64,000 nt of DNA from Myxococcota bacterium (GCA_036229005.1 JAZAMN010000039.1:1-64000); one strand, 5' to 3'; shown: positions 1 to 64,000, counted from the stretch's first letter. A program made the numbers and translations. Notes: a model not told the origin generated them from the letters alone.

Positions 1-1156
1 CGGCCAGGGTGGGGGCGCTGGGTTCGTCCACTGGGGGGCGCTGGGGCTGGGAGGCGGAGCGCTCGACGGCGGTGTGATCGGTGGGGCCGGAGCCGGTCGG
101 CGAGCCGGTTGGCGAACTGGTCGGCGAGCCCGTTGGCGCGATGCTGGGGGAGGTGGGCGAGCGGGTCGCGGAGCGCGGCGTGTGGGGCCAGACCTGGCTG
201 TCGTGGAGCAGGTCCTCTCGCCGGGACTTGAGCAGCGGGGGGACCTTGGCGCGGGCGAAGCGGCGCAGGCTGGGGCCGGAGAGGCCCTCCAGGATCTCCT
301 CCAGGGTCTCCATGGCCTGGTGGGCGCTGGGGCGGGCTTCTTCGTCGAAGGCCAGCATGTCGTGGAGCAGGGCGGCGATCTGGCCGGTGGGGTCGCGCTC
401 GGGGCCCAGCAAGGAGAGCTGCTCGGCGAGCTTGGCGTCGAAGTGGGCGGGGGCCAGGGGCATGCGCTCGAAGCGCTGGGCCAGCAGGAGCTCCCAGAGG
501 GTGACGCCCAGGGCGTAGACGTCGGAGGCGTGCTCGGCGCGGATGTGCAGCCAGCGCTCGGGGGCCATGTAGCGGCCGGTGCCGTACTGGGTGGACTGGG
601 TGTGGGCCTCGCGCTCGAAGTCCGCGCGGGCGACGCCGAAGTCCATGACCTTGACCGTGCCCTCGACGCTGATCATCAGGTTGGCGGGCTTGAGGTCGCG
701 GTGCACCACCCGCAGAGGACGGCCGGTCTCTGGGGAGGGCTGGTTCCAGGCGGCGTCCAGGGCGGCGCAGGCGCGCTCCAGCATGGCCACGGCGACCTTT
801 GGGGGCAGGCCCTTGGGGTGCTTGGCGAGCAGGGCCCCGGCGTCGATGCCGTTGACGTACTCCATGAACACGGCCCAGCGCTCGTCCAGGCGGGTGAGGG
901 CGTGGACGGCCACGACGTGATCGTGGTGGAGCTGGGACATCAGGCGGGCCTCGTCCCGGGCGCGGGCGGCCAGGTCTTCGTCCAGCTCAAGGTCGGCGTG
1001 CAGGAGCTTGATGGCCTGCTTGTGGGTCAGGCCGTCGGGGGTGCGCACCTCGGCCAGATAGACCGCGCCGAAGCCACCGCGACCAAGGGGCGCGATGAAG
1101 CGGATCTGACGTCCCGTGGGGTCGGTGAGGTGTGGGTCGACGGCGGACTCCCCCAA
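1..1156 (-). CDS. Ser/Thr protein kinase (Hanks type); C-terminus runs off the window
   Basis: Manual translation (absent from the ORF track): LGRGGFGAVY, AIKLL, HRDLKPANLM, DFG, GTGRYMAPE. Probable TTG start at 1156. Pro/Ser/Thr-rich linker follows the kinase domain. Confidence 0.9.
   Translation of the reverse strand, partial: MGESAVDPHLTDPTGRQIRFIAPLGRGGFGAVYLAEVRTPDGLTHKQAIKLLHADLELDEDLAARARDEARLMSQLHHDHVVAVHALTRLDERWAVFMEYVNGIDAGALLAKHPKGLPPKVAVAMLERACAALDAAWNQPSPETGRPLRVVHRDLKPANLMISVEGTVKVMDFGVARADFEREAHTQSTQYGTGRYMAPERWLHIRAEHASDVYALGVTLWELLLAQRFERMPLAPAHFDAKLAEQLSLLGPERDPTGQIAALLHDMLAFDEEARPSAHQAMETLEEILEGLSGPSLRRFARAKVPPLLKSRREDLLHDSQVWPHTPRSATRSPTSPSIAPTGSPTSSPTGSPTGSGPTDHTAVERSASQPQRPPVDEPSAPTLA
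89..138 (-). repeat. About 4 degenerate 12-bp tandem repeats encoding (SPTG)n in the kinase linker
   Basis: ggagccggtcggcgagccggttggcgaactggtcggcgagcccgttggcg. Confidence 0.6.
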
Positions 1157-1169
1157 GTGAGGGGCCAGT

Positions 1170-2012
1170 CTATCCCAGGTGGGTCTCGGCGAAGGCCAGC
1201 AGGCGATCCGCGAGGGCGCGGGGGCGCTCGGACATGGGCGCGTGGCCGAAGTTCTCGGGCTCTTCGACCGCGGCGTGCTCGGGCAGGTGCTCGCGGAACC
1301 ACTCGAAGCAGGCCCGGGGGAAGAGCTGCTCGTGGCTGCCCCAGAGCAGGAGCACGGGCATCTGCAGGCCCTGGAGCTCGCTCTCGCTCAGGGTGTCGTG
1401 GCTGCCCAGGGTCTCGATGAAGGCGCGGACGGAGACCTGGTTCATGCGGCGGCGCACCCGGAGGGCCACCAGGTGGGCCAGGGGTCCCAGGGGGAGACTC
1501 TTGCCGTCGTTGACCAGGGAGAGGGCGTCGCGATGGCTGTCCACCTTGAAGCGGGCCATCAGCGCGTCGAAGTCGGCGGCCGGGAGGAAGCCGCCCCCAG
1601 GGCTGGAGACGGCCAGGGCGGAGACCATCTCAGGGCGGGTGGAGGCGTAGCGGATGGCGCCGTAGCCGCCCAGGGAGTTGCCGAAGAGCATGGCCGGCGC
1701 GTCCAGGATCTGGTCCAGAGCCTGACCCAGCGAGCGGTTGGCGACGTCCCCGGTCAGCCCCTCCAGAGGCTTGTGGGAGTCGCCGTGGCCCAGCAGGTCC
1801 GGCAGGATGATCCGGGCGAAGCGGTGGCGCAGGCGCGGCAGCAGGCTGGAGAAGATGCTCGCGTCGGCGCTCAGGCCGTGGACGAGCACCAGGTTGCCGT
1901 GGCCCTGTCCGGGGGTCTCGAAGACGTTGAGGGGGCCCCAGTCGGTGTCCACGTGGGTCGCGGTGAGGCGGGGTCGGTTGGTCGCGCCGAGGCGCTCCAG
2001 GAAGCTGCTCAT
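1170..2012 (-). CDS. Alpha/beta fold hydrolase
   Basis: LVHGL oxyanion motif, DLLGHGDS, GNSLG nucleophile elbow, C-terminal GHAP. Confidence 0.88.
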   Translation of the reverse strand: MSSFLERLGATNRPRLTATHVDTDWGPLNVFETPGQGHGNLVLVHGLSADASIFSSLLPRLRHRFARIILPDLLGHGDSHKPLEGLTGDVANRSLGQALDQILDAPAMLFGNSLGGYGAIRYASTRPEMVSALAVSSPGGGFLPAADFDALMARFKVDSHRDALSLVNDGKSLPLGPLAHLVALRVRRRMNQVSVRAFIETLGSHDTLSESELQGLQMPVLLLWGSHEQLFPRACFEWFREHLPEHAAVEEPENFGHAPMSERPRALADRLLAFAETHLG

Positions 2013-2067
2013 GGAGGCAACTTACCATCCCGTAACTTGGGCCGCAGGTGACATTCGCGTCGCGGGG

Positions 2068-3174
2068 TCAGTCAGGGGGCGACCAGCTCCACAGCGCCGC
2101 GCGCGTGTCCAGGGTCTCCGCGGGGTGTGGGAAGCTGCGGGTCTCCTCCAGGGGCTGGATCGCGCGCAGCCAGGGCAGCCCGGGGAGGGCCTCGGGGTCG
2201 GCGGCCCAGGCCCGCTGGAGGGTGCCGCTGACCGCCTCTCCGGCCAGGAAGGCCTGCACGGGCTCCTGGCTGCGGGTGACCTCGACGGGGCCGAAGCCGG
2301 TGCGTTGTTTGGCTTTGATCCCGCTGTGGGCGGTGGACTCGGTTGCCATGGCGGCCAGCTCCATCAGCAGCTCGGGCAATAGCTGCTCGCTCACGGCGGG
2401 GGGCAGGGCGTCGCGGCACACGACCTCGCGGTCCACCTGCACGCAGTCGGCGGTGCTCTGGGCGCCCCGGTCGGCTGGCCTGAAGGTGGTGGTCTGCTTC
2501 CGCAGGCGGGCCCCCGAGACGGTGAAGGCCGAGCGGCTGGCCACCAGCCCATCCTGGGTCCAGCGGCCCTCCACGTACCAGGCGCTGGGGCTGAGCAGGA
2601 CGCGACCCTTGGGGACGGAGCCCGCGCCGCCGCCGCCCGGCGTGACCTCCATCAGCTCCAGGCGCTGCTCGTCGCGCACGCGGCCCTTGGAGTCCGAGGT
2701 GCGGGCCATCATCACCAGGCCTTCGCTCAGGTAGAGGGGGCCGATGGGCTGGGTGAAGCCCTGCTCGACCAGCCAGCCGCCGGTGGGGCGCTCGTCGCTG
2801 CGGGTGCTGGCGTAGCGCCAGGTCTGGGTCCCGGCGTCCACGCGCCCGTCCACGGGGCCCAGCTCGCGCGCGGGGGCGACCGCGGGGACCACAGGCAGCA
2901 GCAGGGTCTGGGACAGGGCGGGGTGCTCCAGGGGCAGGCCGTCGCTGTCGCTCGCGGAGATCGCCAGCCAGATGCGCTCGGGCTCGATGGCGACTACCTG
3001 CAGGTCCACGATGACGCTGGCCTCGAGCAGCCGCAGCTCCTCCCAGCCGTCTCGGAAGTCCTCGCGGTGGCGGGTGAAGCGGTAGCTCAGGCGGTCACCG
3101 ACCTGGGCGTCCTGGAAGGTGGAGACCGGGGGGGCGCTGGGGGTGCAACCCAGGGCAACCAGGAGCGGAATCAC
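2068..3174 (-). CDS. Hypothetical lipoprotein
   Basis: GTG start overlaps the upstream stop (GTGA). MIPLLVALGC lipobox. Corresponds to the 3' part of ORF 2068..3618. Confidence 0.65.
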   Translation of the reverse strand: MIPLLVALGCTPSAPPVSTFQDAQVGDRLSYRFTRHREDFRDGWEELRLLEASVIVDLQVVAIEPERIWLAISASDSDGLPLEHPALSQTLLLPVVPAVAPARELGPVDGRVDAGTQTWRYASTRSDERPTGGWLVEQGFTQPIGPLYLSEGLVMMARTSDSKGRVRDEQRLELMEVTPGGGGAGSVPKGRVLLSPSAWYVEGRWTQDGLVASRSAFTVSGARLRKQTTTFRPADRGAQSTADCVQVDREVVCRDALPPAVSEQLLPELLMELAAMATESTAHSGIKAKQRTGFGPVEVTRSQEPVQAFLAGEAVSGTLQRAWAADPEALPGLPWLRAIQPLEETRSFPHPAETLDTRAALWSWSPPD

Positions 3175-4463
3175 AGGCTGTCTCCGGTGCGCAGCAGCCA
3201 CATCTCGCCGGCGCCGTCCAGCTCGGTCTGGTTGGAGAGGGGGCAGCCCACCAGCACCTCGTCCAGGCCGTCGCCGTCCAGGTCTCCGGGGCAGGAGACG
3301 TAGAGGATCCAGCCGGCCTTGGGGGAGTGCTGCCAGATCTGGAAGTTGGACTCGGTGTCCGGCGCGCTCAGGCCGTAGATGCGGCCGTCGTTGTTCTGGA
3401 GCACGCCCACCGTGGGCCGCGCCGCGAACAGCAGGTCCTGGAGTCCGTCGCCGTCCAGGTCGTTGCAGGCGTCCAGGCTGTGGCCGAACACGCCGGCGTT
3501 CCGGGCCAGCCCGGAGCCATCCAGGCTCGCGTAGCGCAGCAGCCCGCTGGCGGTCTCGAAGTCGTCCATGTCGATGTCGCTGCCGTCCAGGGACAGGCTT
3601 CGGCCGCGCACCTGCCACATCTTCTCGGGCTCGTCGGCCAGATCCCGCCGCCGGGCGCCGGAGATGATCAGGTCCTCTTGCCCGTCGTGGTCCAGGTCGA
3701 TGGCCGTGAGCGAGGTGCCGAACCAGGCCCCATCCGGCCCGTAGAGGGTCTGCAGCACGGCGGGGCGCCGATCCTGCCAGCGCACCACCACCACCTTGGG
3801 TTCGTCGGCGTCAGGCTGCGCCAGGGCCAGCTCGTCCACGCCGTCGCTGTCCAGGTCCACCAGGGCCAGGTCGGCGTGGGGGCCTTCGATGGTCACGCTG
3901 CTGGGGGCGCTCGAGCTGCCCATCGAGACCACCCAGGCCTTGTCCAGGGTCGCGATCGCCAGGTCCAGCACGCCGTCTCCGTCCACGTCGCCGGAGTCGA
4001 CCGCGATGACCTCGCCGGTGCCCAGGTTGCGACGCAGTGAGGGGGCGATGGGGTCTTGGAGGAGTGCGGATCCCAGGTACAAGGAGACGGCCCCCACCTC
4101 TCCACACTCCAGGGGCTTCCTGCAGCCGATGGCATCCACGACGTCGGCGAGGCCATCCTGGTCCACATCGCCGATGCCGAGCACCTCGCCGGACTGCTGG
4201 GCGGTGTCGTCGAAGGAGAGGCCCTCCGGCAGGGGCAGGCGGGCGATGGCCTGGTCCACGGTGGGCGCCTGCTCCCCCAAAAAGTCCGCGCCGGAGAAGA
4301 TCAGCGTGCCCTCGACATCGCGGATGGCGAGATCCGGCACGCCGTCCCCGTCCACATCGCCGATTCGCGCGGGCTTCTTGCCCAGGGCGGCGCCCGCGCT
4401 GGCGCCCTCCACCCGGAGCTGGGTGTAGAAGGAGGGGCTGCAGGCGAGCAAGGTCAGGAACAC
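3171..4463 (-). CDS. FG-GAP / integrin-alpha-like repeat lipoprotein
   Basis: MFLTLLAC lipobox and multiple GDVDGDGxxDL Ca-binding repeats. Confidence 0.85.
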   Translation of the reverse strand: MFLTLLACSPSFYTQLRVEGASAGAALGKKPARIGDVDGDGVPDLAIRDVEGTLIFSGADFLGEQAPTVDQAIARLPLPEGLSFDDTAQQSGEVLGIGDVDQDGLADVVDAIGCRKPLECGEVGAVSLYLGSALLQDPIAPSLRRNLGTGEVIAVDSGDVDGDGVLDLAIATLDKAWVVSMGSSSAPSSVTIEGPHADLALVDLDSDGVDELALAQPDADEPKVVVVRWQDRRPAVLQTLYGPDGAWFGTSLTAIDLDHDGQEDLIISGARRRDLADEPEKMWQVRGRSLSLDGSDIDMDDFETASGLLRYASLDGSGLARNAGVFGHSLDACNDLDGDGLQDLLFAARPTVGVLQNNDGRIYGLSAPDTESNFQIWQHSPKAGWILYVSCPGDLDGDGLDEVLVGCPLSNQTELDGAGEMWLLRTGDSL

Positions 4464-4541
4464 AGCGGGATCCTAACCCGGGACCCGCGGCCCCGAGCGT
4501 GCCGGGGCGCTATCCTGGGTTGAAGCAGAGGGGTGTGTGGA

Positions 4542-4823
4542 ATGACGCTGTTTGTCCTGGTGGCGCTGTCGCTTGGGTGCGGTTGGGGAGGGGCCACGAC
4601 GGAGAGTGGAGACAGCCTCCCAGCGGATTCGCTCGGAGAGTCCGTCCCAGAGGACACCGACTGCTGTGAGTGCCATTCGCCCGCCGAGGCCTTCCTGGTG
4701 GAGGGCCTGGCATTCTGTGAGTGGATCTTCCAGGGGGAGGAGGCTTGCGGAGGGCCCTTTCCCTCAAGGGAGGCCTGCGAGGAGGAGGTCCGAGCGCTCG
4801 CGGCCGAAGCCGATGAGATCTGA
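4542..4823 (+). CDS. Small Cys-rich acidic lipoprotein
   Basis: MTLFVLVALSLGC lipobox, acidic linker, 6 further Cys. Confidence 0.6.
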   Translation: MTLFVLVALSLGCGWGGATTESGDSLPADSLGESVPEDTDCCECHSPAEAFLVEGLAFCEWIFQGEEACGGPFPSREACEEEVRALAAEADEI

Positions 4824-4838
4824 CACGGAGTTCATCTC

Positions 4839-5189
4839 ATGCGGCTGATCCTGTTCGCCATCGCCACTGGTTGCAGCAGCAGCGCAGACTGCATCACCCA
4901 AGAAGAGCTGGCCGAGCGCTCCCCCCAGGCCACCTGCACCCGCTTGAGCCAGTGTGGGCGAGAGGACTTCGACATGGACCTGTGCATCCGCGAGGCCACC
5001 GACTTTGCTACCGGCCTGCCGCCCAATGGGTGTTTCGGGGACTGCCTGGCCGGCCAGTGCCTCGCGGAGCAGGAGGCGAACCCCCACTGCGAAGGGGGCG
5101 AGTACATCGCGCCTGTCTGCTACGAGATGCGGTGGTCGTTGGAGTCGGGGGAGACCTGCGAGCCTGCGGACACGGGGGAGGCTGGCTGA
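4839..5189 (+). CDS. Small 10-Cys lipoprotein
   Basis: GGAG RBS, MRLILFAIATGC lipobox, 10 spaced Cys. Confidence 0.7.
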   Translation: MRLILFAIATGCSSSADCITQEELAERSPQATCTRLSQCGREDFDMDLCIREATDFATGLPPNGCFGDCLAGQCLAEQEANPHCEGGEYIAPVCYEMRWSLESGETCEPADTGEAG

Positions 5190-5261
5190 GGACACGCGTC
5201 CAGGCTGGCTGTCGCAGTTCGGGGGAACACGGTGGTTGACCGTGTTCCCCACCGCGGGGGG

Positions 5262-5651
5262 CTACTCAGAGCCGTCGCAGACGGTGAAGGGATCTGGGCT
5301 GGTGCACTGGGTTCCCAGTGAGTTCTGCGCCGTACAGGGCTCGTCCAGCCGGGCGAGGCACTCGGTGGCGGCGCAGGAGTCCAGGCAGCGTTCGTCCGAG
5401 TCCCACTGAGCCCAGGGGTCCTCCATGCACAGCTCGAACTCGTTCTCGTGGGCATCCGGGCAGCCCGCGTACCAGCGACACAGCGCCTCTTCGTACGCCT
5501 CCCGGAACTCCGCCTTGGACGCCCAGTCGTCGCTGCAGTCGTCGATCTGGGTGTCCGTGGGGGAGTCGTTGCTGGAGTCGACGGCGCTGTCTGTTGGCTG
5601 GGGCCAGAAGGGGAAGGCGCAGGCGAGCTGACACAGCACGAACCAGACCAT
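5262..5651 (-). CDS. Small 10-Cys lipoprotein, paralog of 4839..5189
   Basis: AGGAG RBS, MVWFVLCQLAC, same Cys spacing pattern as 4839..5189. Confidence 0.7.
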   Translation of the reverse strand: MVWFVLCQLACAFPFWPQPTDSAVDSSNDSPTDTQIDDCSDDWASKAEFREAYEEALCRWYAGCPDAHENEFELCMEDPWAQWDSDERCLDSCAATECLARLDEPCTAQNSLGTQCTSPDPFTVCDGSE

Positions 5652-5763
5652 GGCGTTTGTCTCCTGTGCGTCCCGGGGCACTGCTCGGCCCCCCGCAGAC
5701 AAGAGCATAGCAGCCGGGCTGCAGAGGCGCCTCCCGCGCTACCCTCCCCACACCGGAGGTCCC

Positions 5764-8022
5764 ATGCAGCCGCACCCCCCCGTCCACGACCTGCTCGCCA
5801 AGATGCGGGCGCTGCAGGCCTCGGATCTCTTCCTGACGCAGGATCGGCCGCCGGCCTACCGCATCCACGGGCAGCTCAAGGCGCTGGGCTGCGCGCCCAC
5901 GAGTGGGGAGCTGCTGGGCCGCTTCTTCGACGAGGTGCTGGAGACGCAGGCGCGCCAGGACGCGTTCCGGGACACGGGGGACGCGGACATCGGCCTGGGG
6001 CACCAGGGGGAGCGCTTCCGCCTGAACCTGGCCCGCTCGCAGGGGGGGCTGTCGCTGGTCGCGCGGCACATCCCGTCCGGCGCCCTGGAGATCGACAGCC
6101 TGGGGCTGCCCCAGGTCATCCATGACTTCGCGGAGGCCCGCCGGGGCTTGGTGCTGATCTGCGGCGCGACGGGCTCGGGCAAGAGCACGACGATGGCGGC
6201 GATGGTGCACCACATCAACCAGCAGCGCGCCTGTCACATCGTCACGATCGAAGACCCCATCGAGTTCACCCACCAGGACCTGCGCGCCCGCATCTCCCAG
6301 CGCGAGGTGGGGGTGGACACGCAGTCCTTCCACGCGGCCCTCAAGCATGTGGTGCGCCAGTCGCCGGACGTCATCGTGTTGGGCGAGCTGCGCGACGCGG
6401 AGACGGTGCAGGTGGCGGTGCAGGCCTCGCTGACCGGCCACCTGGTGCTGGCGAGCCTGCACACCCACGACGCCGCCCAGTCGCTGCGGCGGCTGCTGTC
6501 CTACGTGCCCGAGCACCAGCGCGGGCAGCTCGCCCTGGATCTCTCCCTGGCGCTGGTGGGGGTGTGCGCGCAGCGCCTGTGTCCGCGGGCCGATGGCAAG
6601 GGGCGGGTCGTGGCCACGGAGCTCCTCGCCTGCACGCCGCCAGTGCGAAAGCTGCTGAGGGAGCAGAAGGTCGAGGAGGTGGAGGATCTGCTGCGGGCCG
6701 CCAGGGACCCCTCCCTCCGCTCCTTCAATCGCCACCTGGTCGAGCTGTATCGGGACGGCAAGATCACCCACGAGGTCGGGCTGGCAATGGCCTCCAACCC
6801 CGACGAGTTCGCGCTGCACGCCAAGGGGATGGCGACGGGGGCGGCGACCTTCGATGCGACGGAGGGCACGGGCACCGAGCTGGACATGAAGGCGCTGCTG
6901 GCGTTGGTGCTGCACCGGGGGGCGAGCGACCTGCACCTGTGCGTGGGGCGGCCTCCGATCCTGCGGCGGGCGGGCAAGCTGGAGCCGGTGGGGGAGCGCA
7001 CCCTGAGCGTGGCCGAGATGCGGATGCTGCTGTTCTCGGTGATGAGCGGGCGGCAGCGCAGCCGCTACGAGCTGGAGCGGGACCTGGACTTCGCCCTGGC
7101 GATCGAGGGGGGCAAGCGCTTCCGCGTGAACGCCTACTGGCAGCGCGGGCAGATGGCGGCGTCCCTGCGGGCGATCAACGACCAGGTCCCGGATCCGGCG
7201 ACCCTGGGCATCCCCGAGAAGGTCATCGAGCTGGGCACGCGCCCCCACGGGCTGCTGCTGGTGGTGGGGCCGACGGGCTCCGGCAAGAGCACGACCCTGG
7301 CCTGCCTGGTGGACCGCATCAACCAGACCCGGGCCTGCCGCATCGTGACGGTCGAAGACCCCATCGAGTACGTGCACCACAGCCGACTGGCGACGGTGGA
7401 TCAGCGCGAGATTGGAGAGGACACCGTGGGTTTCGCGCAGGCGCTCCGCCACGTCCTGCGCCAGGACCCCGACGTCATCCTGGTCGGAGAGATGCGCGAT
7501 CTGGAGACCATCTCCGCCGCCCTGACCGCCGCCGAGACGGGCCACCTGGTGCTCGCGACCCTGCACTCCAACGACGCGCAGCAGGGCATCGACCGCATCA
7601 TCGACGTCTTCCCGCCCAACGCCCAGGCGCAGATCCGGGCGCAGCTCGGCGCGGGGCTGCTGGGCATCGTGTCGCAGCGCCTGCTCCCCCGGGCCGATGA
7701 CCCCAACAAGCGCACCGCCGTGTTCGAGGTCCTGGTGGGCACGCCGGCCATCCGCAACCTGATCCGCGAGAACAAGCTGCACCAGGCGATGACGCTGATG
7801 GAGACCTCGCGCCGGGACGGGATGATCACGCTGGACAAGGCTCTGGAGGAGGCCATTACGGCCGGCCGCATCACGCCGGAGGCCGCCGCCCCCTACATGC
7901 GCAACGCCCGGGCCAAGCTCATCGGCGCGGCCGCCCAGAGAGAGGCCCAGCAGCAGACCCAGCCCCAGGTCACAAGCGAGCCCCCCAAGCGCGGCGGCTT
8001 TGGCTGGGGGCGCAAGAAGTGA
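5764..8022 (+). CDS. pilT: Tandem double-domain PilT/PilU family type IV pilus retraction ATPase
   Basis: GGAGGT RBS. Two Walker A motifs (GATGSGKST, GPTGSGKST), two EDPIE Asp boxes, two Walker B/His boxes, AIRNLIRE in the second domain. Confidence 0.9.
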   Translation: MQPHPPVHDLLAKMRALQASDLFLTQDRPPAYRIHGQLKALGCAPTSGELLGRFFDEVLETQARQDAFRDTGDADIGLGHQGERFRLNLARSQGGLSLVARHIPSGALEIDSLGLPQVIHDFAEARRGLVLICGATGSGKSTTMAAMVHHINQQRACHIVTIEDPIEFTHQDLRARISQREVGVDTQSFHAALKHVVRQSPDVIVLGELRDAETVQVAVQASLTGHLVLASLHTHDAAQSLRRLLSYVPEHQRGQLALDLSLALVGVCAQRLCPRADGKGRVVATELLACTPPVRKLLREQKVEEVEDLLRAARDPSLRSFNRHLVELYRDGKITHEVGLAMASNPDEFALHAKGMATGAATFDATEGTGTELDMKALLALVLHRGASDLHLCVGRPPILRRAGKLEPVGERTLSVAEMRMLLFSVMSGRQRSRYELERDLDFALAIEGGKRFRVNAYWQRGQMAASLRAINDQVPDPATLGIPEKVIELGTRPHGLLLVVGPTGSGKSTTLACLVDRINQTRACRIVTVEDPIEYVHHSRLATVDQREIGEDTVGFAQALRHVLRQDPDVILVGEMRDLETISAALTAAETGHLVLATLHSNDAQQGIDRIIDVFPPNAQAQIRAQLGAGLLGIVSQRLLPRADDPNKRTAVFEVLVGTPAIRNLIRENKLHQAMTLMETSRRDGMITLDKALEEAITAGRITPEAAAPYMRNARAKLIGAAAQREAQQQTQPQVTSEPPKRGGFGWGRKK

Positions 8023-9482
8023 GCACCCCCCAAGGTGGCCTCAGCGCGCGCCTGCGCAGCCTCAAGCTCCCCCACGTGTTCGCCCTGCTGGCGATGGTGA
8101 CCGCCTTCGTGTCGGTGCTGTCCTGGGCGGTCCCCAGCGGCAGCTTTGAGCGGGAGGAGGTGCAGGTGGGGAGCCTGACCCGGGAGCTCGTCATCCCGGG
8201 CTCATTCTCTACGCTCGAGAAGCACCGCAGCCTCTCAGGACTCCTGCTCACCGGCGAGGTCCCCGAGGGCGCGGCCAGCCCCGTGTCGCTCCAGGGCCTG
8301 CTCTCCGCCATCCCCCGCGGGCTGGAGGACTCCGGCGACATCATCTTCTTCATCTTCGTGATGGGCGGCGTGTTCGGCATCCTGAGGGAGACGGGGACCA
8401 TCACCGCGACCCTGGGGTATCTGACCGAGCGCTTCGCCGACCGCGCCTGGCTGCTGGTGGTCGTGCTCTCGCTGCTGATGGGCGTCGGCGGCTCCACCCT
8501 GGGCATGGGCGAGGAGTTCATCCCCCTGGTGCCGGTGTTCCTGCTGCTGGCCAGCCGCCTGGGCTACGACCGCATCTTCGGCCTGTCGGTGGTGGTGCTC
8601 TCCAGCGGCGTGGGCTTCGCGGCGGCGACCACCAACCCCTTCACGGTGAACATCGCCCAGAAGATCGCCGGCCTGCCGCTCAATAGCGGGCTGGGCCTGC
8701 GCATCGGGCTCTTCGCGGTGTGCATCACCCTGAGCATCGTCCACATCCTGCGCTATGGGCGAAAGGTGAAGACCGACCCGATGTCCTCGCTGGTGGCCGA
8801 CAGTCCAGACCCGGCGTTGAAGCAGGAGGATCTCGGGGTGTTGGGCCCCCGGCATGTGGCCATCGTGATCACCTCGGCCCTGCTCTTTGTGGGCATCGTC
8901 TGGCAGGTGCAGCACGCGGGCTGGTGGCTGGACGACATGGCCGGCGGCTTCCTGCTGATGGGCGTGCTGGCGGCGGTCATTGGCGGGCTGGGCCTGCAGC
9001 GGGCGACCCTGGCCTTCGTGGAGGGCCTCAAGGAGATGGTCGTCGCGGCGCTGGTCGTGGGCTTCGCGCGGGCGATCGTGGTGGTGATGAACGACGCGCA
9101 GATCCTGGACACCCTCATCCACGCGGCGAGCTCGCTGCTGGAGGGCGTCGGGCCGCACCTGGCCGCCCTGGGGATGCTGCTCTTCCAGACCGTCCTGAAC
9201 TTCTTCATCCCCTCGGGCAGCGGGCAGGCCGCCGTGACCATGCCGCTGATGGCGCCCCTGGCCGACCTGCAGGGGCTGACCCGCCAGACCGCCGTGCTGG
9301 CCTTCCAGTGCGGGGACGGCTTCTCGAACATGGTGATCCCCACGTCCGGCAGCCTGATGGCGATGCTGCTGATGGCGCGGGTGCCCTACGAGCGCTGGAT
9401 CCGCTTTGTCATGCCGCTGATGGGCCAGCTTCTGCTGGTGTCGGTGGTGTTCCTGCTGCTGGCGGTGCAGCTCGGGTACTGA
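8019..9482 (+). CDS. YfcC / C4-dicarboxylate anaerobic carrier-like membrane transporter
   Basis: Multi-TM protein with GMGEE, NPFTV, PSGSGQA and GDGFSN motifs. Confidence 0.85.
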
Positions 9483-9541
9483 GCCTTGGGAACTGGGCGC
9501 GCAAGTCCGGGCCCCCCTTCGCCCAGCAGGGTGGAGGCCCC

Positions 9542-11062
9542 GTGACCCCAGGACTGCAGCTCGTCTGGTTCAAGCGCGACCTGCGCGTCCGTGACCACGC
9601 CCCGCTGGCCGAGGCCGCCCACCGCGGACCCACCCTGGGGCTCTACGCCTACGAGCCCAGCATCCTGGCCGAGCCCGACGCCGCCGCCGGTCAGCTCCAG
9701 TTCGTGAACCAGTGCCTGAGCGCGCTCCAGCAGGCCTTCTTGGAGCGGGGAGGGCGCCTGTTGGTGCTCGAAGGCGAGGTGGTTCACCTCCTGGACCGGC
9801 TGCACGCCCTGCTGCCCATCGACACCCTGTGGTCCCACGAGGAGACCGGTACGCTGGCCACCTACGCCCGCGACAAGGCGGTGGGGCGCTGGTGCCGCGA
9901 GCGGGGCGTGCGCTGGGTGGAGATCCCCCAGAACGGCGTGGTCCGTGTCCTCCGCGATCGAGACGGCTGGGCAGCGCAGTGGCACCGCCGTATGGAGCGC
10001 CCGCTGGTGCCGCCCCCCCAGCGCATCCACGCCCCCGAGCTCCCCCCGGAGGCCGGCTTGGGCCCCAGCGGGATCCGCGCGCCCAGCAGCTTGGGCCTCT
10101 CCGGCGAGCGACCCCAGGCCCAGCCCGGCGGCGAGCCCGTGGCCTGGGAGACCCTGCGCAGCTTCCTGCAGCAGCGCGGCGTGGACTACCAGCGGGCCAT
10201 GTCCAGCCCCAGCTCCGCCTGGGAGGGCTGCTCGCGCATCTCCCCGCACCTGGCCTGGGGCAGCCTCTCCATCCGCCAGGCCTTCCAGGCCACCCGGCGC
10301 CAGCAGGAGCGCATCCAGGCGGGCCTTCGCCGCGGTCGGGACCTGGATCCCCGCTGGCCCCGCAGCCTCCACGCCTTCCAGGAGCGCCTGCACTGGCACT
10401 GCCACTTCATGCAGAAGCTGGAGTCCGAGCCCACCCTGGAGCGCCGCCCCCAGAACCCCGCGTTCGCCGGGCTGCGCACCCCCAACCCCGGCCGCCTGGA
10501 GGCCTGGTCCCAGGGCCGCACCGGCTGGCCGCTGGTGGACGCCTGCATGCGCTGTCTGCACGCCACCGGGTGGATCAACTTTCGCATGCGCGCCATGCTG
10601 ATCTCCGTGGCCACCTTCCCCCTGTGGCTGCCCTGGCGGGAGCCGGGGCTTCACCTGGCGCGGCTCTTTGTGGACTACGAGCCCGGCATCCACTGGGCCC
10701 AGGTGCAGATGCAGGCCGGCGTCGCGGGCATCAACACCCTGCGGGTCTACAACCCCACCAAGCAGGCCCAGGAGCAGGACCCCGACGGCGCCTTCATCCG
10801 ACGCTGGGTCCCCGAGCTGGCCGCCCTGCCCACCCCCTGGATCCACCACCCCTGGGAGACCCCGCCGCTGCTCCAGCAGGCCTATGGCGTGGTGATCGGG
10901 CGGGACTACCCGGCGCCGCTGGTCGACCACGTGGCCGCCGCCAGGATCGCGCGGGAGCGGGTGCACGCGGTGAAGAGCAGCCCTCAGGCTCAGGAGCACA
11001 ACGCCCGGGTCCAGCGGCGCCACGGCTCTCGCAGGGGATCGCGGCGCCGGCGAGGTCACTGA
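9542..11062 (+). CDS. DNA photolyase/cryptochrome family protein
   Basis: [56 protein letters not shown] before GTG at 9542. Confidence 0.92.
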
Positions 11063-11176
11063 ATGGTGGACCGCCGGTGTCCGTCCAAGGAGCGGCGCGC
11101 GGCGGCTGAGATCCGGCCGGAGGCGCGCGTCCTTCCCGCTTGACACTTGCCACGTCAAGAGTTCAAGGTGCTGGTG

Positions 11177-11959
11177 ATGACCCCTGTTCTCCTCGCTGTG
11201 CTGGCCTGTGCTCCAGTGTTCCGCTACCCCGGCCCGACCCGGGGGGTGGGGAAGACAGCCTCGCCGACCCCCACCAGCACCTCGGGCCCCTGGTCAGGCG
11301 ATCCGGACCAGCGCGAGGCGGTGGCCTACTACGAGGCCCCCAAGCAGGCGGAGTCCGGCCAGGGCGAGCAGGACGAACCCAAGCCCCGGAAGCCCCGGCG
11401 CGGGCGCAAGGGGGACGGGGACAAGGTCGCCAAGGCCGCCGGCCACTACGTGGGCAAGAAGGTGATGAGCTGCGGCGGCGAGAGCTTCCGCTACGACTGC
11501 TCGGGTCTGGTCAACGTGGTGCACTACAAGGCGGGGATCGACCTGCGCGGGCTCAACAGCGACGGGCTCTGGTCCATGGCCCAGGAGCTGGGCGTGGACC
11601 ACAAGGGCCTGCCGGAGACGGGCGATGTGGTGTTCTTCGACAACACCTACGACCGCAACGGCAACGGGCGGCTGGACGACAAGCTGACCCACGTCGCGGT
11701 GGTCGAGTCGGTGGACGATGACGGCACCGTCCACCTGGTGCACAAGGGCTCCAAGGGCGTGGTCCGCATCGTGATGAACCCCGAGCACCCGGACCAGCGC
11801 CTGAGCCCCCAGGGCAAGGAATGGAACGACTGGCTGCGCGCCCGCAAGAAGGGCGACTCCAAGAGCACCCAGTACTTCTCCGGCCAGCTCTGGGTGGGCA
11901 GCGCCAGCTTCTGGGCGGCGCCTGAGCTGCAGGTCGGGCAGGCGATCGCGTGGGAGTGA
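11177..11959 (+). CDS. NlpC/P60 (CHAP-like) cell-wall peptidase lipoprotein
   Basis: LAVLAC lipobox, DCSGLV, GDVVFF, THVAVV. Confidence 0.85.
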   Translation: MTPVLLAVLACAPVFRYPGPTRGVGKTASPTPTSTSGPWSGDPDQREAVAYYEAPKQAESGQGEQDEPKPRKPRRGRKGDGDKVAKAAGHYVGKKVMSCGGESFRYDCSGLVNVVHYKAGIDLRGLNSDGLWSMAQELGVDHKGLPETGDVVFFDNTYDRNGNGRLDDKLTHVAVVESVDDDGTVHLVHKGSKGVVRIVMNPEHPDQRLSPQGKEWNDWLRARKKGDSKSTQYFSGQLWVGSASFWAAPELQVGQAIAWE

Positions 11960-12546
11960 GCGTGCTGCTGCTGAATCTTCTGGGCTGCATGGCCCTGGCC
12001 GACATCTCCGGGGGCGCGGTGGTCCCCATGGGCAAGCCCGAGGACGCCGCGGTCGCCGTGGACCTGCGCTACGACCCCTTCTCGGTGGACAACAGCCTCC
12101 GCCACGAGCAGTGGGAGTACCCCGTGGTCGTGGGGACCAGCCTGCGCAGCAAGTACGCCCAGGACTTCACCAGCTTCGCGCTGGGCCCGGAGGCCTGCAT
12201 CGGCGCCGTGCGACCCCAGGCGCGGGTGCTGCCGGTGCTGTGCGCGGGGAGCTCGGTGGTTCAGCTCGAGTGGATGGACCAGAGCTTCGTGCCGGGCATC
12301 GGAAGCCCCTACATCGAGCCGGCGGTGGGGCTCCGCTACGGGGACAAGACCGCGCCCAAGTGGCTGCGGAACGCGCCCCGGACGGTGATCCTCTCCGCGC
12401 AGCTTGAGTACATGACCCGCTTCGGCGAGCCCAACGTGCCCTACCTGGGGGTGCAGGTGGGCGTGGGGCCCTGGCTCTGGATGCACTCGGAGGACGCAGA
12501 GCGCGCCCTGCAGGAGTGCGTGGGCCCCTGCACGGCCTCATTCTGA
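11956..12546 (+). CDS. Hypothetical lipoprotein / outer-membrane protein
   Basis: GTGA overlap with the previous stop; MSVLLLNLLGC. Confidence 0.6.
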   Translation: MSVLLLNLLGCMALADISGGAVVPMGKPEDAAVAVDLRYDPFSVDNSLRHEQWEYPVVVGTSLRSKYAQDFTSFALGPEACIGAVRPQARVLPVLCAGSSVVQLEWMDQSFVPGIGSPYIEPAVGLRYGDKTAPKWLRNAPRTVILSAQLEYMTRFGEPNVPYLGVQVGVGPWLWMHSEDAERALQECVGPCTASF

Positions 12547-12646
12547 GGGGCGCTCCGGAGACCGTCCGTTGAAGGCTGGATATCGGCCTTAAGGTTTCTG
12601 CATCGGGCGGCCGTCTACGTTGTCTGCTCCCAGTCAGGAGAAGCAC

Positions 12647-13477
12647 GTGAGCAAGCACGAGATCGATCGCCGTCAGGCCTTGGGGGCATTGGTAGGCGCC
12701 GCCGCCGCCCTGTCCATGGGGGGCGCCCTGGTCGCCTGCACAAAGGACGGCGGGTCCGACAGCGCCGGCGTCGGGGACAGCACCCTGGGAGACACCGGAG
12801 AGGCCTCGCTGGCCGACGGGGAGTGGCTCAACGGGACCACCGCCCTGCTGGGCGCTGCCTACGCGGTGGACTTCTCCGAGGAGTGCAGCCAGTACTGCGA
12901 GGTCACCCTGGGCCCCTGCTACGCCGAGACCCTGGAGCGTCAGGACATCTCCGAGGACGTGGAGGGCCTGCCCGCCCGCCTGGCCATCAAGGTCGTGGAC
13001 AGCGACTGCAACCCGGTGGCCGGCGCCGTCGTGGACATCTGGCACTGCGCCCCCAGCGGCCTCTACTCCGGCAGCGACGCGGCCAACATGTGCACCGACG
13101 GGGACTCGGAGGCCACCGCCAGCCGCTGGTTCCGCGGGACCCAGACCACCGACGCCGACGGGGTCGTGGAGTTCGACACCTGCATGCCCGGCTGGTACCC
13201 GAGCCGCGCTGTGCACATCCACTTCCAGGTGCGCCTGGACGGGCAGGAGTACGTCACCTCCCAGGCCGGCTTCCCGGAGGCCCTGCTGGAGGACGTGTTC
13301 GACAACCACCCGGTCTACAGCCCCTACGGTCAGCCCGACACGCCCAACGATCGGGACAACATCCTGAGCAAGGATCTGGACGCCTTCCTGTTCTCCTGGC
13401 GGCGCGCGGACGACGGCGCGCTGGTCCTGTGGAAGACTGTGGGCATCCGCAGCTCCCTCTCCGAATCAAGCTGCTGA
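12647..13477 (+). CDS. Tat-exported intradiol ring-cleavage dioxygenase-like lipoprotein
   Basis: AGGAG RBS, DRRQAL Tat motif plus LVAC. VDIWHC, GLYSG, RGTQTTD, PGWYPSRAVHIH. Confidence 0.85.
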   Translation: MSKHEIDRRQALGALVGAAAALSMGGALVACTKDGGSDSAGVGDSTLGDTGEASLADGEWLNGTTALLGAAYAVDFSEECSQYCEVTLGPCYAETLERQDISEDVEGLPARLAIKVVDSDCNPVAGAVVDIWHCAPSGLYSGSDAANMCTDGDSEATASRWFRGTQTTDADGVVEFDTCMPGWYPSRAVHIHFQVRLDGQEYVTSQAGFPEALLEDVFDNHPVYSPYGQPDTPNDRDNILSKDLDAFLFSWRRADDGALVLWKTVGIRSSLSESSC

Positions 13478-13486
13478 GGAGCCGCC

Positions 13487-14158
13487 ATGGCAAGCGTACT
13501 TCTGGTCGAAGACGACCACGCCCTGGGCGCCCAGGTCCGTGGCCACCTGGAGTCCCTGGACCTGGAGGTCACCTGGTGGACCCTGGGCCATGACATCCAC
13601 CCCGACATGCCCCCCGAGGTCGACCTGGTCATCCTGGACCTGATGCTCCCGGAGCGCTCCGGGTTCGAGGTCCTGCGCCAGCTCCGCGCCTGCTCCGACG
13701 TGCCCGTCATCGTGCTCAGCGCCCGCGACGGCAGCGAGGACAAGGTCCAGGCCCTGCGCCTGGGCGCCGACGACTACATGACCAAGCCCTTCTACCCGGA
13801 GGAGCTCAAGGAGCGCGTGCGGGCCCGCTTGCGCCGCCCTGTCCTCGCTCGGGACGCCCGCGTACAGCTTGGGGATCTGGAGATGGATCTGGAGCGGCGG
13901 GAGGTCTGGTCCAGCAGCGCCCCGGTCTCTCTCACCCCCGCCGAATACAACATCCTGGCGGCCTTGGTGCGCAGGCCCGGCGTGGCCGTGACCCGCAAGT
14001 GGCTGTGCGCCAACGTCCTGGACCCAGACCGGGAGCCCAGCGAGCGCACCCTGGACGTGCACGTGTCCCGCCTGCGCAAGAAGCTCGGCAAGGGCATGGT
14101 CGAGACCGTCTGGGGCGTGGGGTACCGCCTCCACGGAGACCGGGTGGGTCTGGCTTGA
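13487..14158 (+). CDS. OmpR/PhoB family response regulator
   Basis: LVEDD, LDLMLP, ADDYMTKPF, winged helix DVHVSRLRKKL...VWGVGY. Confidence 0.95.
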   Translation: MASVLLVEDDHALGAQVRGHLESLDLEVTWWTLGHDIHPDMPPEVDLVILDLMLPERSGFEVLRQLRACSDVPVIVLSARDGSEDKVQALRLGADDYMTKPFYPEELKERVRARLRRPVLARDARVQLGDLEMDLERREVWSSSAPVSLTPAEYNILAALVRRPGVAVTRKWLCANVLDPDREPSERTLDVHVSRLRKKLGKGMVETVWGVGYRLHGDRVGLA

Positions 14159-15594
14159 GGCTACGCACGCGCATCCTGGCGGTGTCCGCCACGGTCGCCA
14201 TCCCCATGCTCCTGGGGCTTGTCGTCTGGGACAGCCACTCCCGCCGGGATGCCGCCGCTGCAGCGCTGGCCTCCATGCTGGAGCGCACCACCTCCGAGCA
14301 GGGCGCGCAGGCCCGCTGCGAAGCCGATCCAGAGGGCTGGGGCGTGGGTGGTCCGCGTGAGCCGGGGCCGCCTCCCAGTCAGGGACCTGCTGCGGTCGCT
14401 CCGATGGGTGGTCCCCCCTCTGGCCCAGGGGGAGAGCCTCCGGAGGGCTTTTCGGGGAGGCCCTGGCGTGGTCCACCAATAGGGCTCAACCTCGACGGCA
14501 TCGAGGCCCCTCAGATCGTCGTGGTGCCTCTGGACGCCAGCGAGGACACGCTCCCGCCGGATCTGGTGGTCGGCCTCCCGCAGCTCGAGCGCAGCCCCTT
14601 CTGGGAGAACGACCTGCGCGTCTGGATGGCGACGGGGTGGGTGGGTCCCTGCGCGGTCGTCCGCATCGAGGGCAACACCGTCCCCGGCTTCATGGGCAGC
14701 GTGCTCCCGGCCAGCCCCGTGTGGTTGCTGCCGCCCCTGGTCCTGCTGGCCGTGCTCTGGTTCGCGGTGGGGCCGCCCGTGCGCCGCATTCAGCAGCTCA
14801 CGGACTCGGTGCGTGAGGGCGAAGACCCCATCCCGGTGCAGGGCGACGACGAGCTCGGTGAGCTCGCCCGGGCCTTTGAGACCAGCGCCCGCCAGCTCCG
14901 CGAGCAGGTGGCCCGGACCGAGAACCGGGAGCAGGCCCTGCGGGACTTCGTGGCCAACACCGCGCACGACGTCCGCATCCCCCTGACCGTGCTGATCGGG
15001 CACCTCAGCGAGCTCGAGCAGCGCGGAGACGCCGAGCTGGTGGGCCGCGCGCCGGGGGAGGCCCACTACCTGGGTGCGCTCCTGTCCAACCTGGCCTCGC
15101 ATACGCGCCTGGAGGGCCCAGCGCCCTTCACGGAGGTGGATCTCGAGGGGGTGATCCAGCGGGTGGTGTTGCGCCACCAGCCCCTCGCTCGCCGACGGGA
15201 CATTCAGATCCACTGGGGTGGCAGCGCGGAGGATGCGCAGGTGCAGGGAGAGCTCACGCTCATCGAGCAGGCCCTGTCCAACCTCGTCTACAACGCGGTG
15301 CGCTACAACCACAGCGGCGGCCACGTGGCCGTGACCGTAGACGAGGACGACGGCGGCGGCTGGCTGCTCTCGGTGGAAGATGACGGCCCGGGCGTGCCCC
15401 CCGAGAACCTGGCGCGGCTCACGGAGCGGGGCTTCCGGGGCAAGCAGGGGCTGCGGCGGGAGGGCGAGGGCTCCCAGGGGCTGGGCCTGAGCATCGTCGC
15501 GCGCGTGGCCGAGCTGCACGGCTGGAGCCTGGAGCTGGGCGCGGGCAGCGAAGGCGGTCTGCGGGCTGTCATGCGCATCCCGGCGCAGGCCTGA
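14155..15594 (+). CDS. HAMP-domain sensor histidine kinase
   Basis: TTGA overlap, two TM segments, HAMP DELGELA, AHDVRIPL H-box, NLVYNA, DDGPG, GLGL. Confidence 0.9.
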   Translation: MRLRTRILAVSATVAIPMLLGLVVWDSHSRRDAAAAALASMLERTTSEQGAQARCEADPEGWGVGGPREPGPPPSQGPAAVAPMGGPPSGPGGEPPEGFSGRPWRGPPIGLNLDGIEAPQIVVVPLDASEDTLPPDLVVGLPQLERSPFWENDLRVWMATGWVGPCAVVRIEGNTVPGFMGSVLPASPVWLLPPLVLLAVLWFAVGPPVRRIQQLTDSVREGEDPIPVQGDDELGELARAFETSARQLREQVARTENREQALRDFVANTAHDVRIPLTVLIGHLSELEQRGDAELVGRAPGEAHYLGALLSNLASHTRLEGPAPFTEVDLEGVIQRVVLRHQPLARRRDIQIHWGGSAEDAQVQGELTLIEQALSNLVYNAVRYNHSGGHVAVTVDEDDGGGWLLSVEDDGPGVPPENLARLTERGFRGKQGLRREGEGSQGLGLSIVARVAELHGWSLELGAGSEGGLRAVMRIPAQA

Positions 15595-15599
15595 TCCTC

Positions 15600-15655
15600 C
15601 CTCCCAGCAGGTTCAGACTCTCTCAACATCGGGGAGCTAACTTGAGTCTGGGAGG
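15600..15655 (+). promoter_or_regulatory. Candidate RBS-sequestering RNA hairpin
   Basis: CCTCC...CAGACTC pairs with GAGTCTG-GGAGG, which includes the SD of the gene starting at 15658. Confidence 0.35.
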
Positions 15656-15657
15656 TC

Positions 15658-16269
15658 GTGGTGCGAGAGAATCTGCTCTGGAAGCTTGCGACCGTCGTCG
15701 CCTGCCTGGGCTGGCTGGGAACCTGGGTCTGGCATGGCGATGATGTGTCCCCGGAGCCCTCTCCGACTGTGGTGTCCACGACCTCCCACTCCCCCGCCCC
15801 CCAGGCCCCCGCCACCGTCGTGCGGCAGGTCGTCCGGGAGCGGGTGGAGGACACCGGTGCGCCCGCCAGGGCCGCCATCGACCCCGAGCAGGCCGCCCAG
15901 GACCCTGAGGTCATGGAGATCGCCCGCGAGCAGGTGATGGCGGAGATGCGCGCTGCTCGGGAGGAGCACCAGGAGCAGCGCTTCCAGGAGCGCCTGGACG
16001 ACCTGGAGGCCTTCGCCGACGAGTATGGGCTGAGCAGCGATCAGCGCAGCGCGCTGGTTCAGGCGTTTCGGAACCTGGAACAGACCCTGGAACAGGCCCA
16101 TGAGCGCCGCCAGGAGAGCGAGGACGCCCGGCCCGGTCCCCCTGACCGCGAGGACATGGACGCGGCCTTCGCGACCTTCGAGGGCGAGATCGAAGAGCAG
16201 CTCGGCAGCGATCTCAGCCAGGAGCTCCGGGAGTGGATGCGGCCCGAGGGTGGCCCTCCGCCCCTGTGA
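15658..16269 (+). CDS. Hypothetical membrane-anchored helical periplasmic protein
   Basis: GGAGG RBS, N-terminal TM, charged helical body. Confidence 0.7.
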   Translation: MVRENLLWKLATVVACLGWLGTWVWHGDDVSPEPSPTVVSTTSHSPAPQAPATVVRQVVRERVEDTGAPARAAIDPEQAAQDPEVMEIAREQVMAEMRAAREEHQEQRFQERLDDLEAFADEYGLSSDQRSALVQAFRNLEQTLEQAHERRQESEDARPGPPDREDMDAAFATFEGEIEEQLGSDLSQELREWMRPEGGPPPL

Positions 16270-16369
16270 ATCGCTGATCCAGCGCAGGTCTGCGGCGATG
16301 GCGCGTTTCAGCCGCTGCAACGCCACGGCAGGGGACTAAGACATTTCAGGATCTCACCTGGAGTGCCCC

Positions 16370-17596
16370 ATGAAACGCATCCTGGTCCTGGGCGGTGGCA
16401 CCGCCGGCAGCATGATGGCCAACAAGCTGGTCAAGCGCCTGGGCGCGGACTGGACCGTGACGGTCATCGACCGCGACGACGTGCACCTCTACCAGCCCGG
16501 CTTCCTGTTCATCCCCTTTGGGGACTACAGCCCGGAGGAGGTCCAGCGCTCCCGCAAGAGCCTGCTGGACGAGCGGGTGGAGTTGCGCTTGTGTGGCGCC
16601 AGGCGGGTCGAGCCGGACAACAACAGGGTCTACCTGGGGGACGGCAGCGTCCTGGACTACACGGTGCTCATCGTCGCCACCGGCACGCGGCTGGTCCCGG
16701 AGAACACCGAGGGCCTGACGGGCGTGGGTTGGCAGCAGAGCGCGTTCGACTTCTACACGCTGGACGGATCGACGCGCCTCGCCGCCGCCCTGGAGCGCTT
16801 TGAGGGTGGAAGGCTACTGGTGAACGTGGTGGAGAACCCCATCAAGTGCCCCGTGGCACCTCTTGAGTTCCTCTTCCTGGCGGAGTCCTGGCTGCGCAAG
16901 CGGGGACTGCGGGACAAGACCGAGCTGGTCTACGCCACGCCTCTGCCCGGCGCCTTCACCAAGCCCCGCTCCAGCGCCGTGCTGGGCGGCATGATGGAGG
17001 AGAAGGGGATCCGGGTCCAGGCGGAGTTCGCCGCTGCATCGGTGGACGGAGAGCGCGGCGTGCTCACCGCCTTTGACGGCCGCCAGGAGGACTACGACCT
17101 GCTGGTCACCGTGCCCTCCCACGCGGGCGACGAGCTGGTCTCCGACTCCGGCATGGGCGACTACGCGGGCTTCCTGCCCACCCACAAGCACAGCCTGCAG
17201 TCCAAGGCCTTCGAGAACGTGTTCGCGATCGGTGACTGCACGGACCTGCCGGCCTCCAAGGCGGGCGCGGTGGCGCACTTCCAGGGCGAGGTGCTGATCG
17301 AGAACGTGCTGCGCTACATCGAGCAGCTCCCCCTGCTGGAGACCTTCGACGGCCACGCCAACTGCTTCATCGAGTCCGGCGACGGCAAGGCCCTGTTGAT
17401 CGACTTCAACTACGACACCGAGCCCCTGCCGGGGCGCTTCCCCCTCCCGGGCATCGGCCCCTTCACGCTGCTGGAGGAGAGCCACGTGAACCACTGGGGC
17501 AAGCTGGGCTTCAAGTGGGTGTACTGGAACATGCTGGTCAAGGGGGAAGAGCTGCCCCTGGACCACCGCATGCTCATGGCTGGCAAGTGGAGCTGA
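16370..17596 (+). CDS. sqr: Sulfide:quinone oxidoreductase (type III-like)
   Basis: GGGTAG FAD-binding motif, HLYQPG, IKCPVAPLE, AIGD, HANCFIESG. Confidence 0.88.
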   Translation: MKRILVLGGGTAGSMMANKLVKRLGADWTVTVIDRDDVHLYQPGFLFIPFGDYSPEEVQRSRKSLLDERVELRLCGARRVEPDNNRVYLGDGSVLDYTVLIVATGTRLVPENTEGLTGVGWQQSAFDFYTLDGSTRLAAALERFEGGRLLVNVVENPIKCPVAPLEFLFLAESWLRKRGLRDKTELVYATPLPGAFTKPRSSAVLGGMMEEKGIRVQAEFAAASVDGERGVLTAFDGRQEDYDLLVTVPSHAGDELVSDSGMGDYAGFLPTHKHSLQSKAFENVFAIGDCTDLPASKAGAVAHFQGEVLIENVLRYIEQLPLLETFDGHANCFIESGDGKALLIDFNYDTEPLPGRFPLPGIGPFTLLEESHVNHWGKLGFKWVYWNMLVKGEELPLDHRMLMAGKWS

Positions 17597-17598
17597 TC

Positions 17599-18558
17599 AT
17601 GGACAACGCACAGGAACTGCAGGCCAAGGTCGAGCGCCTGGAAGACAAGGTCGACCGGCTCACCGGGCTGGTCGAGAAGCTGGTCGAGCGCAACGAGCGT
17701 CAGTCCGAGATGATCGACGAGGCCATGCCCATCGCGAAGGAGGTGATGGACTGGGCCACCGTCAAGCTGGACGACGCCGAGAAGGCGGGCTGGTTCGCGC
17801 TCTCCCGGGAGGCCTTTGGCGTGGTCGAGGCGGTCGTCGAGGCCTACGAGCCCGAAGACGTCCGGGCCCTCGGGGACTCCATGGTCACCATCCTGGAGGC
17901 CGTGCGCAGCTTCACCCAGCCAGAGGTGATGGCGATGTTGGCCGAAGCCGGCGAGGTGATCCAACACGGTGACGAGCTGGAGCCCGTCACCCCTCTGGAG
18001 GTCGTCAAGGCCGGTAGGGATCCCGAGGTCCAGCGAGGACTGGCTGTGATGGTCGAGGTCCTGCGCCAGGTGGGCCGGGCCACCAAGACCATGCACCCCG
18101 AGCGGCAGGACGACGGCGGCAAGGCACGCCGAAAGCGCCTGCTGAACCGCCGCAGCGCCCCCACCGGTGGCTACCGCAGCATGGCGACCCGGCCGCCGGT
18201 CGAGGCCGTCAAGTCGGCGGCGCCTGCGCCCAAGCCCGCTGCGCCCTCTCAGGTCATCGAGCTGCCCGGCTTCGAGCTGGATGGAGAGGGCTACCTGGCC
18301 GACCCCGGCTCCTGGTCGCGGGAGTACGCCGCCGCGATGGCCGCGGCGATGGGGGTTCCGGAGCTGGGCGAGGGCCACTGGAAGGTCATCGAGTACGCCC
18401 GCAGCCGCTGGCAGGAGACGGGCTCCAGCCCCAACATCCGGGCCATCACCGTGGGCGCCGGGATCTCCACCAAGGAGCTCTACGCGCTCTTCCCCGTGGC
18501 TCCGGGAACCACCACCGCCCGGGTCGCGGGCATCCCCAAGCCTGTGGGCTGCATCTGA
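17599..18558 (+). CDS. DUF1641-like domain fused to a TusE/DsrC sulfur relay domain
   Basis: N-terminal RDPEVQRGLA (DUF1641-like). C-terminal LDGEGYL..WS..HWKVI..LYALFP..AGIPKPVGCI with penultimate Cys. Confidence 0.8.
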   Translation: MDNAQELQAKVERLEDKVDRLTGLVEKLVERNERQSEMIDEAMPIAKEVMDWATVKLDDAEKAGWFALSREAFGVVEAVVEAYEPEDVRALGDSMVTILEAVRSFTQPEVMAMLAEAGEVIQHGDELEPVTPLEVVKAGRDPEVQRGLAVMVEVLRQVGRATKTMHPERQDDGGKARRKRLLNRRSAPTGGYRSMATRPPVEAVKSAAPAPKPAAPSQVIELPGFELDGEGYLADPGSWSREYAAAMAAAMGVPELGEGHWKVIEYARSRWQETGSSPNIRAITVGAGISTKELYALFPVAPGTTTARVAGIPKPVGCI

Positions 18559-18570
18559 GAGGAGTCGGAC

Positions 18571-19032
18571 ATGTCCACCAAGAAGATCTGCATCATCGTG
18601 TCTCGCGGCGGCCTGGACGAGGTCTACCCCGCCTACATCCTGGCCAACGGCGCCCGCCAGTCCGGCATGGAGGCCACCCTGTTCTTCACCTTCTACGGCC
18701 TGAACGCCGTGACCGAGAAGAAGGTGGACCACCTGCACGTCAACATGGCCGGCAACGCCGCCAGCCCCATGCCCACCGTGATGATGGGCCTGCCGGGCAT
18801 GGAAACCGTGGCCGCCAAGATGATGCAGTCCAAGATGGAGGACCTGGACATCCCCGGTCCCCGGGAGTTCCTGGAGATCCTGGACGAGTCGGGCGTCGAG
18901 ATGTACGGCTGCCTGCTGGCCATGGAGATGTTCGGCATGGACAAGAAGGACCTGGTCCCGCAGGTCAAGGATGTCATCACCGTCGGCGACTTCTACGCCA
19001 TGGCCGACGACGCCCAGGTGCTGTTCACCTGA
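18571..19032 (+). CDS. DsrE/DsrF/DrsH-like (DsrE2) sulfur transferase
   Basis: GAGGAG RBS, LFFTFYGL, YGCLLAMEMFG, AQVLFT. Confidence 0.88.
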   Translation: MSTKKICIIVSRGGLDEVYPAYILANGARQSGMEATLFFTFYGLNAVTEKKVDHLHVNMAGNAASPMPTVMMGLPGMETVAAKMMQSKMEDLDIPGPREFLEILDESGVEMYGCLLAMEMFGMDKKDLVPQVKDVITVGDFYAMADDAQVLFT

Positions 19033-19057
19033 GCGCGCAGCGGAGGCCCCCCAGCGC

Positions 19058-20761
19058 TCAGTTGGGGGCGGCCTCGGCGGGGGCGGCCTCCACCAGGTAG
19101 GGGCCGATCCAGAGCGCGTCCAGGCGGCCCTGCTTGAAGGCCCGGCAGGCGTCGCCGGGCGTGCACACGATCGGCTCTTCGTGCAGGTTGAAGCTGGTGT
19201 TCACCAAGGCGGAGAGCCCGGTGCGCTGCTTCCAGGCGCGCAGCAGCCCGTGCAGGCTGGGGTTGTCCTGCTCGCGCAGGAGCTGGGGGCGCGCGGTGCC
19301 GTCCACGTGGACCACGCCTGGGCAGTCCCGGGCGAACTCGGGGGTCGCGTCAAAGCAGACGGTCATGAAGCGGGCGCTGTCGCGGGCCTTGTCGACGCCC
19401 ACAAAGCACCGCTCGGCGTCCTCGTCCAGCACCACGGGGGCGAAGGGCATGAACTCGCTGCGCGAGAGCCGGGCGTTCAGCCAGTCGTTGGCCGAGGGGT
19501 CGTCGGGGCGCACCAGCAGGCTGCGGTTGCCCAGGGCCCGGGGGCCGAACTCCATGGCGCCGTCAAAGCGGGCGACCACCTTGCCGGCCTCGAGCAGGTC
19601 CAGCACGCGGGGCTGCACCTTGGCGCCCTTCTGGGGCCGCAGGCCCGCGACCGCGAGGGCGCGTCCGATGTCCTCGTCGGTGAACCGGGGGCCGAGGTAG
19701 AGGGACTCCAGGGTGCGAGGTGGTGCACCCGCAGAGGCCAGGGCCGCTCCCACAGCCAGCCCTCCATCCCCCATGTTGGGGAAGACCGACAGGGTGCTGA
19801 CGCAGTCCAGCTCGGCGATGCGCTGGTTGAGCTTCACGTTGGCGAACACCCCGCCGCAGACGGCCACGGTCGAGATGCCCGTGCGCCGGACGTGGTGGCG
19901 GACCAGGTCGCAGACGGCCTCCTCCAGGGTCTGCTGGGCGGCGGCGGCGATCTCCTCGCGGGAGTAGCGCTGGAGCGCGCGGTACCAGGGGTCCTGGGGG
20001 CTGTGGCGGCGCAGGTAGTTCTCGCGGGAGAAGCGGCCGCGGCGGAAGCTGAGCTTGTCCCGCATGTGCTCCAGCAGCTTGGGCGGGGGCGTGGCGAGGG
20101 CGGCGAGGCCGGTGACCTTGCCCTCGTGGCGGTTGGCCGTGAAGCCCAGCAGCTCGGTGATGCGGGAGTAGAAGGTGTTGATCGCCGCGAACCCCGACTG
20201 GCTCCACTGCAGCTCCAGCAGGCCGTTCCGCCCCACGTGGCAGCTCGCCGAGCGGCCGTCGCCCATCGCGTCCACCGTGAGCACCAGGCAGGTGGCGTGT
20301 TCCTGGGCGCGGTAGGCGGCCTGGGCGTGGGTGGTGTGGTGGTCCAGCACCTCGACCTGGGCCTTGCGGAAGCCGCGCAGGACCATGCGCTTGTCCAGCA
20401 GGCGGCGGCAGGCCTCGGCCTCCTGCATGTGCATGCCCGTGGAGCGCAGGGCCACCTGGTAGCTGATGTAGGCGTTGAGGGCGGGGTCGAACTGGCCGCC
20501 GCTGGCCTTGCGGCCGTGGTGCACCTCTGGGAAGCGGCGCAGGGCCCAGGAGGGCGTGAAGGCCGTGCCGAACACCACGCGGTCGATCTCGCGCGCCTTG
20601 ACCCCGGCCTGGTCCAGCACGGCGTCGATGGCACCCCAGGGGAAGGCCCCGGAGTTCTTGACCCGGTCGATGCGCTCCTGGGCGCAGGCCCCCACGAGCT
20701 GGCCGTCGGCGACCAGGGCAGCGCTGGCGTCGTGGTTGTCGGAGAGGCCCAGGATCAGCAT
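19058..20761 (-). CDS. Carbamoyltransferase (NodU/CmcH family)
   Basis: HDASAAL, HHTTHA, EGKVTGLA, GGVFANVKLN, EFGPRALGNRS, FMPFAP, HVDGTARPQ, NTSFN. Confidence 0.95.
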   Translation of the reverse strand: MLILGLSDNHDASAALVADGQLVGACAQERIDRVKNSGAFPWGAIDAVLDQAGVKAREIDRVVFGTAFTPSWALRRFPEVHHGRKASGGQFDPALNAYISYQVALRSTGMHMQEAEACRRLLDKRMVLRGFRKAQVEVLDHHTTHAQAAYRAQEHATCLVLTVDAMGDGRSASCHVGRNGLLELQWSQSGFAAINTFYSRITELLGFTANRHEGKVTGLAALATPPPKLLEHMRDKLSFRRGRFSRENYLRRHSPQDPWYRALQRYSREEIAAAAQQTLEEAVCDLVRHHVRRTGISTVAVCGGVFANVKLNQRIAELDCVSTLSVFPNMGDGGLAVGAALASAGAPPRTLESLYLGPRFTDEDIGRALAVAGLRPQKGAKVQPRVLDLLEAGKVVARFDGAMEFGPRALGNRSLLVRPDDPSANDWLNARLSRSEFMPFAPVVLDEDAERCFVGVDKARDSARFMTVCFDATPEFARDCPGVVHVDGTARPQLLREQDNPSLHGLLRAWKQRTGLSALVNTSFNLHEEPIVCTPGDACRAFKQGRLDALWIGPYLVEAAPAEAAPN

Positions 20762-20803
20762 GTGCAGCTCGGGTTTTGGGGGCGGATCATCTCACGCCCG
20801 CGC

Positions 20804-21913
20804 TCAGGGGCGGTACACCAGGATGCGCGCCCGCAGGTTGCCGTTGAAGACCCGAAGGTTGAGCTCCGGCTTCATGCCCCAGCCCTTGCCGGGGGAGTCG
20901 CCGCCGGCCAGGATCACGACGGTCCAGCCGCGGGCGTTGTCGCGGATCCACTGACCCAGCTCGCCGCGCATGGCCTGGTCTTCGTGCAGGCGCATGCCGT
21001 GCGGCGGGTTCATGCAGAGCAGGCCGGGGCGCGGGGGGAGGCGGGTGCCCAGGACGTGGCCCTGCTGGAGCTGCAGGTAGCTGGAGAGGCGGGCCGCCTT
21101 CGCGTTGTCCTCGCAGGCGTCCAGAGCCCGGGGCTCGATGTCGGCGCCATAGAGGCGGACCTTGGTGGACCCGGGTGCCTGGCCCTCCATCAGCTCCTTG
21201 AAGCCCTTGGCCTGGAAGCCGGGGAGGCGCTGGAAGGCGTAGGTGCGGGGGCGCGCGGCGGGGCGCAGACCCAGGGCCATGCGGCCGGCTTCGATCAGCA
21301 GGGTGCCGGAGCCGCACATGGGGTCGACCACGGGGCCCTTGAAGTCCCAGCCGCTGGCCAGGATGCAGGCGGCCGCCAGGGTCTCGCGCATGGGCGCGGG
21401 GGTGGTGGAGACGCGGTAGCCGCGGTGGTCCAGGGACAGCCCGCTGGTGTCCAGCAGCAGGGTGGCCTGGTTGCGGTACAGGCGCACGCGCAGGCGCAGA
21501 TCCGGGTCATCGCGGTCGACGTCGGCGCGCTCTCCCCAGCGGTCCCGCTGGTGGTCCACCAGGGCGTCCTTGCAGATCAGCGCGACCTGCTGGGCGTTGT
21601 CCATCTCCGAGGCGGCGGTGCTGGCCCGGAACGCGAAGGTGGAGCGGGGGTGGAAGAGGGAGGAGTCATCGTCCTTGAGCAGCTTGCGCAGCCCACCGTA
21701 GAGCCGCTCCTTGCGCGCGCCGGACCAGGATCCCAGCTCGACGAGGACCCGGTTGGCGGTCCGCAGCCAGAGGTTGGCCTTCCAGACGCCGGGCCAGTCG
21801 GACTCGAAGCCCACGGCGCCGACGCCGGGCTTGTCCGGGGCCAGCCCCAGCTTGGTGAGCTCGGCGGCCAGGAGGTCTTCCAGGCCCTTGGCGCAGGTGG
21901 CGACGCAGTGCAT
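20804..21913 (-). CDS. THUMP-domain class I SAM-dependent RNA methyltransferase (RlmL-like)
   Basis: RTANRV, SLDHRGYR, APMRETLAA, DPMCGSGT, NPPHG. Confidence 0.9.
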   Translation of the reverse strand: MHCVATCAKGLEDLLAAELTKLGLAPDKPGVGAVGFESDWPGVWKANLWLRTANRVLVELGSWSGARKERLYGGLRKLLKDDDSSLFHPRSTFAFRASTAASEMDNAQQVALICKDALVDHQRDRWGERADVDRDDPDLRLRVRLYRNQATLLLDTSGLSLDHRGYRVSTTPAPMRETLAAACILASGWDFKGPVVDPMCGSGTLLIEAGRMALGLRPAARPRTYAFQRLPGFQAKGFKELMEGQAPGSTKVRLYGADIEPRALDACEDNAKAARLSSYLQLQQGHVLGTRLPPRPGLLCMNPPHGMRLHEDQAMRGELGQWIRDNARGWTVVILAGGDSPGKGWGMKPELNLRVFNGNLRARILVYRP

Positions 21914-21947
21914 GGGGGCCCCTTTAGCGCGGCCGGGGCGCCGGGGC

Positions 21948-22553
21948 CTACCCCAAGAGCAGCAGAGTGGCCCACACGGCCAGCACCAGCACCCCGAAGG
22001 GCACCTGCGTCAGCGCGCGCTCCCGGTAGACGCTGCGCTGGGCGTGCCAGCCGGCGAACACCACCATGGCCCCGTAGACCAGGGTGAACGCCGCGCCCAG
22101 GGCGGTCGGTGGGCCCAGGGCCTTGGCCAGGTCGTTGGGGTCTCCCGAGAGCCACTGGAAGAGCTGGTAGCTGGGCTCCAGGAGCGGGGTGACCACACCC
22201 CACACAAAGAGGAAGCCCGCCCAGAACGGGGTCTTGGGTGGCCGGGTGACGGCGAGGACCGTGAGGGCCAGACCGACCCCGAGCCCGGTCAGCGAGGGCG
22301 CGACGGAGACCCAGAAGCTGGCGCTGGGGTGGGGGCTGGGGAGGGTGTAGGACATGTGCCCCCAGCTCCCGTTCCCGGGCAGCACCCAGATATGGCCGAT
22401 CTCCGCCCCGAAGGCCTTGGCCGCGGCGGCGTGGGCCAACTCGTGGCAGGTGGTCACGAAGATCGCCATGGGGACGGCCAGCAGCAGGTGGACGGCGTGG
22501 GCGCGCAGGTAGCGCCAGAGCTCGGAGGCGACGGCGCGGGGGCGGTCGCTCAC
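21948..22553 (-). CDS. Membrane protein, M50-like metallopeptidase
   Basis: GTGA overlap with the kinase stop. HELAH inside a TM segment and several other TM segments. Confidence 0.6.
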   Translation of the reverse strand: MSDRPRAVASELWRYLRAHAVHLLLAVPMAIFVTTCHELAHAAAAKAFGAEIGHIWVLPGNGSWGHMSYTLPSPHPSASFWVSVAPSLTGLGVGLALTVLAVTRPPKTPFWAGFLFVWGVVTPLLEPSYQLFQWLSGDPNDLAKALGPPTALGAAFTLVYGAMVVFAGWHAQRSVYRERALTQVPFGVLVLAVWATLLLLG

Positions 22554-23593
22554 TCGGGCAGCCGGACCACGAAGCGCACGCCGCCGATGACGTTCTCGGC
22601 GCTCAGCTCCCCCTGGTGGGCGTTCACGATGCGCCAGGCCTCGCTCAGTCCCAGGCCCGTGCCCCCCTCCCGGGTGGTGGAGAAGGGGTCGAAGATCCGC
22701 TCCAGCTCGGTCTCCGGGATGGGCGGTCCGTTGTTCCACAGCACCATCCCCCAGGGCTGGGCCTGCAGCGCCAGGAAGCCGCCCTGCTCCAGGGCCTGGA
22801 GGGCGTTCAGGCCGATGGCCAGGGCCACCTGGACGAGCTGCTCTTCGTCCGCGAGCACGGTGCCGGCCTCGTCGGTGGTGAGCATCAGCTCGGTGCCCTG
22901 CCGGCTGGCCTGGGCGCGCAGCAGCTCCTGGACGCGCTCCAGCACGGCGCCGGTCTGCACGGGCGCGACCTGCGGTGGGGTCTTGCCGGCGAAGCGCAAG
23001 AAGCGCCCCAGCAGGGTGCTGAGGCGATCGATCTCCTGCAGCAGGGACTTGCCCATGCGGGCCTCGGGGGCGTGCTCGGGCACCGCGTCCAGCAGGATCT
23101 CGGCGCTGCCGCGCATGGCGTGCAGAGGGTTCCGGATCTCGTGGGCCAGTCCGGCGGTGAGCTGCCCCAAGGACTCCAGGCGAGCGGCGCGGCTCAGGCG
23201 CTGCTGCTGCTCGCGGACCTGGGCCGCCAGCGCCGCCTGGCGGTCGAAGAGGCTGCCCGAGAAGCCCCCGATGAGCAGGTAGAAGCCCATCTCCAGCAGC
23301 TTCTCGGAGCCCTGTCCGGGGTCCCCGTGGTGGCTCTGGCCGAACACATCCGGGAGCGCGTGGGGGAGGTAGACCCCGATGGTCAGCGCGGCCACCGCCA
23401 GGCCCCCTTGGACCCCGGCGTGCCAGGCCCCCAGGATGATGGGCACGTAGAAGAGCCGGCGCGCGACGTCGTGCACCCAGTGGAGCTGGTGGGGGGCGCC
23501 GTAGTGCATGCCGGCGATGGCGAGCAGAGGCAGCCACACCTGCCAGAGGGCGGGCAGGGTGAGCAGCCAGCGGGCCCCGCGGGGGGCGCTCAA
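22550..23593 (-). CDS. Sensor histidine kinase (NtrB-type) with His-rich membrane sensor
   Basis: AHEIRNPL, NALQA, FDPFSTT, GTGLGL. N-terminal TMs carry HWVHD and HHGD. Confidence 0.92.
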   Translation of the reverse strand: MSAPRGARWLLTLPALWQVWLPLLAIAGMHYGAPHQLHWVHDVARRLFYVPIILGAWHAGVQGGLAVAALTIGVYLPHALPDVFGQSHHGDPGQGSEKLLEMGFYLLIGGFSGSLFDRQAALAAQVREQQQRLSRAARLESLGQLTAGLAHEIRNPLHAMRGSAEILLDAVPEHAPEARMGKSLLQEIDRLSTLLGRFLRFAGKTPPQVAPVQTGAVLERVQELLRAQASRQGTELMLTTDEAGTVLADEEQLVQVALAIGLNALQALEQGGFLALQAQPWGMVLWNNGPPIPETELERIFDPFSTTREGGTGLGLSEAWRIVNAHQGELSAENVIGGVRFVVRLPE

Positions 23594-24912
23594 TCGCCCT
23601 CCAGGCCGTACTTCTCGATGCGGTAGGCCAGGATGTGCCGGGGGACCGACAGGGCCCGCGCCGCCTGGCTGACGTTGCCGTCCGCCTGCTCCAGGAAGTG
23701 CCGGATGACCTCGGCTTCGATGTCGATCAGGCTGGTCCCTGCAGGGATGTGCTCCAGCCAGCTCTGGGAGGTGGGCCCAGGTGTGCGCCGCTCCGGGGGC
23801 AGCTCCTCCTCCTGCACCTGCTGCCCGGTGGCCAGGATGGCGAGGCGCTCACACAGGTTGCGCAGCTCCCGCACGTTGCCCGGGAACCGCCTCGCCTTCA
23901 GCGCCCGGATGGCGCCTGGGCTCAGGGTCAGGCGGTGGCTGGCGAAGCTGTCCAGGAAGGCCTGGGCCAGCACGGGGATGTCGTCTGGGCGCTCGCGCAG
24001 CGGCGGCAGCTCCACCCGGACCACGTCCAGGCGGAAGAGCAGATCCTCTCGGAAGCTCCCTGCCGCGACCAGCGCGTCCAGGTCCTGGTGGGTCGCCGCA
24101 AGCACCCGCAGATCCACGGGCTGCTCTCGGTCGCTGCCCAGCACGGGGACCTGTCCCTCCTGGAGCACCCGCAGCAGCTTGGCCTGCACGGGGAGGGGGA
24201 GCTCACCGACTTCGTCCAGCAGCAGCGTGCCCCCATCGGCGGCCCGGAAGCGCCCCAGCCGGGCCTCCCGCGCGCCGGTGAAGGCCCCCGCCTGATGCCC
24301 GAAGAGCTCGGCCTCCAGCAGCTCGGCGGGGATGGCTGCGCAGGAGACCGCCACGAAGGGTCCCTGGGCTCGGCGCGAGCGCGCGTGGATGCGACGCGCG
24401 ATCAGCTCCTTCCCCGTCCCCGACTCCCCCAGGATCAGCACCGGTGCGTTGGCCTGGGCCACCCGGTCCACCAGCGCCAGGGTGCGCTTGAGGGGCTCCG
24501 AGTCCCCCAGGATGGGGCGCTCCACGGTGCTCAGGCGGGCGTTGTCCCGGCGCAGCCGCGCCGTCTCCAGGGCGCGCTTTGCCGAGAGGATGAGCTGGTC
24601 GCGGGAGAAGGGCTTCTCCAGGAAGTGCCAGGCCCCCGCCTTCATGGCGCCCACCGCGTTGTCCACGCTGCCGTAGGCCGTCACCACAAGCACCGGCAGG
24701 GCGGGCTGCAGCCGGAGCAGGGCCTCCAGCAGCTCCATCCCGCCCATGCGCGGCATCTGCAGGTCGGTGATCACCAGCTCGTGCCGCGTGGGATCGAAGC
24801 GCTCCAGCGCCTCCACCCCGTCCGCGGCCAGCTCCACCTGCAGCCCCGCCTTGCTCAGGTTGTGCTGCGCGATGTCCCGCAGGGTGGGGTCGTCGTCGAC
24901 GAAGAGGATCAT
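23590..24912 (-). CDS. Sigma54-dependent NtrC-family response regulator
   Basis: Receiver domain, [29 protein letters not shown], Fis HTH. Confidence 0.95.
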
Positions 24913-27900
24913 GACTCAGCAGTAGCACGCGCCTGCTGCAGCCGGCGCATCAAGAGGTAGAGCACGGGCAGCACCACCAGCGTGAGCAGCGTGGAGCTGA
25001 GCAGTCCGCCCACCATGGGCGCGGCGATGCGCTTCATGACCCGGGTGCCGGTCTCGGTCCCCACCAGGATGGGCAGCAGCCCGATGGTGGTGGTCGCGAC
25101 GGTCATCAGCTTGGGGCGCAGGCGGTCCACGGCGCCCGCCATGATCGCCGCGTGCCGCTCGGCCGCGGACCTGAGCCCGCCGCGCTCCCCGGCGCTCTCC
25201 CAGGCCTCGTCCAGGTACACCAGCATCACCACGCCGGTCTCCGCGCTCAGGCCCAGCAGGGCGATGAAGCCCACGCCCACGGCCACCGAGAGCTTGAAGT
25301 CCAGGGCCCACAGCAGCCACACGCCGCCCACCGGCGCGAAGAGCACCGTCGACAGCAAGATCAGCAGCGGCCGGCCCCAGTCCCGGAAGTACAGCGTGAG
25401 CAGCAGCAGGATGCCCACCAGGGTCAGGGGGATCAGCCACGCCATGCGCGCCTTGGCCCGCTGCATGTACGCGTACTGCCCGCTCCACTCCAGGGACACG
25501 CCCGGGGGCCGGGGGATGGCCTCCGCCGCCGCCTGGAGCCGTGCCACGCTCCCGCCCAGGTCGTCATTGTCCAGGTCGATGAGCACCCAGCTCGTGGGCC
25601 GCGCGTTCTCGCTCTTGATCATCGGCGGGCCCTGGCTGAGCTCGATGTCCGCGAGTTGCGCCAAGGGCACGGTGTGGCCCATGGGGGTGGCCACCGGGAT
25701 GCGCGCGATGGCCTGGGGATCCGAGCGCAGCTCGCGGGGGAGGCGCAGGTTGATGGGCACCCGCTCCAGCCCCTCCACCGCCCAGCTCAGGTTCTGCCCC
25801 CCGATGCCGGAGCGCACGGTGTCCTGCACGTCGGCCACGCTCAGGCCAAAGCGCGCCGCGTCCATCCGGCGCACCTGGACGTCCAGGTAGTTGCCCCCCA
25901 CGGCCCGCTCCGCGTAGACCGAGGACACCCCGTCCACCTGCGAGAGCGCCGCCTCGAGCTGCCGGCCGTAGTCGCTGAGCACCTGCAGGTCATCGCCGCT
26001 CAGCTTGAGGCCCACCGGGGTCTTGATGCCCGTGGCCTGCATGTCCATGCGCGTCTTGATGGGCATGGTCCAGGAGTTGGTGAGCCCAGGGAAGCGCACC
26101 TGCTCGTTCAGCTCCGCCGCGATGTCCTCGATGGTCTTGCCCGCCGGCCAGGTCTCCTTGGGCGTGAGCTGGATGGTGGTCTCGATCATGGTCAGCGGCG
26201 CCGGATCCGTGGCGGTCTCCGCCCGCCCGACCTTGCCCAGGACGCCCTCCACCTGGGGGTGCGCCAGGATCAGCGCGTCCGTCTGCTGGAGCAGCTCCTT
26301 GGCCTTGGTCACGCTCAGGCCCGGCGGGGTCGTGGGCATGTAGAGGAGCGAGCCCTCGTTGAGGGGAGGCATGAACTCCGAACCGAGCTGGCTGGTGGGC
26401 CACAGGCTCACCGCTGACAGGATCCCGGCCCCAGCGAGGACAACCCAGGGTCGCCGGAGCGCCGCCTTGAGCAGGGGGCGGTAGGCCGCGATGCTCCACC
26501 GGCTCAGGGGGTTGTCGCTCTCGGAGGGCGCCTTGCCGCGGGTCAGCCACACCATCAGCGCCGGAATCAGGGTCACCGAGAGCAGCGCGGAGAAACCCAT
26601 CGCCAGGGTCTTGGTCCAGGCCAGGGGCCGGAACATGCGCCCCTCCTGCTGCTGCAGGCCGAACACCGGCGCGAAGCTCAGGGTGACGATCAGCAGCGAG
26701 AAGAACAGGGCCGGGCCCACCTGCGTGCAGGCGCGGATCACCGCCTCCCGGTGGCTCAGCTCGGGGTGGTGTTCGCGCTGCTTGTGCAGGTTCTCCACCA
26801 TCACCACCGAGGCGTCCACCATCACGCCGATCGCGATGGCGATGCCCCCCAGGGACATGATGTTGGCCCCCACGCCCAGCACCCGCATGCCCGCGAAGGC
26901 CGCGAGCACGCCTACGGGCAGCGACAGGATGGGCACCAGCGCCGAGCGGAAGTGCAGCAGGAAGAGCAGGCACACCAGCGCGACGACCGCCATCTCCTCC
27001 AGCAGCTTCACCCGCAGGGTGCGCACGGCGTCCTGGATCAGCGCGCTGCGGTCGTAGGCCACGTGGATCTCGACCCCCTGGGGCAGCGCCGGCTGGATGG
27101 CCTCCAGGCGCTCCTTGACCCCGGCGATCACCTCGATGGCATCGCCCCCCTGGCGCATCACCACGATGCCGCTGACGACCTCTCCCAGGCCGTTCCACTC
27201 GGTCAGCCCGCGGCGCAGCTCGGGCCCCACCTGCACGTGCGCGACCTGCTGCAGCAGGATGGGGGTGTGGGAGTCCTTGGCCATGCCCACCGGCAGCACC
27301 TCCAGGTCCTGGACCCCCTGGATGCGCCCCTCGCTGCGCACCATGAACTCGGTCTCGGCCAGCTCGACCACCCGCCCGCCGACGTCCTGGTTTCCCTCCT
27401 TCACGGCCTTGCGCACCGCGGACATGGGCAGCCCGAAGGCCCGCAGCTTCTCGGGGTCCACGACCACCTGGTACTGCTTGACGAAGCCGCCCACCGACGC
27501 GACCTCGGCCACGTCCTCCACTGCCATCAGGTCGTAGCGAAGCTGCCAGTCCTGCACCGAGCGGAGCTGCTGCAGGTCGACGCCCCGGAAGTTCGCCAGG
27601 GCCAGCCACTCGCTCTCGGACAGCCCGTCCTCGCCGTCGCGATCGAATGCAGCGAGGGTCTCGGGGGGGATCTCGGGCCAGGTGGTGGGGAGCTCACTCT
27701 CGCTCACCAAGCCGTCCTCATCCGCATCCCACTCAGAGCGCAGAGCCTGCGCCGTGGGGGTGGAGTCGGTCACCAGATACTGGAGCACCCAGCCCACCCC
27801 AGTCGCATCGGGTCCGAGCTGCGGGGTCACGCCCTCGGGGAGCTGCGCCTGGGCCACGCTCAGGGACTCCAGCACCCGCGAGCGCGCGTCGTACAGGGGC

Positions 27901-28229
27901 ATCCCGTCCTCGAAGACCACGTAGATCATCGAGAGGCCAAAGAAGCTGTAGCCGCGCACATCCTGGGACTGCGGCGTGGTCAGCAGCGCCGCGGACAGGG
28001 GGGTCGTGACCTGGTCCTGCACCACCTGGGGCGACTGGCCGGGGGCCTGCGTGACCACGATGACCTGGGTGTCGCTCAGGTCCGGGATGGCGTCCAGGGG
28101 CGTCTGCCGAGCCGCCTGGATCCCCAGCAGCGCCAGCACCGCGGCCAGCAGCACCACCAGGGCCGGGCGGTCGACGCTGGCCTGGATGGTCCGCGCGATC
28201 AGCCCATCGGAGGGCGCCTGGCCAGCCAT
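24909..28229 (-). CDS. cusA: CusA-type heavy-metal (Cu/Ag) RND efflux permease with an EF-hand insertion
   Basis: DAIPDLSD, GPDATGVGW, ANIMSLGGIAIAIG, EFMPPLNEG, MIETTI, RLRPKLMT. Confidence 0.93.
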   Translation of the reverse strand: MAGQAPSDGLIARTIQASVDRPALVVLLAAVLALLGIQAARQTPLDAIPDLSDTQVIVVTQAPGQSPQVVQDQVTTPLSAALLTTPQSQDVRGYSFFGLSMIYVVFEDGMPLYDARSRVLESLSVAQAQLPEGVTPQLGPDATGVGWVLQYLVTDSTPTAQALRSEWDADEDGLVSESELPTTWPEIPPETLAAFDRDGEDGLSESEWLALANFRGVDLQQLRSVQDWQLRYDLMAVEDVAEVASVGGFVKQYQVVVDPEKLRAFGLPMSAVRKAVKEGNQDVGGRVVELAETEFMVRSEGRIQGVQDLEVLPVGMAKDSHTPILLQQVAHVQVGPELRRGLTEWNGLGEVVSGIVVMRQGGDAIEVIAGVKERLEAIQPALPQGVEIHVAYDRSALIQDAVRTLRVKLLEEMAVVALVCLLFLLHFRSALVPILSLPVGVLAAFAGMRVLGVGANIMSLGGIAIAIGVMVDASVVMVENLHKQREHHPELSHREAVIRACTQVGPALFFSLLIVTLSFAPVFGLQQQEGRMFRPLAWTKTLAMGFSALLSVTLIPALMVWLTRGKAPSESDNPLSRWSIAAYRPLLKAALRRPWVVLAGAGILSAVSLWPTSQLGSEFMPPLNEGSLLYMPTTPPGLSVTKAKELLQQTDALILAHPQVEGVLGKVGRAETATDPAPLTMIETTIQLTPKETWPAGKTIEDIAAELNEQVRFPGLTNSWTMPIKTRMDMQATGIKTPVGLKLSGDDLQVLSDYGRQLEAALSQVDGVSSVYAERAVGGNYLDVQVRRMDAARFGLSVADVQDTVRSGIGGQNLSWAVEGLERVPINLRLPRELRSDPQAIARIPVATPMGHTVPLAQLADIELSQGPPMIKSENARPTSWVLIDLDNDDLGGSVARLQAAAEAIPRPPGVSLEWSGQYAYMQRAKARMAWLIPLTLVGILLLLTLYFRDWGRPLLILLSTVLFAPVGGVWLLWALDFKLSVAVGVGFIALLGLSAETGVVMLVYLDEAWESAGERGGLRSAAERHAAIMAGAVDRLRPKLMTVATTTIGLLPILVGTETGTRVMKRIAAPMVGGLLSSTLLTLVVLPVLYLLMRRLQQARATAES

Positions 28230-29449
28230 CAGCGCGCCTCCGTCATCTGGCGCAGGGCCTCCTGGAGCTGGCTCTCGGAGTCGATCAGGAACTGGCCGCT
28301 GAGCACGATCTCATCGCCCGCCTGCAGCCCGCTCCGGATCTCCGTCATGCGGCCGTCGCCCTGGAGCCCCAGCCCGACCTCCCGCGGCTCGAAGGTGCCC
28401 GCCGCCGCCTGGACGAACACGATGTCCCGGTTGCCGCTGCGCAAGATGGCCTCTCCGGGGACGGCGAGCACCTCCTGGGCCTGCTGCGCCTGGATGTCCA
28501 CCGTGGCGAACATGCCCGGCTTGAGGCGCACCCCCGGGTTCTCGAACTCCAGGCGCACGCGCAGGGTGCGGGAGAGGGGATCCAGGGTCGGGTACACGTA
28601 GGCCACCGAGCCCTGCAGCGTGGTGCCCGGCGCGTAGCTCAGGCTCAGCTCGGCCGGCTGGCCCACCTCGATCCAGGGCGCCTCGAACTCGTAGACCTCG
28701 GCCGTGACCCAGATGCTCTGCAGATCTCCGATGCGGTACAGCTCCTGGCCGGCCTGCACCGAGGCGCCCTCCACCACGGCCTTGGACAACACGAAGCCGG
28801 CCCCCGGCGCGCGGATGGGCAGGGTGCGTGAGGGCTCCCCGGCCTTGGCCACCCGCTGCAGGTCCTGGGCCGCGATGCCCCAGAGCTCGATGCGTCGCTG
28901 CGCCGACCGCGCGAGCTGGGAGTCCGAGCCCTGGGTCCGGATCGCCAGCAGGTACTCCTCCTGGGCCGCCACCAGCTCCGGGCTGTAGAGCTCAAAGAGC
29001 CGCTGCCCCACCTTGACCGGGTCCCCGGTGCGCTCCACGTAGACCTTCTCCACCCAGCCCGAGACCCGCAGACTGACCACGGACAGCTCGTCTTCTCCGA
29101 CCTCGACCTCGCCCAGCACGCGCAGGTGGCGGCTCAAGGTGGTGGGCTCCAGTCGCTGGGTGCGCACCCCCATGTTCTGCACCACGTGGGCGTCGATGTG
29201 CACCGCCTCGCCCCCGCTGTGCCCTTCGTGCCCACTGTGATCGGCGTGCCCGGCCTCGGGCTCCCCCGAGCGCTCCACAAGGTCCATCCCGCAGATCGGG
29301 CAGCTCCCGAACTCCTCGCGCAGGATCTCCGGGTGCATCGGGCAGGTCCACAGGGTCTGGGGCGCCTGCTCGGTCGCCTCGCTGTGGTCCGCGTGGGAGC
29401 CACAGCCCCACAGCACGCTCAAGGTCAGCAGCAGCCAGGTCAGCATCAC
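28229..29449 (-). CDS. cusB: CusB-type RND periplasmic adaptor with heavy-metal-binding domain
   Basis: WTCPMHP...CPICGMDL, His-rich linker, YSPELVAAQEEY, LKPGMF, GQFLIDSES. Confidence 0.92.
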   Translation of the reverse strand: MMLTWLLLTLSVLWGCGSHADHSEATEQAPQTLWTCPMHPEILREEFGSCPICGMDLVERSGEPEAGHADHSGHEGHSGGEAVHIDAHVVQNMGVRTQRLEPTTLSRHLRVLGEVEVGEDELSVVSLRVSGWVEKVYVERTGDPVKVGQRLFELYSPELVAAQEEYLLAIRTQGSDSQLARSAQRRIELWGIAAQDLQRVAKAGEPSRTLPIRAPGAGFVLSKAVVEGASVQAGQELYRIGDLQSIWVTAEVYEFEAPWIEVGQPAELSLSYAPGTTLQGSVAYVYPTLDPLSRTLRVRLEFENPGVRLKPGMFATVDIQAQQAQEVLAVPGEAILRSGNRDIVFVQAAAGTFEPREVGLGLQGDGRMTEIRSGLQAGDEIVLSGQFLIDSESQLQEALRQMTEAR

Positions 29450-30639
29450 AGCTCCGTCCAGAGGCCCGTGGCCCCCGCCAGGGAGGCGCGCTGCCTCCAG
29501 GTCTGCACCACCGCGGCGGCCCGCGCCCGCTCCAGCTCCAGCAGCGCGACCTGGGCCTCGTACAGATCGGTGAAGCTCGCGCGCCCCACCGCGTAGTCCC
29601 CCCGCGTGGTCTCCAGCACCAGCGCCGCCTGGGGCAGCAGCTCCTGGTCAAAGCGCCGCGCCCGCTCCGCCGCGGCCTCCCAGCGGGCCAGCGCCGCCTG
29701 GGCCTGGGCCTGGATCTCAAGCTCCAGCGCGGCTCTCTGGGAAGAGGCGGCTGCGGCCTGCTCCAGGGCCGACTGCTCCACCCCCTGGGCCTTCTTGCGT
29801 GACCCATTGGGAAGGGGCATCGAGACCCCGAGCGAGGCCAGGTCGACCCCGTCCGCCGGCTGGTTCCGCACGCGATAGCCCGCCCAGACCGTGGGCTGTG
29901 GCCGCGCCTGCACCCGCGCCAGCTCCGCCTGCTGCCGCGCCAGCGCCTCCTGCGCCTCCCAGGCCTGCAGCGCCGGCCGCTCCCACTGCGCGGCGTCGGG
30001 GAGGGGAGGGAGCCCCAGGGCGGCCGCAGGCATCTCCATCGCGCCCTCCAGGGGCCCCACGAGCGCCTCCAGCTCCGAGCGCAGCGCCAGGCGTCGCTGC
30101 TGCAACGTGAAGCCCTCGTCCTCAAGCCGGGAGCGCAACAGCTCCAGCCGAAGCAGCGCCGATTGCCCCCCCTGACCCGCCTCGTAGCGGGCCTGCGCGC
30201 TCCCCTGCAGCTCGCTCACCGCGTCCACATGCGCCGCCGTGATGGCCTCCAGCTCGGCCAGGAGCGCCAGCCCCCAGGCCGCCTGATGCACCGCCACCCG
30301 GAGCTGCAGCTCCGACTCCTGCTCCCGGAGCGCGGCCAGGTGCGCCCGCTCCCCCGCCAGCGACTCCTGCAGCGGGATCGCCCCCGGCGTGGGCAGGGTC
30401 TGGGACACCTTGAGCTGCACGCCCGCCATCCCGTGCCCCGAGAGCTGCCCCGAGTCCAGCGGCAGGTTGGACAGCTCGACGCTGAACATCGGGTCCATCC
30501 ACACCCCCGCCGTGGGCACCAGCGCCTCCAGGCTGCGGGTCTGGGCGGCCTGCGCCTCCAGGCTGGGGTGTTGGGCCAGGGCCCGCTCCGCCAGGACGTC
30601 GGGGTCCACGGCGGCGCTCATCAGAAGCAGGAACATCAT
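29446..30639 (-). CDS. TolC/CusC family outer-membrane efflux protein
   Basis: Helical OEP repeats; first gene of the RND operon; GTGA overlap with cusB. Confidence 0.85.
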   Translation of the reverse strand: MMFLLLMSAAVDPDVLAERALAQHPSLEAQAAQTRSLEALVPTAGVWMDPMFSVELSNLPLDSGQLSGHGMAGVQLKVSQTLPTPGAIPLQESLAGERAHLAALREQESELQLRVAVHQAAWGLALLAELEAITAAHVDAVSELQGSAQARYEAGQGGQSALLRLELLRSRLEDEGFTLQQRRLALRSELEALVGPLEGAMEMPAAALGLPPLPDAAQWERPALQAWEAQEALARQQAELARVQARPQPTVWAGYRVRNQPADGVDLASLGVSMPLPNGSRKKAQGVEQSALEQAAAASSQRAALELEIQAQAQAALARWEAAAERARRFDQELLPQAALVLETTRGDYAVGRASFTDLYEAQVALLELERARAAAVVQTWRQRASLAGATGLWTEL

Positions 30640-30651
30640 GCCGGCCAACGA

Positions 30652-30667
30652 AGCAACAAGCGTGCCA
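30652..30667 (-). promoter_or_regulatory. Sigma54 -24/-12 promoter of the cus operon
   Basis: Minus strand TGGCACGCTTGTTGCT matches TGGCAC-N5-TTGC. Confidence 0.85.
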
Positions 30668-30706
30668 ACACCACCTTTCAGCAGCTTGCCCCATCCCCCC
30701 TTCTCC

Positions 30707-30730
30707 GGATTTAAGAATATTCTCAAATCC
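30707..30730. promoter_or_regulatory. 24-bp AT-rich near-perfect palindrome, candidate activator (UAS) or operator site
   Basis: GGATTTAAGAATATTCTCAAATCC has one mismatched pair and lies in the divergent intergenic region. Confidence 0.65.
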
Positions 30731-30801
30731 CTGAGACTATTACGAAAATTGGCAGGAGCCGATCCCCCGGCTACAGTCTGGATCCCCGCCGAACGAGCGC
30801 C

Positions 30802-32826
30802 ATGATCTGGTCCCTCCTGCTGGCCTGCAACGGGCCCGCCACCCCCACCGACTTCACCCCGACCGACAGCCCCAGCGACAGCCCCGTCGTCGCGGAGCCG
30901 GAGTCCATCAGCGTCAGCATCCAGGTCCTCCTGGACGGCGCACCCCTGCCCGACGCCACTGTCCAACAGGGTGGCTCCCAGTCCCCCGTCACCACCGACG
31001 CCAGCGGCCAGGCCACCCTCCAGATCGACCTCAGCGCGGCCGGGGAGCACGCCATCGTCGCCGCCCACCCCCAGGCGCGCACCGGCAGCGTCGGCGTGGA
31101 CGCCCAGGACCAGGGCCAGCTCCTGGAGCTCGAGCTCACGCCCATCAGCCCCCAGGACAACCCCGACTACCGCTTCCGCGACCCGGGCGAGCCCGACATC
31201 ACCGACACCACCGAGCAGTGCTCCCACTGCCACAAGACCATCAACCGCGACTGGTTCTCCAGCCCCCACCGTCAGGCCGCGTCCAACCCCTGGGTGCAGC
31301 AGCTCTACGCCGGCACCAGCGCCTGGACCCAGGCCGAGTGTGAGCAGGGCCAGGGGACCTGGGCCGAGGGGGAGGCGCCAGGGACCGGGGAGCCCGAGCC
31401 CGCCTGCTTCACCGACCACGGCACCCTGCCGCAGCTCAACCTCTGCGATCCCGGCACCTGCGAGGACACCGCGACCGCCTTCGGAGCCTGCGCCGACTGC
31501 CACGCGCCCGGCATCGACGGCGTCACCGGGGGCCGTGACCTGCACGACGCCACCGGCTTCGCCTACGAGTTCGGCGTCCACTGCGACGTCTGCCACAAGG
31601 TCGAGTCCACCGACCCCAGCGCCGCGGAGCCCGGCGTCGCCGGCAAGCTCAGCCTGCTGCGCCCCACCGAGACCGGCGCCTTCGGCCAGGACTGGTACCC
31701 CCAGGTCTTCGGCCCCTTCGCCGATGTCCCCTCGCCGGTGATGGGCGCCGTCCAGCGCGACCACTTCCAGGACGGCAGCCTCTGCGCCGGCTGCCACGAA
31801 CACTGGCAGGACGCCCTGGTCCCCGAGCAGTCCGTGGACGCCAGCCGCTGGCCCCAGGGCCTGCCCGTCCACACCACCTGGTCCGAGTGGCGCGACGGCC
31901 CCTTGGGCGACGCCGTGAGCTGCCAGTCCTGCCACATGCCGCCGGATCCCAGCGTCGGGAACGCCGCCGACCTGGGCAACCTCGTCGACCTCGACCCCGG
32001 CGTGGTCCCCGGCTGGTACCGCCCCGAAGGCCAGGTCCGCCGCCACCAGTGGGTGGGCCCCCGCAGCCCCGACAGCCAGATGCTCCAGCTCGCCGCCGCC
32101 CTGGACCTGGAGCGCGACGGCGACACCCTCAGCGCCACCGTCTCCAACGTCGGCCCCGCCCACTTCATCCCCACCGGCGAGCCCATGCGGCAGCTCATCT
32201 TGAGCGTCCAGGCGACCTGCGATGGCAGCCCCGTCGAGCTCCAGGGCCCCGCGCTCCCCACCTGGTCTGGCGCCCTGGAGACCCGCGAGTCCACCCAGGA
32301 CTGGGGCCTCTGGCCCGACGCCCAGCCGGGACAGCGCCTCCGCGTGGTCCAGATCGCCGGCGCGCTCAACTACCAGGGCTGGGGCCCCTTCGACGGCAGC
32401 GATGCCCAGTACGGCGGCCTCCAGGACCTGCGCGTGGTGGGGGAGGTCGAGGTGATCTCGGTGTCCGGGACCGGCGCCCTCACCACCTCCGCACCCATCC
32501 CCTCCGGAGACCGCATCCACCTGCTGCCCGCCGTCGAGGACACCCTGGCCCTGACCGCCCTGGCCGGCACCCCTGGCGTGAGCTTCCAGCGCCTGCTGGT
32601 CGACGCGGACGGCACGCCGATGGTCCCGCACCACGCCGCCGTGGACCTGCTCGCCGACAACCGCATCGCGCCCAGCGCCTCGGTCACCCAGAGCTGGACC
32701 CTGCCCGAGTGCGCGGGCACCCTCCAGGTCGACGCCCAGCTCCTGCACCGCGACACCGCCTGGGATCTGGCCGCGGAGAAGGGCTGGAGCGTCACGGACA
32801 CGCTGATGGCCGGGAGCTCGCTGTGA
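30802..32826 (+). CDS. Multiheme (5x CxxCH) c-type cytochrome lipoprotein
   Basis: MIWSLLLAC; CSHCH, CADCH, CDVCH, CAGCH, CQSCH. Confidence 0.88.
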   Translation: MIWSLLLACNGPATPTDFTPTDSPSDSPVVAEPESISVSIQVLLDGAPLPDATVQQGGSQSPVTTDASGQATLQIDLSAAGEHAIVAAHPQARTGSVGVDAQDQGQLLELELTPISPQDNPDYRFRDPGEPDITDTTEQCSHCHKTINRDWFSSPHRQAASNPWVQQLYAGTSAWTQAECEQGQGTWAEGEAPGTGEPEPACFTDHGTLPQLNLCDPGTCEDTATAFGACADCHAPGIDGVTGGRDLHDATGFAYEFGVHCDVCHKVESTDPSAAEPGVAGKLSLLRPTETGAFGQDWYPQVFGPFADVPSPVMGAVQRDHFQDGSLCAGCHEHWQDALVPEQSVDASRWPQGLPVHTTWSEWRDGPLGDAVSCQSCHMPPDPSVGNAADLGNLVDLDPGVVPGWYRPEGQVRRHQWVGPRSPDSQMLQLAAALDLERDGDTLSATVSNVGPAHFIPTGEPMRQLILSVQATCDGSPVELQGPALPTWSGALETRESTQDWGLWPDAQPGQRLRVVQIAGALNYQGWGPFDGSDAQYGGLQDLRVVGEVEVISVSGTGALTTSAPIPSGDRIHLLPAVEDTLALTALAGTPGVSFQRLLVDADGTPMVPHHAAVDLLADNRIAPSASVTQSWTLPECAGTLQVDAQLLHRDTAWDLAAEKGWSVTDTLMAGSSL

Positions 32827-34193
32827 TCGCCCTGATCTCGCTGGTCCTCGCTTGCGCCAAGGGGGCGGATACGGACTCGGAGCCCACCGACAGCCCCCAG
32901 GGGGTGGACTCAGCGGTGGACAGCGCCCCCCAGCCTCCTCCTCTCTTCCAGAATCCGGCCGAGGCCGTGGACCAGGATCCCGACACAGACGCCTTCGAGC
33001 TCACCCTGAGCGCCGCCCCGCTGGACTTCAGCATCGGCGAGCTCCAGGTCAGCGGCTACGCCTACAACGGCCAGGTCCCCGGGCCGGTCATCCGCCTGCA
33101 GCCCGGTCAGCAGCTCCTCACACAGATCGACAACGGCCTGGAGGACCAGACCACCGTGCACTGGCACGGCGCCAACGTGCCCTTCGAGATGGACGGCGTC
33201 CCCTGGATGTCCAGCCCCATCCAGCCCGGCGCCAGCATGGACGTGGACTTCACCCTGAGCGCGCCCTTCACCGGCTGGTACCACCCCCACTTCGACACCG
33301 AGCGGCAGGTGGACTGGGGTCTGTATGGCGTGCTCATCGTGCAGGACCCCACCTGGCCCACCCCCGACCACGAACTCATCGTCGTCGCGGACACCTGGGG
33401 GGAGTCCCCGGACCAGGGGCATCACAGTGGCTTTGTGTTCCAGGAGCACGACTGGACCGTCAACGGCCTCAGCCAGCCCGTACACCCCGTCAACGGCGGC
33501 GAGTCTGTGTTGGTGCGCGTCGTGAACGTCTCCAACATGGGCTACCTGGCCCTCTCCGCCGACACCCTGCGCGTGGTGGCCTTCGACCAGGGCCTGCTGC
33601 CCGCACCCATCACAGACTCCCCCGTGGTCCTGGGCCCCGGGGACCGCGCCGTGCTGGAGCTCTCGCCCAGTGACACAGACATCGTCCTGTGGTCCCAGCC
33701 GTGGTCTGTGGCGGGCGAGCACGCCCTGGGGGAGCCCTTCGAGCTCATGCGCCTGGAGCTCCAGGAGTCCGGCGTCCAGCACCCTGGCCTGGACTTTGGC
33801 TGGTCAGGCACCGCGCCCACCGCGGACCCGGGTCACACAGACCTCCGCTACGTCTTTCAGGGCGACGAGCAGACCGGTCAGTGGCGCATCAACGGAGAGG
33901 CCTTCCCGGACGTCACCATCGGCAGCATCCCCCCCGGAGAGCCCGCCATCATCGAGGTCCGCAACCTCTCCGCCACCGAGCACCCCTTCCACCTGCACGG
34001 CATGCACTTCGAGGTCCTCTCCATCGACGGCGTGGCCCCCCAGCACCAGCGCATCGAAGACACCCTCAACCTGGAGATCCGCCAGACCGTGCGCCTGCTG
34101 GTGAATCCGGAGAACGCAGGGGACTGGATGGCGCACTGTCACATCTTGCCTCACGCCGAGGGCGGGATGATGACGGTGCTGCGGGTGGAGTGA
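32823..34193 (+). CDS. Multicopper oxidase lipoprotein
   Basis: GTGA overlap; HWHG, WYHPH, HPFHLHG, HCHILPHAEGGMM. Confidence 0.93.
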   Translation: MIALISLVLACAKGADTDSEPTDSPQGVDSAVDSAPQPPPLFQNPAEAVDQDPDTDAFELTLSAAPLDFSIGELQVSGYAYNGQVPGPVIRLQPGQQLLTQIDNGLEDQTTVHWHGANVPFEMDGVPWMSSPIQPGASMDVDFTLSAPFTGWYHPHFDTERQVDWGLYGVLIVQDPTWPTPDHELIVVADTWGESPDQGHHSGFVFQEHDWTVNGLSQPVHPVNGGESVLVRVVNVSNMGYLALSADTLRVVAFDQGLLPAPITDSPVVLGPGDRAVLELSPSDTDIVLWSQPWSVAGEHALGEPFELMRLELQESGVQHPGLDFGWSGTAPTADPGHTDLRYVFQGDEQTGQWRINGEAFPDVTIGSIPPGEPAIIEVRNLSATEHPFHLHGMHFEVLSIDGVAPQHQRIEDTLNLEIRQTVRLLVNPENAGDWMAHCHILPHAEGGMMTVLRVE

Positions 34194-34643
34194 TCAGAGC
34201 CTGAGCTCCATCAGCAGCTCCTCGCCGGCGGTCGCGATCTCCACAAAACCCAGGGCGCCATACAGACCCAGAGCGGTGTGGTTGTCCGCCTTCACAGCGA
34301 GCCGCAGCCGCTCCTCCCCCTGCTCCCGCACCGCGTCGATGACGCACTGTATCAGCCGCCTCGCCACCCCCTGGCCGCGGACCTCGGGGGCCACCCACAG
34401 ACTGATCAGCTCGGCCGGACTGTGCTCAGAGGAGGGGACGAAGCGGACGACGCCCTGGTCGCGCCCTTCGTGGCTCACCACCCAGGTGGGGAGACCCTCG
34501 AGCTGCCCGATCCAGCTCTGTGGTGGACGCGAGGACACCTCGGCATACTCACTGCCGAAGGCGTGGGGATCTGTACGCAGGCTGCGCAGGCGGATGGCCC
34601 GGAAGCGCTCCCAGTCTGTGGGAGGCAGCCGCTCCAGCCTCAA
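34194..34643 (-). CDS. GNAT family N-acetyltransferase
   Basis: SLWVAPEVRGQGVA, NHTALGLY. Confidence 0.88.
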   Translation of the reverse strand: MRLERLPPTDWERFRAIRLRSLRTDPHAFGSEYAEVSSRPPQSWIGQLEGLPTWVVSHEGRDQGVVRFVPSSEHSPAELISLWVAPEVRGQGVARRLIQCVIDAVREQGEERLRLAVKADNHTALGLYGALGFVEIATAGEELLMELRL

Positions 34644-36112
34644 CCCACGACCTCCATCCCGGTCGCGTCCTCACCGAGCTGGCGCTCGACCACCATCTGC
34701 CAGGCGGTCTGTACGCTGCGCTGCAGCTCGTCCATGCTCTCCACGGCGGCCAGGCGCTTCTTGATCATGCTGGGTCTGTAGTAGAAGCGCAGATAGGCCA
34801 GCCGGGTCCAGCGCTGGATCTCGGCGTCCGTCATGTCGCAGCGGGGGCGGGGGACCAGGTCGCTGTGGGGATTCAGCACGAACTCCCGCCAGTAGTCGCG
34901 CCCGGTCTCCTGCATGAGCATGGTGTACATCTCGGTCGCGGGCATGGGGGTGACCTTGGAGAACTGTGCGTAGTCCAGGTCCAGGTCCATGGCCAGCCGG
35001 ATGGTCTGCCGGATGGTGGTGGGCGTCTCGTAGGGGTTGCCCACCATGAAGTAGCCGAAGGTGTCAATGCCCTCGGCCTTGGTGTCGGCCACCACGCGCT
35101 TGATGACGTCCAGGGAGGTGGACTTCTTGAGCACCCGCAGGATCTCGCGGTTACCGCTCTCGATTCCGTAGTAGATGCGCGAGCAGCCGGCGCTGCGCAT
35201 GCTGGCGAGGACATCGCGGTTGATACAGTCCACGCGGGTGCGCGCCGCCCAGACGATGTCCAGCTTGCGGCGCTTGATCTCGTCACAGATCGCGATGACC
35301 CGGTTCTTGCGGATGGTGAAGCTGGAGTCGAAGAAGTCCAGCTCGCGGATGCCGTGCTCTTTGACACAGATCTCCAGCTCGTCCACCACGTTCTTGGGGC
35401 TGCGCGCCCGGAAGGCCTTGGAGCCCTGCTCGCAGAAGATGCACTTGTAGGGGCAGCCGCGGCTGGTGATGAAGACCGAGAAGTTCTTGTACTTGCTGAT
35501 GAAACTGTGATAGATCGTGTTGTCGAGCAGGTGCCGGGCGGGCAGGGGAGCCTCGTTGACGTCCACCGTGTCGGCCGCCGGGGTGACCACGACCTGACCG
35601 CCCTCGGAGACGGGGCCGTTGGGCCGGAAGGCGATGCCGCGCACATCGCGCAGGTCCCCGCCGGTCTCCAGGGTGTGCAGCAGCTCGGGCAGGGAGAGCT
35701 CGGCCTCGCCGGTGACTGCGTAGTCGATGGCGTCGTGGTGCAAGGTCTCGGTGGGGTAGATCGACAGGTGAACGCCGCCCACCAGCACGGGCACCGGCAC
35801 CTGCTCCTTGATGGCCTTGATCCAGTCCAGGGTCTGGAAGAAGAGGTAGGTGGTGATGGTGTAGCCGATGTAGCTGGGGTCGAAGGCCTGCAGGCGCGCC
35901 ACCGTCTGCTCCAGCGTCAGGCCCTCGGCGTGCGCGTCGATGAACAGGACCTCGCAGCCGGCGGCCTCCAGGATGCCCGCGACGTAGAGCAGCGAGAGGC
36001 TGGGAAAGATGCCGTAGTTCTCCTTGACCGCCTTGATGCCGGGCTCGTTCTTGACGGGGCCGTAGGGCGGGTAGACCAGCGCGACGCGAAGTCCAGGGGT
36101 GCTGTGGGGCAT
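34640..36112 (-). CDS. B12-binding domain radical SAM protein
   Basis: AGGAG RBS, N-terminal B12-binding domain (GGVH), TSRGCPYKCIFC, YGIESG. Confidence 0.93.
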   Translation of the reverse strand: MPHSTPGLRVALVYPPYGPVKNEPGIKAVKENYGIFPSLSLLYVAGILEAAGCEVLFIDAHAEGLTLEQTVARLQAFDPSYIGYTITTYLFFQTLDWIKAIKEQVPVPVLVGGVHLSIYPTETLHHDAIDYAVTGEAELSLPELLHTLETGGDLRDVRGIAFRPNGPVSEGGQVVVTPAADTVDVNEAPLPARHLLDNTIYHSFISKYKNFSVFITSRGCPYKCIFCEQGSKAFRARSPKNVVDELEICVKEHGIRELDFFDSSFTIRKNRVIAICDEIKRRKLDIVWAARTRVDCINRDVLASMRSAGCSRIYYGIESGNREILRVLKKSTSLDVIKRVVADTKAEGIDTFGYFMVGNPYETPTTIRQTIRLAMDLDLDYAQFSKVTPMPATEMYTMLMQETGRDYWREFVLNPHSDLVPRPRCDMTDAEIQRWTRLAYLRFYYRPSMIKKRLAAVESMDELQRSVQTAWQMVVERQLGEDATGMEVVG

Positions 36113-36182
36113 GGGCTCTCCTGCTTTCAGGGTAGCCTTTGCGGCGCCCCACCCTTGCACTTTCCGCCGCCAGGACCGCAGC

Positions 36183-37811
36183 TTGGCCCTCTCGCAACGA
36201 CATCGCCGCTGGCTGGACCGCGCCCTGCCCTGGGCCGTGGGGGCGCTCGTGCTGGGGATCGCGGGGGCGCTGCAGCAGCTCTGGTGGGCGCAGAACGGCC
36301 TGCCGGACGGGCACCAGAACGAGTACCTGCACGTAGGCAACGCCATGGACCTCTGGCAGGCCTGGGCGCAGCACGACTGGGGCACCCTGGGGGGCCTGCT
36401 GCGGGGGAACTACTGGCCGCCCGGCTTCTACCTGTGGCCCTGGCCGCTGTTCCGGGCGCTGGGGGACACCCACCGGGCCATGGTCGCCAGCAACCTGGGG
36501 CACCTGGCCCTGCTGCTGGGCAGCGCCTACTGGCTGGGCCGGGATCTGGGCAGCCGCCGCGCGGGGCTCTGGGCCATGCCGGCCATGCTGGTGATCCCCG
36601 CGGTCATGGGCAACCTGGTCCGCTACGAACCCAGCGTGGCGCTCACGGCGTGGACCACCTTCGGCGCCTGGGCGCTGCTGCGCTCCCGCGGGCTGGCCCA
36701 CACCCGACACAGTCTTCTCTTCGCCCTGGCGCTTGGCGGCGGCCTGATGATGGACCGCCTGAGCGTCGCCTTCTTCCTGGTGCCACCGCTGCTGGTGGAG
36801 TGGGGGCTTGCCCTGCGCGACCCGCTGCGGCGCAAGCTGTCGCTGCGGAACGGGGCGCTGGTCGCGGCGCTGCTGCTTATCTGTGTGGGGTGGTGGCACT
36901 GGGACTTCTTCCAGATCCACCTGCACGAGCTCACCTCCCAGACCGGCACGGGCGAGATCGACGCCGCCGGCACCCAGACCGAGGCGCGCAGCCGCACCGA
37001 GTGGACCACCTGGGCCTGGTACCTGCTCGCCCTGCTGGACGGTCAGCTCGGGCTGATCCTGGGGGCCGCGGGGCTGGTGGGCCTGGGCCTGGCCAGCCGC
37101 GAGCCCAAGCGCCTGCGGGTGCCGCTGCTGGTGGTCTGGGGCAGCCTGGCGCTGTTCACCCTGATCCTCAAGAAGCAGAACTTCTACAGCCTGCCGATGC
37201 TGGGGTGTCTGGCGGTTCTTGTGACAGATGCGCTGTCGCGTTTTCGCTGGGGCTGGGCCCTGGGACTGGGGCTCCTGGGCGTCGGAGGCGTCCAGATGTC
37301 CGCGCGCATGTGGGGGCGCGATCCGGGTCTCCCGGGCGCCGGAGCCGAAGCGCTGCCGCTGGCCTGGGTCGCGCCCCGACACCCCATGGCGTTGCCTCCG
37401 CGCGGCCTGGAGCTGCCTGTCAACGCGCTGTCGCAAGAACTCCAGGGCGCCCAGGAGATCGTCGTCTTCGGCGAGGACCACACCTGGTACGAGGGCTACG
37501 TGGTGCTTGGGCTCCGGGAGCGCCTGCCGGGCGCCCGGGTGCGCGGGGTCATCGGGGATCCGGTGGGCACCGCCGAGGTCTCGGGCAACGCGACACACAT
37601 CGTGATCGTGCGTGAAAATGCGACAAGCGCGGACTACCCCAGCCGCGCCGAGGTGGTGGCTCTGATGCAGAAACACCACGTCGACGCGGAGGCGTATCCG
37701 CTCACCCTGGAGGCCTTCGAGCAGGCCCAGATGTATCTGCGAGTGGTCTGGACCCACCCGCTGCAGGAGGGCGGCAAGGTGGTCGTGTGGGAGCGCTTGC
37801 CGCTGGAGTGA
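36183..37811 (+). CDS. Integral membrane GT-C-like (ArnT/PMT-like) glycosyltransferase; start uncertain
   Basis: About 11-13 TM segments with a periplasmic DG..E loop, YWPP and a soluble C-terminal domain. Confidence 0.55.
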   Translation: MALSQRHRRWLDRALPWAVGALVLGIAGALQQLWWAQNGLPDGHQNEYLHVGNAMDLWQAWAQHDWGTLGGLLRGNYWPPGFYLWPWPLFRALGDTHRAMVASNLGHLALLLGSAYWLGRDLGSRRAGLWAMPAMLVIPAVMGNLVRYEPSVALTAWTTFGAWALLRSRGLAHTRHSLLFALALGGGLMMDRLSVAFFLVPPLLVEWGLALRDPLRRKLSLRNGALVAALLLICVGWWHWDFFQIHLHELTSQTGTGEIDAAGTQTEARSRTEWTTWAWYLLALLDGQLGLILGAAGLVGLGLASREPKRLRVPLLVVWGSLALFTLILKKQNFYSLPMLGCLAVLVTDALSRFRWGWALGLGLLGVGGVQMSARMWGRDPGLPGAGAEALPLAWVAPRHPMALPPRGLELPVNALSQELQGAQEIVVFGEDHTWYEGYVVLGLRERLPGARVRGVIGDPVGTAEVSGNATHIVIVRENATSADYPSRAEVVALMQKHHVDAEAYPLTLEAFEQAQMYLRVVWTHPLQEGGKVVVWERLPLE

Positions 37812-38216
37812 CTACTCGCTGACGTAGACCAGCACCAAGCGGCCCTCGCTCGTCTGCCCGTCCTCGAACACCAGCTCGCGCGTCTCAGACAGCGGCTTGT
37901 CGTAGTCGGGGCCCATCGGGTCCCGGGACTCGTAGGCGGTCATCTGTGCGACCCCGCCGGCCTTGTCGTCGACCAGCGACTGGGCCCAGGTCACCTGGTA
38001 GTCGTCGCTGGACTCCAAGGTGACCTCGGAGTACCCGGTCCCGCCCTCCCAGACGAGCTGAACCTCATAGGCGTCGTAGCTGAGCGCGCCGCCGTCCTCG
38101 GCCTCGACCACCCACAAGAGGCCCTCGTCGGGCTCCTCGTACAGATCGGTGCAGCCGAGGCCCATCACCAGCGGGCTGAGCAGGGCCAGGGGCAAGAGAG
38201 CGAGGCGCGTGTACAT
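37812..38216 (-). CDS. Hypothetical lipoprotein
   Basis: AAGGAG RBS, signal peptide ending LGC. Confidence 0.7.
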   Translation of the reverse strand: MYTRLALLPLALLSPLVMGLGCTDLYEEPDEGLLWVVEAEDGGALSYDAYEVQLVWEGGTGYSEVTLESSDDYQVTWAQSLVDDKAGGVAQMTAYESRDPMGPDYDKPLSETRELVFEDGQTSEGRLVLVYVSE

Positions 38217-38287
38217 GGCGGTCTCCTTGTCTCACCCACTCTGTATCCACCACCAAGGCGCCGGGGATGTGGCTGGTTGTCGCAGGC

Positions 38288-39133
38288 TCAGCCCACGTGC
38301 GCCTGGATCCACGCCAGCGTGTCCTCGCGGGTGGTGGGATCCTGGGCCCGGCGGGGGAGGGACACAGAGGCCAGGTGGTGGTCCACGAGCGTCCCGGTTC
38401 GCTCCGACCACTCCGCATCCAGCGCCAGCGAGACATAGGTGGGGGCCATCTCCTGGGGATCCAGCGCCTGCTTGGCCTTCATCCGGTAGACCCAGGCCTG
38501 CAGCGCCCCCATCTCGGGCTCGCGGCCCGGATCCAGCCTCACCGAGGGGATCCAGACGCTGTTCACGGCCAGCTCCGGCTGGGTCTGTGCGAGGTGTTGG
38601 GCCCAGATCAGCAGGGCCAGCTTGGACTGGTAGTAGGCCTTGGTGGGCGTGAAGCCCTGGCCGGCGGCCACCGCCTGGGGGTCCAGCTTGAGGAAGGGCA
38701 TGGCCAGCAGCCCCTTGGAACTCGCACAGATCACCCGGGCCTTGCGGGCGAGCAGCGTGGGCATCAGCAGCCGCGTGAGCAGCACAGGCCCCACCAGGTT
38801 CGTGGCCCAGAAGCGCTCCAGGCCCTCGGCGGTCATCACCGGGCCGCTCTGGTTGAGATCGAAGATCGCGGCGTTGTGCACCAGCGCGTCCACACCCTCT
38901 CCAGCTCCCTGGAGCCCCGACACCGCTGCACGGATGGACGCCGGCGAGGACATGTCGAGCTGGACCAGGCCCAGGTCCGCGTCGGGCTGCGCGCTGCGGA
39001 TGCGATCGAGCGCGGCCTGCCCCCGCTCCGCAGAGCGGCAGGCCATCAAAACGCGGGCCCCACGCTGGGCGAGCTGCTGGCTGGCGGCGAAGCCGATGCC
39101 GCTGTTGGCGCCGGTGATCAGGACGGTGGACAT
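38288..39133 (-). CDS. Short-chain dehydrogenase/reductase
   Basis: TGANSGIG, HNAA, YYQSK. Confidence 0.92.
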   Translation of the reverse strand: MSTVLITGANSGIGFAASQQLAQRGARVLMACRSAERGQAALDRIRSAQPDADLGLVQLDMSSPASIRAAVSGLQGAGEGVDALVHNAAIFDLNQSGPVMTAEGLERFWATNLVGPVLLTRLLMPTLLARKARVICASSKGLLAMPFLKLDPQAVAAGQGFTPTKAYYQSKLALLIWAQHLAQTQPELAVNSVWIPSVRLDPGREPEMGALQAWVYRMKAKQALDPQEMAPTYVSLALDAEWSERTGTLVDHHLASVSLPRRAQDPTTREDTLAWIQAHVG

Positions 39134-39200
39134 AGGCGACTCCAGTTGTGTGACCGGGTGGTCACCATGACTGGGTAGTCACATGGGCCGCTGCCGGCAA

Positions 39201-40628
39201 TCAGTCCAGCAGCTCGTCCAGCTCCAGGTCCAGGGTGCCCTTCATCTCGCTGAACTCCAGGCGCAGGGTGCCGGCCTGCTGGTTGAGCAGGGCGCCCAGG
39301 GCCTGGGTGCCGACGATCTCGCCGTGGACGGCGTGCACCAGGCGGCCCTCGCGGATGCCGAGATCGCCCAGGCGGGCGGCGCCGGAGAGGCGGATGCGGC
39401 AGGTGGCGCGCTGGGCGGCCAGGACGCGGAGCAGGGCGCGCAGGTCGCCGGCCGGGGTCTCCAGCGGCTCCCCCTGGGCCACGCGCTCGGCGAGCTCCCG
39501 GCGGCGGGCCAGGCGGTCCAAGGCGGAGCTGACGGCGGGGTGCAGGTCGGCGCGCTCCGGCTCTTCGAGGGCCAGCAGGGCCTCCACCGCCATGTCCTCG
39601 CCTGCGGCCCCCTGCGCTGCCCGATCGGAGAGCGCCTGGGCCAGCCCAGAGAGGCCGGCCACGGAGGGTGGGGTCCACCCGGATCCGAGCCCCCGCCGAA
39701 AGAGCAGCAGCGTGCCGGCAGCGGTGGCGCGGGCGGGCTCCAGCCCCAGGTCCTCGATCAGCTCGAGCAGGGTCTGGACGTCCTGGCGGGTGGGGTCGCC
39801 GGGCTCCGGGTGGTGGGCGCGGACCAGCGCCTCCAGGAGCAGGCCGGAGAGGGCGGCGTTGTTTCCGGCGAACTGGGGGGAGAAGCCCTCCACGCGGTCG
39901 ATACGCACCCCCGGGCGGGCGCGGCGCCAGACCTGCTCGTGGGAGCGGGTGCTGTCGGCGAGGGCCTGCCGGTAGGTGACGCGCCAGGCGCCGCCGTTCT
40001 CCAGGACCGCCGTGACCTCGTCGGGGTCGGAGAGCAGGCGGGCGTCGCCGCCTTCGACGGTCTGGAGTCGGCGCAGAGCGGCCTGGCGGGCGGGCTCGGG
40101 CTCGAAGATGGCCAGACCGGGGCGGCGCGCGGGGAGCTGCATCGCGGAGCTGGCGGAGTCCTCGACGTCTTCCTCTCCGGACCGGTCGGTGTGGCGGTCC
40201 AGCAGGTCCACCAGGGCGCGGCGGGTGGTGACGAAGAGGCGGAGCTGACGGGCCTGGGCGAGCTGCTGCATGCGCTCCAGGCTGGGGACGTCCGTGGGGT
40301 CGGCGGTGAGCAGGGAGAGGGTGCCGCGCTCGCTGTCCAGGTAGGTGGGGACGACCAGCTCGCGCCGCAGGAAGCTGCGGGGGAAGAGGCCCAGCAGGTG
40401 GGGGTCGATCTCCAGGGAGTCCACCTGTCGGTTGGCCAGGTGGGGGAGCCTGAACTGGTGCGCCAGTGCGCGGGCGAGGCCTTCGTCGTCCACGAGGCCC
40501 ATCTCGACGGCCAGCTCGCCAAAGCGGCCGCGCTGGCGCTCCTTGAGGGCGCTGAGGATGAGGTCCACCTGGGTGGGCTGGAGCAGGTCCAGCTCGACCA
40601 GGATCGCGCCAATGGGAAGTCGGCTCAC
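39201..40628 (-). CDS. MshEN/GSPII_N domain protein with a C-terminal DUF4388-like domain
   Basis: IGAILVE...RFGELAVEMGLV...LARALAHQ. C-terminal LRALLRVL..QRATCRI..GRLVHA. No ATPase motifs. Confidence 0.7.
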   Translation of the reverse strand: MSRLPIGAILVELDLLQPTQVDLILSALKERQRGRFGELAVEMGLVDDEGLARALAHQFRLPHLANRQVDSLEIDPHLLGLFPRSFLRRELVVPTYLDSERGTLSLLTADPTDVPSLERMQQLAQARQLRLFVTTRRALVDLLDRHTDRSGEEDVEDSASSAMQLPARRPGLAIFEPEPARQAALRRLQTVEGGDARLLSDPDEVTAVLENGGAWRVTYRQALADSTRSHEQVWRRARPGVRIDRVEGFSPQFAGNNAALSGLLLEALVRAHHPEPGDPTRQDVQTLLELIEDLGLEPARATAAGTLLLFRRGLGSGWTPPSVAGLSGLAQALSDRAAQGAAGEDMAVEALLALEEPERADLHPAVSSALDRLARRRELAERVAQGEPLETPAGDLRALLRVLAAQRATCRIRLSGAARLGDLGIREGRLVHAVHGEIVGTQALGALLNQQAGTLRLEFSEMKGTLDLELDELLD

Positions 40629-40726
40629 GGGAGCGTGCTCCTTGGGGTTGGATGATACAGCGGCGGCCGCGCTGGGGTCAGAGCCTGTAGCCCGGGTTAG
40701 AGGGTACAGCCGCGAAGGAGCCTCGG

Positions 40727-41557
40727 ATGAACGCCACCCCCATGCAGCAACTGCGCGCCCTGATGCGGGACGCCGGCTCGGTGCTGGTGACCTTCTCCGG
40801 TGGTGTGGACTCGGCGCTGGTCGCTGCGGTCGCCCACCAGGAGCTGGGGGATCGCGCCGTGGCGCTGACCGCCGACAGCCCCACCTTCCCCCCGGAGGAG
40901 GCGGCGGAGGCCAAGCGCATCGCCGCCCAGCTCGGCATGCGCCACGTGGTCGTGGACTCCAAGGAGCTGGAGCGCGAGGGCTACGCGGCCAACGCGGGCG
41001 ACCGCTGCTACTTCTGCAAGTCCGAGCTCTACGACCTGGCGCGCGATCAGAAGACCGCGCTGGGGCTGGCCCACATCATGGACGGCACGATCCTGGACGA
41101 CCTGGGCGGCCACCGCCCGGGCCTGGTGGCCAGCTCGGAGAACGGCGTGCGGCACCCCCTGGTGGAGGCCGGCTTCGACAAGGCGGCGGTGCGGGACGCG
41201 GCGCGCAGCCTGGGGATCCCCGTGTGGGACAAGCCCAGCTTTGCGTGCCTGGGCTCGCGCTTCCCGGTGGGGACCCGGGTGACCGAGCCGCGCGTGCGCA
41301 AGGTGCAGCGGGTCGAGTCCATCTTGCGCACCCTGGGCTTTGGCCAGTTCCGCGTGCGCTTCCACCTGATGGAAGAAGTCCCGATGGTCCGCATCGAGCT
41401 CCCGGTGGATCAGCTCCACCTGCTCACCCAGGAGGGGATGCGCGAGACCGTCGTGAACGCCTGCAAGCAGGAGGGCTTCCGCTGGGTGACCCTGGACCTG
41501 GAGGGCTTCCGCAGCGGCGGGCTCTCCCACAAGCCCAAGACCGCGGACCCGGCTTGA
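40727..41557 (+). CDS. larE: LarE family ATP-dependent sulfur transferase
   Basis: PP-loop SGGVDS, RCYFCK, HRPG, KPSFACLGSRFP, LDLEGFRSG. Confidence 0.92.
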   Translation: MNATPMQQLRALMRDAGSVLVTFSGGVDSALVAAVAHQELGDRAVALTADSPTFPPEEAAEAKRIAAQLGMRHVVVDSKELEREGYAANAGDRCYFCKSELYDLARDQKTALGLAHIMDGTILDDLGGHRPGLVASSENGVRHPLVEAGFDKAAVRDAARSLGIPVWDKPSFACLGSRFPVGTRVTEPRVRKVQRVESILRTLGFGQFRVRFHLMEEVPMVRIELPVDQLHLLTQEGMRETVVNACKQEGFRWVTLDLEGFRSGGLSHKPKTADPA

Positions 41558-42345
41558 GCCAGGGGGCCCCTACGCCCGAGCCCCTGCAGCTCGGGGACCG
41601 CGCCAGCGTGTTCGAGCCCCAGGCCCGCAAGAAGGTCTGGTGGGAGCTGGTGGGGGTGTGGCTGGGGACCTTGCTGCTCATCCGGGGAGTCGTCACCGTC
41701 TCCGAGCTGCTGCCCGGTACCCAGATCGCGGGACTCTTCTCCATCAGCGAGGTCATCCTGGCGCTGGTGCCGGTGCTGTTCATCTACGCGCCGGTGTGGG
41801 TGTGTCGCCTGCGGGGCGTGGACTCCTACGCCTACCGCCTGTCGGTGCCCGCGTTCTCCGACTGGCGCGCCTGGCTGGGGGCGCTCAAGGAGGCGGGGCT
41901 GTGGACGCTGCTGTTCCTGGTGCCCTACCTGCCGCTCTACCACCTCTGGACCACCCAGGTGTTCGGCAAGCAGTTCGGGGCGGGGGCGATCCCCCCGGAG
42001 CTGGGCACGCTGCTGCTCTACCAGGTCTTCTTCGTGGCCATCCCGGAGGAGTTCTTCTACCGGGGCTGGATGCAGACGCGGCTCAACGAGCTCTTCGAGC
42101 GCCGCTTCCAGATCTTCGGGATCCCCTTCTCGCACTCGCTGTGGATCACCTCGCTGTTCTTTGCCTTCGGGCACAGCGTGGTGACCTTCCAGTGGTGGCA
42201 CTTCGCGATCTTCTTCCCCAGCCTGCTCTTCGGGCTGATCCGGGAGCGCACGGGCAGCGTGCTCGCGGGGGCCTTCTTCCACGCGGCCTGCAATGTCCTC
42301 GTGGTGGTCCTGGATCACTGGTATGGGGTGGTGCTGCCCAAGTAG
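41554..42345 (+). CDS. CPBP glutamic-type intramembrane protease (myxosortase MrtC-like)
   Basis: TTGA overlap with larE; EEFFYRG, FAFGH, HAACN. Confidence 0.8.
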   Translation: MSQGAPTPEPLQLGDRASVFEPQARKKVWWELVGVWLGTLLLIRGVVTVSELLPGTQIAGLFSISEVILALVPVLFIYAPVWVCRLRGVDSYAYRLSVPAFSDWRAWLGALKEAGLWTLLFLVPYLPLYHLWTTQVFGKQFGAGAIPPELGTLLLYQVFFVAIPEEFFYRGWMQTRLNELFERRFQIFGIPFSHSLWITSLFFAFGHSVVTFQWWHFAIFFPSLLFGLIRERTGSVLAGAFFHAACNVLVVVLDHWYGVVLPK

Positions 42346-42367
42346 GGGTGGTGCAGACTCCCGGTGA

Positions 42368-42664
42368 TCAGCGCCCCTCCAGCGCCTCGATCCGGGCCTG
42401 CAGCGCCTGGTTCTGCTCCACCAGGGCCTGGACCTGGGCCCGCAGCTTCTCCAGCTCCTTGTCCAGCTTCTTGGTGCCGTTCGCCGCGCTGGAGGCCTGG
42501 CCGCGCATCTGGTTCACGACGTCCCGGAGCTCCTGGTAGTCGGTCCGCGTGGGCACCTGGCGCTCGTTGAGCGTCTCCATGACCACGTCCTCCAGGAGCT
42601 GGCGGGTGACCGGGAGGGCGGCGTCGGTGGCGATGGAGCGGAGGAAGTCTCGGGTGGAGCCCAT
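42368..42664 (-). CDS. Small coiled-coil protein (UbiK/BMFP- or phasin-like)
   Basis: PTRTDYQEL...LQARIEALE heptads. Confidence 0.65.
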   Translation of the reverse strand: MGSTRDFLRSIATDAALPVTRQLLEDVVMETLNERQVPTRTDYQELRDVVNQMRGQASSAANGTKKLDKELEKLRAQVQALVEQNQALQARIEALEGR

Positions 42665-42894
42665 GGTGCCTCGGATGGTGCCTCTGAGAGGGGCGGGAGC
42701 GCCCAGTCTACAGGTCCCGGGCTCAAGTGCGGTGGGCCGGGAACCGAAGGGCCTTGCATGCTGTCCCTTCCCAGTGAGCGCTCCGGCACTTGCGCTGGCC
42801 TGTCGACCCTGTCGGGCCAGCCTTGCCCGACTCCGGGCCGGGGTGGTAACTTCCGACGACTTTCAAACCTTGCAGGGACTCCTGCGGAGGACTG

Positions 42895-43785
42895 ATGGCT
42901 TCCTGCCCCTTCTGCAATGGCAGTGTGAGTGATGAGCTTGCGCGGCTCGGCGGCAACTGCCCGAACTGCTTCAACCTCATCCCTGGCGAGGAGGCCGCGA
43001 CGGATCCCGGCGTGGAGGCCCAGCAGGCGGAAGCCCAGGCCGAGGCCTCGCAGGAGCGCAAGCAGAGCGCCGGGCGCATCGGCATCCTCCTGGCCCTGCT
43101 CGTCGCCGCTGGCGGCGCGGGTGGCTGGTTCTGGTACCAGGGTCAGCTCGAAGAGGAGCGGATCGCCGCCGCCCTGGCCGAGGAGGTCGAGGCCGACTTC
43201 TTCATGCTGGACGCGGACGAGATCGAGACGATCACTGCCGACAGCGAGCCCGAGAAGCCCGTGGCGGTGGCCTCCGCCGGCGGCACCAAGCCCAAGGGCG
43301 GCAACCGGCCTCCTCCCCCCGAAGAGGACGCGGGCGCTTTCGGCGCTGGCAGCGATCGCTTCGCGGACGAGGGCTCCGGCGGCGTCGCCAAGAGCGCGAG
43401 CGATGGCCCCAGCCTGAGCACCACCAGCATGGGCGTGCCCTCCGTGAGCGGGGGGCCCTCCATCGGCGTCTCCCGGAAGGACGTCGTGCTGACCGACCCG
43501 GCGGAGATCCAGGCCATGGTGGGTGGCGCGCTCAAGCGCTACTCCGGCCAGATCAAGACCTGCTACGAGAACGAGCTCAAGGCCAACCCATCCCTCAAGG
43601 GCGTCTGGCAGATCACCTTCGTGGTGAACCCGGACGGCTCGACCTCGCAGGTGGTGGTGAAGGCCCAGGGGGCGAGCGACGCTGGCCTGGAGTCCTGCAT
43701 GAAGCGCCAGGTCAGCCAGTGGAGCTTCCAGAAGATCAGCCGGGCGCAGCCCTTCGGCAAGAAGTACCGCTTCGGCGCCTCCTGA
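42895..43785 (+). CDS. Zn-ribbon / TM / AgmX-PglI (TonB-C-like) domain protein
   Basis: CPFC..CPNC, single TM, IKTCYENELKANPSLKG...CMKRQVSQWSF. Confidence 0.8.
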   Translation: MASCPFCNGSVSDELARLGGNCPNCFNLIPGEEAATDPGVEAQQAEAQAEASQERKQSAGRIGILLALLVAAGGAGGWFWYQGQLEEERIAAALAEEVEADFFMLDADEIETITADSEPEKPVAVASAGGTKPKGGNRPPPPEEDAGAFGAGSDRFADEGSGGVAKSASDGPSLSTTSMGVPSVSGGPSIGVSRKDVVLTDPAEIQAMVGGALKRYSGQIKTCYENELKANPSLKGVWQITFVVNPDGSTSQVVVKAQGASDAGLESCMKRQVSQWSFQKISRAQPFGKKYRFGAS

Positions 43786-43820
43786 GCGGCCCCGCTCTCA
43801 GCGGCTGAGCCACCGGAGGT

Positions 43821-45092
43821 TCAGCCGGCGGACGCGCCCCAGCCCAGATCCGGTGCGCTGGGCAGCGGGTCCTGGACGAGCTGGACCTCCACGCTGTCTT
43901 CGGGCGCGGGGGACTCGGCCACGGTCCAGGCCATGGCCCAGAGCATCTCGCGGGCGGCCAGCAGCTTGTCGCCCACGTCCACCAGGTTGGGGATGCGGTC
44001 GCGCAGTCGGGGGGCCAGATCGGCGGCGGCCAGCCTGACCTCGCTTGCGCTGACCATCCCAGGCACGGTGGACTTTGAGGACTCAGCCGGGGCGGTGAGC
44101 AGACCCAGTCGCAGCACCTGGGGCATCTCCTCCCCCTTGAGCACGGCGGCGCTGTGCAGGCAGAGGCCCAGGAAGAGCTCGGTGAGGTTGTAGCCCTGGA
44201 CGGTGGCGGGCAGCTTGGCGGACAGGGGGGTGGCGTAGAGCTGCGCGGCGGCCTGCTGCAGGGTGTCCAGGGGGAGGGAGCGGCCCTCGGTGGCCTCGGG
44301 GGGGGCCTGGGAGAGGGGGATCTCCGGGGTGACCTGCGAGGTGGTGAGGAAGCGGATGCCGGCGGGCTGGGCGACCTGGGTGATCCACCCCTCCAGGATC
44401 TGGAGCTGCTCGGGACCCAGTGCATCGGCCTCCAGGCGCAGGCGAAGCACGGGGAGGCGCAGGGCGGGGAGCTGCTCCAGGGTGAGGCTGACCTCGTCCA
44501 GGCCCCAGTGGGTGGCGGACACGGTGCCGGCGCAGCCGATGGCCGGGGCGGGGAGGACCAGGGCGGTGCCGCGGGTGCCGTCGATGCGCTTGACCCGGTG
44601 GGGCTTGGCGTCGGTGCTGTCCAGGAGGACGTGGCTGAGGCGGGACTGCTCGACGGCCAGGTCGGCGGCGCGGGAGAGCGGCAGGTCGGTGGCCCAGGCG
44701 GTGGGGCGCACGCCGGAGCTGCGCTTGCCTGCCCGTGACTGGGCCTTGATGGCGCTGAGCCAGGGGGCGGAGAGCTTGGGGAGGGGGGCCCCGACCAGCT
44801 CGGTCTGGGTGCTGTAGAGGGCGAGCTCGTGGCCGGCCTCCACGACGCCAAAGAGCCACTCGGATTGTTCGCTGGCCTGCTCGGTGCGCATCACGAGGGT
44901 GGCGGGGACGGAGAGGGTGTCCAGGGTCTTGACGGCGTCGTGCAGGCGCTCGGCGGAGTCGCCGGCCCGCAGCTCGATCATCAAGGGGAAGCCGCCCACG
45001 TATTCCGGGGTGACCTGGAACTCCGCGACGGCGTCGGCGGGGGGCTCGCAGGCGGCCTGGGCCAGGGCGGGGAGGAGGATGAGCAGGCTCAA
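43821..45092 (-). CDS. Secreted hypothetical protein, possibly with a degenerate polysaccharide deacetylase fold
   Basis: Signal peptide; VPATLV and GHELALY motifs. Confidence 0.55.
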   Translation of the reverse strand: MSLLILLPALAQAACEPPADAVAEFQVTPEYVGGFPLMIELRAGDSAERLHDAVKTLDTLSVPATLVMRTEQASEQSEWLFGVVEAGHELALYSTQTELVGAPLPKLSAPWLSAIKAQSRAGKRSSGVRPTAWATDLPLSRAADLAVEQSRLSHVLLDSTDAKPHRVKRIDGTRGTALVLPAPAIGCAGTVSATHWGLDEVSLTLEQLPALRLPVLRLRLEADALGPEQLQILEGWITQVAQPAGIRFLTTSQVTPEIPLSQAPPEATEGRSLPLDTLQQAAAQLYATPLSAKLPATVQGYNLTELFLGLCLHSAAVLKGEEMPQVLRLGLLTAPAESSKSTVPGMVSASEVRLAAADLAPRLRDRIPNLVDVGDKLLAAREMLWAMAWTVAESPAPEDSVEVQLVQDPLPSAPDLGWGASAG

Positions 45093-45517
45093 GGGCGCTC
45101 CAGGGTCATGAGCAGGGCGTCTTCGCCGTCGGCGTAGTAGCGGGGTCGGCGGCCGACCTGCTGAAAGCCCAAGCGGCTGTAGAGGGTGATGGCGGGGGTG
45201 TTCGAGGCGCGGACCTCCAACAACGCGGGCCCGGTGGCGGTCTCCAACAGGGCCTGCACCAGGGCGCGACCGAGGCCCTGTCGGCGGGCCTGGGGGTGCA
45301 CGCAGACGGTCTGGATGTGGACCTCGTCGGCGACCACCCAGGCGACCGCGTGGCCCTGGATCCCGGCGGGGGCGCGGGCGACCAGCAGGTGGGAGCGGGG
45401 GTTGTCCAGCTCCTCGGCGAGCTGCGCGCGGGACCAGCCGCCCTGCATGCCGACGGCCTCGATCTCGGCGATGGCGTCCAGGTCGCTTTGGTGGGCGGGC
45501 CCGATGGAGGGGGGCAC
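45089..45517 (-). CDS. rimI: Ribosomal protein S18-alanine N-acetyltransferase
   Basis: WS...EEL, DEVHI, RRQGLG, LEVRASN, GRRPRYY..GEDAL. GGAG RBS before GTG. Confidence 0.88.
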   Translation of the reverse strand: MPPSIGPAHQSDLDAIAEIEAVGMQGGWSRAQLAEELDNPRSHLLVARAPAGIQGHAVAWVVADEVHIQTVCVHPQARRQGLGRALVQALLETATGPALLEVRASNTPAITLYSRLGFQQVGRRPRYYADGEDALLMTLERP

Positions 45518-45613
45518 GGGGGCTCCAAGGAGGCGCTGGGGGCGCGCATGCATTAGGGTTGGGGAGATGTAAACGACCCCGGGGCGAGTTTCAATCCGCC
45601 CGGCAGGAGCCCC

Positions 45614-46534
45614 ATGATCGAGGTTGTCGGGATCACCAAGCGCTACGGTCCCTTCGTCGCCGTCAAGGACCTGAGCTTCTCGGTGGAAAAGGGGCGGGTG
45701 CTGGGGTTCATCGGGCCCAATGGCGCGGGAAAGAGCAGCACGATGCGGGTGCTGACCGGGTTCTTGCCAGCGACTGAAGGGACCGCCAAGGTGGCGGGCT
45801 TCGACGTGTTCGAGCAGCCCATGGAGGTCAAGCGCCGGGTCGGCTACCTGCCCGAGACCCCGCCGCTCTACAAGGAGCTCTCGGTGGGGGACTACCTGCG
45901 CTTCGTGGCCGAGCTGCGCGGCATCTACGGGGCCGACGCCCTGCGCCGCATCGGCGAGGTGATGGAGCGCGTGGGCCTGCGGGGCTGGGAGCGCCGCATC
46001 CTGGGCAGCCTGTCCAAGGGCTACAAGCAGCGGGTGGGGCTGGCGCAGGCGCTGATCCACGACCCGCCCGTGCTGATCCTGGACGAGCCCACCTCGGGCC
46101 TGGATCCGGCGCAGGTGGTGGGCGTGCGCAAGCTCATCGCGGAGCTGCGCGGCGACCACACCATCGTGCTGTCCACCCACATCCTGCGGGAGGTCGAGGC
46201 CCTCTGCGACGACGTGGTGGTCATCAACAAGGGGGAGCTGGCCGCCAAGGGCACCCTGGCCCAGGTCCGCGAGGCCCACGCGCCGGTGCGCTATCGGGTG
46301 GGGCTGTCCTGCCCGGATCTGGACGCGGCGGCCCGCCTGGTGGGCGAGCTCCCAGAGGTCGGCAGCGTGCGCCCGGTGGATGGCGTGCTGGAGATCTCGG
46401 CGCCCGCGGACCCGCGGGAGGCCGTGGCCAAGGCGGTGACCGCGCAGGGCTGGGGCCTGAGCGCCCTGGAGCGGGTCGCCCCCACCCTGGAGTCCGCCTT
46501 CCTGTCCCTGGTCGGCGCCGAAGGAGAGCTGTGA
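45614..46534 (+). CDS. ABC transporter ATP-binding protein (GldA-like)
   Basis: GPNGAGKS, LSKGYKQR, LDEPTSGLD, STH. Confidence 0.95.
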   Translation: MIEVVGITKRYGPFVAVKDLSFSVEKGRVLGFIGPNGAGKSSTMRVLTGFLPATEGTAKVAGFDVFEQPMEVKRRVGYLPETPPLYKELSVGDYLRFVAELRGIYGADALRRIGEVMERVGLRGWERRILGSLSKGYKQRVGLAQALIHDPPVLILDEPTSGLDPAQVVGVRKLIAELRGDHTIVLSTHILREVEALCDDVVVINKGELAAKGTLAQVREAHAPVRYRVGLSCPDLDAAARLVGELPEVGSVRPVDGVLEISAPADPREAVAKAVTAQGWGLSALERVAPTLESAFLSLVGAEGEL

Positions 46535-47244
46535 TGCGGGCGGTGTGGACGCTCCTCAAGAAGGAGCTCAAGGTCACCTTCGTGACCCCCCTGGCCTACG
46601 TGTTCCTGGGGGTCTTCCTCTTTCTCGCGGGGCTCTTCTTCTACCTGGGCATCGTGATGACCGGCGAGGCGAGCCTGCGGGTGATGATCGGAAACCTGGC
46701 GATCGCCCTGCTCTTTGTGCTGCCCATGCTGACCATGCGGCACTTTGCCGAGGAGTCGCGCTCGGGGACCTTCGAGCTGCTGATGACCTCGCCGCTCTCC
46801 CCGGTGGCCCTCATCCTGGGCAAGTGGCTCTCGTCCCTGGTGTTGACAACGATGATGCTGGCCGGGACCCTCATCTTCCCCCTCGTCCTGGAGTTCTACG
46901 GCGACCCCGACTGGGGCGTCGTGTTCACCTCGTACATCGGGCTGTGGCTGACCTGCGCGGCCTTCACGGCGGCGGGGCTCTTCGCGTCGTCGCTGAGCAA
47001 TGATCAGGTCGCGGCGGGCATGGGCGGAATCGTGCTGCTGCTGCCCTTCTGGCTGATCGGGAACGCGGACACGCTGGTCGGCTCCGGGGCCCAGGAGTGG
47101 CTGGACAAGCTGGCGCTCCTGCCCCACCTGCGGGGCTTCACGCGCGGGGTGGTGGATACGGCAGACGTGGCGTACTTCGTGGCCTTCGCGTTCGTGTTCC
47201 TCTTCCTCACCTACCGCACCCTGGAGAGCCGGCGATGGCGCTGA
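46531..47244 (+). CDS. ABC-2 permease (GldF-like)
   Basis: KEL..FVTPLAYV, TMRHFAEE..SGTFELL, 6 TM. Confidence 0.92.
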   Translation: MMRAVWTLLKKELKVTFVTPLAYVFLGVFLFLAGLFFYLGIVMTGEASLRVMIGNLAIALLFVLPMLTMRHFAEESRSGTFELLMTSPLSPVALILGKWLSSLVLTTMMLAGTLIFPLVLEFYGDPDWGVVFTSYIGLWLTCAAFTAAGLFASSLSNDQVAAGMGGIVLLLPFWLIGNADTLVGSGAQEWLDKLALLPHLRGFTRGVVDTADVAYFVAFAFVFLFLTYRTLESRRWR

Positions 47245-48704
47245 GCCGACAGACACAGCGGGCCCTGGCCTACGGCGGAAACGCCACGCTGGTGACCGTC
47301 CTGGTCGTGATCCTGGTGGGCGTGCTCTACGGCGTGGCCGACCGGCACCGCGTGAGCTGGGACCTCTCTGAGGGCCACGAGAACACCCTCCAGGTCGACA
47401 CCCTCAAGAAGCTGGAGCTCCTCCAGGAGGACAACCAGCTCGTCAGCGTGACCGCGTTCTCCCACCAGCAGGGCAAGCGCGACACCTACATCAAGGACCG
47501 CGAGGTCAAGGACCTGTTGGTCGAGCTGGACCGGGCGTCTTCTGTGGTGGAGACGGAGTTCGTGGACTTCGACCGCGAGCGGCTCACCGCCGAGAAGCTG
47601 GGCGTCACCGAATATGGCCACATCGTGGTCCAGCGAGGAGAGGAGCGGGTCGACATCCGCGCGCGGGAGCTCTTCCGGGCCGGGGGCCCGGACAAGGAGG
47701 CCGAGTTCCTGGGGGAGGCGGTGTTCAACCGGGCGGCGGCGCAGCTCCTCTCGGACCGCGAGCGCGTGATCTACACCCTGCGCGGGCACGGCGAGAAGGA
47801 CCTGCGGGAGAAGGGCTCGGATGGGCTCAGCGATCTGGCGCTGCTCCTGGAGAAGGAGAACTACCGCCTGGCCCCGCTGGACTTCAACTCGGGTCGGGAG
47901 GCCGGCGGCATCCCCATCGTGCCCCTGGACGCGTCGGCGGTGCTGGTGGCCGGTCCGCAGAACCCCCTGACGGACGCCGAGCAGGACGCTCTGAGCGGCT
48001 ACCTGGCGGGCGGCGGCGCGATGATGATCGCGGTGGACCCCCGCGCGCCGGACCTGCGGGTGCTGGAGCAGCTCGACGTGCGGGTGCCCTCGGGCATCGC
48101 CGCGGACAAGCGGGTCTACTACCCCCACCCGGACCGCCCGGTGCCCCAGTACGGGCGCCACAGCACGGTGGACGAGCTGCAGGAGGACCGGCTGGCCACG
48201 GTGCTCAGCCACATCGCCCCCCTGCGGGTGCCCGCGCAGCCCCCCGAGTGGATGACCCTGAGCACTCTGTTCAAGTCCTCGCGGGACGGCTGGATCGACC
48301 GCGGCGGCGAGCTGGAGGTCGGCGGCCTGGCCCGCTTCGAGCCGGAGATCGACCTCCCGGGCCCCGTGACCTACGCGGTCGCGATGGAGCTCAAGGCCAC
48401 CGAGGCCAGCGTGGTGAGCCCCGGGGAGCGCACGGCCCGCGTGATGGTGCTGGGCGACTCCGACTGGATGGCCAACGAGCTGCTCGCCACGGGCCCTGGC
48501 AACGGCAGCTTTGCGGTGAACGCCTTCCGCTGGCTGGTCTGGGACGACGCCCGGCTCTCGCTGGTGGGCAACGCCACGGCGGTCCGGCGCCTGGCCCTGA
48601 CGGAGGAGGACCAGGGGCGCATCCGCTTCTTCGTGGTGTTCCTGCTCCCCATCCTGATCCTGATCGCCGGCGGGGCCGTCTGGGCCAGCCGTAGAGGACG
48701 CTGA
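47235..48704 (+). CDS. GldG-family ABC auxiliary component
   Basis: WDLSE..NTL, GHGE, LVAGP, GDSDW; N- and C-terminal TM. Confidence 0.88.
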   Translation: MALSRQTQRALAYGGNATLVTVLVVILVGVLYGVADRHRVSWDLSEGHENTLQVDTLKKLELLQEDNQLVSVTAFSHQQGKRDTYIKDREVKDLLVELDRASSVVETEFVDFDRERLTAEKLGVTEYGHIVVQRGEERVDIRARELFRAGGPDKEAEFLGEAVFNRAAAQLLSDRERVIYTLRGHGEKDLREKGSDGLSDLALLLEKENYRLAPLDFNSGREAGGIPIVPLDASAVLVAGPQNPLTDAEQDALSGYLAGGGAMMIAVDPRAPDLRVLEQLDVRVPSGIAADKRVYYPHPDRPVPQYGRHSTVDELQEDRLATVLSHIAPLRVPAQPPEWMTLSTLFKSSRDGWIDRGGELEVGGLARFEPEIDLPGPVTYAVAMELKATEASVVSPGERTARVMVLGDSDWMANELLATGPGNGSFAVNAFRWLVWDDARLSLVGNATAVRRLALTEEDQGRIRFFVVFLLPILILIAGGAVWASRRGR

Positions 48705-50180
48705 ATGGACATCAAGAGCTTCCGCGGAACCCTGCTGCTGGCCCTGCTGGTTGGCGGCGTGGTCATCGGCGTCAAGGCCCTAGACCCCGCCGAAGAGGAG
48801 GTCGAGCAGACGGCGGAGCGCCCCCTGTTCGTCTTCGAGAAGCAGGACCTGGTCAAGTTCTCGGTGGAGCGGCCGGACGGCGTCGACCTGACGCTGGAGG
48901 AGCGCGCCGAGGGCTGGTTCATCGTAGAGACGGGCAAGCCGGCGGCCAAGACCCAGGTCAACCGCACGCGGCACCAGCTCCACGATCTGGTCGCCCGAGC
49001 CAGCGTGGTGGACAACCCCGAGCAGCCCTCGCTCTACGGGCTGGGGCCGGAGCAGGCGGTGCGCGTCACCCTGTACTTCCGGGACGGGAGCAGCGAGTCG
49101 TTCCTCGCCGGCGACCCCAACCCGACGGGGGTGTCGTACTACATGCAGCGAGAGGGTGAGGAGACCATCTTCACCGTGAAGAAGTCCGCTGTCGACTACT
49201 TCTCCCTGGACCTGGAGGACTTCCGCGAGCGGCGCTTCGCCAGCTTCAACGCCAAGGACGCCGACCGCATCGAGGCCGACCTGCCCCAGGGACGGCGCCT
49301 CGTGCTCCAGCGCACCAGCGAGAAGAGCTGGGAGATGGTGGAGCCGGTCGCGGGCATGTCGGTGTCCCTGGACCGCGCGCGCTCGCTGCTGGGCCGCATC
49401 TCGGTGCTCAAGGAGACCGGCGACTTCGGGGTGGAGCTGCCCGACGGCGACCCCAAGCTGGCGGAGTACGGCCTGTTGGAGCCCCGGGCCCGCATCCGCG
49501 TGTCCTTTGGCACCCGGGCCCCCCTGACCCTGCTTGTGGGCGACGAGGTCCCCACGGACGACACCCAGCCCCACGCCTGGGTGCGGGTGGAGGGCCAGCA
49601 GACCGTGTTCGAGTCGCGGGTGGGCTTCCTGGACGACTACCTGGTGGACCCCCAGGAGCTGCGCAACCCCCGCTTTGTGGGGCTGGATCCCGACGAGATC
49701 GAGAGCTGGCTCGTGGAGCTCAACGAGGACGAGGACCCCGGCCTGGTCGGGGTGACTCCGGGCAAACGCGTCGGCGACACCTGGCAGTGGGAGGACGGCC
49801 GCCCGGTCTCCGGCAGCACCCCCAAGCGCGTGGCCGACCGCATGGCGACCCTGGACGCCGAGGCCTTCGAGGACGGGGTCCAGAACCTGCGGCCCTACGG
49901 TCTGGACACCCCGGTGGCGCGGGTCACGCTGCACGACCTGAATGGAGAGGTGGTCGTGGTGCTCTTGGGCGATGAGGGTGAACCGCGCCGGGATGTGGAG
50001 GACCGCGTCATCCCGAGGATCTGGGCCACCGTCGAGGGCAGCGACGGCGTGTATCTTGTGGATGGCTCCGCCCTGGACGTGCTCCAGGACGCCCGCCGCG
50101 AGCACAACAAGAAGCTCAAGAAGGACGCTGAGAAGGCGGAGCGTCAAGAGAAGATCCCTCTGGAGGCCACCCCCGAATGA
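48705..50180 (+). CDS. DUF4340 domain protein
   Basis: N-terminal TM and three repeats containing YGL..P. Confidence 0.8.
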   Translation: MDIKSFRGTLLLALLVGGVVIGVKALDPAEEEVEQTAERPLFVFEKQDLVKFSVERPDGVDLTLEERAEGWFIVETGKPAAKTQVNRTRHQLHDLVARASVVDNPEQPSLYGLGPEQAVRVTLYFRDGSSESFLAGDPNPTGVSYYMQREGEETIFTVKKSAVDYFSLDLEDFRERRFASFNAKDADRIEADLPQGRRLVLQRTSEKSWEMVEPVAGMSVSLDRARSLLGRISVLKETGDFGVELPDGDPKLAEYGLLEPRARIRVSFGTRAPLTLLVGDEVPTDDTQPHAWVRVEGQQTVFESRVGFLDDYLVDPQELRNPRFVGLDPDEIESWLVELNEDEDPGLVGVTPGKRVGDTWQWEDGRPVSGSTPKRVADRMATLDAEAFEDGVQNLRPYGLDTPVARVTLHDLNGEVVVVLLGDEGEPRRDVEDRVIPRIWATVEGSDGVYLVDGSALDVLQDARREHNKKLKKDAEKAERQEKIPLEATPE

Positions 50181-51652
50181 CTGCCCTGTTGCTGGCGCTC
50201 GCCTGCACCACGCGCACTGGAGACGCCGGCGCGATCGCCATCGCCTACCAGCACCACGTGGACGGCGACATCGAGCCCTGCGGCTGACCCAAGAATCCTC
50301 TGGGCGGTCTGTCCAGGCGAGCAGTGGTGTTGAGCAAGCTCCGCATGGAGTCCCCCACGGTGGTGGTGGACGGCGGCAGCCTGTTCTGGAAGTCCAAGGT
50401 GCTGCGGGAGTCGGAGCGCGCGCAGCGCCTGCTCAAGGCGGAGCTGCAGGCCAAGGTGGTGGCCCGGAACGGGATCGACGCGATGGTGCCCGGCGTCGGG
50501 GATCTGGCCCTGGGGCTGGACGAGTACGCCCGCTTGACCGCCGAGCTGCCGGTGCTGTCGGCCAACCTGGTCTGCGGGGAGCGGAGCTGGCCCGGCTCGG
50601 TGGTGGTGGATCGCGGGGGCGTGAAGCTGGGAGTGATCGGGGTCAGTGGCGAGCTCCATCCGGACTGCACCCTCAGCCAGCCGCCCCTGGACGCGCTCCA
50701 AGCGGAGCTCCAGGGCATCGGCGAGGTCGACGCGGTGCTGGTCCTGGCCCACGTGGGGCGGGGCTTTGGAAACCAGGCCGCGCAGGTCGCCGGGGTGGAC
50801 TTCGTTCTGGACGGGGCCGACGGTGCGAGCCGCAAGCACCCGCTGCAGGAGGGGAGCGCCTGGATCCTGGGCAACGGCAAGCGGGGCAAGACCCTGGGCG
50901 TGCTCAAGCTGGAGCCCGTGGAGGGCGCCGAGCTGTGGATGGACCGGGGGGCCTCCGAGGGGGTGGAAGAACGCCTCGCGCAGCGGCAGGAGCGCCTGGA
51001 GGAGGCGCAGGAGGGGCTCAGCAGTGCCTCGCCGGCGGACCGAGCCAAATACCAGTCGCGGGTGGACTACTACTCCAAAGAGGTGGAGGAGGCAGAAGCC
51101 GAGCTAAAGGCGGCCGCCAGCGCCGCCGGCCCCCGCTCCCTCTTCTCCAACGAGCTGGTCCCGCTGAACGCCGACGTGGGCGAAGACACCGCCATCCTGG
51201 CCGAGCTCGAGGCCCTGACCGAGGCCATCGCCGCGCTGCCGCCCCAGGTCGCCTCGGCGCCGACCAGCATGGGCCCCTACGTGGGCTCGGAGAGCTGCCG
51301 GGGCTGCCACCTGGAGGCGTGGACCCAGTGGGCCGAGACGCCCCACGCGCGGGCCTACGCGAGCCTGGCCCGGGAGAACAAGGAGCTGGACGCGAGCTGC
51401 TATGGCTGCCACGTGACCGGCGCCTTCCACCCCGAGGGCCCGCAGACCCCGCACGAGGTGGGGCACCTCAAGAACGTGGGCTGCGAGTCCTGCCATGGTC
51501 CCGGCCGGGCGCACGTGGCGGACCCCAAGGCCGGGCAGATGCAGGGGGAGCCCCGGGTCCAGAGCTGCACGCAGTGTCACGACGGCGTGCAGGACCAGGG
51601 CGACTTCGACCAGTCCAGCTACTGGCCGCGGGTGGTCCACACCCCCCAATAG
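50177..51652 (+). CDS. Predicted selenoprotein lipoprotein: UshA-like (CxU) domain, coiled coil and tetraheme cytochrome c
   Basis: ATGA overlap. MTALLLALAC...GDIEPCG-TGA(50285-50287)-PKNPLGGLSRR is in frame with ORF 50324..51652. Hemes CRGCH, CYGCH, CESCH, CTQCH. Confidence 0.85.
50288..50317 (+). promoter_or_regulatory. Bacterial SECIS element
   Basis: Stem CTGGGC/GTCCAG with loop GGTCT. The loop GGT starts after an 18-nt spacer from the UGA, as in the E. coli fdhF SECIS (GCAGGUCUGC). Confidence 0.75.
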
Positions 51653-51665
51653 CGGGCGCGGCGGC

Positions 51666-52331
51666 TCAGTCCAGGCCGTCGTCCGCGTAGAGGGTGAGGA
51701 AGGCCTCGGAGCTGTCCGACACCCCGTCGTTCACCACCAGGCCGATGGTGACGTCGCCCGCTGCATTGCAGGTCAGCTCCGGCGAGGACAGGCTGGGCTC
51801 GTCGATGTCCGCGTCACCGACGACCACCCGCCAGGTGTAGCTGAGGAGGTCGCCGTCCGCGTCGGTGGAGGACTCCGTGAGGGCGAGGGGGTCGCCGACC
51901 CAGCAGTCGCCCGGGTCGTCGATGACGGCCACTGGGGCGCTGTTGCCGGTGGTCACGCCGCCGCCCACGGTCTTGAAGCTGGTGCTGATCTGAGCGGGCA
52001 GGCGGCCGTAGCCGCGACCCTCCAGGGTGTCCGCGAGGGTGAAGCTGTAGATGGTGTTCTCTTCCAGCTCGGCGTCCGGGACGAGGCTCAGCGTGCGGGT
52101 CTGGTCGTCGTAGGACAGGGCGCTGGGGACGGGGTTGCCGCTGGGGTCGTCCAGGAACACGGCGCCCACCCAGCTATCGGTGACCAGGTCGTCGTTGAAG
52201 GTGGCGTGCAGAGCGGTGTCCGGCTCCACAAGGGCGGCGCCGTTGGAGGGCGCGACGTGGATGACGGTGAGGTAGTCGGCCACGACCACCGGGTCGCCGC
52301 AGCCCAGGAGCAGGCTCAGGATGGGGAGCAT
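51666..52331 (-). CDS. Ig-like (Big_5/SbsA) plus PKD domain lipoprotein
   Basis: LLLGC lipobox; APSNGA..V..TF..D; NSAPVA..S.DADGD.LSYTW. Confidence 0.8.
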   Translation of the reverse strand: MLPILSLLLGCGDPVVVADYLTVIHVAPSNGAALVEPDTALHATFNDDLVTDSWVGAVFLDDPSGNPVPSALSYDDQTRTLSLVPDAELEENTIYSFTLADTLEGRGYGRLPAQISTSFKTVGGGVTTGNSAPVAVIDDPGDCWVGDPLALTESSTDADGDLLSYTWRVVVGDADIDEPSLSSPELTCNAAGDVTIGLVVNDGVSDSSEAFLTLYADDGLD

Positions 52332-52339
52332 GGGGGACC

Positions 52340-53794
52340 TCAGAATGCGATGCGGTATGCGATGTTGATGCGGCTGCCGCTCAGGCGCTCCCGGGCTTCT
52401 TCGCCGTCGGGGTCCACGTTGCCGAAGCTGCGGCTGCCCAGGTTCATGGCCAGCTCAGGGGAGAGCACGCCAGGGCCGGCGTCGAAGTCCAGGCCCAGGG
52501 CCCAGCTCGTGCCGACGCTGACACCTCGGAGCTTCTCGTCGTCCTGGAGGCGGGTGCTGGAGTAGCCGGCCAGGGCGGCCCAGCCGTAGAAGTCGGCGAA
52601 GCCACCGTCGATGGTGTAGCGGGCGCCGAGCTCGAGGGGCCGGACGCGGGTGGTCCAGTCCACGGTCTGGGTGGTGGCGCTGCCGCCGATGGGGGGCTGG
52701 ATGGCCAGCTCCTGCTCCAGGCCGACGCCGTAGCGGCCGAAGCGGGCGCCCAGGTGCACGTTGGGGACGTCCACCTTGTAGAGCAGGTCCACGCCCAGGT
52801 ACCAGCTCGCCTGGTTGCCGGCGCGGGTGCTGCCCAGGCCGGTGCGCAGGCCCAGCCACAGAGGGGGCTCGTCGGTGCTGGTGCTGCCCTTGCTGTTGCT
52901 GGGGGGCGGCCCCAGGGTCTCGGGGGCGGTGGTCTCGGGGGCGGTAGTCTCGGCGGCCTGTTCGGGCTCTTCTGGGGCCTGCTCGGGCTCCTCGGGGGCC
53001 TTCGCCACTGCGGGCTCCTCGGTCGCACCGGGCTCCTCGGTCACACCGGGCTCCTCGGTCACAGCGGGGCGGCGCTCGCTGGTGCCGACGGAGACCTCGG
53101 GGGCCTCCTCGGGGGTTCCGGCGGTCTCGGCCACTGCCTCGGCGGGAGCCTCGGTAGGAGCCTCGGCGGGAGCCTCGGCGGGCTCAGGAGTGGGCGCTTC
53201 GGTCGTGCCAGGGCGGCGCTCGCTTGTGCCGACGGAGACCTCGGGTTCCTCGGCGGGTGCCTCGGCGGCGGCCTCAGTCGGAGGCTCTGGGGGAGCTTCC
53301 GCGACCGCTGGGCTCACCAGCGCGCTGGCTGGGGCGTCGATCCGCGCGAGCATGGGGAGGCTGTCCCGGGTGGGCTCCAGGCTGAACACGTGCTGCCCAG
53401 GGGGCACGTTGATGGTGGCGGTGCTGACCACGCTGGGATGGCCGCCTTGCCCGTCCATCAGGCTGCCCGCGCCGGACTTGCCGTCCGCCTTGATGGTCAG
53501 GATGTTCACCCCGTCGCCCTTGGCGCGGACCTGGCCGGTGGGGCCGTCGGTGTCTTCGGGGAGGCGCTGGATGATGTCCACCGTCAGGGTCGCCGGGCCC
53601 ATCACGTCGAAGGTGAGGGCGCCACCCTGGGGGATGGCGTACCAGGGGCCGCCCTCCGGACCGCCCCGGAGCAGGGCGGGCTGGCTGTTGTTGTTGGGGG
53701 GCAGCGGGTCGGCTGCCGCCGGGGTGGACAGCAGGGCCAGGCCAATCAGGGTCAGTCCCGTCGCCCAGCGGGCCGGGGTCAGAAGCGAGCGCAT
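52340..53794 (-). CDS. Secreted protein with a Pro/Glu/Ala/Thr-rich stalk and a C-terminal outer-membrane beta-barrel
   Basis: Signal peptide, low-complexity linker, amphipathic strands ending YRIAF. Confidence 0.7.
   Translation of the reverse strand: MRSLLTPARWATGLTLIGLALLSTPAAADPLPPNNNSQPALLRGGPEGGPWYAIPQGGALTFDVMGPATLTVDIIQRLPEDTDGPTGQVRAKGDGVNILTIKADGKSGAGSLMDGQGGHPSVVSTATINVPPGQHVFSLEPTRDSLPMLARIDAPASALVSPAVAEAPPEPPTEAAAEAPAEEPEVSVGTSERRPGTTEAPTPEPAEAPAEAPTEAPAEAVAETAGTPEEAPEVSVGTSERRPAVTEEPGVTEEPGATEEPAVAKAPEEPEQAPEEPEQAAETTAPETTAPETLGPPPSNSKGSTSTDEPPLWLGLRTGLGSTRAGNQASWYLGVDLLYKVDVPNVHLGARFGRYGVGLEQELAIQPPIGGSATTQTVDWTTRVRPLELGARYTIDGGFADFYGWAALAGYSSTRLQDDEKLRGVSVGTSWALGLDFDAGPGVLSPELAMNLGSRSFGNVDPDGEEARERLSGSRINIAYRIAF
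52915..53300 (-). repeat. Mixed in-frame tandem repeats (12, 15 and 18 bp) and a duplicated PEVSVGTSERRP block
   Basis: EAPA, TTAPE and TEEPG units; gccgacggagacctcggg near 53084 and 53228. Confidence 0.7.
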
Positions 53795-53800
53795 TCGGTG

Positions 53801-56800
53801 CTACTCCACGCCGAAGATTTCGATCTCGTTCACGCCACCGCCGACGCTGTAGTAGCTGTCGACGTAGAAGCGGACGTACTGGGCGGTGACGGGGCTGCTG
53901 AGGTCGATCTGGTGGTAGCGCAGGTCGGTCTCCAGGTCTCCGGTGCCGCTGTCGATGAGCTGCTCCTCACCGTTGAACTCGCCGGTGTGGGAGGCGTAGA
54001 TCTCATAGTCCTTGGCGGCGTAGCTGTAGCGGGGGCCGTGGTGGGTGTTGACCCAGCGGATCCGGCCGATCCCGGTGATGTCCGCCAGCTCGACCTCGAC
54101 CCAGCCCACCGAGCCGGTGCGGGCCAGCCAGTAGGTCTCGTCGGCGTAGGCGTCCTCGCTGGTGTCCTCGTCGATGACGTTGGCCGCCGTGTAGTTGGCC
54201 GAGAGGTTGGAGCTGGCGCTGGCGCTGCCGTCGGGGGCCAGGTTGTCGCTGATGGTGCAGACCTCGCCCTCGGTGTAGAGGGCCTTGAGCTCGGTGCCGG
54301 TGAAGTTGGACTCCACGAAGCGCAGGTTGTCGAGCTGCCCCTCGAAGAAGTAGCTCGTGCCCAGCGCGGAGCCGATGTAGAGGTCGGAGCTGTTGGTGTT
54401 CAGGTCCGAGCCCACGGTCACGATGTCCTCCAGGACGCCGTCCACGTAGAGCCGCAGCTTGGTGCCCGTGTAGTTGCAGACCACGTGGTGCATCGTGCCG
54501 TCGTTGTAGCCGCTGGCGCTGGCGGTCCAGTCTGTCCCCGAGGTGTCGCGGACCAGGCAGTACAGGTCGCTGCCGTCCAGGGCCGCCGCGTAGTTGTACA
54601 CGCCCTTGTGGAAGAGCACCTCGATATCGGAGGTCGCGCCGTCCCGGCTGTACCAGAAGTCGGCGGTGAACGCGGAGGAGAAGCTCAGGGTGCTGTCGTG
54701 GGTGATGCTGGCGTAGCTGCTGCCGTCGAACACGGCTGCGTTGCCCATCTCACCGATGATGCGGTCGGTGCCGGACTCGGTCGCGTCCAGCCCGTTGGGG
54801 CTGTAGTCGGTGGCCGTGGCGCCGGTGTCCTCGTCGAAGGCCAGGAAGAGGCTGTAGTCGTCGTAGCAATCGTCGCTGTAGGCCACGCTGATGCTCTCGA
54901 CGTTGGTGCCGACGTTCCCGACGATGTCCTCGGAGTCGACCTCGATGCTGTTGCTCCCGTCCGAGAGCGCGACGTAGGCGACCCAGGTGTCGAAGTTCCC
55001 GGAGGTGCTCACCGCGGTGGCCCCACCCACGGTCAGCGAGGAGATCTCGCTGTCGTCGGAGGCCGTGCCCTCGATGGCGATGATGCCGTCGGAGGCGGTG
55101 GTGCCGGTCGCCGGCGAGGTGATGGTCGCGGTCGGCGCGTCGGTGTCCTCGTCGCCGCTACAGAACTGCTCGGTGTCGTTGTAGCGGTCGCTGATCTCGG
55201 AGGCGGTGAGGGCGGAGTCGTGGATGATGAACTCATCCATCCTCCCGTTGAAGGCGTAGAAGCCAGGGGAGGGGCTGTAGTCGCCGATGACGAGGTCTCC
55301 CGTGCTGGTCCCGATGGCGCCGGAGCCTCCTCCAGAGCTCCCGATCGCCACGCCGTCCTCGTAGATCTCACCGTTGAAGCTGCTGTCGTAGGTGATGGCG
55401 TAGTGGTGCCACTCACCATCGATGGTGGGCGTCGCGTAGAGGTAGACGTAGGCGCCAGTTCCGGTCAGGCCGTAGAAGGTGAGGGTAGCCCCCGCCAGGT
55501 AGGAGGCGTAGTTGTAGCCCCTCCCGCTGTTCTCCTTCATGAAGATGGTCTGGGTGCCGCGGAGGTTGCTGTCGGGCTTCATCCACCACTCGATGGTGAA
55601 GTCCGAGGTGAGCTGCAGCTCGCTGCTGTCGGGGACGGTGACGCTCTCGCTGCCGTCGAAGTCCATGCCGCCAAAGACCCGCGCGCCCAGCCAGTCGCCG
55701 TTGGTCGCGGTGCCGTCGTTGCCGTCCCACGTGCTGTCCGAGACGGTGGTCCCGCTGGTCTCGTCCATGTGGAGCACGAGCACGGCGCCGCTGTCTCCAA
55801 CCTCGATGTCGACGCGGTCGGTGTCGAAGTCGGTGCCGTCGTCGGCGTAGACGCGCAGGGAGTAGGTGCCCTCTGCGTCCGGGGTGAAGCTGGGCGTGGC
55901 GGTCTTGCGGTCGGTGATGTCGCCGTTGACCAGGGCCGAGCCGGAGGGGACGGAGATGAACACCCACTTGTAGGTCAGGGTGTCGCCGTCGTCGTCGGTG
56001 CTGCCCGAGGCGTCCAGGCTGACCAGCCCGGTCCCGCAGATCTCCTGGTCGTCACCCGCGTCGGCCACGGGCACGGTGTTGGTGGAGCCGCCGGTGACGG
56101 TCACCTCCATCGTGTCGATGTCCTTCTCGTAGGGGTCGTCCACGCGCAGGCGCACGGTGTAGGTGCCCGCGACGTCCGGGGTGAAGGTGGTGCTGACGGC
56201 GGTCCGGTCACCGAAGTCCGCGCCGGCGATCGACGAGCCGCTGGGGACGCTGGTGAAGCCCCAGTAGTAGGTGATGGGGTCGCCGTCCGGGTCGCTGGAG
56301 CCGCTGCCGTCCACCGTGACGGTGTCGCCCAGGGTGACGCTCTGGTCGGCGCCGGCGTCCGAGATCGGGGCGGTGTTGGCGCCGCCGCTCACGCTGATGC
56401 TCATGCTGTCGGTGTCGCAGGCGGCGGAGGTGTCGCAGACCTCGAGGCTGAGGCTGTAGGTGCCGCCCACGTCTGGCGTGATGGAGGGGGTGGCGGTGTC
56501 CGCGCCGGAGAGGTCCGCGGTGGTGAGGGCGGAGCTGGTCGGCGCGCTGTCCAGGGTCCAGGCGTAGGTGAGGGCGTCGCCGTCGGGGTCGGAGGATGCG
56601 CTGCCGTCGGCGCTGAGGGTGTCTCCCAGGGTGCCGCTGACGTCGGAGCCGGCGTTGGCCACGGGCGGGTTGTTGCCGGCGGCGCCCTCGACCTCCCAGG
56701 TCACGGTGTCGGTGTCGCAGAGGGGCTCGCTGTCGCACACGGCGAGCTGGATGAGCCAGGTGCCGGCCACGTCGGGCTCGAAGCTGGCCTCCAGGGTGTC

Positions 56801-57880
56801 AGCGCCGTCGATGTCCGCTGCGCTCAGGGTGGAGCCGCTGGGCTGGCTCACGAACTGCCAGGTCGCCTCCAGGGTCTCTCCCTCGGGGTCGTAGGAGGCC
56901 CGGCCGTCCAGGGTGATGGCCTCGCCCAGTCCGGCGACGCCGTCGCTGCCGCCGTCTGCGACGGGGGCCTGGTTCTCGCCCATACCGGAGCGCACGTCCA
57001 CCTGGCAGCGGCTCTCCAGGGCGCCGTCGCTCACGGTGAGCTCCGCTCGGAAGACGCCGACCACGTCTGTGGTGAAGGTGGGAGAGGATTCTGTCTCGTC
57101 GCTGAGGCTGGCGGCGCTGCCGGCCGGGGGCGCGAGCTCCCAGGAGTAGGTCAGGGGGGCGCCCTCAGGGTCGGAGGAGGCGGAGCCGTCCACCTGGACC
57201 AGAGTGCCGACCTCGACGGATTGGCTGGGGCCGCAGTCGGCGACAGGGGGCTGGTTGGCCTCTTCCGTGATGACCAGGGTCAGGTCGTCCCGGATGCTGC
57301 GGGTGCGGCCGTCATCCACCTCGAGGCCCAGCACGTAGGTGCCGGGGGTGTCGGCCACGAACTCCGCGGAGGCGTTCTGCACGCTCTCGTGCTCCAGGCT
57401 GGGGGAAGCGCCGCTGGGGGCCACCTGCACGGAGAAGATGTAGCTCAGCGCGTCCCCGTCAGGGTCGAAGGAGGCGCTGCCGTCCAGGACGATCGGGACG
57501 CCGACGGCGATGGTGCTGCTCGTGCTGAGCACCGCCTCGGGGGCGGCGTTCGCGCCCTGCGCGGTGACGGTGACGATGTCGGGCGCGGAGACGTTGCCCT
57601 CGTCGTCGGTCACGGTCAGCGAGATGGTGTAGGACCCAGCCAGGTCAGGGGTGAAGGTCCCAGTGGCGGAGTCCCCAGGAGCCTCTGCCTCCGAACCATC
57701 GGGCGCTCCGACCACGCTCCAGGAGTAGGTGGTGACGAATCCGTCGGCGTCGTAGGACCCCGAGCCGTCCAGGCTGGCGCTGCCCCCGAGCGCGACGAGC
57801 TGGTCAAAACCAGCGTCGGCGGTGGGGTTGAAGCTCGCCTGATCCTTGCAGGCCGCCAGAAGGAAGAGGAGGTTGATCAT
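53801..57880 (-). CDS. Large surface lipoprotein: about 7 PKD/REJ-like repeats, two LamG domains, an Ig domain and a C-terminal F5/8 (discoidin) domain
   Basis: LLAAC lipobox; repeated N..PVADAG...LDGS.S.D.DG..LTY.W; WHHYAITYD and HHVVCNY LamG motifs; AQYVRF..EIEIFG. Confidence 0.88.
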   Translation of the reverse strand: MINLLFLLAACKDQASFNPTADAGFDQLVALGGSASLDGSGSYDADGFVTTYSWSVVGAPDGSEAEAPGDSATGTFTPDLAGSYTISLTVTDDEGNVSAPDIVTVTAQGANAAPEAVLSTSSTIAVGVPIVLDGSASFDPDGDALSYIFSVQVAPSGASPSLEHESVQNASAEFVADTPGTYVLGLEVDDGRTRSIRDDLTLVITEEANQPPVADCGPSQSVEVGTLVQVDGSASSDPEGAPLTYSWELAPPAGSAASLSDETESSPTFTTDVVGVFRAELTVSDGALESRCQVDVRSGMGENQAPVADGGSDGVAGLGEAITLDGRASYDPEGETLEATWQFVSQPSGSTLSAADIDGADTLEASFEPDVAGTWLIQLAVCDSEPLCDTDTVTWEVEGAAGNNPPVANAGSDVSGTLGDTLSADGSASSDPDGDALTYAWTLDSAPTSSALTTADLSGADTATPSITPDVGGTYSLSLEVCDTSAACDTDSMSISVSGGANTAPISDAGADQSVTLGDTVTVDGSGSSDPDGDPITYYWGFTSVPSGSSIAGADFGDRTAVSTTFTPDVAGTYTVRLRVDDPYEKDIDTMEVTVTGGSTNTVPVADAGDDQEICGTGLVSLDASGSTDDDGDTLTYKWVFISVPSGSALVNGDITDRKTATPSFTPDAEGTYSLRVYADDGTDFDTDRVDIEVGDSGAVLVLHMDETSGTTVSDSTWDGNDGTATNGDWLGARVFGGMDFDGSESVTVPDSSELQLTSDFTIEWWMKPDSNLRGTQTIFMKENSGRGYNYASYLAGATLTFYGLTGTGAYVYLYATPTIDGEWHHYAITYDSSFNGEIYEDGVAIGSSGGGSGAIGTSTGDLVIGDYSPSPGFYAFNGRMDEFIIHDSALTASEISDRYNDTEQFCSGDEDTDAPTATITSPATGTTASDGIIAIEGTASDDSEISSLTVGGATAVSTSGNFDTWVAYVALSDGSNSIEVDSEDIVGNVGTNVESISVAYSDDCYDDYSLFLAFDEDTGATATDYSPNGLDATESGTDRIIGEMGNAAVFDGSSYASITHDSTLSFSSAFTADFWYSRDGATSDIEVLFHKGVYNYAAALDGSDLYCLVRDTSGTDWTASASGYNDGTMHHVVCNYTGTKLRLYVDGVLEDIVTVGSDLNTNSSDLYIGSALGTSYFFEGQLDNLRFVESNFTGTELKALYTEGEVCTISDNLAPDGSASASSNLSANYTAANVIDEDTSEDAYADETYWLARTGSVGWVEVELADITGIGRIRWVNTHHGPRYSYAAKDYEIYASHTGEFNGEEQLIDSGTGDLETDLRYHQIDLSSPVTAQYVRFYVDSYYSVGGGVNEIEIFGVE

Positions 57881-58016
57881 GTCTCACGCTCCGTGTGCAC
57901 GGTCCCCCGCCTGCTGGTCGGAATGCGAGGGAACTGAAAGAAACCCGCTCGAAGTATAGCGGAGTGCTTTCGGGTCAGTGCACTCCCCCCCCAGGGACAA
58001 ACCCCTCTTTGGCTCC

Positions 58017-59570
58017 CTATTGGGCGCTCGCGCCCAGGTAGCGCTCGATCTTGGCCTGGGCCTGCAGATCGTCGCTCCACTGCTGCTGGAAGCTCTGGCG
58101 CAGGAACAGGGTCATCTGGCGCTCCAGCTCCACCTTCTCGGTGTCGAAGGCGCTCATGTCGGCGTCCTGACGGGAGGTGACCTGGGCCACAACCAAGGTC
58201 CCGCCCACCGTGTAGACCTCTGGGAGGACCTCACCCGCGGGGGCCTTGCTGGCCTCGGCGAGGAGCTGGTCAGCCGGACCGAGCTGGGGAATCTGGGTGG
58301 CGTTGAGCTTGAGGTCCGCCGCGGTGTTGGGCATGAGCAGCTTGGGCGCCAGCATGTCCATGGGCGCCTGGCCGGTGGCCTTCCAGCTCGCGAGCACCTG
58401 GTCGGCGAACTCCTGGGCGAAGGCGGGGGCGCGATCCTTCTGCAGGATCTCCTTGGCGACCAGCTCCTTGACCTCGTCGAAGGACTGCTCGCTGGCGGGG
58501 GTGCTGCTCTCCACCAGGAAGACGGCGAAGCCGCGGTTGGTCCGCACGATGTCGGTGCGCTGTCCAGCCTCGGTCCCGAAGATGGCCTCAGAGACCGCGG
58601 GCTCCATCTGCTGGGAGGTCTGCTCGCCCAGGTCGCCACCGTCGACGGCGTTGAGGTCCTCGCTGTACTTGCGGGCGGCCTGCTCGAAGGGGAGCCCGGC
58701 GTCGATCTCGGCGAGGATGCTGTCCAGGCGCGCGCGGGTCGCGTCCTCGTCCATTCCGCCGATGTCGGCCTTGAGGAGGATCATGCGGACCTGCGCCTTG
58801 GCGGGCTGCTTGAAGCGGCGCTCGAACTGGGCATCGTAGGAGGCCTGGACGCGCTCGGGGGCGCTGGCCAGCAGGGCCTGGAGTTCGGTGTCGGTGACGG
58901 GCACGTCGGACACGAAGGCGCCGGTGGGCAGGCCCACCCAGGACAGGGTGAGGGAGGTGTTGTCCTCGATGTAGGCGCGCTTGACGTCCTGGGGAGGAAC
59001 GTGGACGGCCAGGGAGCCGAGCTCCAGGACCTTGCGGACCTTGAGGTACTTGTAGACCTCCTCGCGGAAGACGCGCTCGTCCATGCCGCGAGAGGCCAGG
59101 AAGCGGTCGAGCTTGGCCTTCTTGTAGACCTTCTCCTCGACGAAGAGCATCTCGCCCTTGGGCACCATGCCGTTGACCGCCGCCAGGATGTCGTCCGGGT
59201 TAGGGACGATGATCAGCCCGAAGGTGGGGCCGTCCATGCGCTGGATGGTGTACTCGACCTCCTCGCCGGAGACCTCGATGCCCAGGCGCTCGGCCTCGTT
59301 CAGCAGGACGCGCTGCTCGATGAGCCCGCTGAGGACCTGCTGCTGCAGGGAGGCGTACTCGGCGTCGGTGGTGGCGCCCCGCCCGACCCACTGCATGGTG
59401 CGCTCGAGCTGGGAGCTGGTGATGCGCTCACCGTCGACGTTGGCGACCTCGGAGGTCTTGGGGCCGTCGTTGCCGAGGCCCCAGCCAATGAACGAGACCA
59501 CGATGATCGCAAAGACCGCCTGGAGCAGGAAGGAATCCGTCCCCCCGCGCATCTTCTCCATCAAGGACAT
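58017..59570 (-). CDS. ppiD: PpiD/SurA-type peptidylprolyl isomerase chaperone
   Basis: N-terminal TM (IVVSFIGWG), SurA_N domain, FEQAARKYSED..GGDLG rotamase motif. Confidence 0.88.
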   Translation of the reverse strand: MSLMEKMRGGTDSFLLQAVFAIIVVSFIGWGLGNDGPKTSEVANVDGERITSSQLERTMQWVGRGATTDAEYASLQQQVLSGLIEQRVLLNEAERLGIEVSGEEVEYTIQRMDGPTFGLIIVPNPDDILAAVNGMVPKGEMLFVEEKVYKKAKLDRFLASRGMDERVFREEVYKYLKVRKVLELGSLAVHVPPQDVKRAYIEDNTSLTLSWVGLPTGAFVSDVPVTDTELQALLASAPERVQASYDAQFERRFKQPAKAQVRMILLKADIGGMDEDATRARLDSILAEIDAGLPFEQAARKYSEDLNAVDGGDLGEQTSQQMEPAVSEAIFGTEAGQRTDIVRTNRGFAVFLVESSTPASEQSFDEVKELVAKEILQKDRAPAFAQEFADQVLASWKATGQAPMDMLAPKLLMPNTAADLKLNATQIPQLGPADQLLAEASKAPAGEVLPEVYTVGGTLVVAQVTSRQDADMSAFDTEKVELERQMTLFLRQSFQQQWSDDLQAQAKIERYLGASAQ

Positions 59571-59683
59571 GTCGCATCTCCTGCACCCGGCGCGCTCGTG
59601 CACGCCGAAGACCCGGGCACGTAGCGGAAGATGGACGGGATGGCAAGGTCAGGACCGGGCTTGTGCCCGGCCCATCAGCGCGC

Positions 59684-60529
59684 TCAGAAGTCCCGGCTGC
59701 TCCACAGCTTGACGGTGGTGTCGCCGCTGACCTTGCCCTTGTTGCGGCTGTACCGCTTCTTGGCCTTGGGCATCCACTCGTTCAGGTTCTTCTTGCGGTC
59801 CTTGTTGGTGGGGTGCGTGCTCAGCAGGGCGATGCTGCTGCCCCCGGTGGCCTTCTCCATGCGATCCCAGACCAGGGGGGCCTCCTGGGGGGGGTAGCCG
59901 GCCTTGGCCATGTACATCATGCCGATGATGTCGGCCTCCTTCTCGTGGGCGCGGGAGAAGGGGAGGATGACGCCGCCCTGCGCGCCGACGCCTGCGGCCG
60001 CCACGATGATGGCCTGCTGCTCGGTGCTGAGCTCGGTCTTGGCGTCCAGGTAGAGGTAGAGCGCGCCCATGCCGCCGAGCACTGCGAGCTGCTGGCTCAG
60101 GCGCTCGGCGCCGTGGTGTGCGGTGGCGTGGCCGACCTCGTGGCCCATGACGAAGGCGAGCCCGGCTTCGCTCTCGACGACGGGGAGCAGGCCGGTGTAG
60201 ACGGCGATCTTGCCGCCGGGGAGGCACCACGCGTTGATGGTGTCGTTGGCCTGCAGGAGCTTGAACTCCCAGTCGTACTTGGGCTGGTTCGCGGAGGCGG
60301 AGATGCGCTTGCCGATCCGGTTGATGGCCTTGGCGTTCTCGTTGCCCGACGACACCTTCTCTTCCGCCAAGGTCGAGGTGTACGTGGACGCCCCGAGCTG
60401 CCGCATGAGGGTGTCGGGGATGAGGTTGAACTGCCGCCGCCCGGTGATGGGCACCTTGACGCAGGCGACGAGGGTGGTGGCGGCCAGGAGCAGGCCCAGG
60501 GCCGTGCTTCGAGCGAGGCGACGCTTCAT
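59684..60529 (-). CDS. M48 family metallopeptidase lipoprotein
   Basis: LVAC..PITGRRQ, NAWCLPGGKI, GHEVGH, FSRAHEKEAD, LSTHP. Confidence 0.95.
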   Translation of the reverse strand: MKRRLARSTALGLLLAATTLVACVKVPITGRRQFNLIPDTLMRQLGASTYTSTLAEEKVSSGNENAKAINRIGKRISASANQPKYDWEFKLLQANDTINAWCLPGGKIAVYTGLLPVVESEAGLAFVMGHEVGHATAHHGAERLSQQLAVLGGMGALYLYLDAKTELSTEQQAIIVAAAGVGAQGGVILPFSRAHEKEADIIGMMYMAKAGYPPQEAPLVWDRMEKATGGSSIALLSTHPTNKDRKKNLNEWMPKAKKRYSRNKGKVSGDTTVKLWSSRDF

Positions 60530-60676
60530 CGGAGGGCTCCGGTTTGTGCTGACTTTCACAGCTTGTATCACCGAAGGTCAACAAGCGGCTTGAGTGCGGG
60601 ATCTCTGACTGCTATACGCGAGAGCACCTCCCGCCTTCACTTCCTTCCTCCTCTCCTCCCTCCAACGGGGCGCGCA

Positions 60677-61723
60677 ATGCCCTCCCGCATCCTCGATGGC
60701 GTCCTCGGCGCCCTCTCCCAGGACATGGCCATCGACCTGGGGACGGCCAACACCCTCTTGCACGTCCGTGGTCGCGGGGTGGTCTGCCGAGAGCCCTCGG
60801 TGGTGGCTCTGCACACCGACCACCGCGGGCAGAAGTCTGTGCTGGCAGCGGGGATGGAGGCGCGGGAGATGTTGGGGCGTGCACCGTCTGACATCCGGGT
60901 GGTCCGCCCCCTCCGGGACGGGGTCATCTCCGACTTCGAGGTCACCGAGGCGATGCTGCGGCTCTTCATGCACCGGAGCATGGGGCCCAACCACATCGTG
61001 CGTCCGCGCACCGTGGTCTGCATCCCCTACGGCACGACCGAGGTCGAGAAGCGCGCCATGCGCGAGTGCGCCGAGGCCGCCGGAGCGCGCGAGGTGCACC
61101 TGGTCGAGGAGCCCCTGGCCGCCGCAATCGGCGCGGGACTGGACATCACCGAGCCCAGCGGGAACATGGTGGTGGACGTGGGCGGAGGGACCACCGAGGT
61201 CGCCGTCGTGAGCCTGGGGGGGATCGTCTACTCCCGCAGCGTGCGCGTGGGCGGGGACCAGATGGACGCCGCCATCATCGAGTACCTCAAGGACAGCCGG
61301 GGCCTGCTGGTCGGGCCGGTGACCGCCGAGGAGATCAAGATCAAGCTCGGCAACGCCGCCGCCACGCGCCGCGACCCCAAGCTCTCCCTGGAGGTGCGCG
61401 GTCGGGATCTGGTGACGGGCTGGCCGCGCGCCGTGCGCCTGTCTTCGGACGAGGTGCGGGAAGCGCTCGCAGGCACTGTCCAGCTCCTGGTGGACACCCT
61501 GCTGGCGGCGCTGGACAAGACCCCGCCGGAGCTGGCCTCGGACATCGTGGACAAGGGCATCGTGCTGACCGGCGGAGCGGCGCAGCTCAAGCGCATGGAT
61601 CTGGCCATGCGTCAGGCCACGGGGTTGCCGGTGATCATCGCCGACGACCCGGGCGCTGCGGTGGTCGCGGGCGCCGCGCGCGCCCTCGGCCACATCGACT
61701 TCCTGCGGGCCGTGGCCTGCTGA
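60677..61723 (+). CDS. mreB: Rod shape-determining actin homolog MreB
   Basis: AIDLGTANT, EPSVVA, RPLRDGVI, VDVGGGTTEVA, GIVLTGG. Confidence 0.95.
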   Translation: MPSRILDGVLGALSQDMAIDLGTANTLLHVRGRGVVCREPSVVALHTDHRGQKSVLAAGMEAREMLGRAPSDIRVVRPLRDGVISDFEVTEAMLRLFMHRSMGPNHIVRPRTVVCIPYGTTEVEKRAMRECAEAAGAREVHLVEEPLAAAIGAGLDITEPSGNMVVDVGGGTTEVAVVSLGGIVYSRSVRVGGDQMDAAIIEYLKDSRGLLVGPVTAEEIKIKLGNAAATRRDPKLSLEVRGRDLVTGWPRAVRLSSDEVREALAGTVQLLVDTLLAALDKTPPELASDIVDKGIVLTGGAAQLKRMDLAMRQATGLPVIIADDPGAAVVAGAARALGHIDFLRAVAC

Positions 61724-61744
61724 GAGTCGAAAGTCAGGCTGCGC

Positions 61745-62074
61745 TCAGAGAGCGGAGGCCACCAACTGGTCGATGCGGTCCTGGTCGACGTTGCCCACCA
61801 GGTGCCCGACGGCCTCGCCGTCCTTGATGACGATGAGCGTGGGGATGGACCGCACGTTGTAGTTCATCGCGATCTTGCGGTTCTCGTCGGTGTTGACCTT
61901 GACCACCTTGGCCTGGCCCTCGTACTTGCCTGCGACCGCCTCGATCTTGGGGGCCAGGGCGCGGCAGGGGGCGCACCAGGTGGCCCAGAAGTCGACCAGG
62001 ACGGGGACGTCGGACTCGAGAACCTGGGCCTTCCAGTCGCTCTCACTCACGTTGCTGATCAGATCGGATGCCAT
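61745..62074 (-). CDS. trxA: Thioredoxin
   Basis: VLVDFWATWCAPC, SIPTL; AGGAG RBS. Confidence 0.95.
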   Translation of the reverse strand: MASDLISNVSESDWKAQVLESDVPVLVDFWATWCAPCRALAPKIEAVAGKYEGQAKVVKVNTDENRKIAMNYNVRSIPTLIVIKDGEAVGHLVGNVDQDRIDQLVASAL

Positions 62075-62179
62075 CTGGGGGTCTCCTGAAGGGGGGCGAG
62101 AAGCTCGCCGGTTGAGGCTTTGGAATAAACTTCAACCCGGTCCCGGGCAAGGGGGGGGAAGGGCCGTGTCGGAGATTGA

Positions 62180-63538
62180 ATGTCCCAGAGTCCTGTCGTC
62201 GCCCTCTACCTGGCGCACCTTGAACAGCGAAGCGGCCTGCTTGAGATCCTGAGCGGGGCCCACTCGACCCGGATCCACCTGCTGCGCGGGCGGGTCGTGC
62301 AGGTCGAGGACATGCCCGGGTTGCTGGAGGAGCTGGTGCCCCACGGGATCGGGAGCCTCCGGGACGATCTGGCCAAGGCCATCCAAGGCGGCGCCCCGAT
62401 GCCCCAAGCCTTCGAGACCGCCGCCCGGGACATCGGGCGTGCCCTCGCGCTCACCCACGGTCAGGAGGGTGTGGAGGCCAACTTCAACCCGGACGGTGAG
62501 CCCCCTCCGGGCTGCTTCCCCCTGGAGCAAGGCATCCCGGAGATCCTCCGACTGGGCTTCACCGCGGAGCGCCCCCCGGTCGCCGTCTACCGGGAGTACC
62601 GCGCGCTGCTGGACCACCGTGCTCGCCCGACCGGGCGGGAGGCCAAGGGGCTGGGGACCCATGCGCTGCGGCTGCTGAGGGGGGCCCGCCAGTCGCCGCT
62701 GGTCTCCGAGCTCATGGCCGGCGTCCCCCAGGATGACCCGAGCTGGGTGGCCCTGGACCTGCTGGTGGCCATCGACGCGCTGGTCATCGAGGAGGTCAAG
62801 GAGGACCCCCTCAAGGCCGAGCGCCTGCGGCGACTCAAGGCCAAGGCCCAGCGGCTGGAGGAGCTGGCGATCGAGCTCTCCAAGCAGCCCCCCCTCACCG
62901 CGCTGGGGATCCAGCCCGCCGAGAGCATGGACTGGCTGAATGAAGAGGGGATCGCCCAGCAGTACCGCAAGGTCGCGACCCCCTACCACCCGGACCAGAT
63001 CGCCAAGATGCCCGCGCCCTACCGGGCCGCCGCCTCCGCGGTGTTCTCGGCGTACTCAGAGATTAAGGAGCGCCTGCTCAAGGACCCGCAGCTCCTCAAG
63101 GACGAGAAGGAGCGCCTGGTCTGCGAAGCCAAGGGGCGCCTCTATGTCCCCCGCGGCGCCCGCGATGAGGCCCGTGCCTGCTTCAAGCGCGCCCAGGGCC
63201 ACGAGCACTACCGCCAGTGGGAGCAGGCCCAGCAGGAGCTGGAGGTCGCGGTGGAGCGGGACCCCTCCGAGCCGCTCTACGCGGTGGTTCTGGCCTTCGT
63301 GAAGGCGGTGCGCAAGCAGCGCTCCCCGACCGATGCAATCGGGGACATCCGGGAGGTCAGCGCCAAGGCCGGCATCATCCCGCGGGTCGAGGGGCTCTAC
63401 CGGATCGGGCGGCTGTTCAAGATGGCCGAGAGCCCCAAGGATGCCCTCTCCACCTTCCAGGATCTGCTCCAGATCGCACCGAACCACGTGGGGGCCAAGC
63501 GCGAGGTCAGGCTGCTCAAGAAGCGGCTGGGCGCCTGA
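62180..63538 (+). CDS. J-domain (HPD) and TPR protein with a DUF4388-like N-terminus
   Basis: QQYRKVATPYHPD...FSAYSEI; C-terminal TPR helices. Confidence 0.7.
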   Translation: MSQSPVVALYLAHLEQRSGLLEILSGAHSTRIHLLRGRVVQVEDMPGLLEELVPHGIGSLRDDLAKAIQGGAPMPQAFETAARDIGRALALTHGQEGVEANFNPDGEPPPGCFPLEQGIPEILRLGFTAERPPVAVYREYRALLDHRARPTGREAKGLGTHALRLLRGARQSPLVSELMAGVPQDDPSWVALDLLVAIDALVIEEVKEDPLKAERLRRLKAKAQRLEELAIELSKQPPLTALGIQPAESMDWLNEEGIAQQYRKVATPYHPDQIAKMPAPYRAAASAVFSAYSEIKERLLKDPQLLKDEKERLVCEAKGRLYVPRGARDEARACFKRAQGHEHYRQWEQAQQELEVAVERDPSEPLYAVVLAFVKAVRKQRSPTDAIGDIREVSAKAGIIPRVEGLYRIGRLFKMAESPKDALSTFQDLLQIAPNHVGAKREVRLLKKRLGA

Positions 63539-63600
63539 AAGGCGACGCCCCGGCCTGCCTGCGGCTCCTCGTCGCCCGCAGGGTCGGTTAGGGAACACCG

Positions 63601-64000
63601 GTGCACGTCCCCCTCTACATCCTGGCCCTCGTGGCCTACTCGGCAGCCGCAGCGCTGCGCATCGCGCGCTGGGGCAACCGGAGCTGGGTGCCCCGCGCTG
63701 CCTGGGTGTCCGCCGTGGTCGGTGTCCTGGCCCACCTTGGGGCGATCAGCTCCCTGGCGGTTGTGGCGGGCGGCCTGCCCATCTCCGGCCCGGGCGACTC
63801 GGTCGCCTTGATCGCCGGAGGCATCGGGATCGGCACGCTCTTGGTGCGGCCCAAGGAGCGCGGCGAGGTGCTCTCGGGCGTGTTGTCCTCGCTTGCGGCC
63901 GTGATGCTGGGGGTGGCGCTGCTGCTGCCGTCCCAGGCGGTGGAGCCGAATGCGGGGCTGGCCCAGGTCTTCTTCCCCCTGCACGCGCTGGCGACCTTTG
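63601..64000 (+). CDS. CcsA/HemX-like cytochrome c assembly membrane protein; partial, runs off the window
   Basis: Manual translation VHVPLYILALVAY...LAHLG...LP...FFPLHALATF shows several TMs with conserved His residues. Confidence 0.6.
   Translation, partial: MHVPLYILALVAYSAAAALRIARWGNRSWVPRAAWVSAVVGVLAHLGAISSLAVVAGGLPISGPGDSVALIAGGIGIGTLLVRPKERGEVLSGVLSSLAAVMLGVALLLPSQAVEPNAGLAQVFFPLHALATF

Follow-up and report, generated by a model that had tools for sequence, protein, structure and literature searches.

A UshA-like selenoprotein gene with a c554-like tetraheme domain, hidden from standard annotation in a Myxococcota genome

The window analysed here, a 64,000-nucleotide stretch of DNA from a Myxococcota bacterium (GCA_036229005.1 JAZAMN010000039.1:1-64000), contains a reading frame with a single internal TGA, and the locus raises the question of whether this TGA is read as selenocysteine and, if so, what a selenocysteine would do in a protein that joins a UshA-type domain to a tetraheme cytochrome. 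Translation with TGA read as U gave a 491-aa product running from the ATG at 50177 to the TAG at 51650-51652, with the TGA at codon 37. The gene and the features at its 5' end were as follows:

50162..50166, plus strand: Shine-Dalgarno-like GGAGG, 10 nt 5' of the ATG (from the sequence; putative function)
50177..51652, plus strand: NF041198-family UshA-like (seleno)protein gene, 491 aa, one TGA read through (translation, profile match, homologues)
50177..50206, plus strand: predicted short lipoprotein signal peptide to the lipobox Cys10 (from the sequence; its start overlaps the DUF4340 stop)
50279..50287, plus strand: CxU motif Cys35-Gly36-Sec37, TGA at 50285-50287 (TGA or TGC/TGT in homologues)
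50299..50317, plus strand: bacterial SECIS hairpin, loop GGTCT at 50306-50310 (fold, codon constraint, fit to the bSECIS model)

The start codon, the lipobox Cys10, the TGA at codon 37 and the four CxxCH motifs that the sequence-only reading had described were all present in the translation. The ATG and the stop codon of the preceding DUF4340 gene overlap as ATGA (50177-50180), and GC3 over the 36 codons 5' of the TGA was 0.92 compared to 0.93 in the rest of the gene. A lipobox-like Cys, scored with a permissive pattern, was found in 71 of 79 homologous loci. The default open reading frame begins at GTG 50324 and the protein database entry is a shortened form of 442 aa, in line with the prediction of an exported lipoprotein whose N-terminus gene callers miss. 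Most close database proteins are likewise cut just after the TGA, and thereby lose the signal peptide and the active motif, both of which the longer annotation restores. This is a real selenoprotein gene hidden from standard annotation.

In all 32 loci compared, namely the best 30 and 2 from a separate search, the TGA occupied the same site; once the window and two duplicates are set aside, this holds for 29 of 29 other genomes. The additional TGAs recorded in some rows are the stop codons that end those genes. A wider set, in which 79 of 80 loci could be parsed, had TGA in 52 and Cys in 27 at the codon-37 site. The surrounding residues read EPCG-U-PKNPLGG, with EPCGU at residues 33-37, and all 95 full-length rows have Cys at positions 35 and 37 when U is taken as C. 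Exchange between Sec and Cys is a usual trait of redox sites. All of selA, selB, selC and selD were found in the source genome (SelA 389 bits, SelB 340, SelD 280, tRNA-Sec with anticodon UCA). Among the matches listed (150 of 331), selA was present in 47 of 47 genomes with a TGA-type match. Two taxonomic families without detected selA, f18 (0/26) and f24 (0/18), keep the UshA-like gene in 26/26 and 18/18 genomes, and among the matches listed these genes had no stop. Within the order, the protein had matches at E<=1e-10 in 150 of 154 genomes, paralogues and partial matches counted. Metagenome contigs from runs X2, X3 and X4 showed no difference at 50285-50287 or in the hairpin, and those from X2 and X3 differed from the window at 25 and 24 of 1,899 bases elsewhere; by their labels, these three runs, like the likely source run, are metagenomes of marine or seawater origin. 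A search for RNA or protein evidence of the Sec gene found none, one RNA run giving a single 40-base piece at <90% identity. A genome-wide pattern scan for selenoproteins returned 191 matches, mostly spurious among the matches listed.

The hairpin lies where the sequence-only reading had placed it, with the same GGTCT loop and spacing. Its stem pairs 50299/50300-50305 with 50311-50316/50317 (7 bp, 5-nt GGUCU loop, -10.3 kcal/mol), and the GGT of the loop lies 18 nt 3' of the TGA. The bSECIS model, as given in the portion of PMC13188914 consulted, is fitted by a hairpin with a 5-nt GGUCU loop 18 nt past the UGA. Folding showed that its stability does not exceed chance (z-scores of -1.1 to +0.36 against shuffles), and a loose bSECIS-like pattern followed 14,998 of 125,213 genomic TGA triplets (12%), the exact 18-nt GGT form following 79. 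We therefore rejected stability alone as evidence for Sec; the significance of the hairpin comes from its conservation. The Gly-Gly pair encoded at the loop was GGC-GGT in 52 of 52 TGA genes, which are kin and thus do not represent 52 independent events, compared to GGT at that place in 3 of 25 Cys genes and in 287 of 2,310 Gly codons elsewhere in the TGA genes. This conservation supports a genuine bSECIS element. Two Cys forms nested within the Sec clade, L081 and L094, have both lost the GGT loop codon, in favour of recoding; two distant TGA homologues, L239 and L241, lack it as well, which counts against. Covariation of the pairs was weak in 18 hand-picked loci, with 72% of positions paired (10 of 500 shuffles as high) and 2 double-change pairs (235 of 500).

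The sequence-only reading had named four observations that would count against recoding, namely absence of selABCD, a residue other than Cys at the TGA position of homologues, no conservation upstream of the TGA, and a sequencing error. None of these was made, and we regard it as nearly certain that the protein is a Sec-containing member of the UshA-like family. The alternative takes the TGA for a genuine stop, for a lesion in a pseudogene or for an error of sequencing, with translation beginning at 50324. It agrees with the database forms shortened at a 50324-type start and with a hairpin that is unremarkable by itself, but it is extremely improbable given that the TGA is conserved across the whole class and aligned with Cys in homologues, is confined to selA-positive genomes among the matches listed, follows coding-like sequence, and is unchanged together with the hairpin in X2-X4 contigs that vary elsewhere.

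The novelty that the sequence-only reading had implied did not survive comparison with curated families. The NCBIfam model NF041198 (UshA_like_PCGU) matched residues 5-474 over model positions 9-514 of 519 (E 1.9e-77), so the heme domain is already part of a catalogued family. The window protein shares with that family the PCGU motif, the UshA-type domain and the c554-like heme domain, and differs from it in scoring 261 bits (U as C; 253 in the six-frame search), below the curated cut-off of 275, which orthologues from the same taxonomic family exceed. In the phylum, 22 of 301 genomes passed the cut-off and 217 of 301 matched at E<=1e-30, which indicates that the cut-off leaves out most clear homologues. 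In a FastTree of 156 N-domains (SH-like support, no bootstrap), the window protein fell in an 11-row set (support 95) with the over-cut-off rows L057 and L067, inside a 64-row set (support 99) holding 13 of the 14 over-cut-off rows; L145, L187, L209, L241 and L254 (motif not parsed), L252, L253, L256, L262 and L265, and loci with no N-domain match, were left out of this tree. An ocean survey (Zhang and Gladyshev 2008, PMC2398784) lists 'COG0737, UshA-like, CxU' with 76 selenoprotein sequences, and a 2026 review (PMC13188914) includes the UshA-like CxU family in its table. The consulted portions of both sources give the motif and counts and mention neither a function nor the heme domain. This protein is thus not new as a family but a further member of the catalogued NF041198, listed since 2008. 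Named homologues and Atlas clusters placed close forms in Myxococcota and distant forms in Planctomycetota, Acidobacteriota, Thermodesulfobacteriota and Nitrospinota. Our literature search, which covered its sources in part, found no function for the UshA-like CxU family, and no paper was found that joined at least three of the terms c554, nucleotidase, selenocysteine and tetraheme. The gene was matched in 217 of the sampled phylum genomes and is present in many other phyla.

The N-terminal part of the product comprises two features:

50228..51244, plus strand: 5'-nucleotidase/UshA-type metallophosphoesterase fold, residues ~18-356, dimetal site lost, linker helix at residues 338-352 (AlphaFold, VIA, motifs)
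50951..51121, plus strand: helical hairpin/coiled-coil insertion, residues 259-315 (model)

The AlphaFold model was confident over the whole chain (pLDDT 93.9, pTM 0.90), and this pTM suggests that the two predicted domains pack in a fixed arrangement. The fold matched CD73 (VIA Z 31.3, rmsd 2.2 Å, 264 residues), and the N-terminal fold and linker helix resembled those of UshA, CD73 and SoxB alike (Z 29-31, rmsd 2.2-2.6 Å, about 260 residues). The insertion at residues 259-315 is absent from some Sec- and heme-bearing orthologues, such as L254. The likeness to these enzymes ends at the active site, which no longer has the dimetal ligands or the catalytic His: the motifs read HVD, GS, GVGD, H and GADG, compared to NDxH, DAGD, GNHE, LSH and GGHSH in the Thermus thermophilus 5'-nucleotidase. 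The degenerate metallophosphoesterase motifs noted at the outset were thus confirmed on a UshA-type fold. The single retained ligand is His192, and His occupies that position in just 28 of 95 rows. Across the 95 full-length rows the metal-motif columns vary, whereas Cys35 and position 37 are invariant. The C-terminal substrate-binding domain, which binds the nucleotide in these relatives, is replaced by a PF13435 c554-like cytochrome domain; with the dimetal motifs also lost, the protein falls outside the active 5'-nucleotidases and SoxB. A separate, intact nucleotidase (L017) is encoded in the source genome.

The C-terminal part is a single further domain:

51266..51643, plus strand: cytochrome c554-like tetraheme domain, CxxCH at residues 374, 408, 436 and 464 (motifs, VIA)

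Its best structural match was cytochrome c554 (1bvb; VIA Z 10.3, rmsd 3.0 Å, 124 residues), in line with the tetraheme cytochrome claimed earlier. The four CxxCH motifs are invariant, and three further His are conserved (H390 and H446 in 146 of 146 rows, H488 in 139 of 146), with no fourth conserved His; this is one short of the number needed for four bis-His hemes. The second CxxCH (C408/C411/H412) aligned with heme 2 of c554 and of OcwA, which in the consulted portion of 10.1101/641308 is the open active-site heme in both. With one distal His too few, heme 2 is probably open, predicted to have no His distal ligand. Homology to c554 and OcwA would assign each His to its heme. The domain is alike in tetraheme fold, heme order and a heme 2 without distal His to cytochrome c554 of Nitrosomonas europaea (1BVB) and to hemes 1-4 of OcwA (6I5B). 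It differs from c554 in lacking an equivalent for about 55 residues of c554 3-183 (124 aligned), in its fusion to a CxU domain, and in the absence of a hydroxylamine oxidoreductase context.

The CxU domain also occurs by itself. Fourteen heme-less loci keep the TGA and the GGT loop, including 9 of 10 genomes examined from one taxonomic family (f4), and within the Sec clade there were two or more separate losses of the heme domain. Cys35 is intact in 12 of these 14 loci. With four loci skipped and one heme-less row ending at a contig end, all 142 heme-bearing loci had Cys35, whereas 2 of 17 heme-less rows carry Thr or Ser there and still keep Sec; this difference is a small hint that Cys35 may serve the heme. 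Heme-less CGC paralogues were also found (L020, L259, L260), L020 being encoded in the source genome itself. Together with L020, the heme-less Sec loci indicate that a CxU domain need not be fused to a heme chain to be of use. In two of the f4 heme-less genes there is a premature TAA or TAG, which may reflect decay or an assembly error. As candidates for a cytochrome that would act in trans with heme-less forms, c554-like matches were seen elsewhere in 4 of 5 genomes searched.

The genes immediately upstream of the selenoprotein gene are probably transcribed together:

45614..50180, plus strand: GldA/GldF/GldG-like ABC transporter genes plus a DUF4340 gene (synteny confined to the host order)

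These genes lay upstream in about 30 of 41 order-level loci and were absent from the sister order and other classes. As the synteny is confined to one order, we rejected a dedicated partnership with the Gld-like ABC/DUF4340 genes. Among neighbours in the phylum no redox partner gene was found; the neighbours there, from genes called by a custom script, are housekeeping and envelope genes (tsaD, ksgA, PP2C, M23, secA, Pal/TPR, rimM-like) and change between orders and classes. In 53 metagenomic loci from distant phyla, the next gene was DsbA-like in 3, thioredoxin-like in 2 and MsrA in 2, and upstream genes included DUF1573 in 6 and DUF4159 in 3. One or two members per cluster were scanned, and the 7 of 53 loci with thiol-redox neighbours are partly kin. 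The source genome encodes two heme-copper oxidases and two NrfD-type genes, none adjoining the selenoprotein gene. DsbB was not found in this genome and VKOR was present, so an extra disulfide generator is not required, and we rejected a role as a DsbB replacement.

We favour, with a probability of roughly 0.45 and largely by analogy, the reading that this exported and probably lipid-anchored UshA-like PCGU selenoprotein is a sulfur-sulfur oxidoreductase in which Cys35 caps heme 2 and Sec37 attacks the sulfur of an S-S or S-H group. SelB would read the hairpin and Sec would be inserted at codon 37, after which the protein would undergo export, receive its lipid at Cys10 and take up four c-type hemes. 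In nucleotidases, the C-terminal domain comes down across the face that holds the active site. The CGU loop comes after motif I and would lie on that face, and the cytochrome domain, taking the place of the nucleotide-binding C-terminal domain, may by fold analogy close over the old active site at this loop. Sec37 would then be joined through a mixed Se-S bond to a dithiol/disulfide of a protein or to a per/polysulfide, the bond would be resolved by Cys35 at heme 2, and hemes 1, 3 and 4 would carry the electrons. The oxidative direction, with electrons drained to the respiratory cytochrome c pool, appears more likely because the organism is an aerobe with two heme-copper oxidases and its operon holds no quinol-dehydrogenase partner. 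The earlier claim that a Cys/Sec couple is wired to a heme chain is strengthened by the open heme 2 and weakened by the orthologues that keep Sec and the SECIS with no heme domain; the wiring is a link that we infer. A mutual-information search for contacts between the N-domain and the heme domain returned invariant columns only, and we rejected its result as an artefact.

Other functions can be drawn from the same features. The CxU motif could by itself form a centre for thiol-disulfide or peroxide/sulfenic-acid repair of envelope proteins, with DsbA/DsbD-type partners recycling it, and the heme domain would be an optional module, for electron storage or docking, out of contact with Cys35. 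The 14 heme-less Sec loci, 12 with Cys35, the heme-less CGC paralogues and the DsbA-, thioredoxin- and MsrA-like neighbours in other phyla all fit this reading, which we nevertheless consider rather unlikely, since most relatives, in many phyla, carry the heme domain as a fusion, in every case short of the fourth distal His, and since the two f4 genes with premature TAA or TAG raise doubts about part of the heme-less set. A further reading is that heme 2 stays open as an active site for small oxyanions or N-oxides (NO, hydroxylamine, nitrite, selenite, peroxide), as in c554 and OcwA, with CxU gating it or feeding it electrons. Such a role leaves the survival of Sec after heme loss unexplained, and neither a distal His-His pocket nor another conserved polar residue is seen in the heme domain, which makes it improbable.

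At least as improbable is metal binding or hydrolysis at a rebuilt site where Cys35 and Sec37 stand in for the lost His/Asp, whether with Zn, with Cu or in SoxB-like thiosulfonate hydrolysis. The fold is that of 5'-nucleotidase/SoxB, it has a conserved D109 (91 of 95 rows) and G67, and 65 of 95 rows carry Asp or Asn at position 68, yet the window protein has Ser there, the other ligand positions vary freely, and Sec/Cys exchange points to redox chemistry. SoxY was not found with PF13501 in the source genome, which is 94% complete, and we rejected a SoxB-like role on this ground.

The sulfur-sulfur oxidoreductase reading draws on the polysulfide reductase MccSep/ExtKL of Geobacter sulfurreducens (PMC13510729; PDB 9WT8; NF040886). 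According to the portion of PMC13510729 consulted, this is likewise an exported multiheme c protein with one Sec, in which a Cys ligates heme 2 (His/Cys) and the nearby Sec attacks polysulfide; a heme 2 with a Cys distal ligand next to a Sec is the chemistry that we propose here by analogy. An open heme together with an invariant Cys/Sec pair suggests an MccSep-like arrangement. The same portion describes five hemes, a C-terminal Ig-like Sec domain, a Cys and a Sec 86 residues apart, a soluble tetramer and anaerobic hosts, whereas the window protein has four hemes, an N-terminal Sec and another fold. It scored 20-24 bits against NF040886 (cut-off 250), a match to the heme motifs only (E about 1e-5), and by sequence comparison is not a member of MccSep/ExtKL, with no homology detected beyond those motifs. 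It is possible, if somewhat doubtful, that this protein represents a second, independently built enzyme of the type 'Sec plus Cys-ligated heme', in which the scaffold of a defunct nucleotidase brings its CGU loop down onto the open heme of a c554-like domain. If true, a widespread periplasmic S-S oxidoreductase in aerobic Myxococcota and many other phyla would couple envelope thiol chemistry directly to c-type electron transfer. As natural Cys forms exist, the proposed Cys-capped heme 2 is testable without selenium.

Orthologues of the selenocysteine-bearing UshA-like lipoprotein that retain both the selenocysteine and the SECIS hairpin but carry no hemes were found at loci L095, L246-L253 (taxonomic family f4), L257, L157-L159 and L258, and in all of these a low-complexity tail replaces the cytochrome at the C-terminus. 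The motif reads PTGU in L095 and PSGU in L258, and a premature TAA or TAG is present in L252 and L253.

The source genome, G000, also holds:

L020:1399-2394 (G000:C52), heme-less lipoprotein paralogue of 331 aa with the motif E-T-C-G-C
L017 (G000:C52:362270-363058), canonical 5'-nucleotidase with every metal motif intact

The match of the L020 paralogue to NF041198, the NCBIfam model spanning the UshA-type N-domain and the heme domain, was confined to the N-domain; L017 served as the in-genome control for intact nucleotidase metal motifs. A second tetraheme paralogue, in Cys form, occurs in same-order relatives (L160-L164), where its neighbours are a TPR gene and one of 900 aa; this type was absent from the matches in G000 obtained with the queries used here. 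Another family member (L221:6103-8718) has ~480 additional C-terminal residues, opening by eye with a thioredoxin-like 'SLCPYG' stretch.

Among the listed hits of a genome-wide pattern scan of G000 were two thioredoxin/TlpA-like frames reading W-U-P-x-C (UxxC), on the minus strands of G000:C16 near 73480 and G000:C59 near 15418. In both, the TGA is followed at 17-18 nt by a GGT-loop hairpin, and from sequence these are likely two further selenoprotein genes. The SelD match (G000:C35:34191-35090) sits inside a 770-aa open frame, which suggests that SelD of this genome is a fused protein.

Downstream of the gene studied in the window lies a convergent cluster of three genes, with synteny limited to the taxonomic family:

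51666-52331, minus strand, Ig-domain lipoprotein
52340-53794, minus strand, Pro/Glu-rich protein without a Pfam match
53801-57880, minus strand, large PKD/laminin-G surface protein

Many exported proteins of G000 have very short signal peptides with an uncharged N-region (M-x5-8-LAC), and the gene studied encodes one of the same kind. Elsewhere in the window, at about 30715 (plus strand), a 703-aa open frame that begins with a lipobox-like sequence contains five CxxCH motifs. An octaheme open frame at G000:C20:225082 (minus strand) is built from two repeats, each matching the c554-like end of NF041198.
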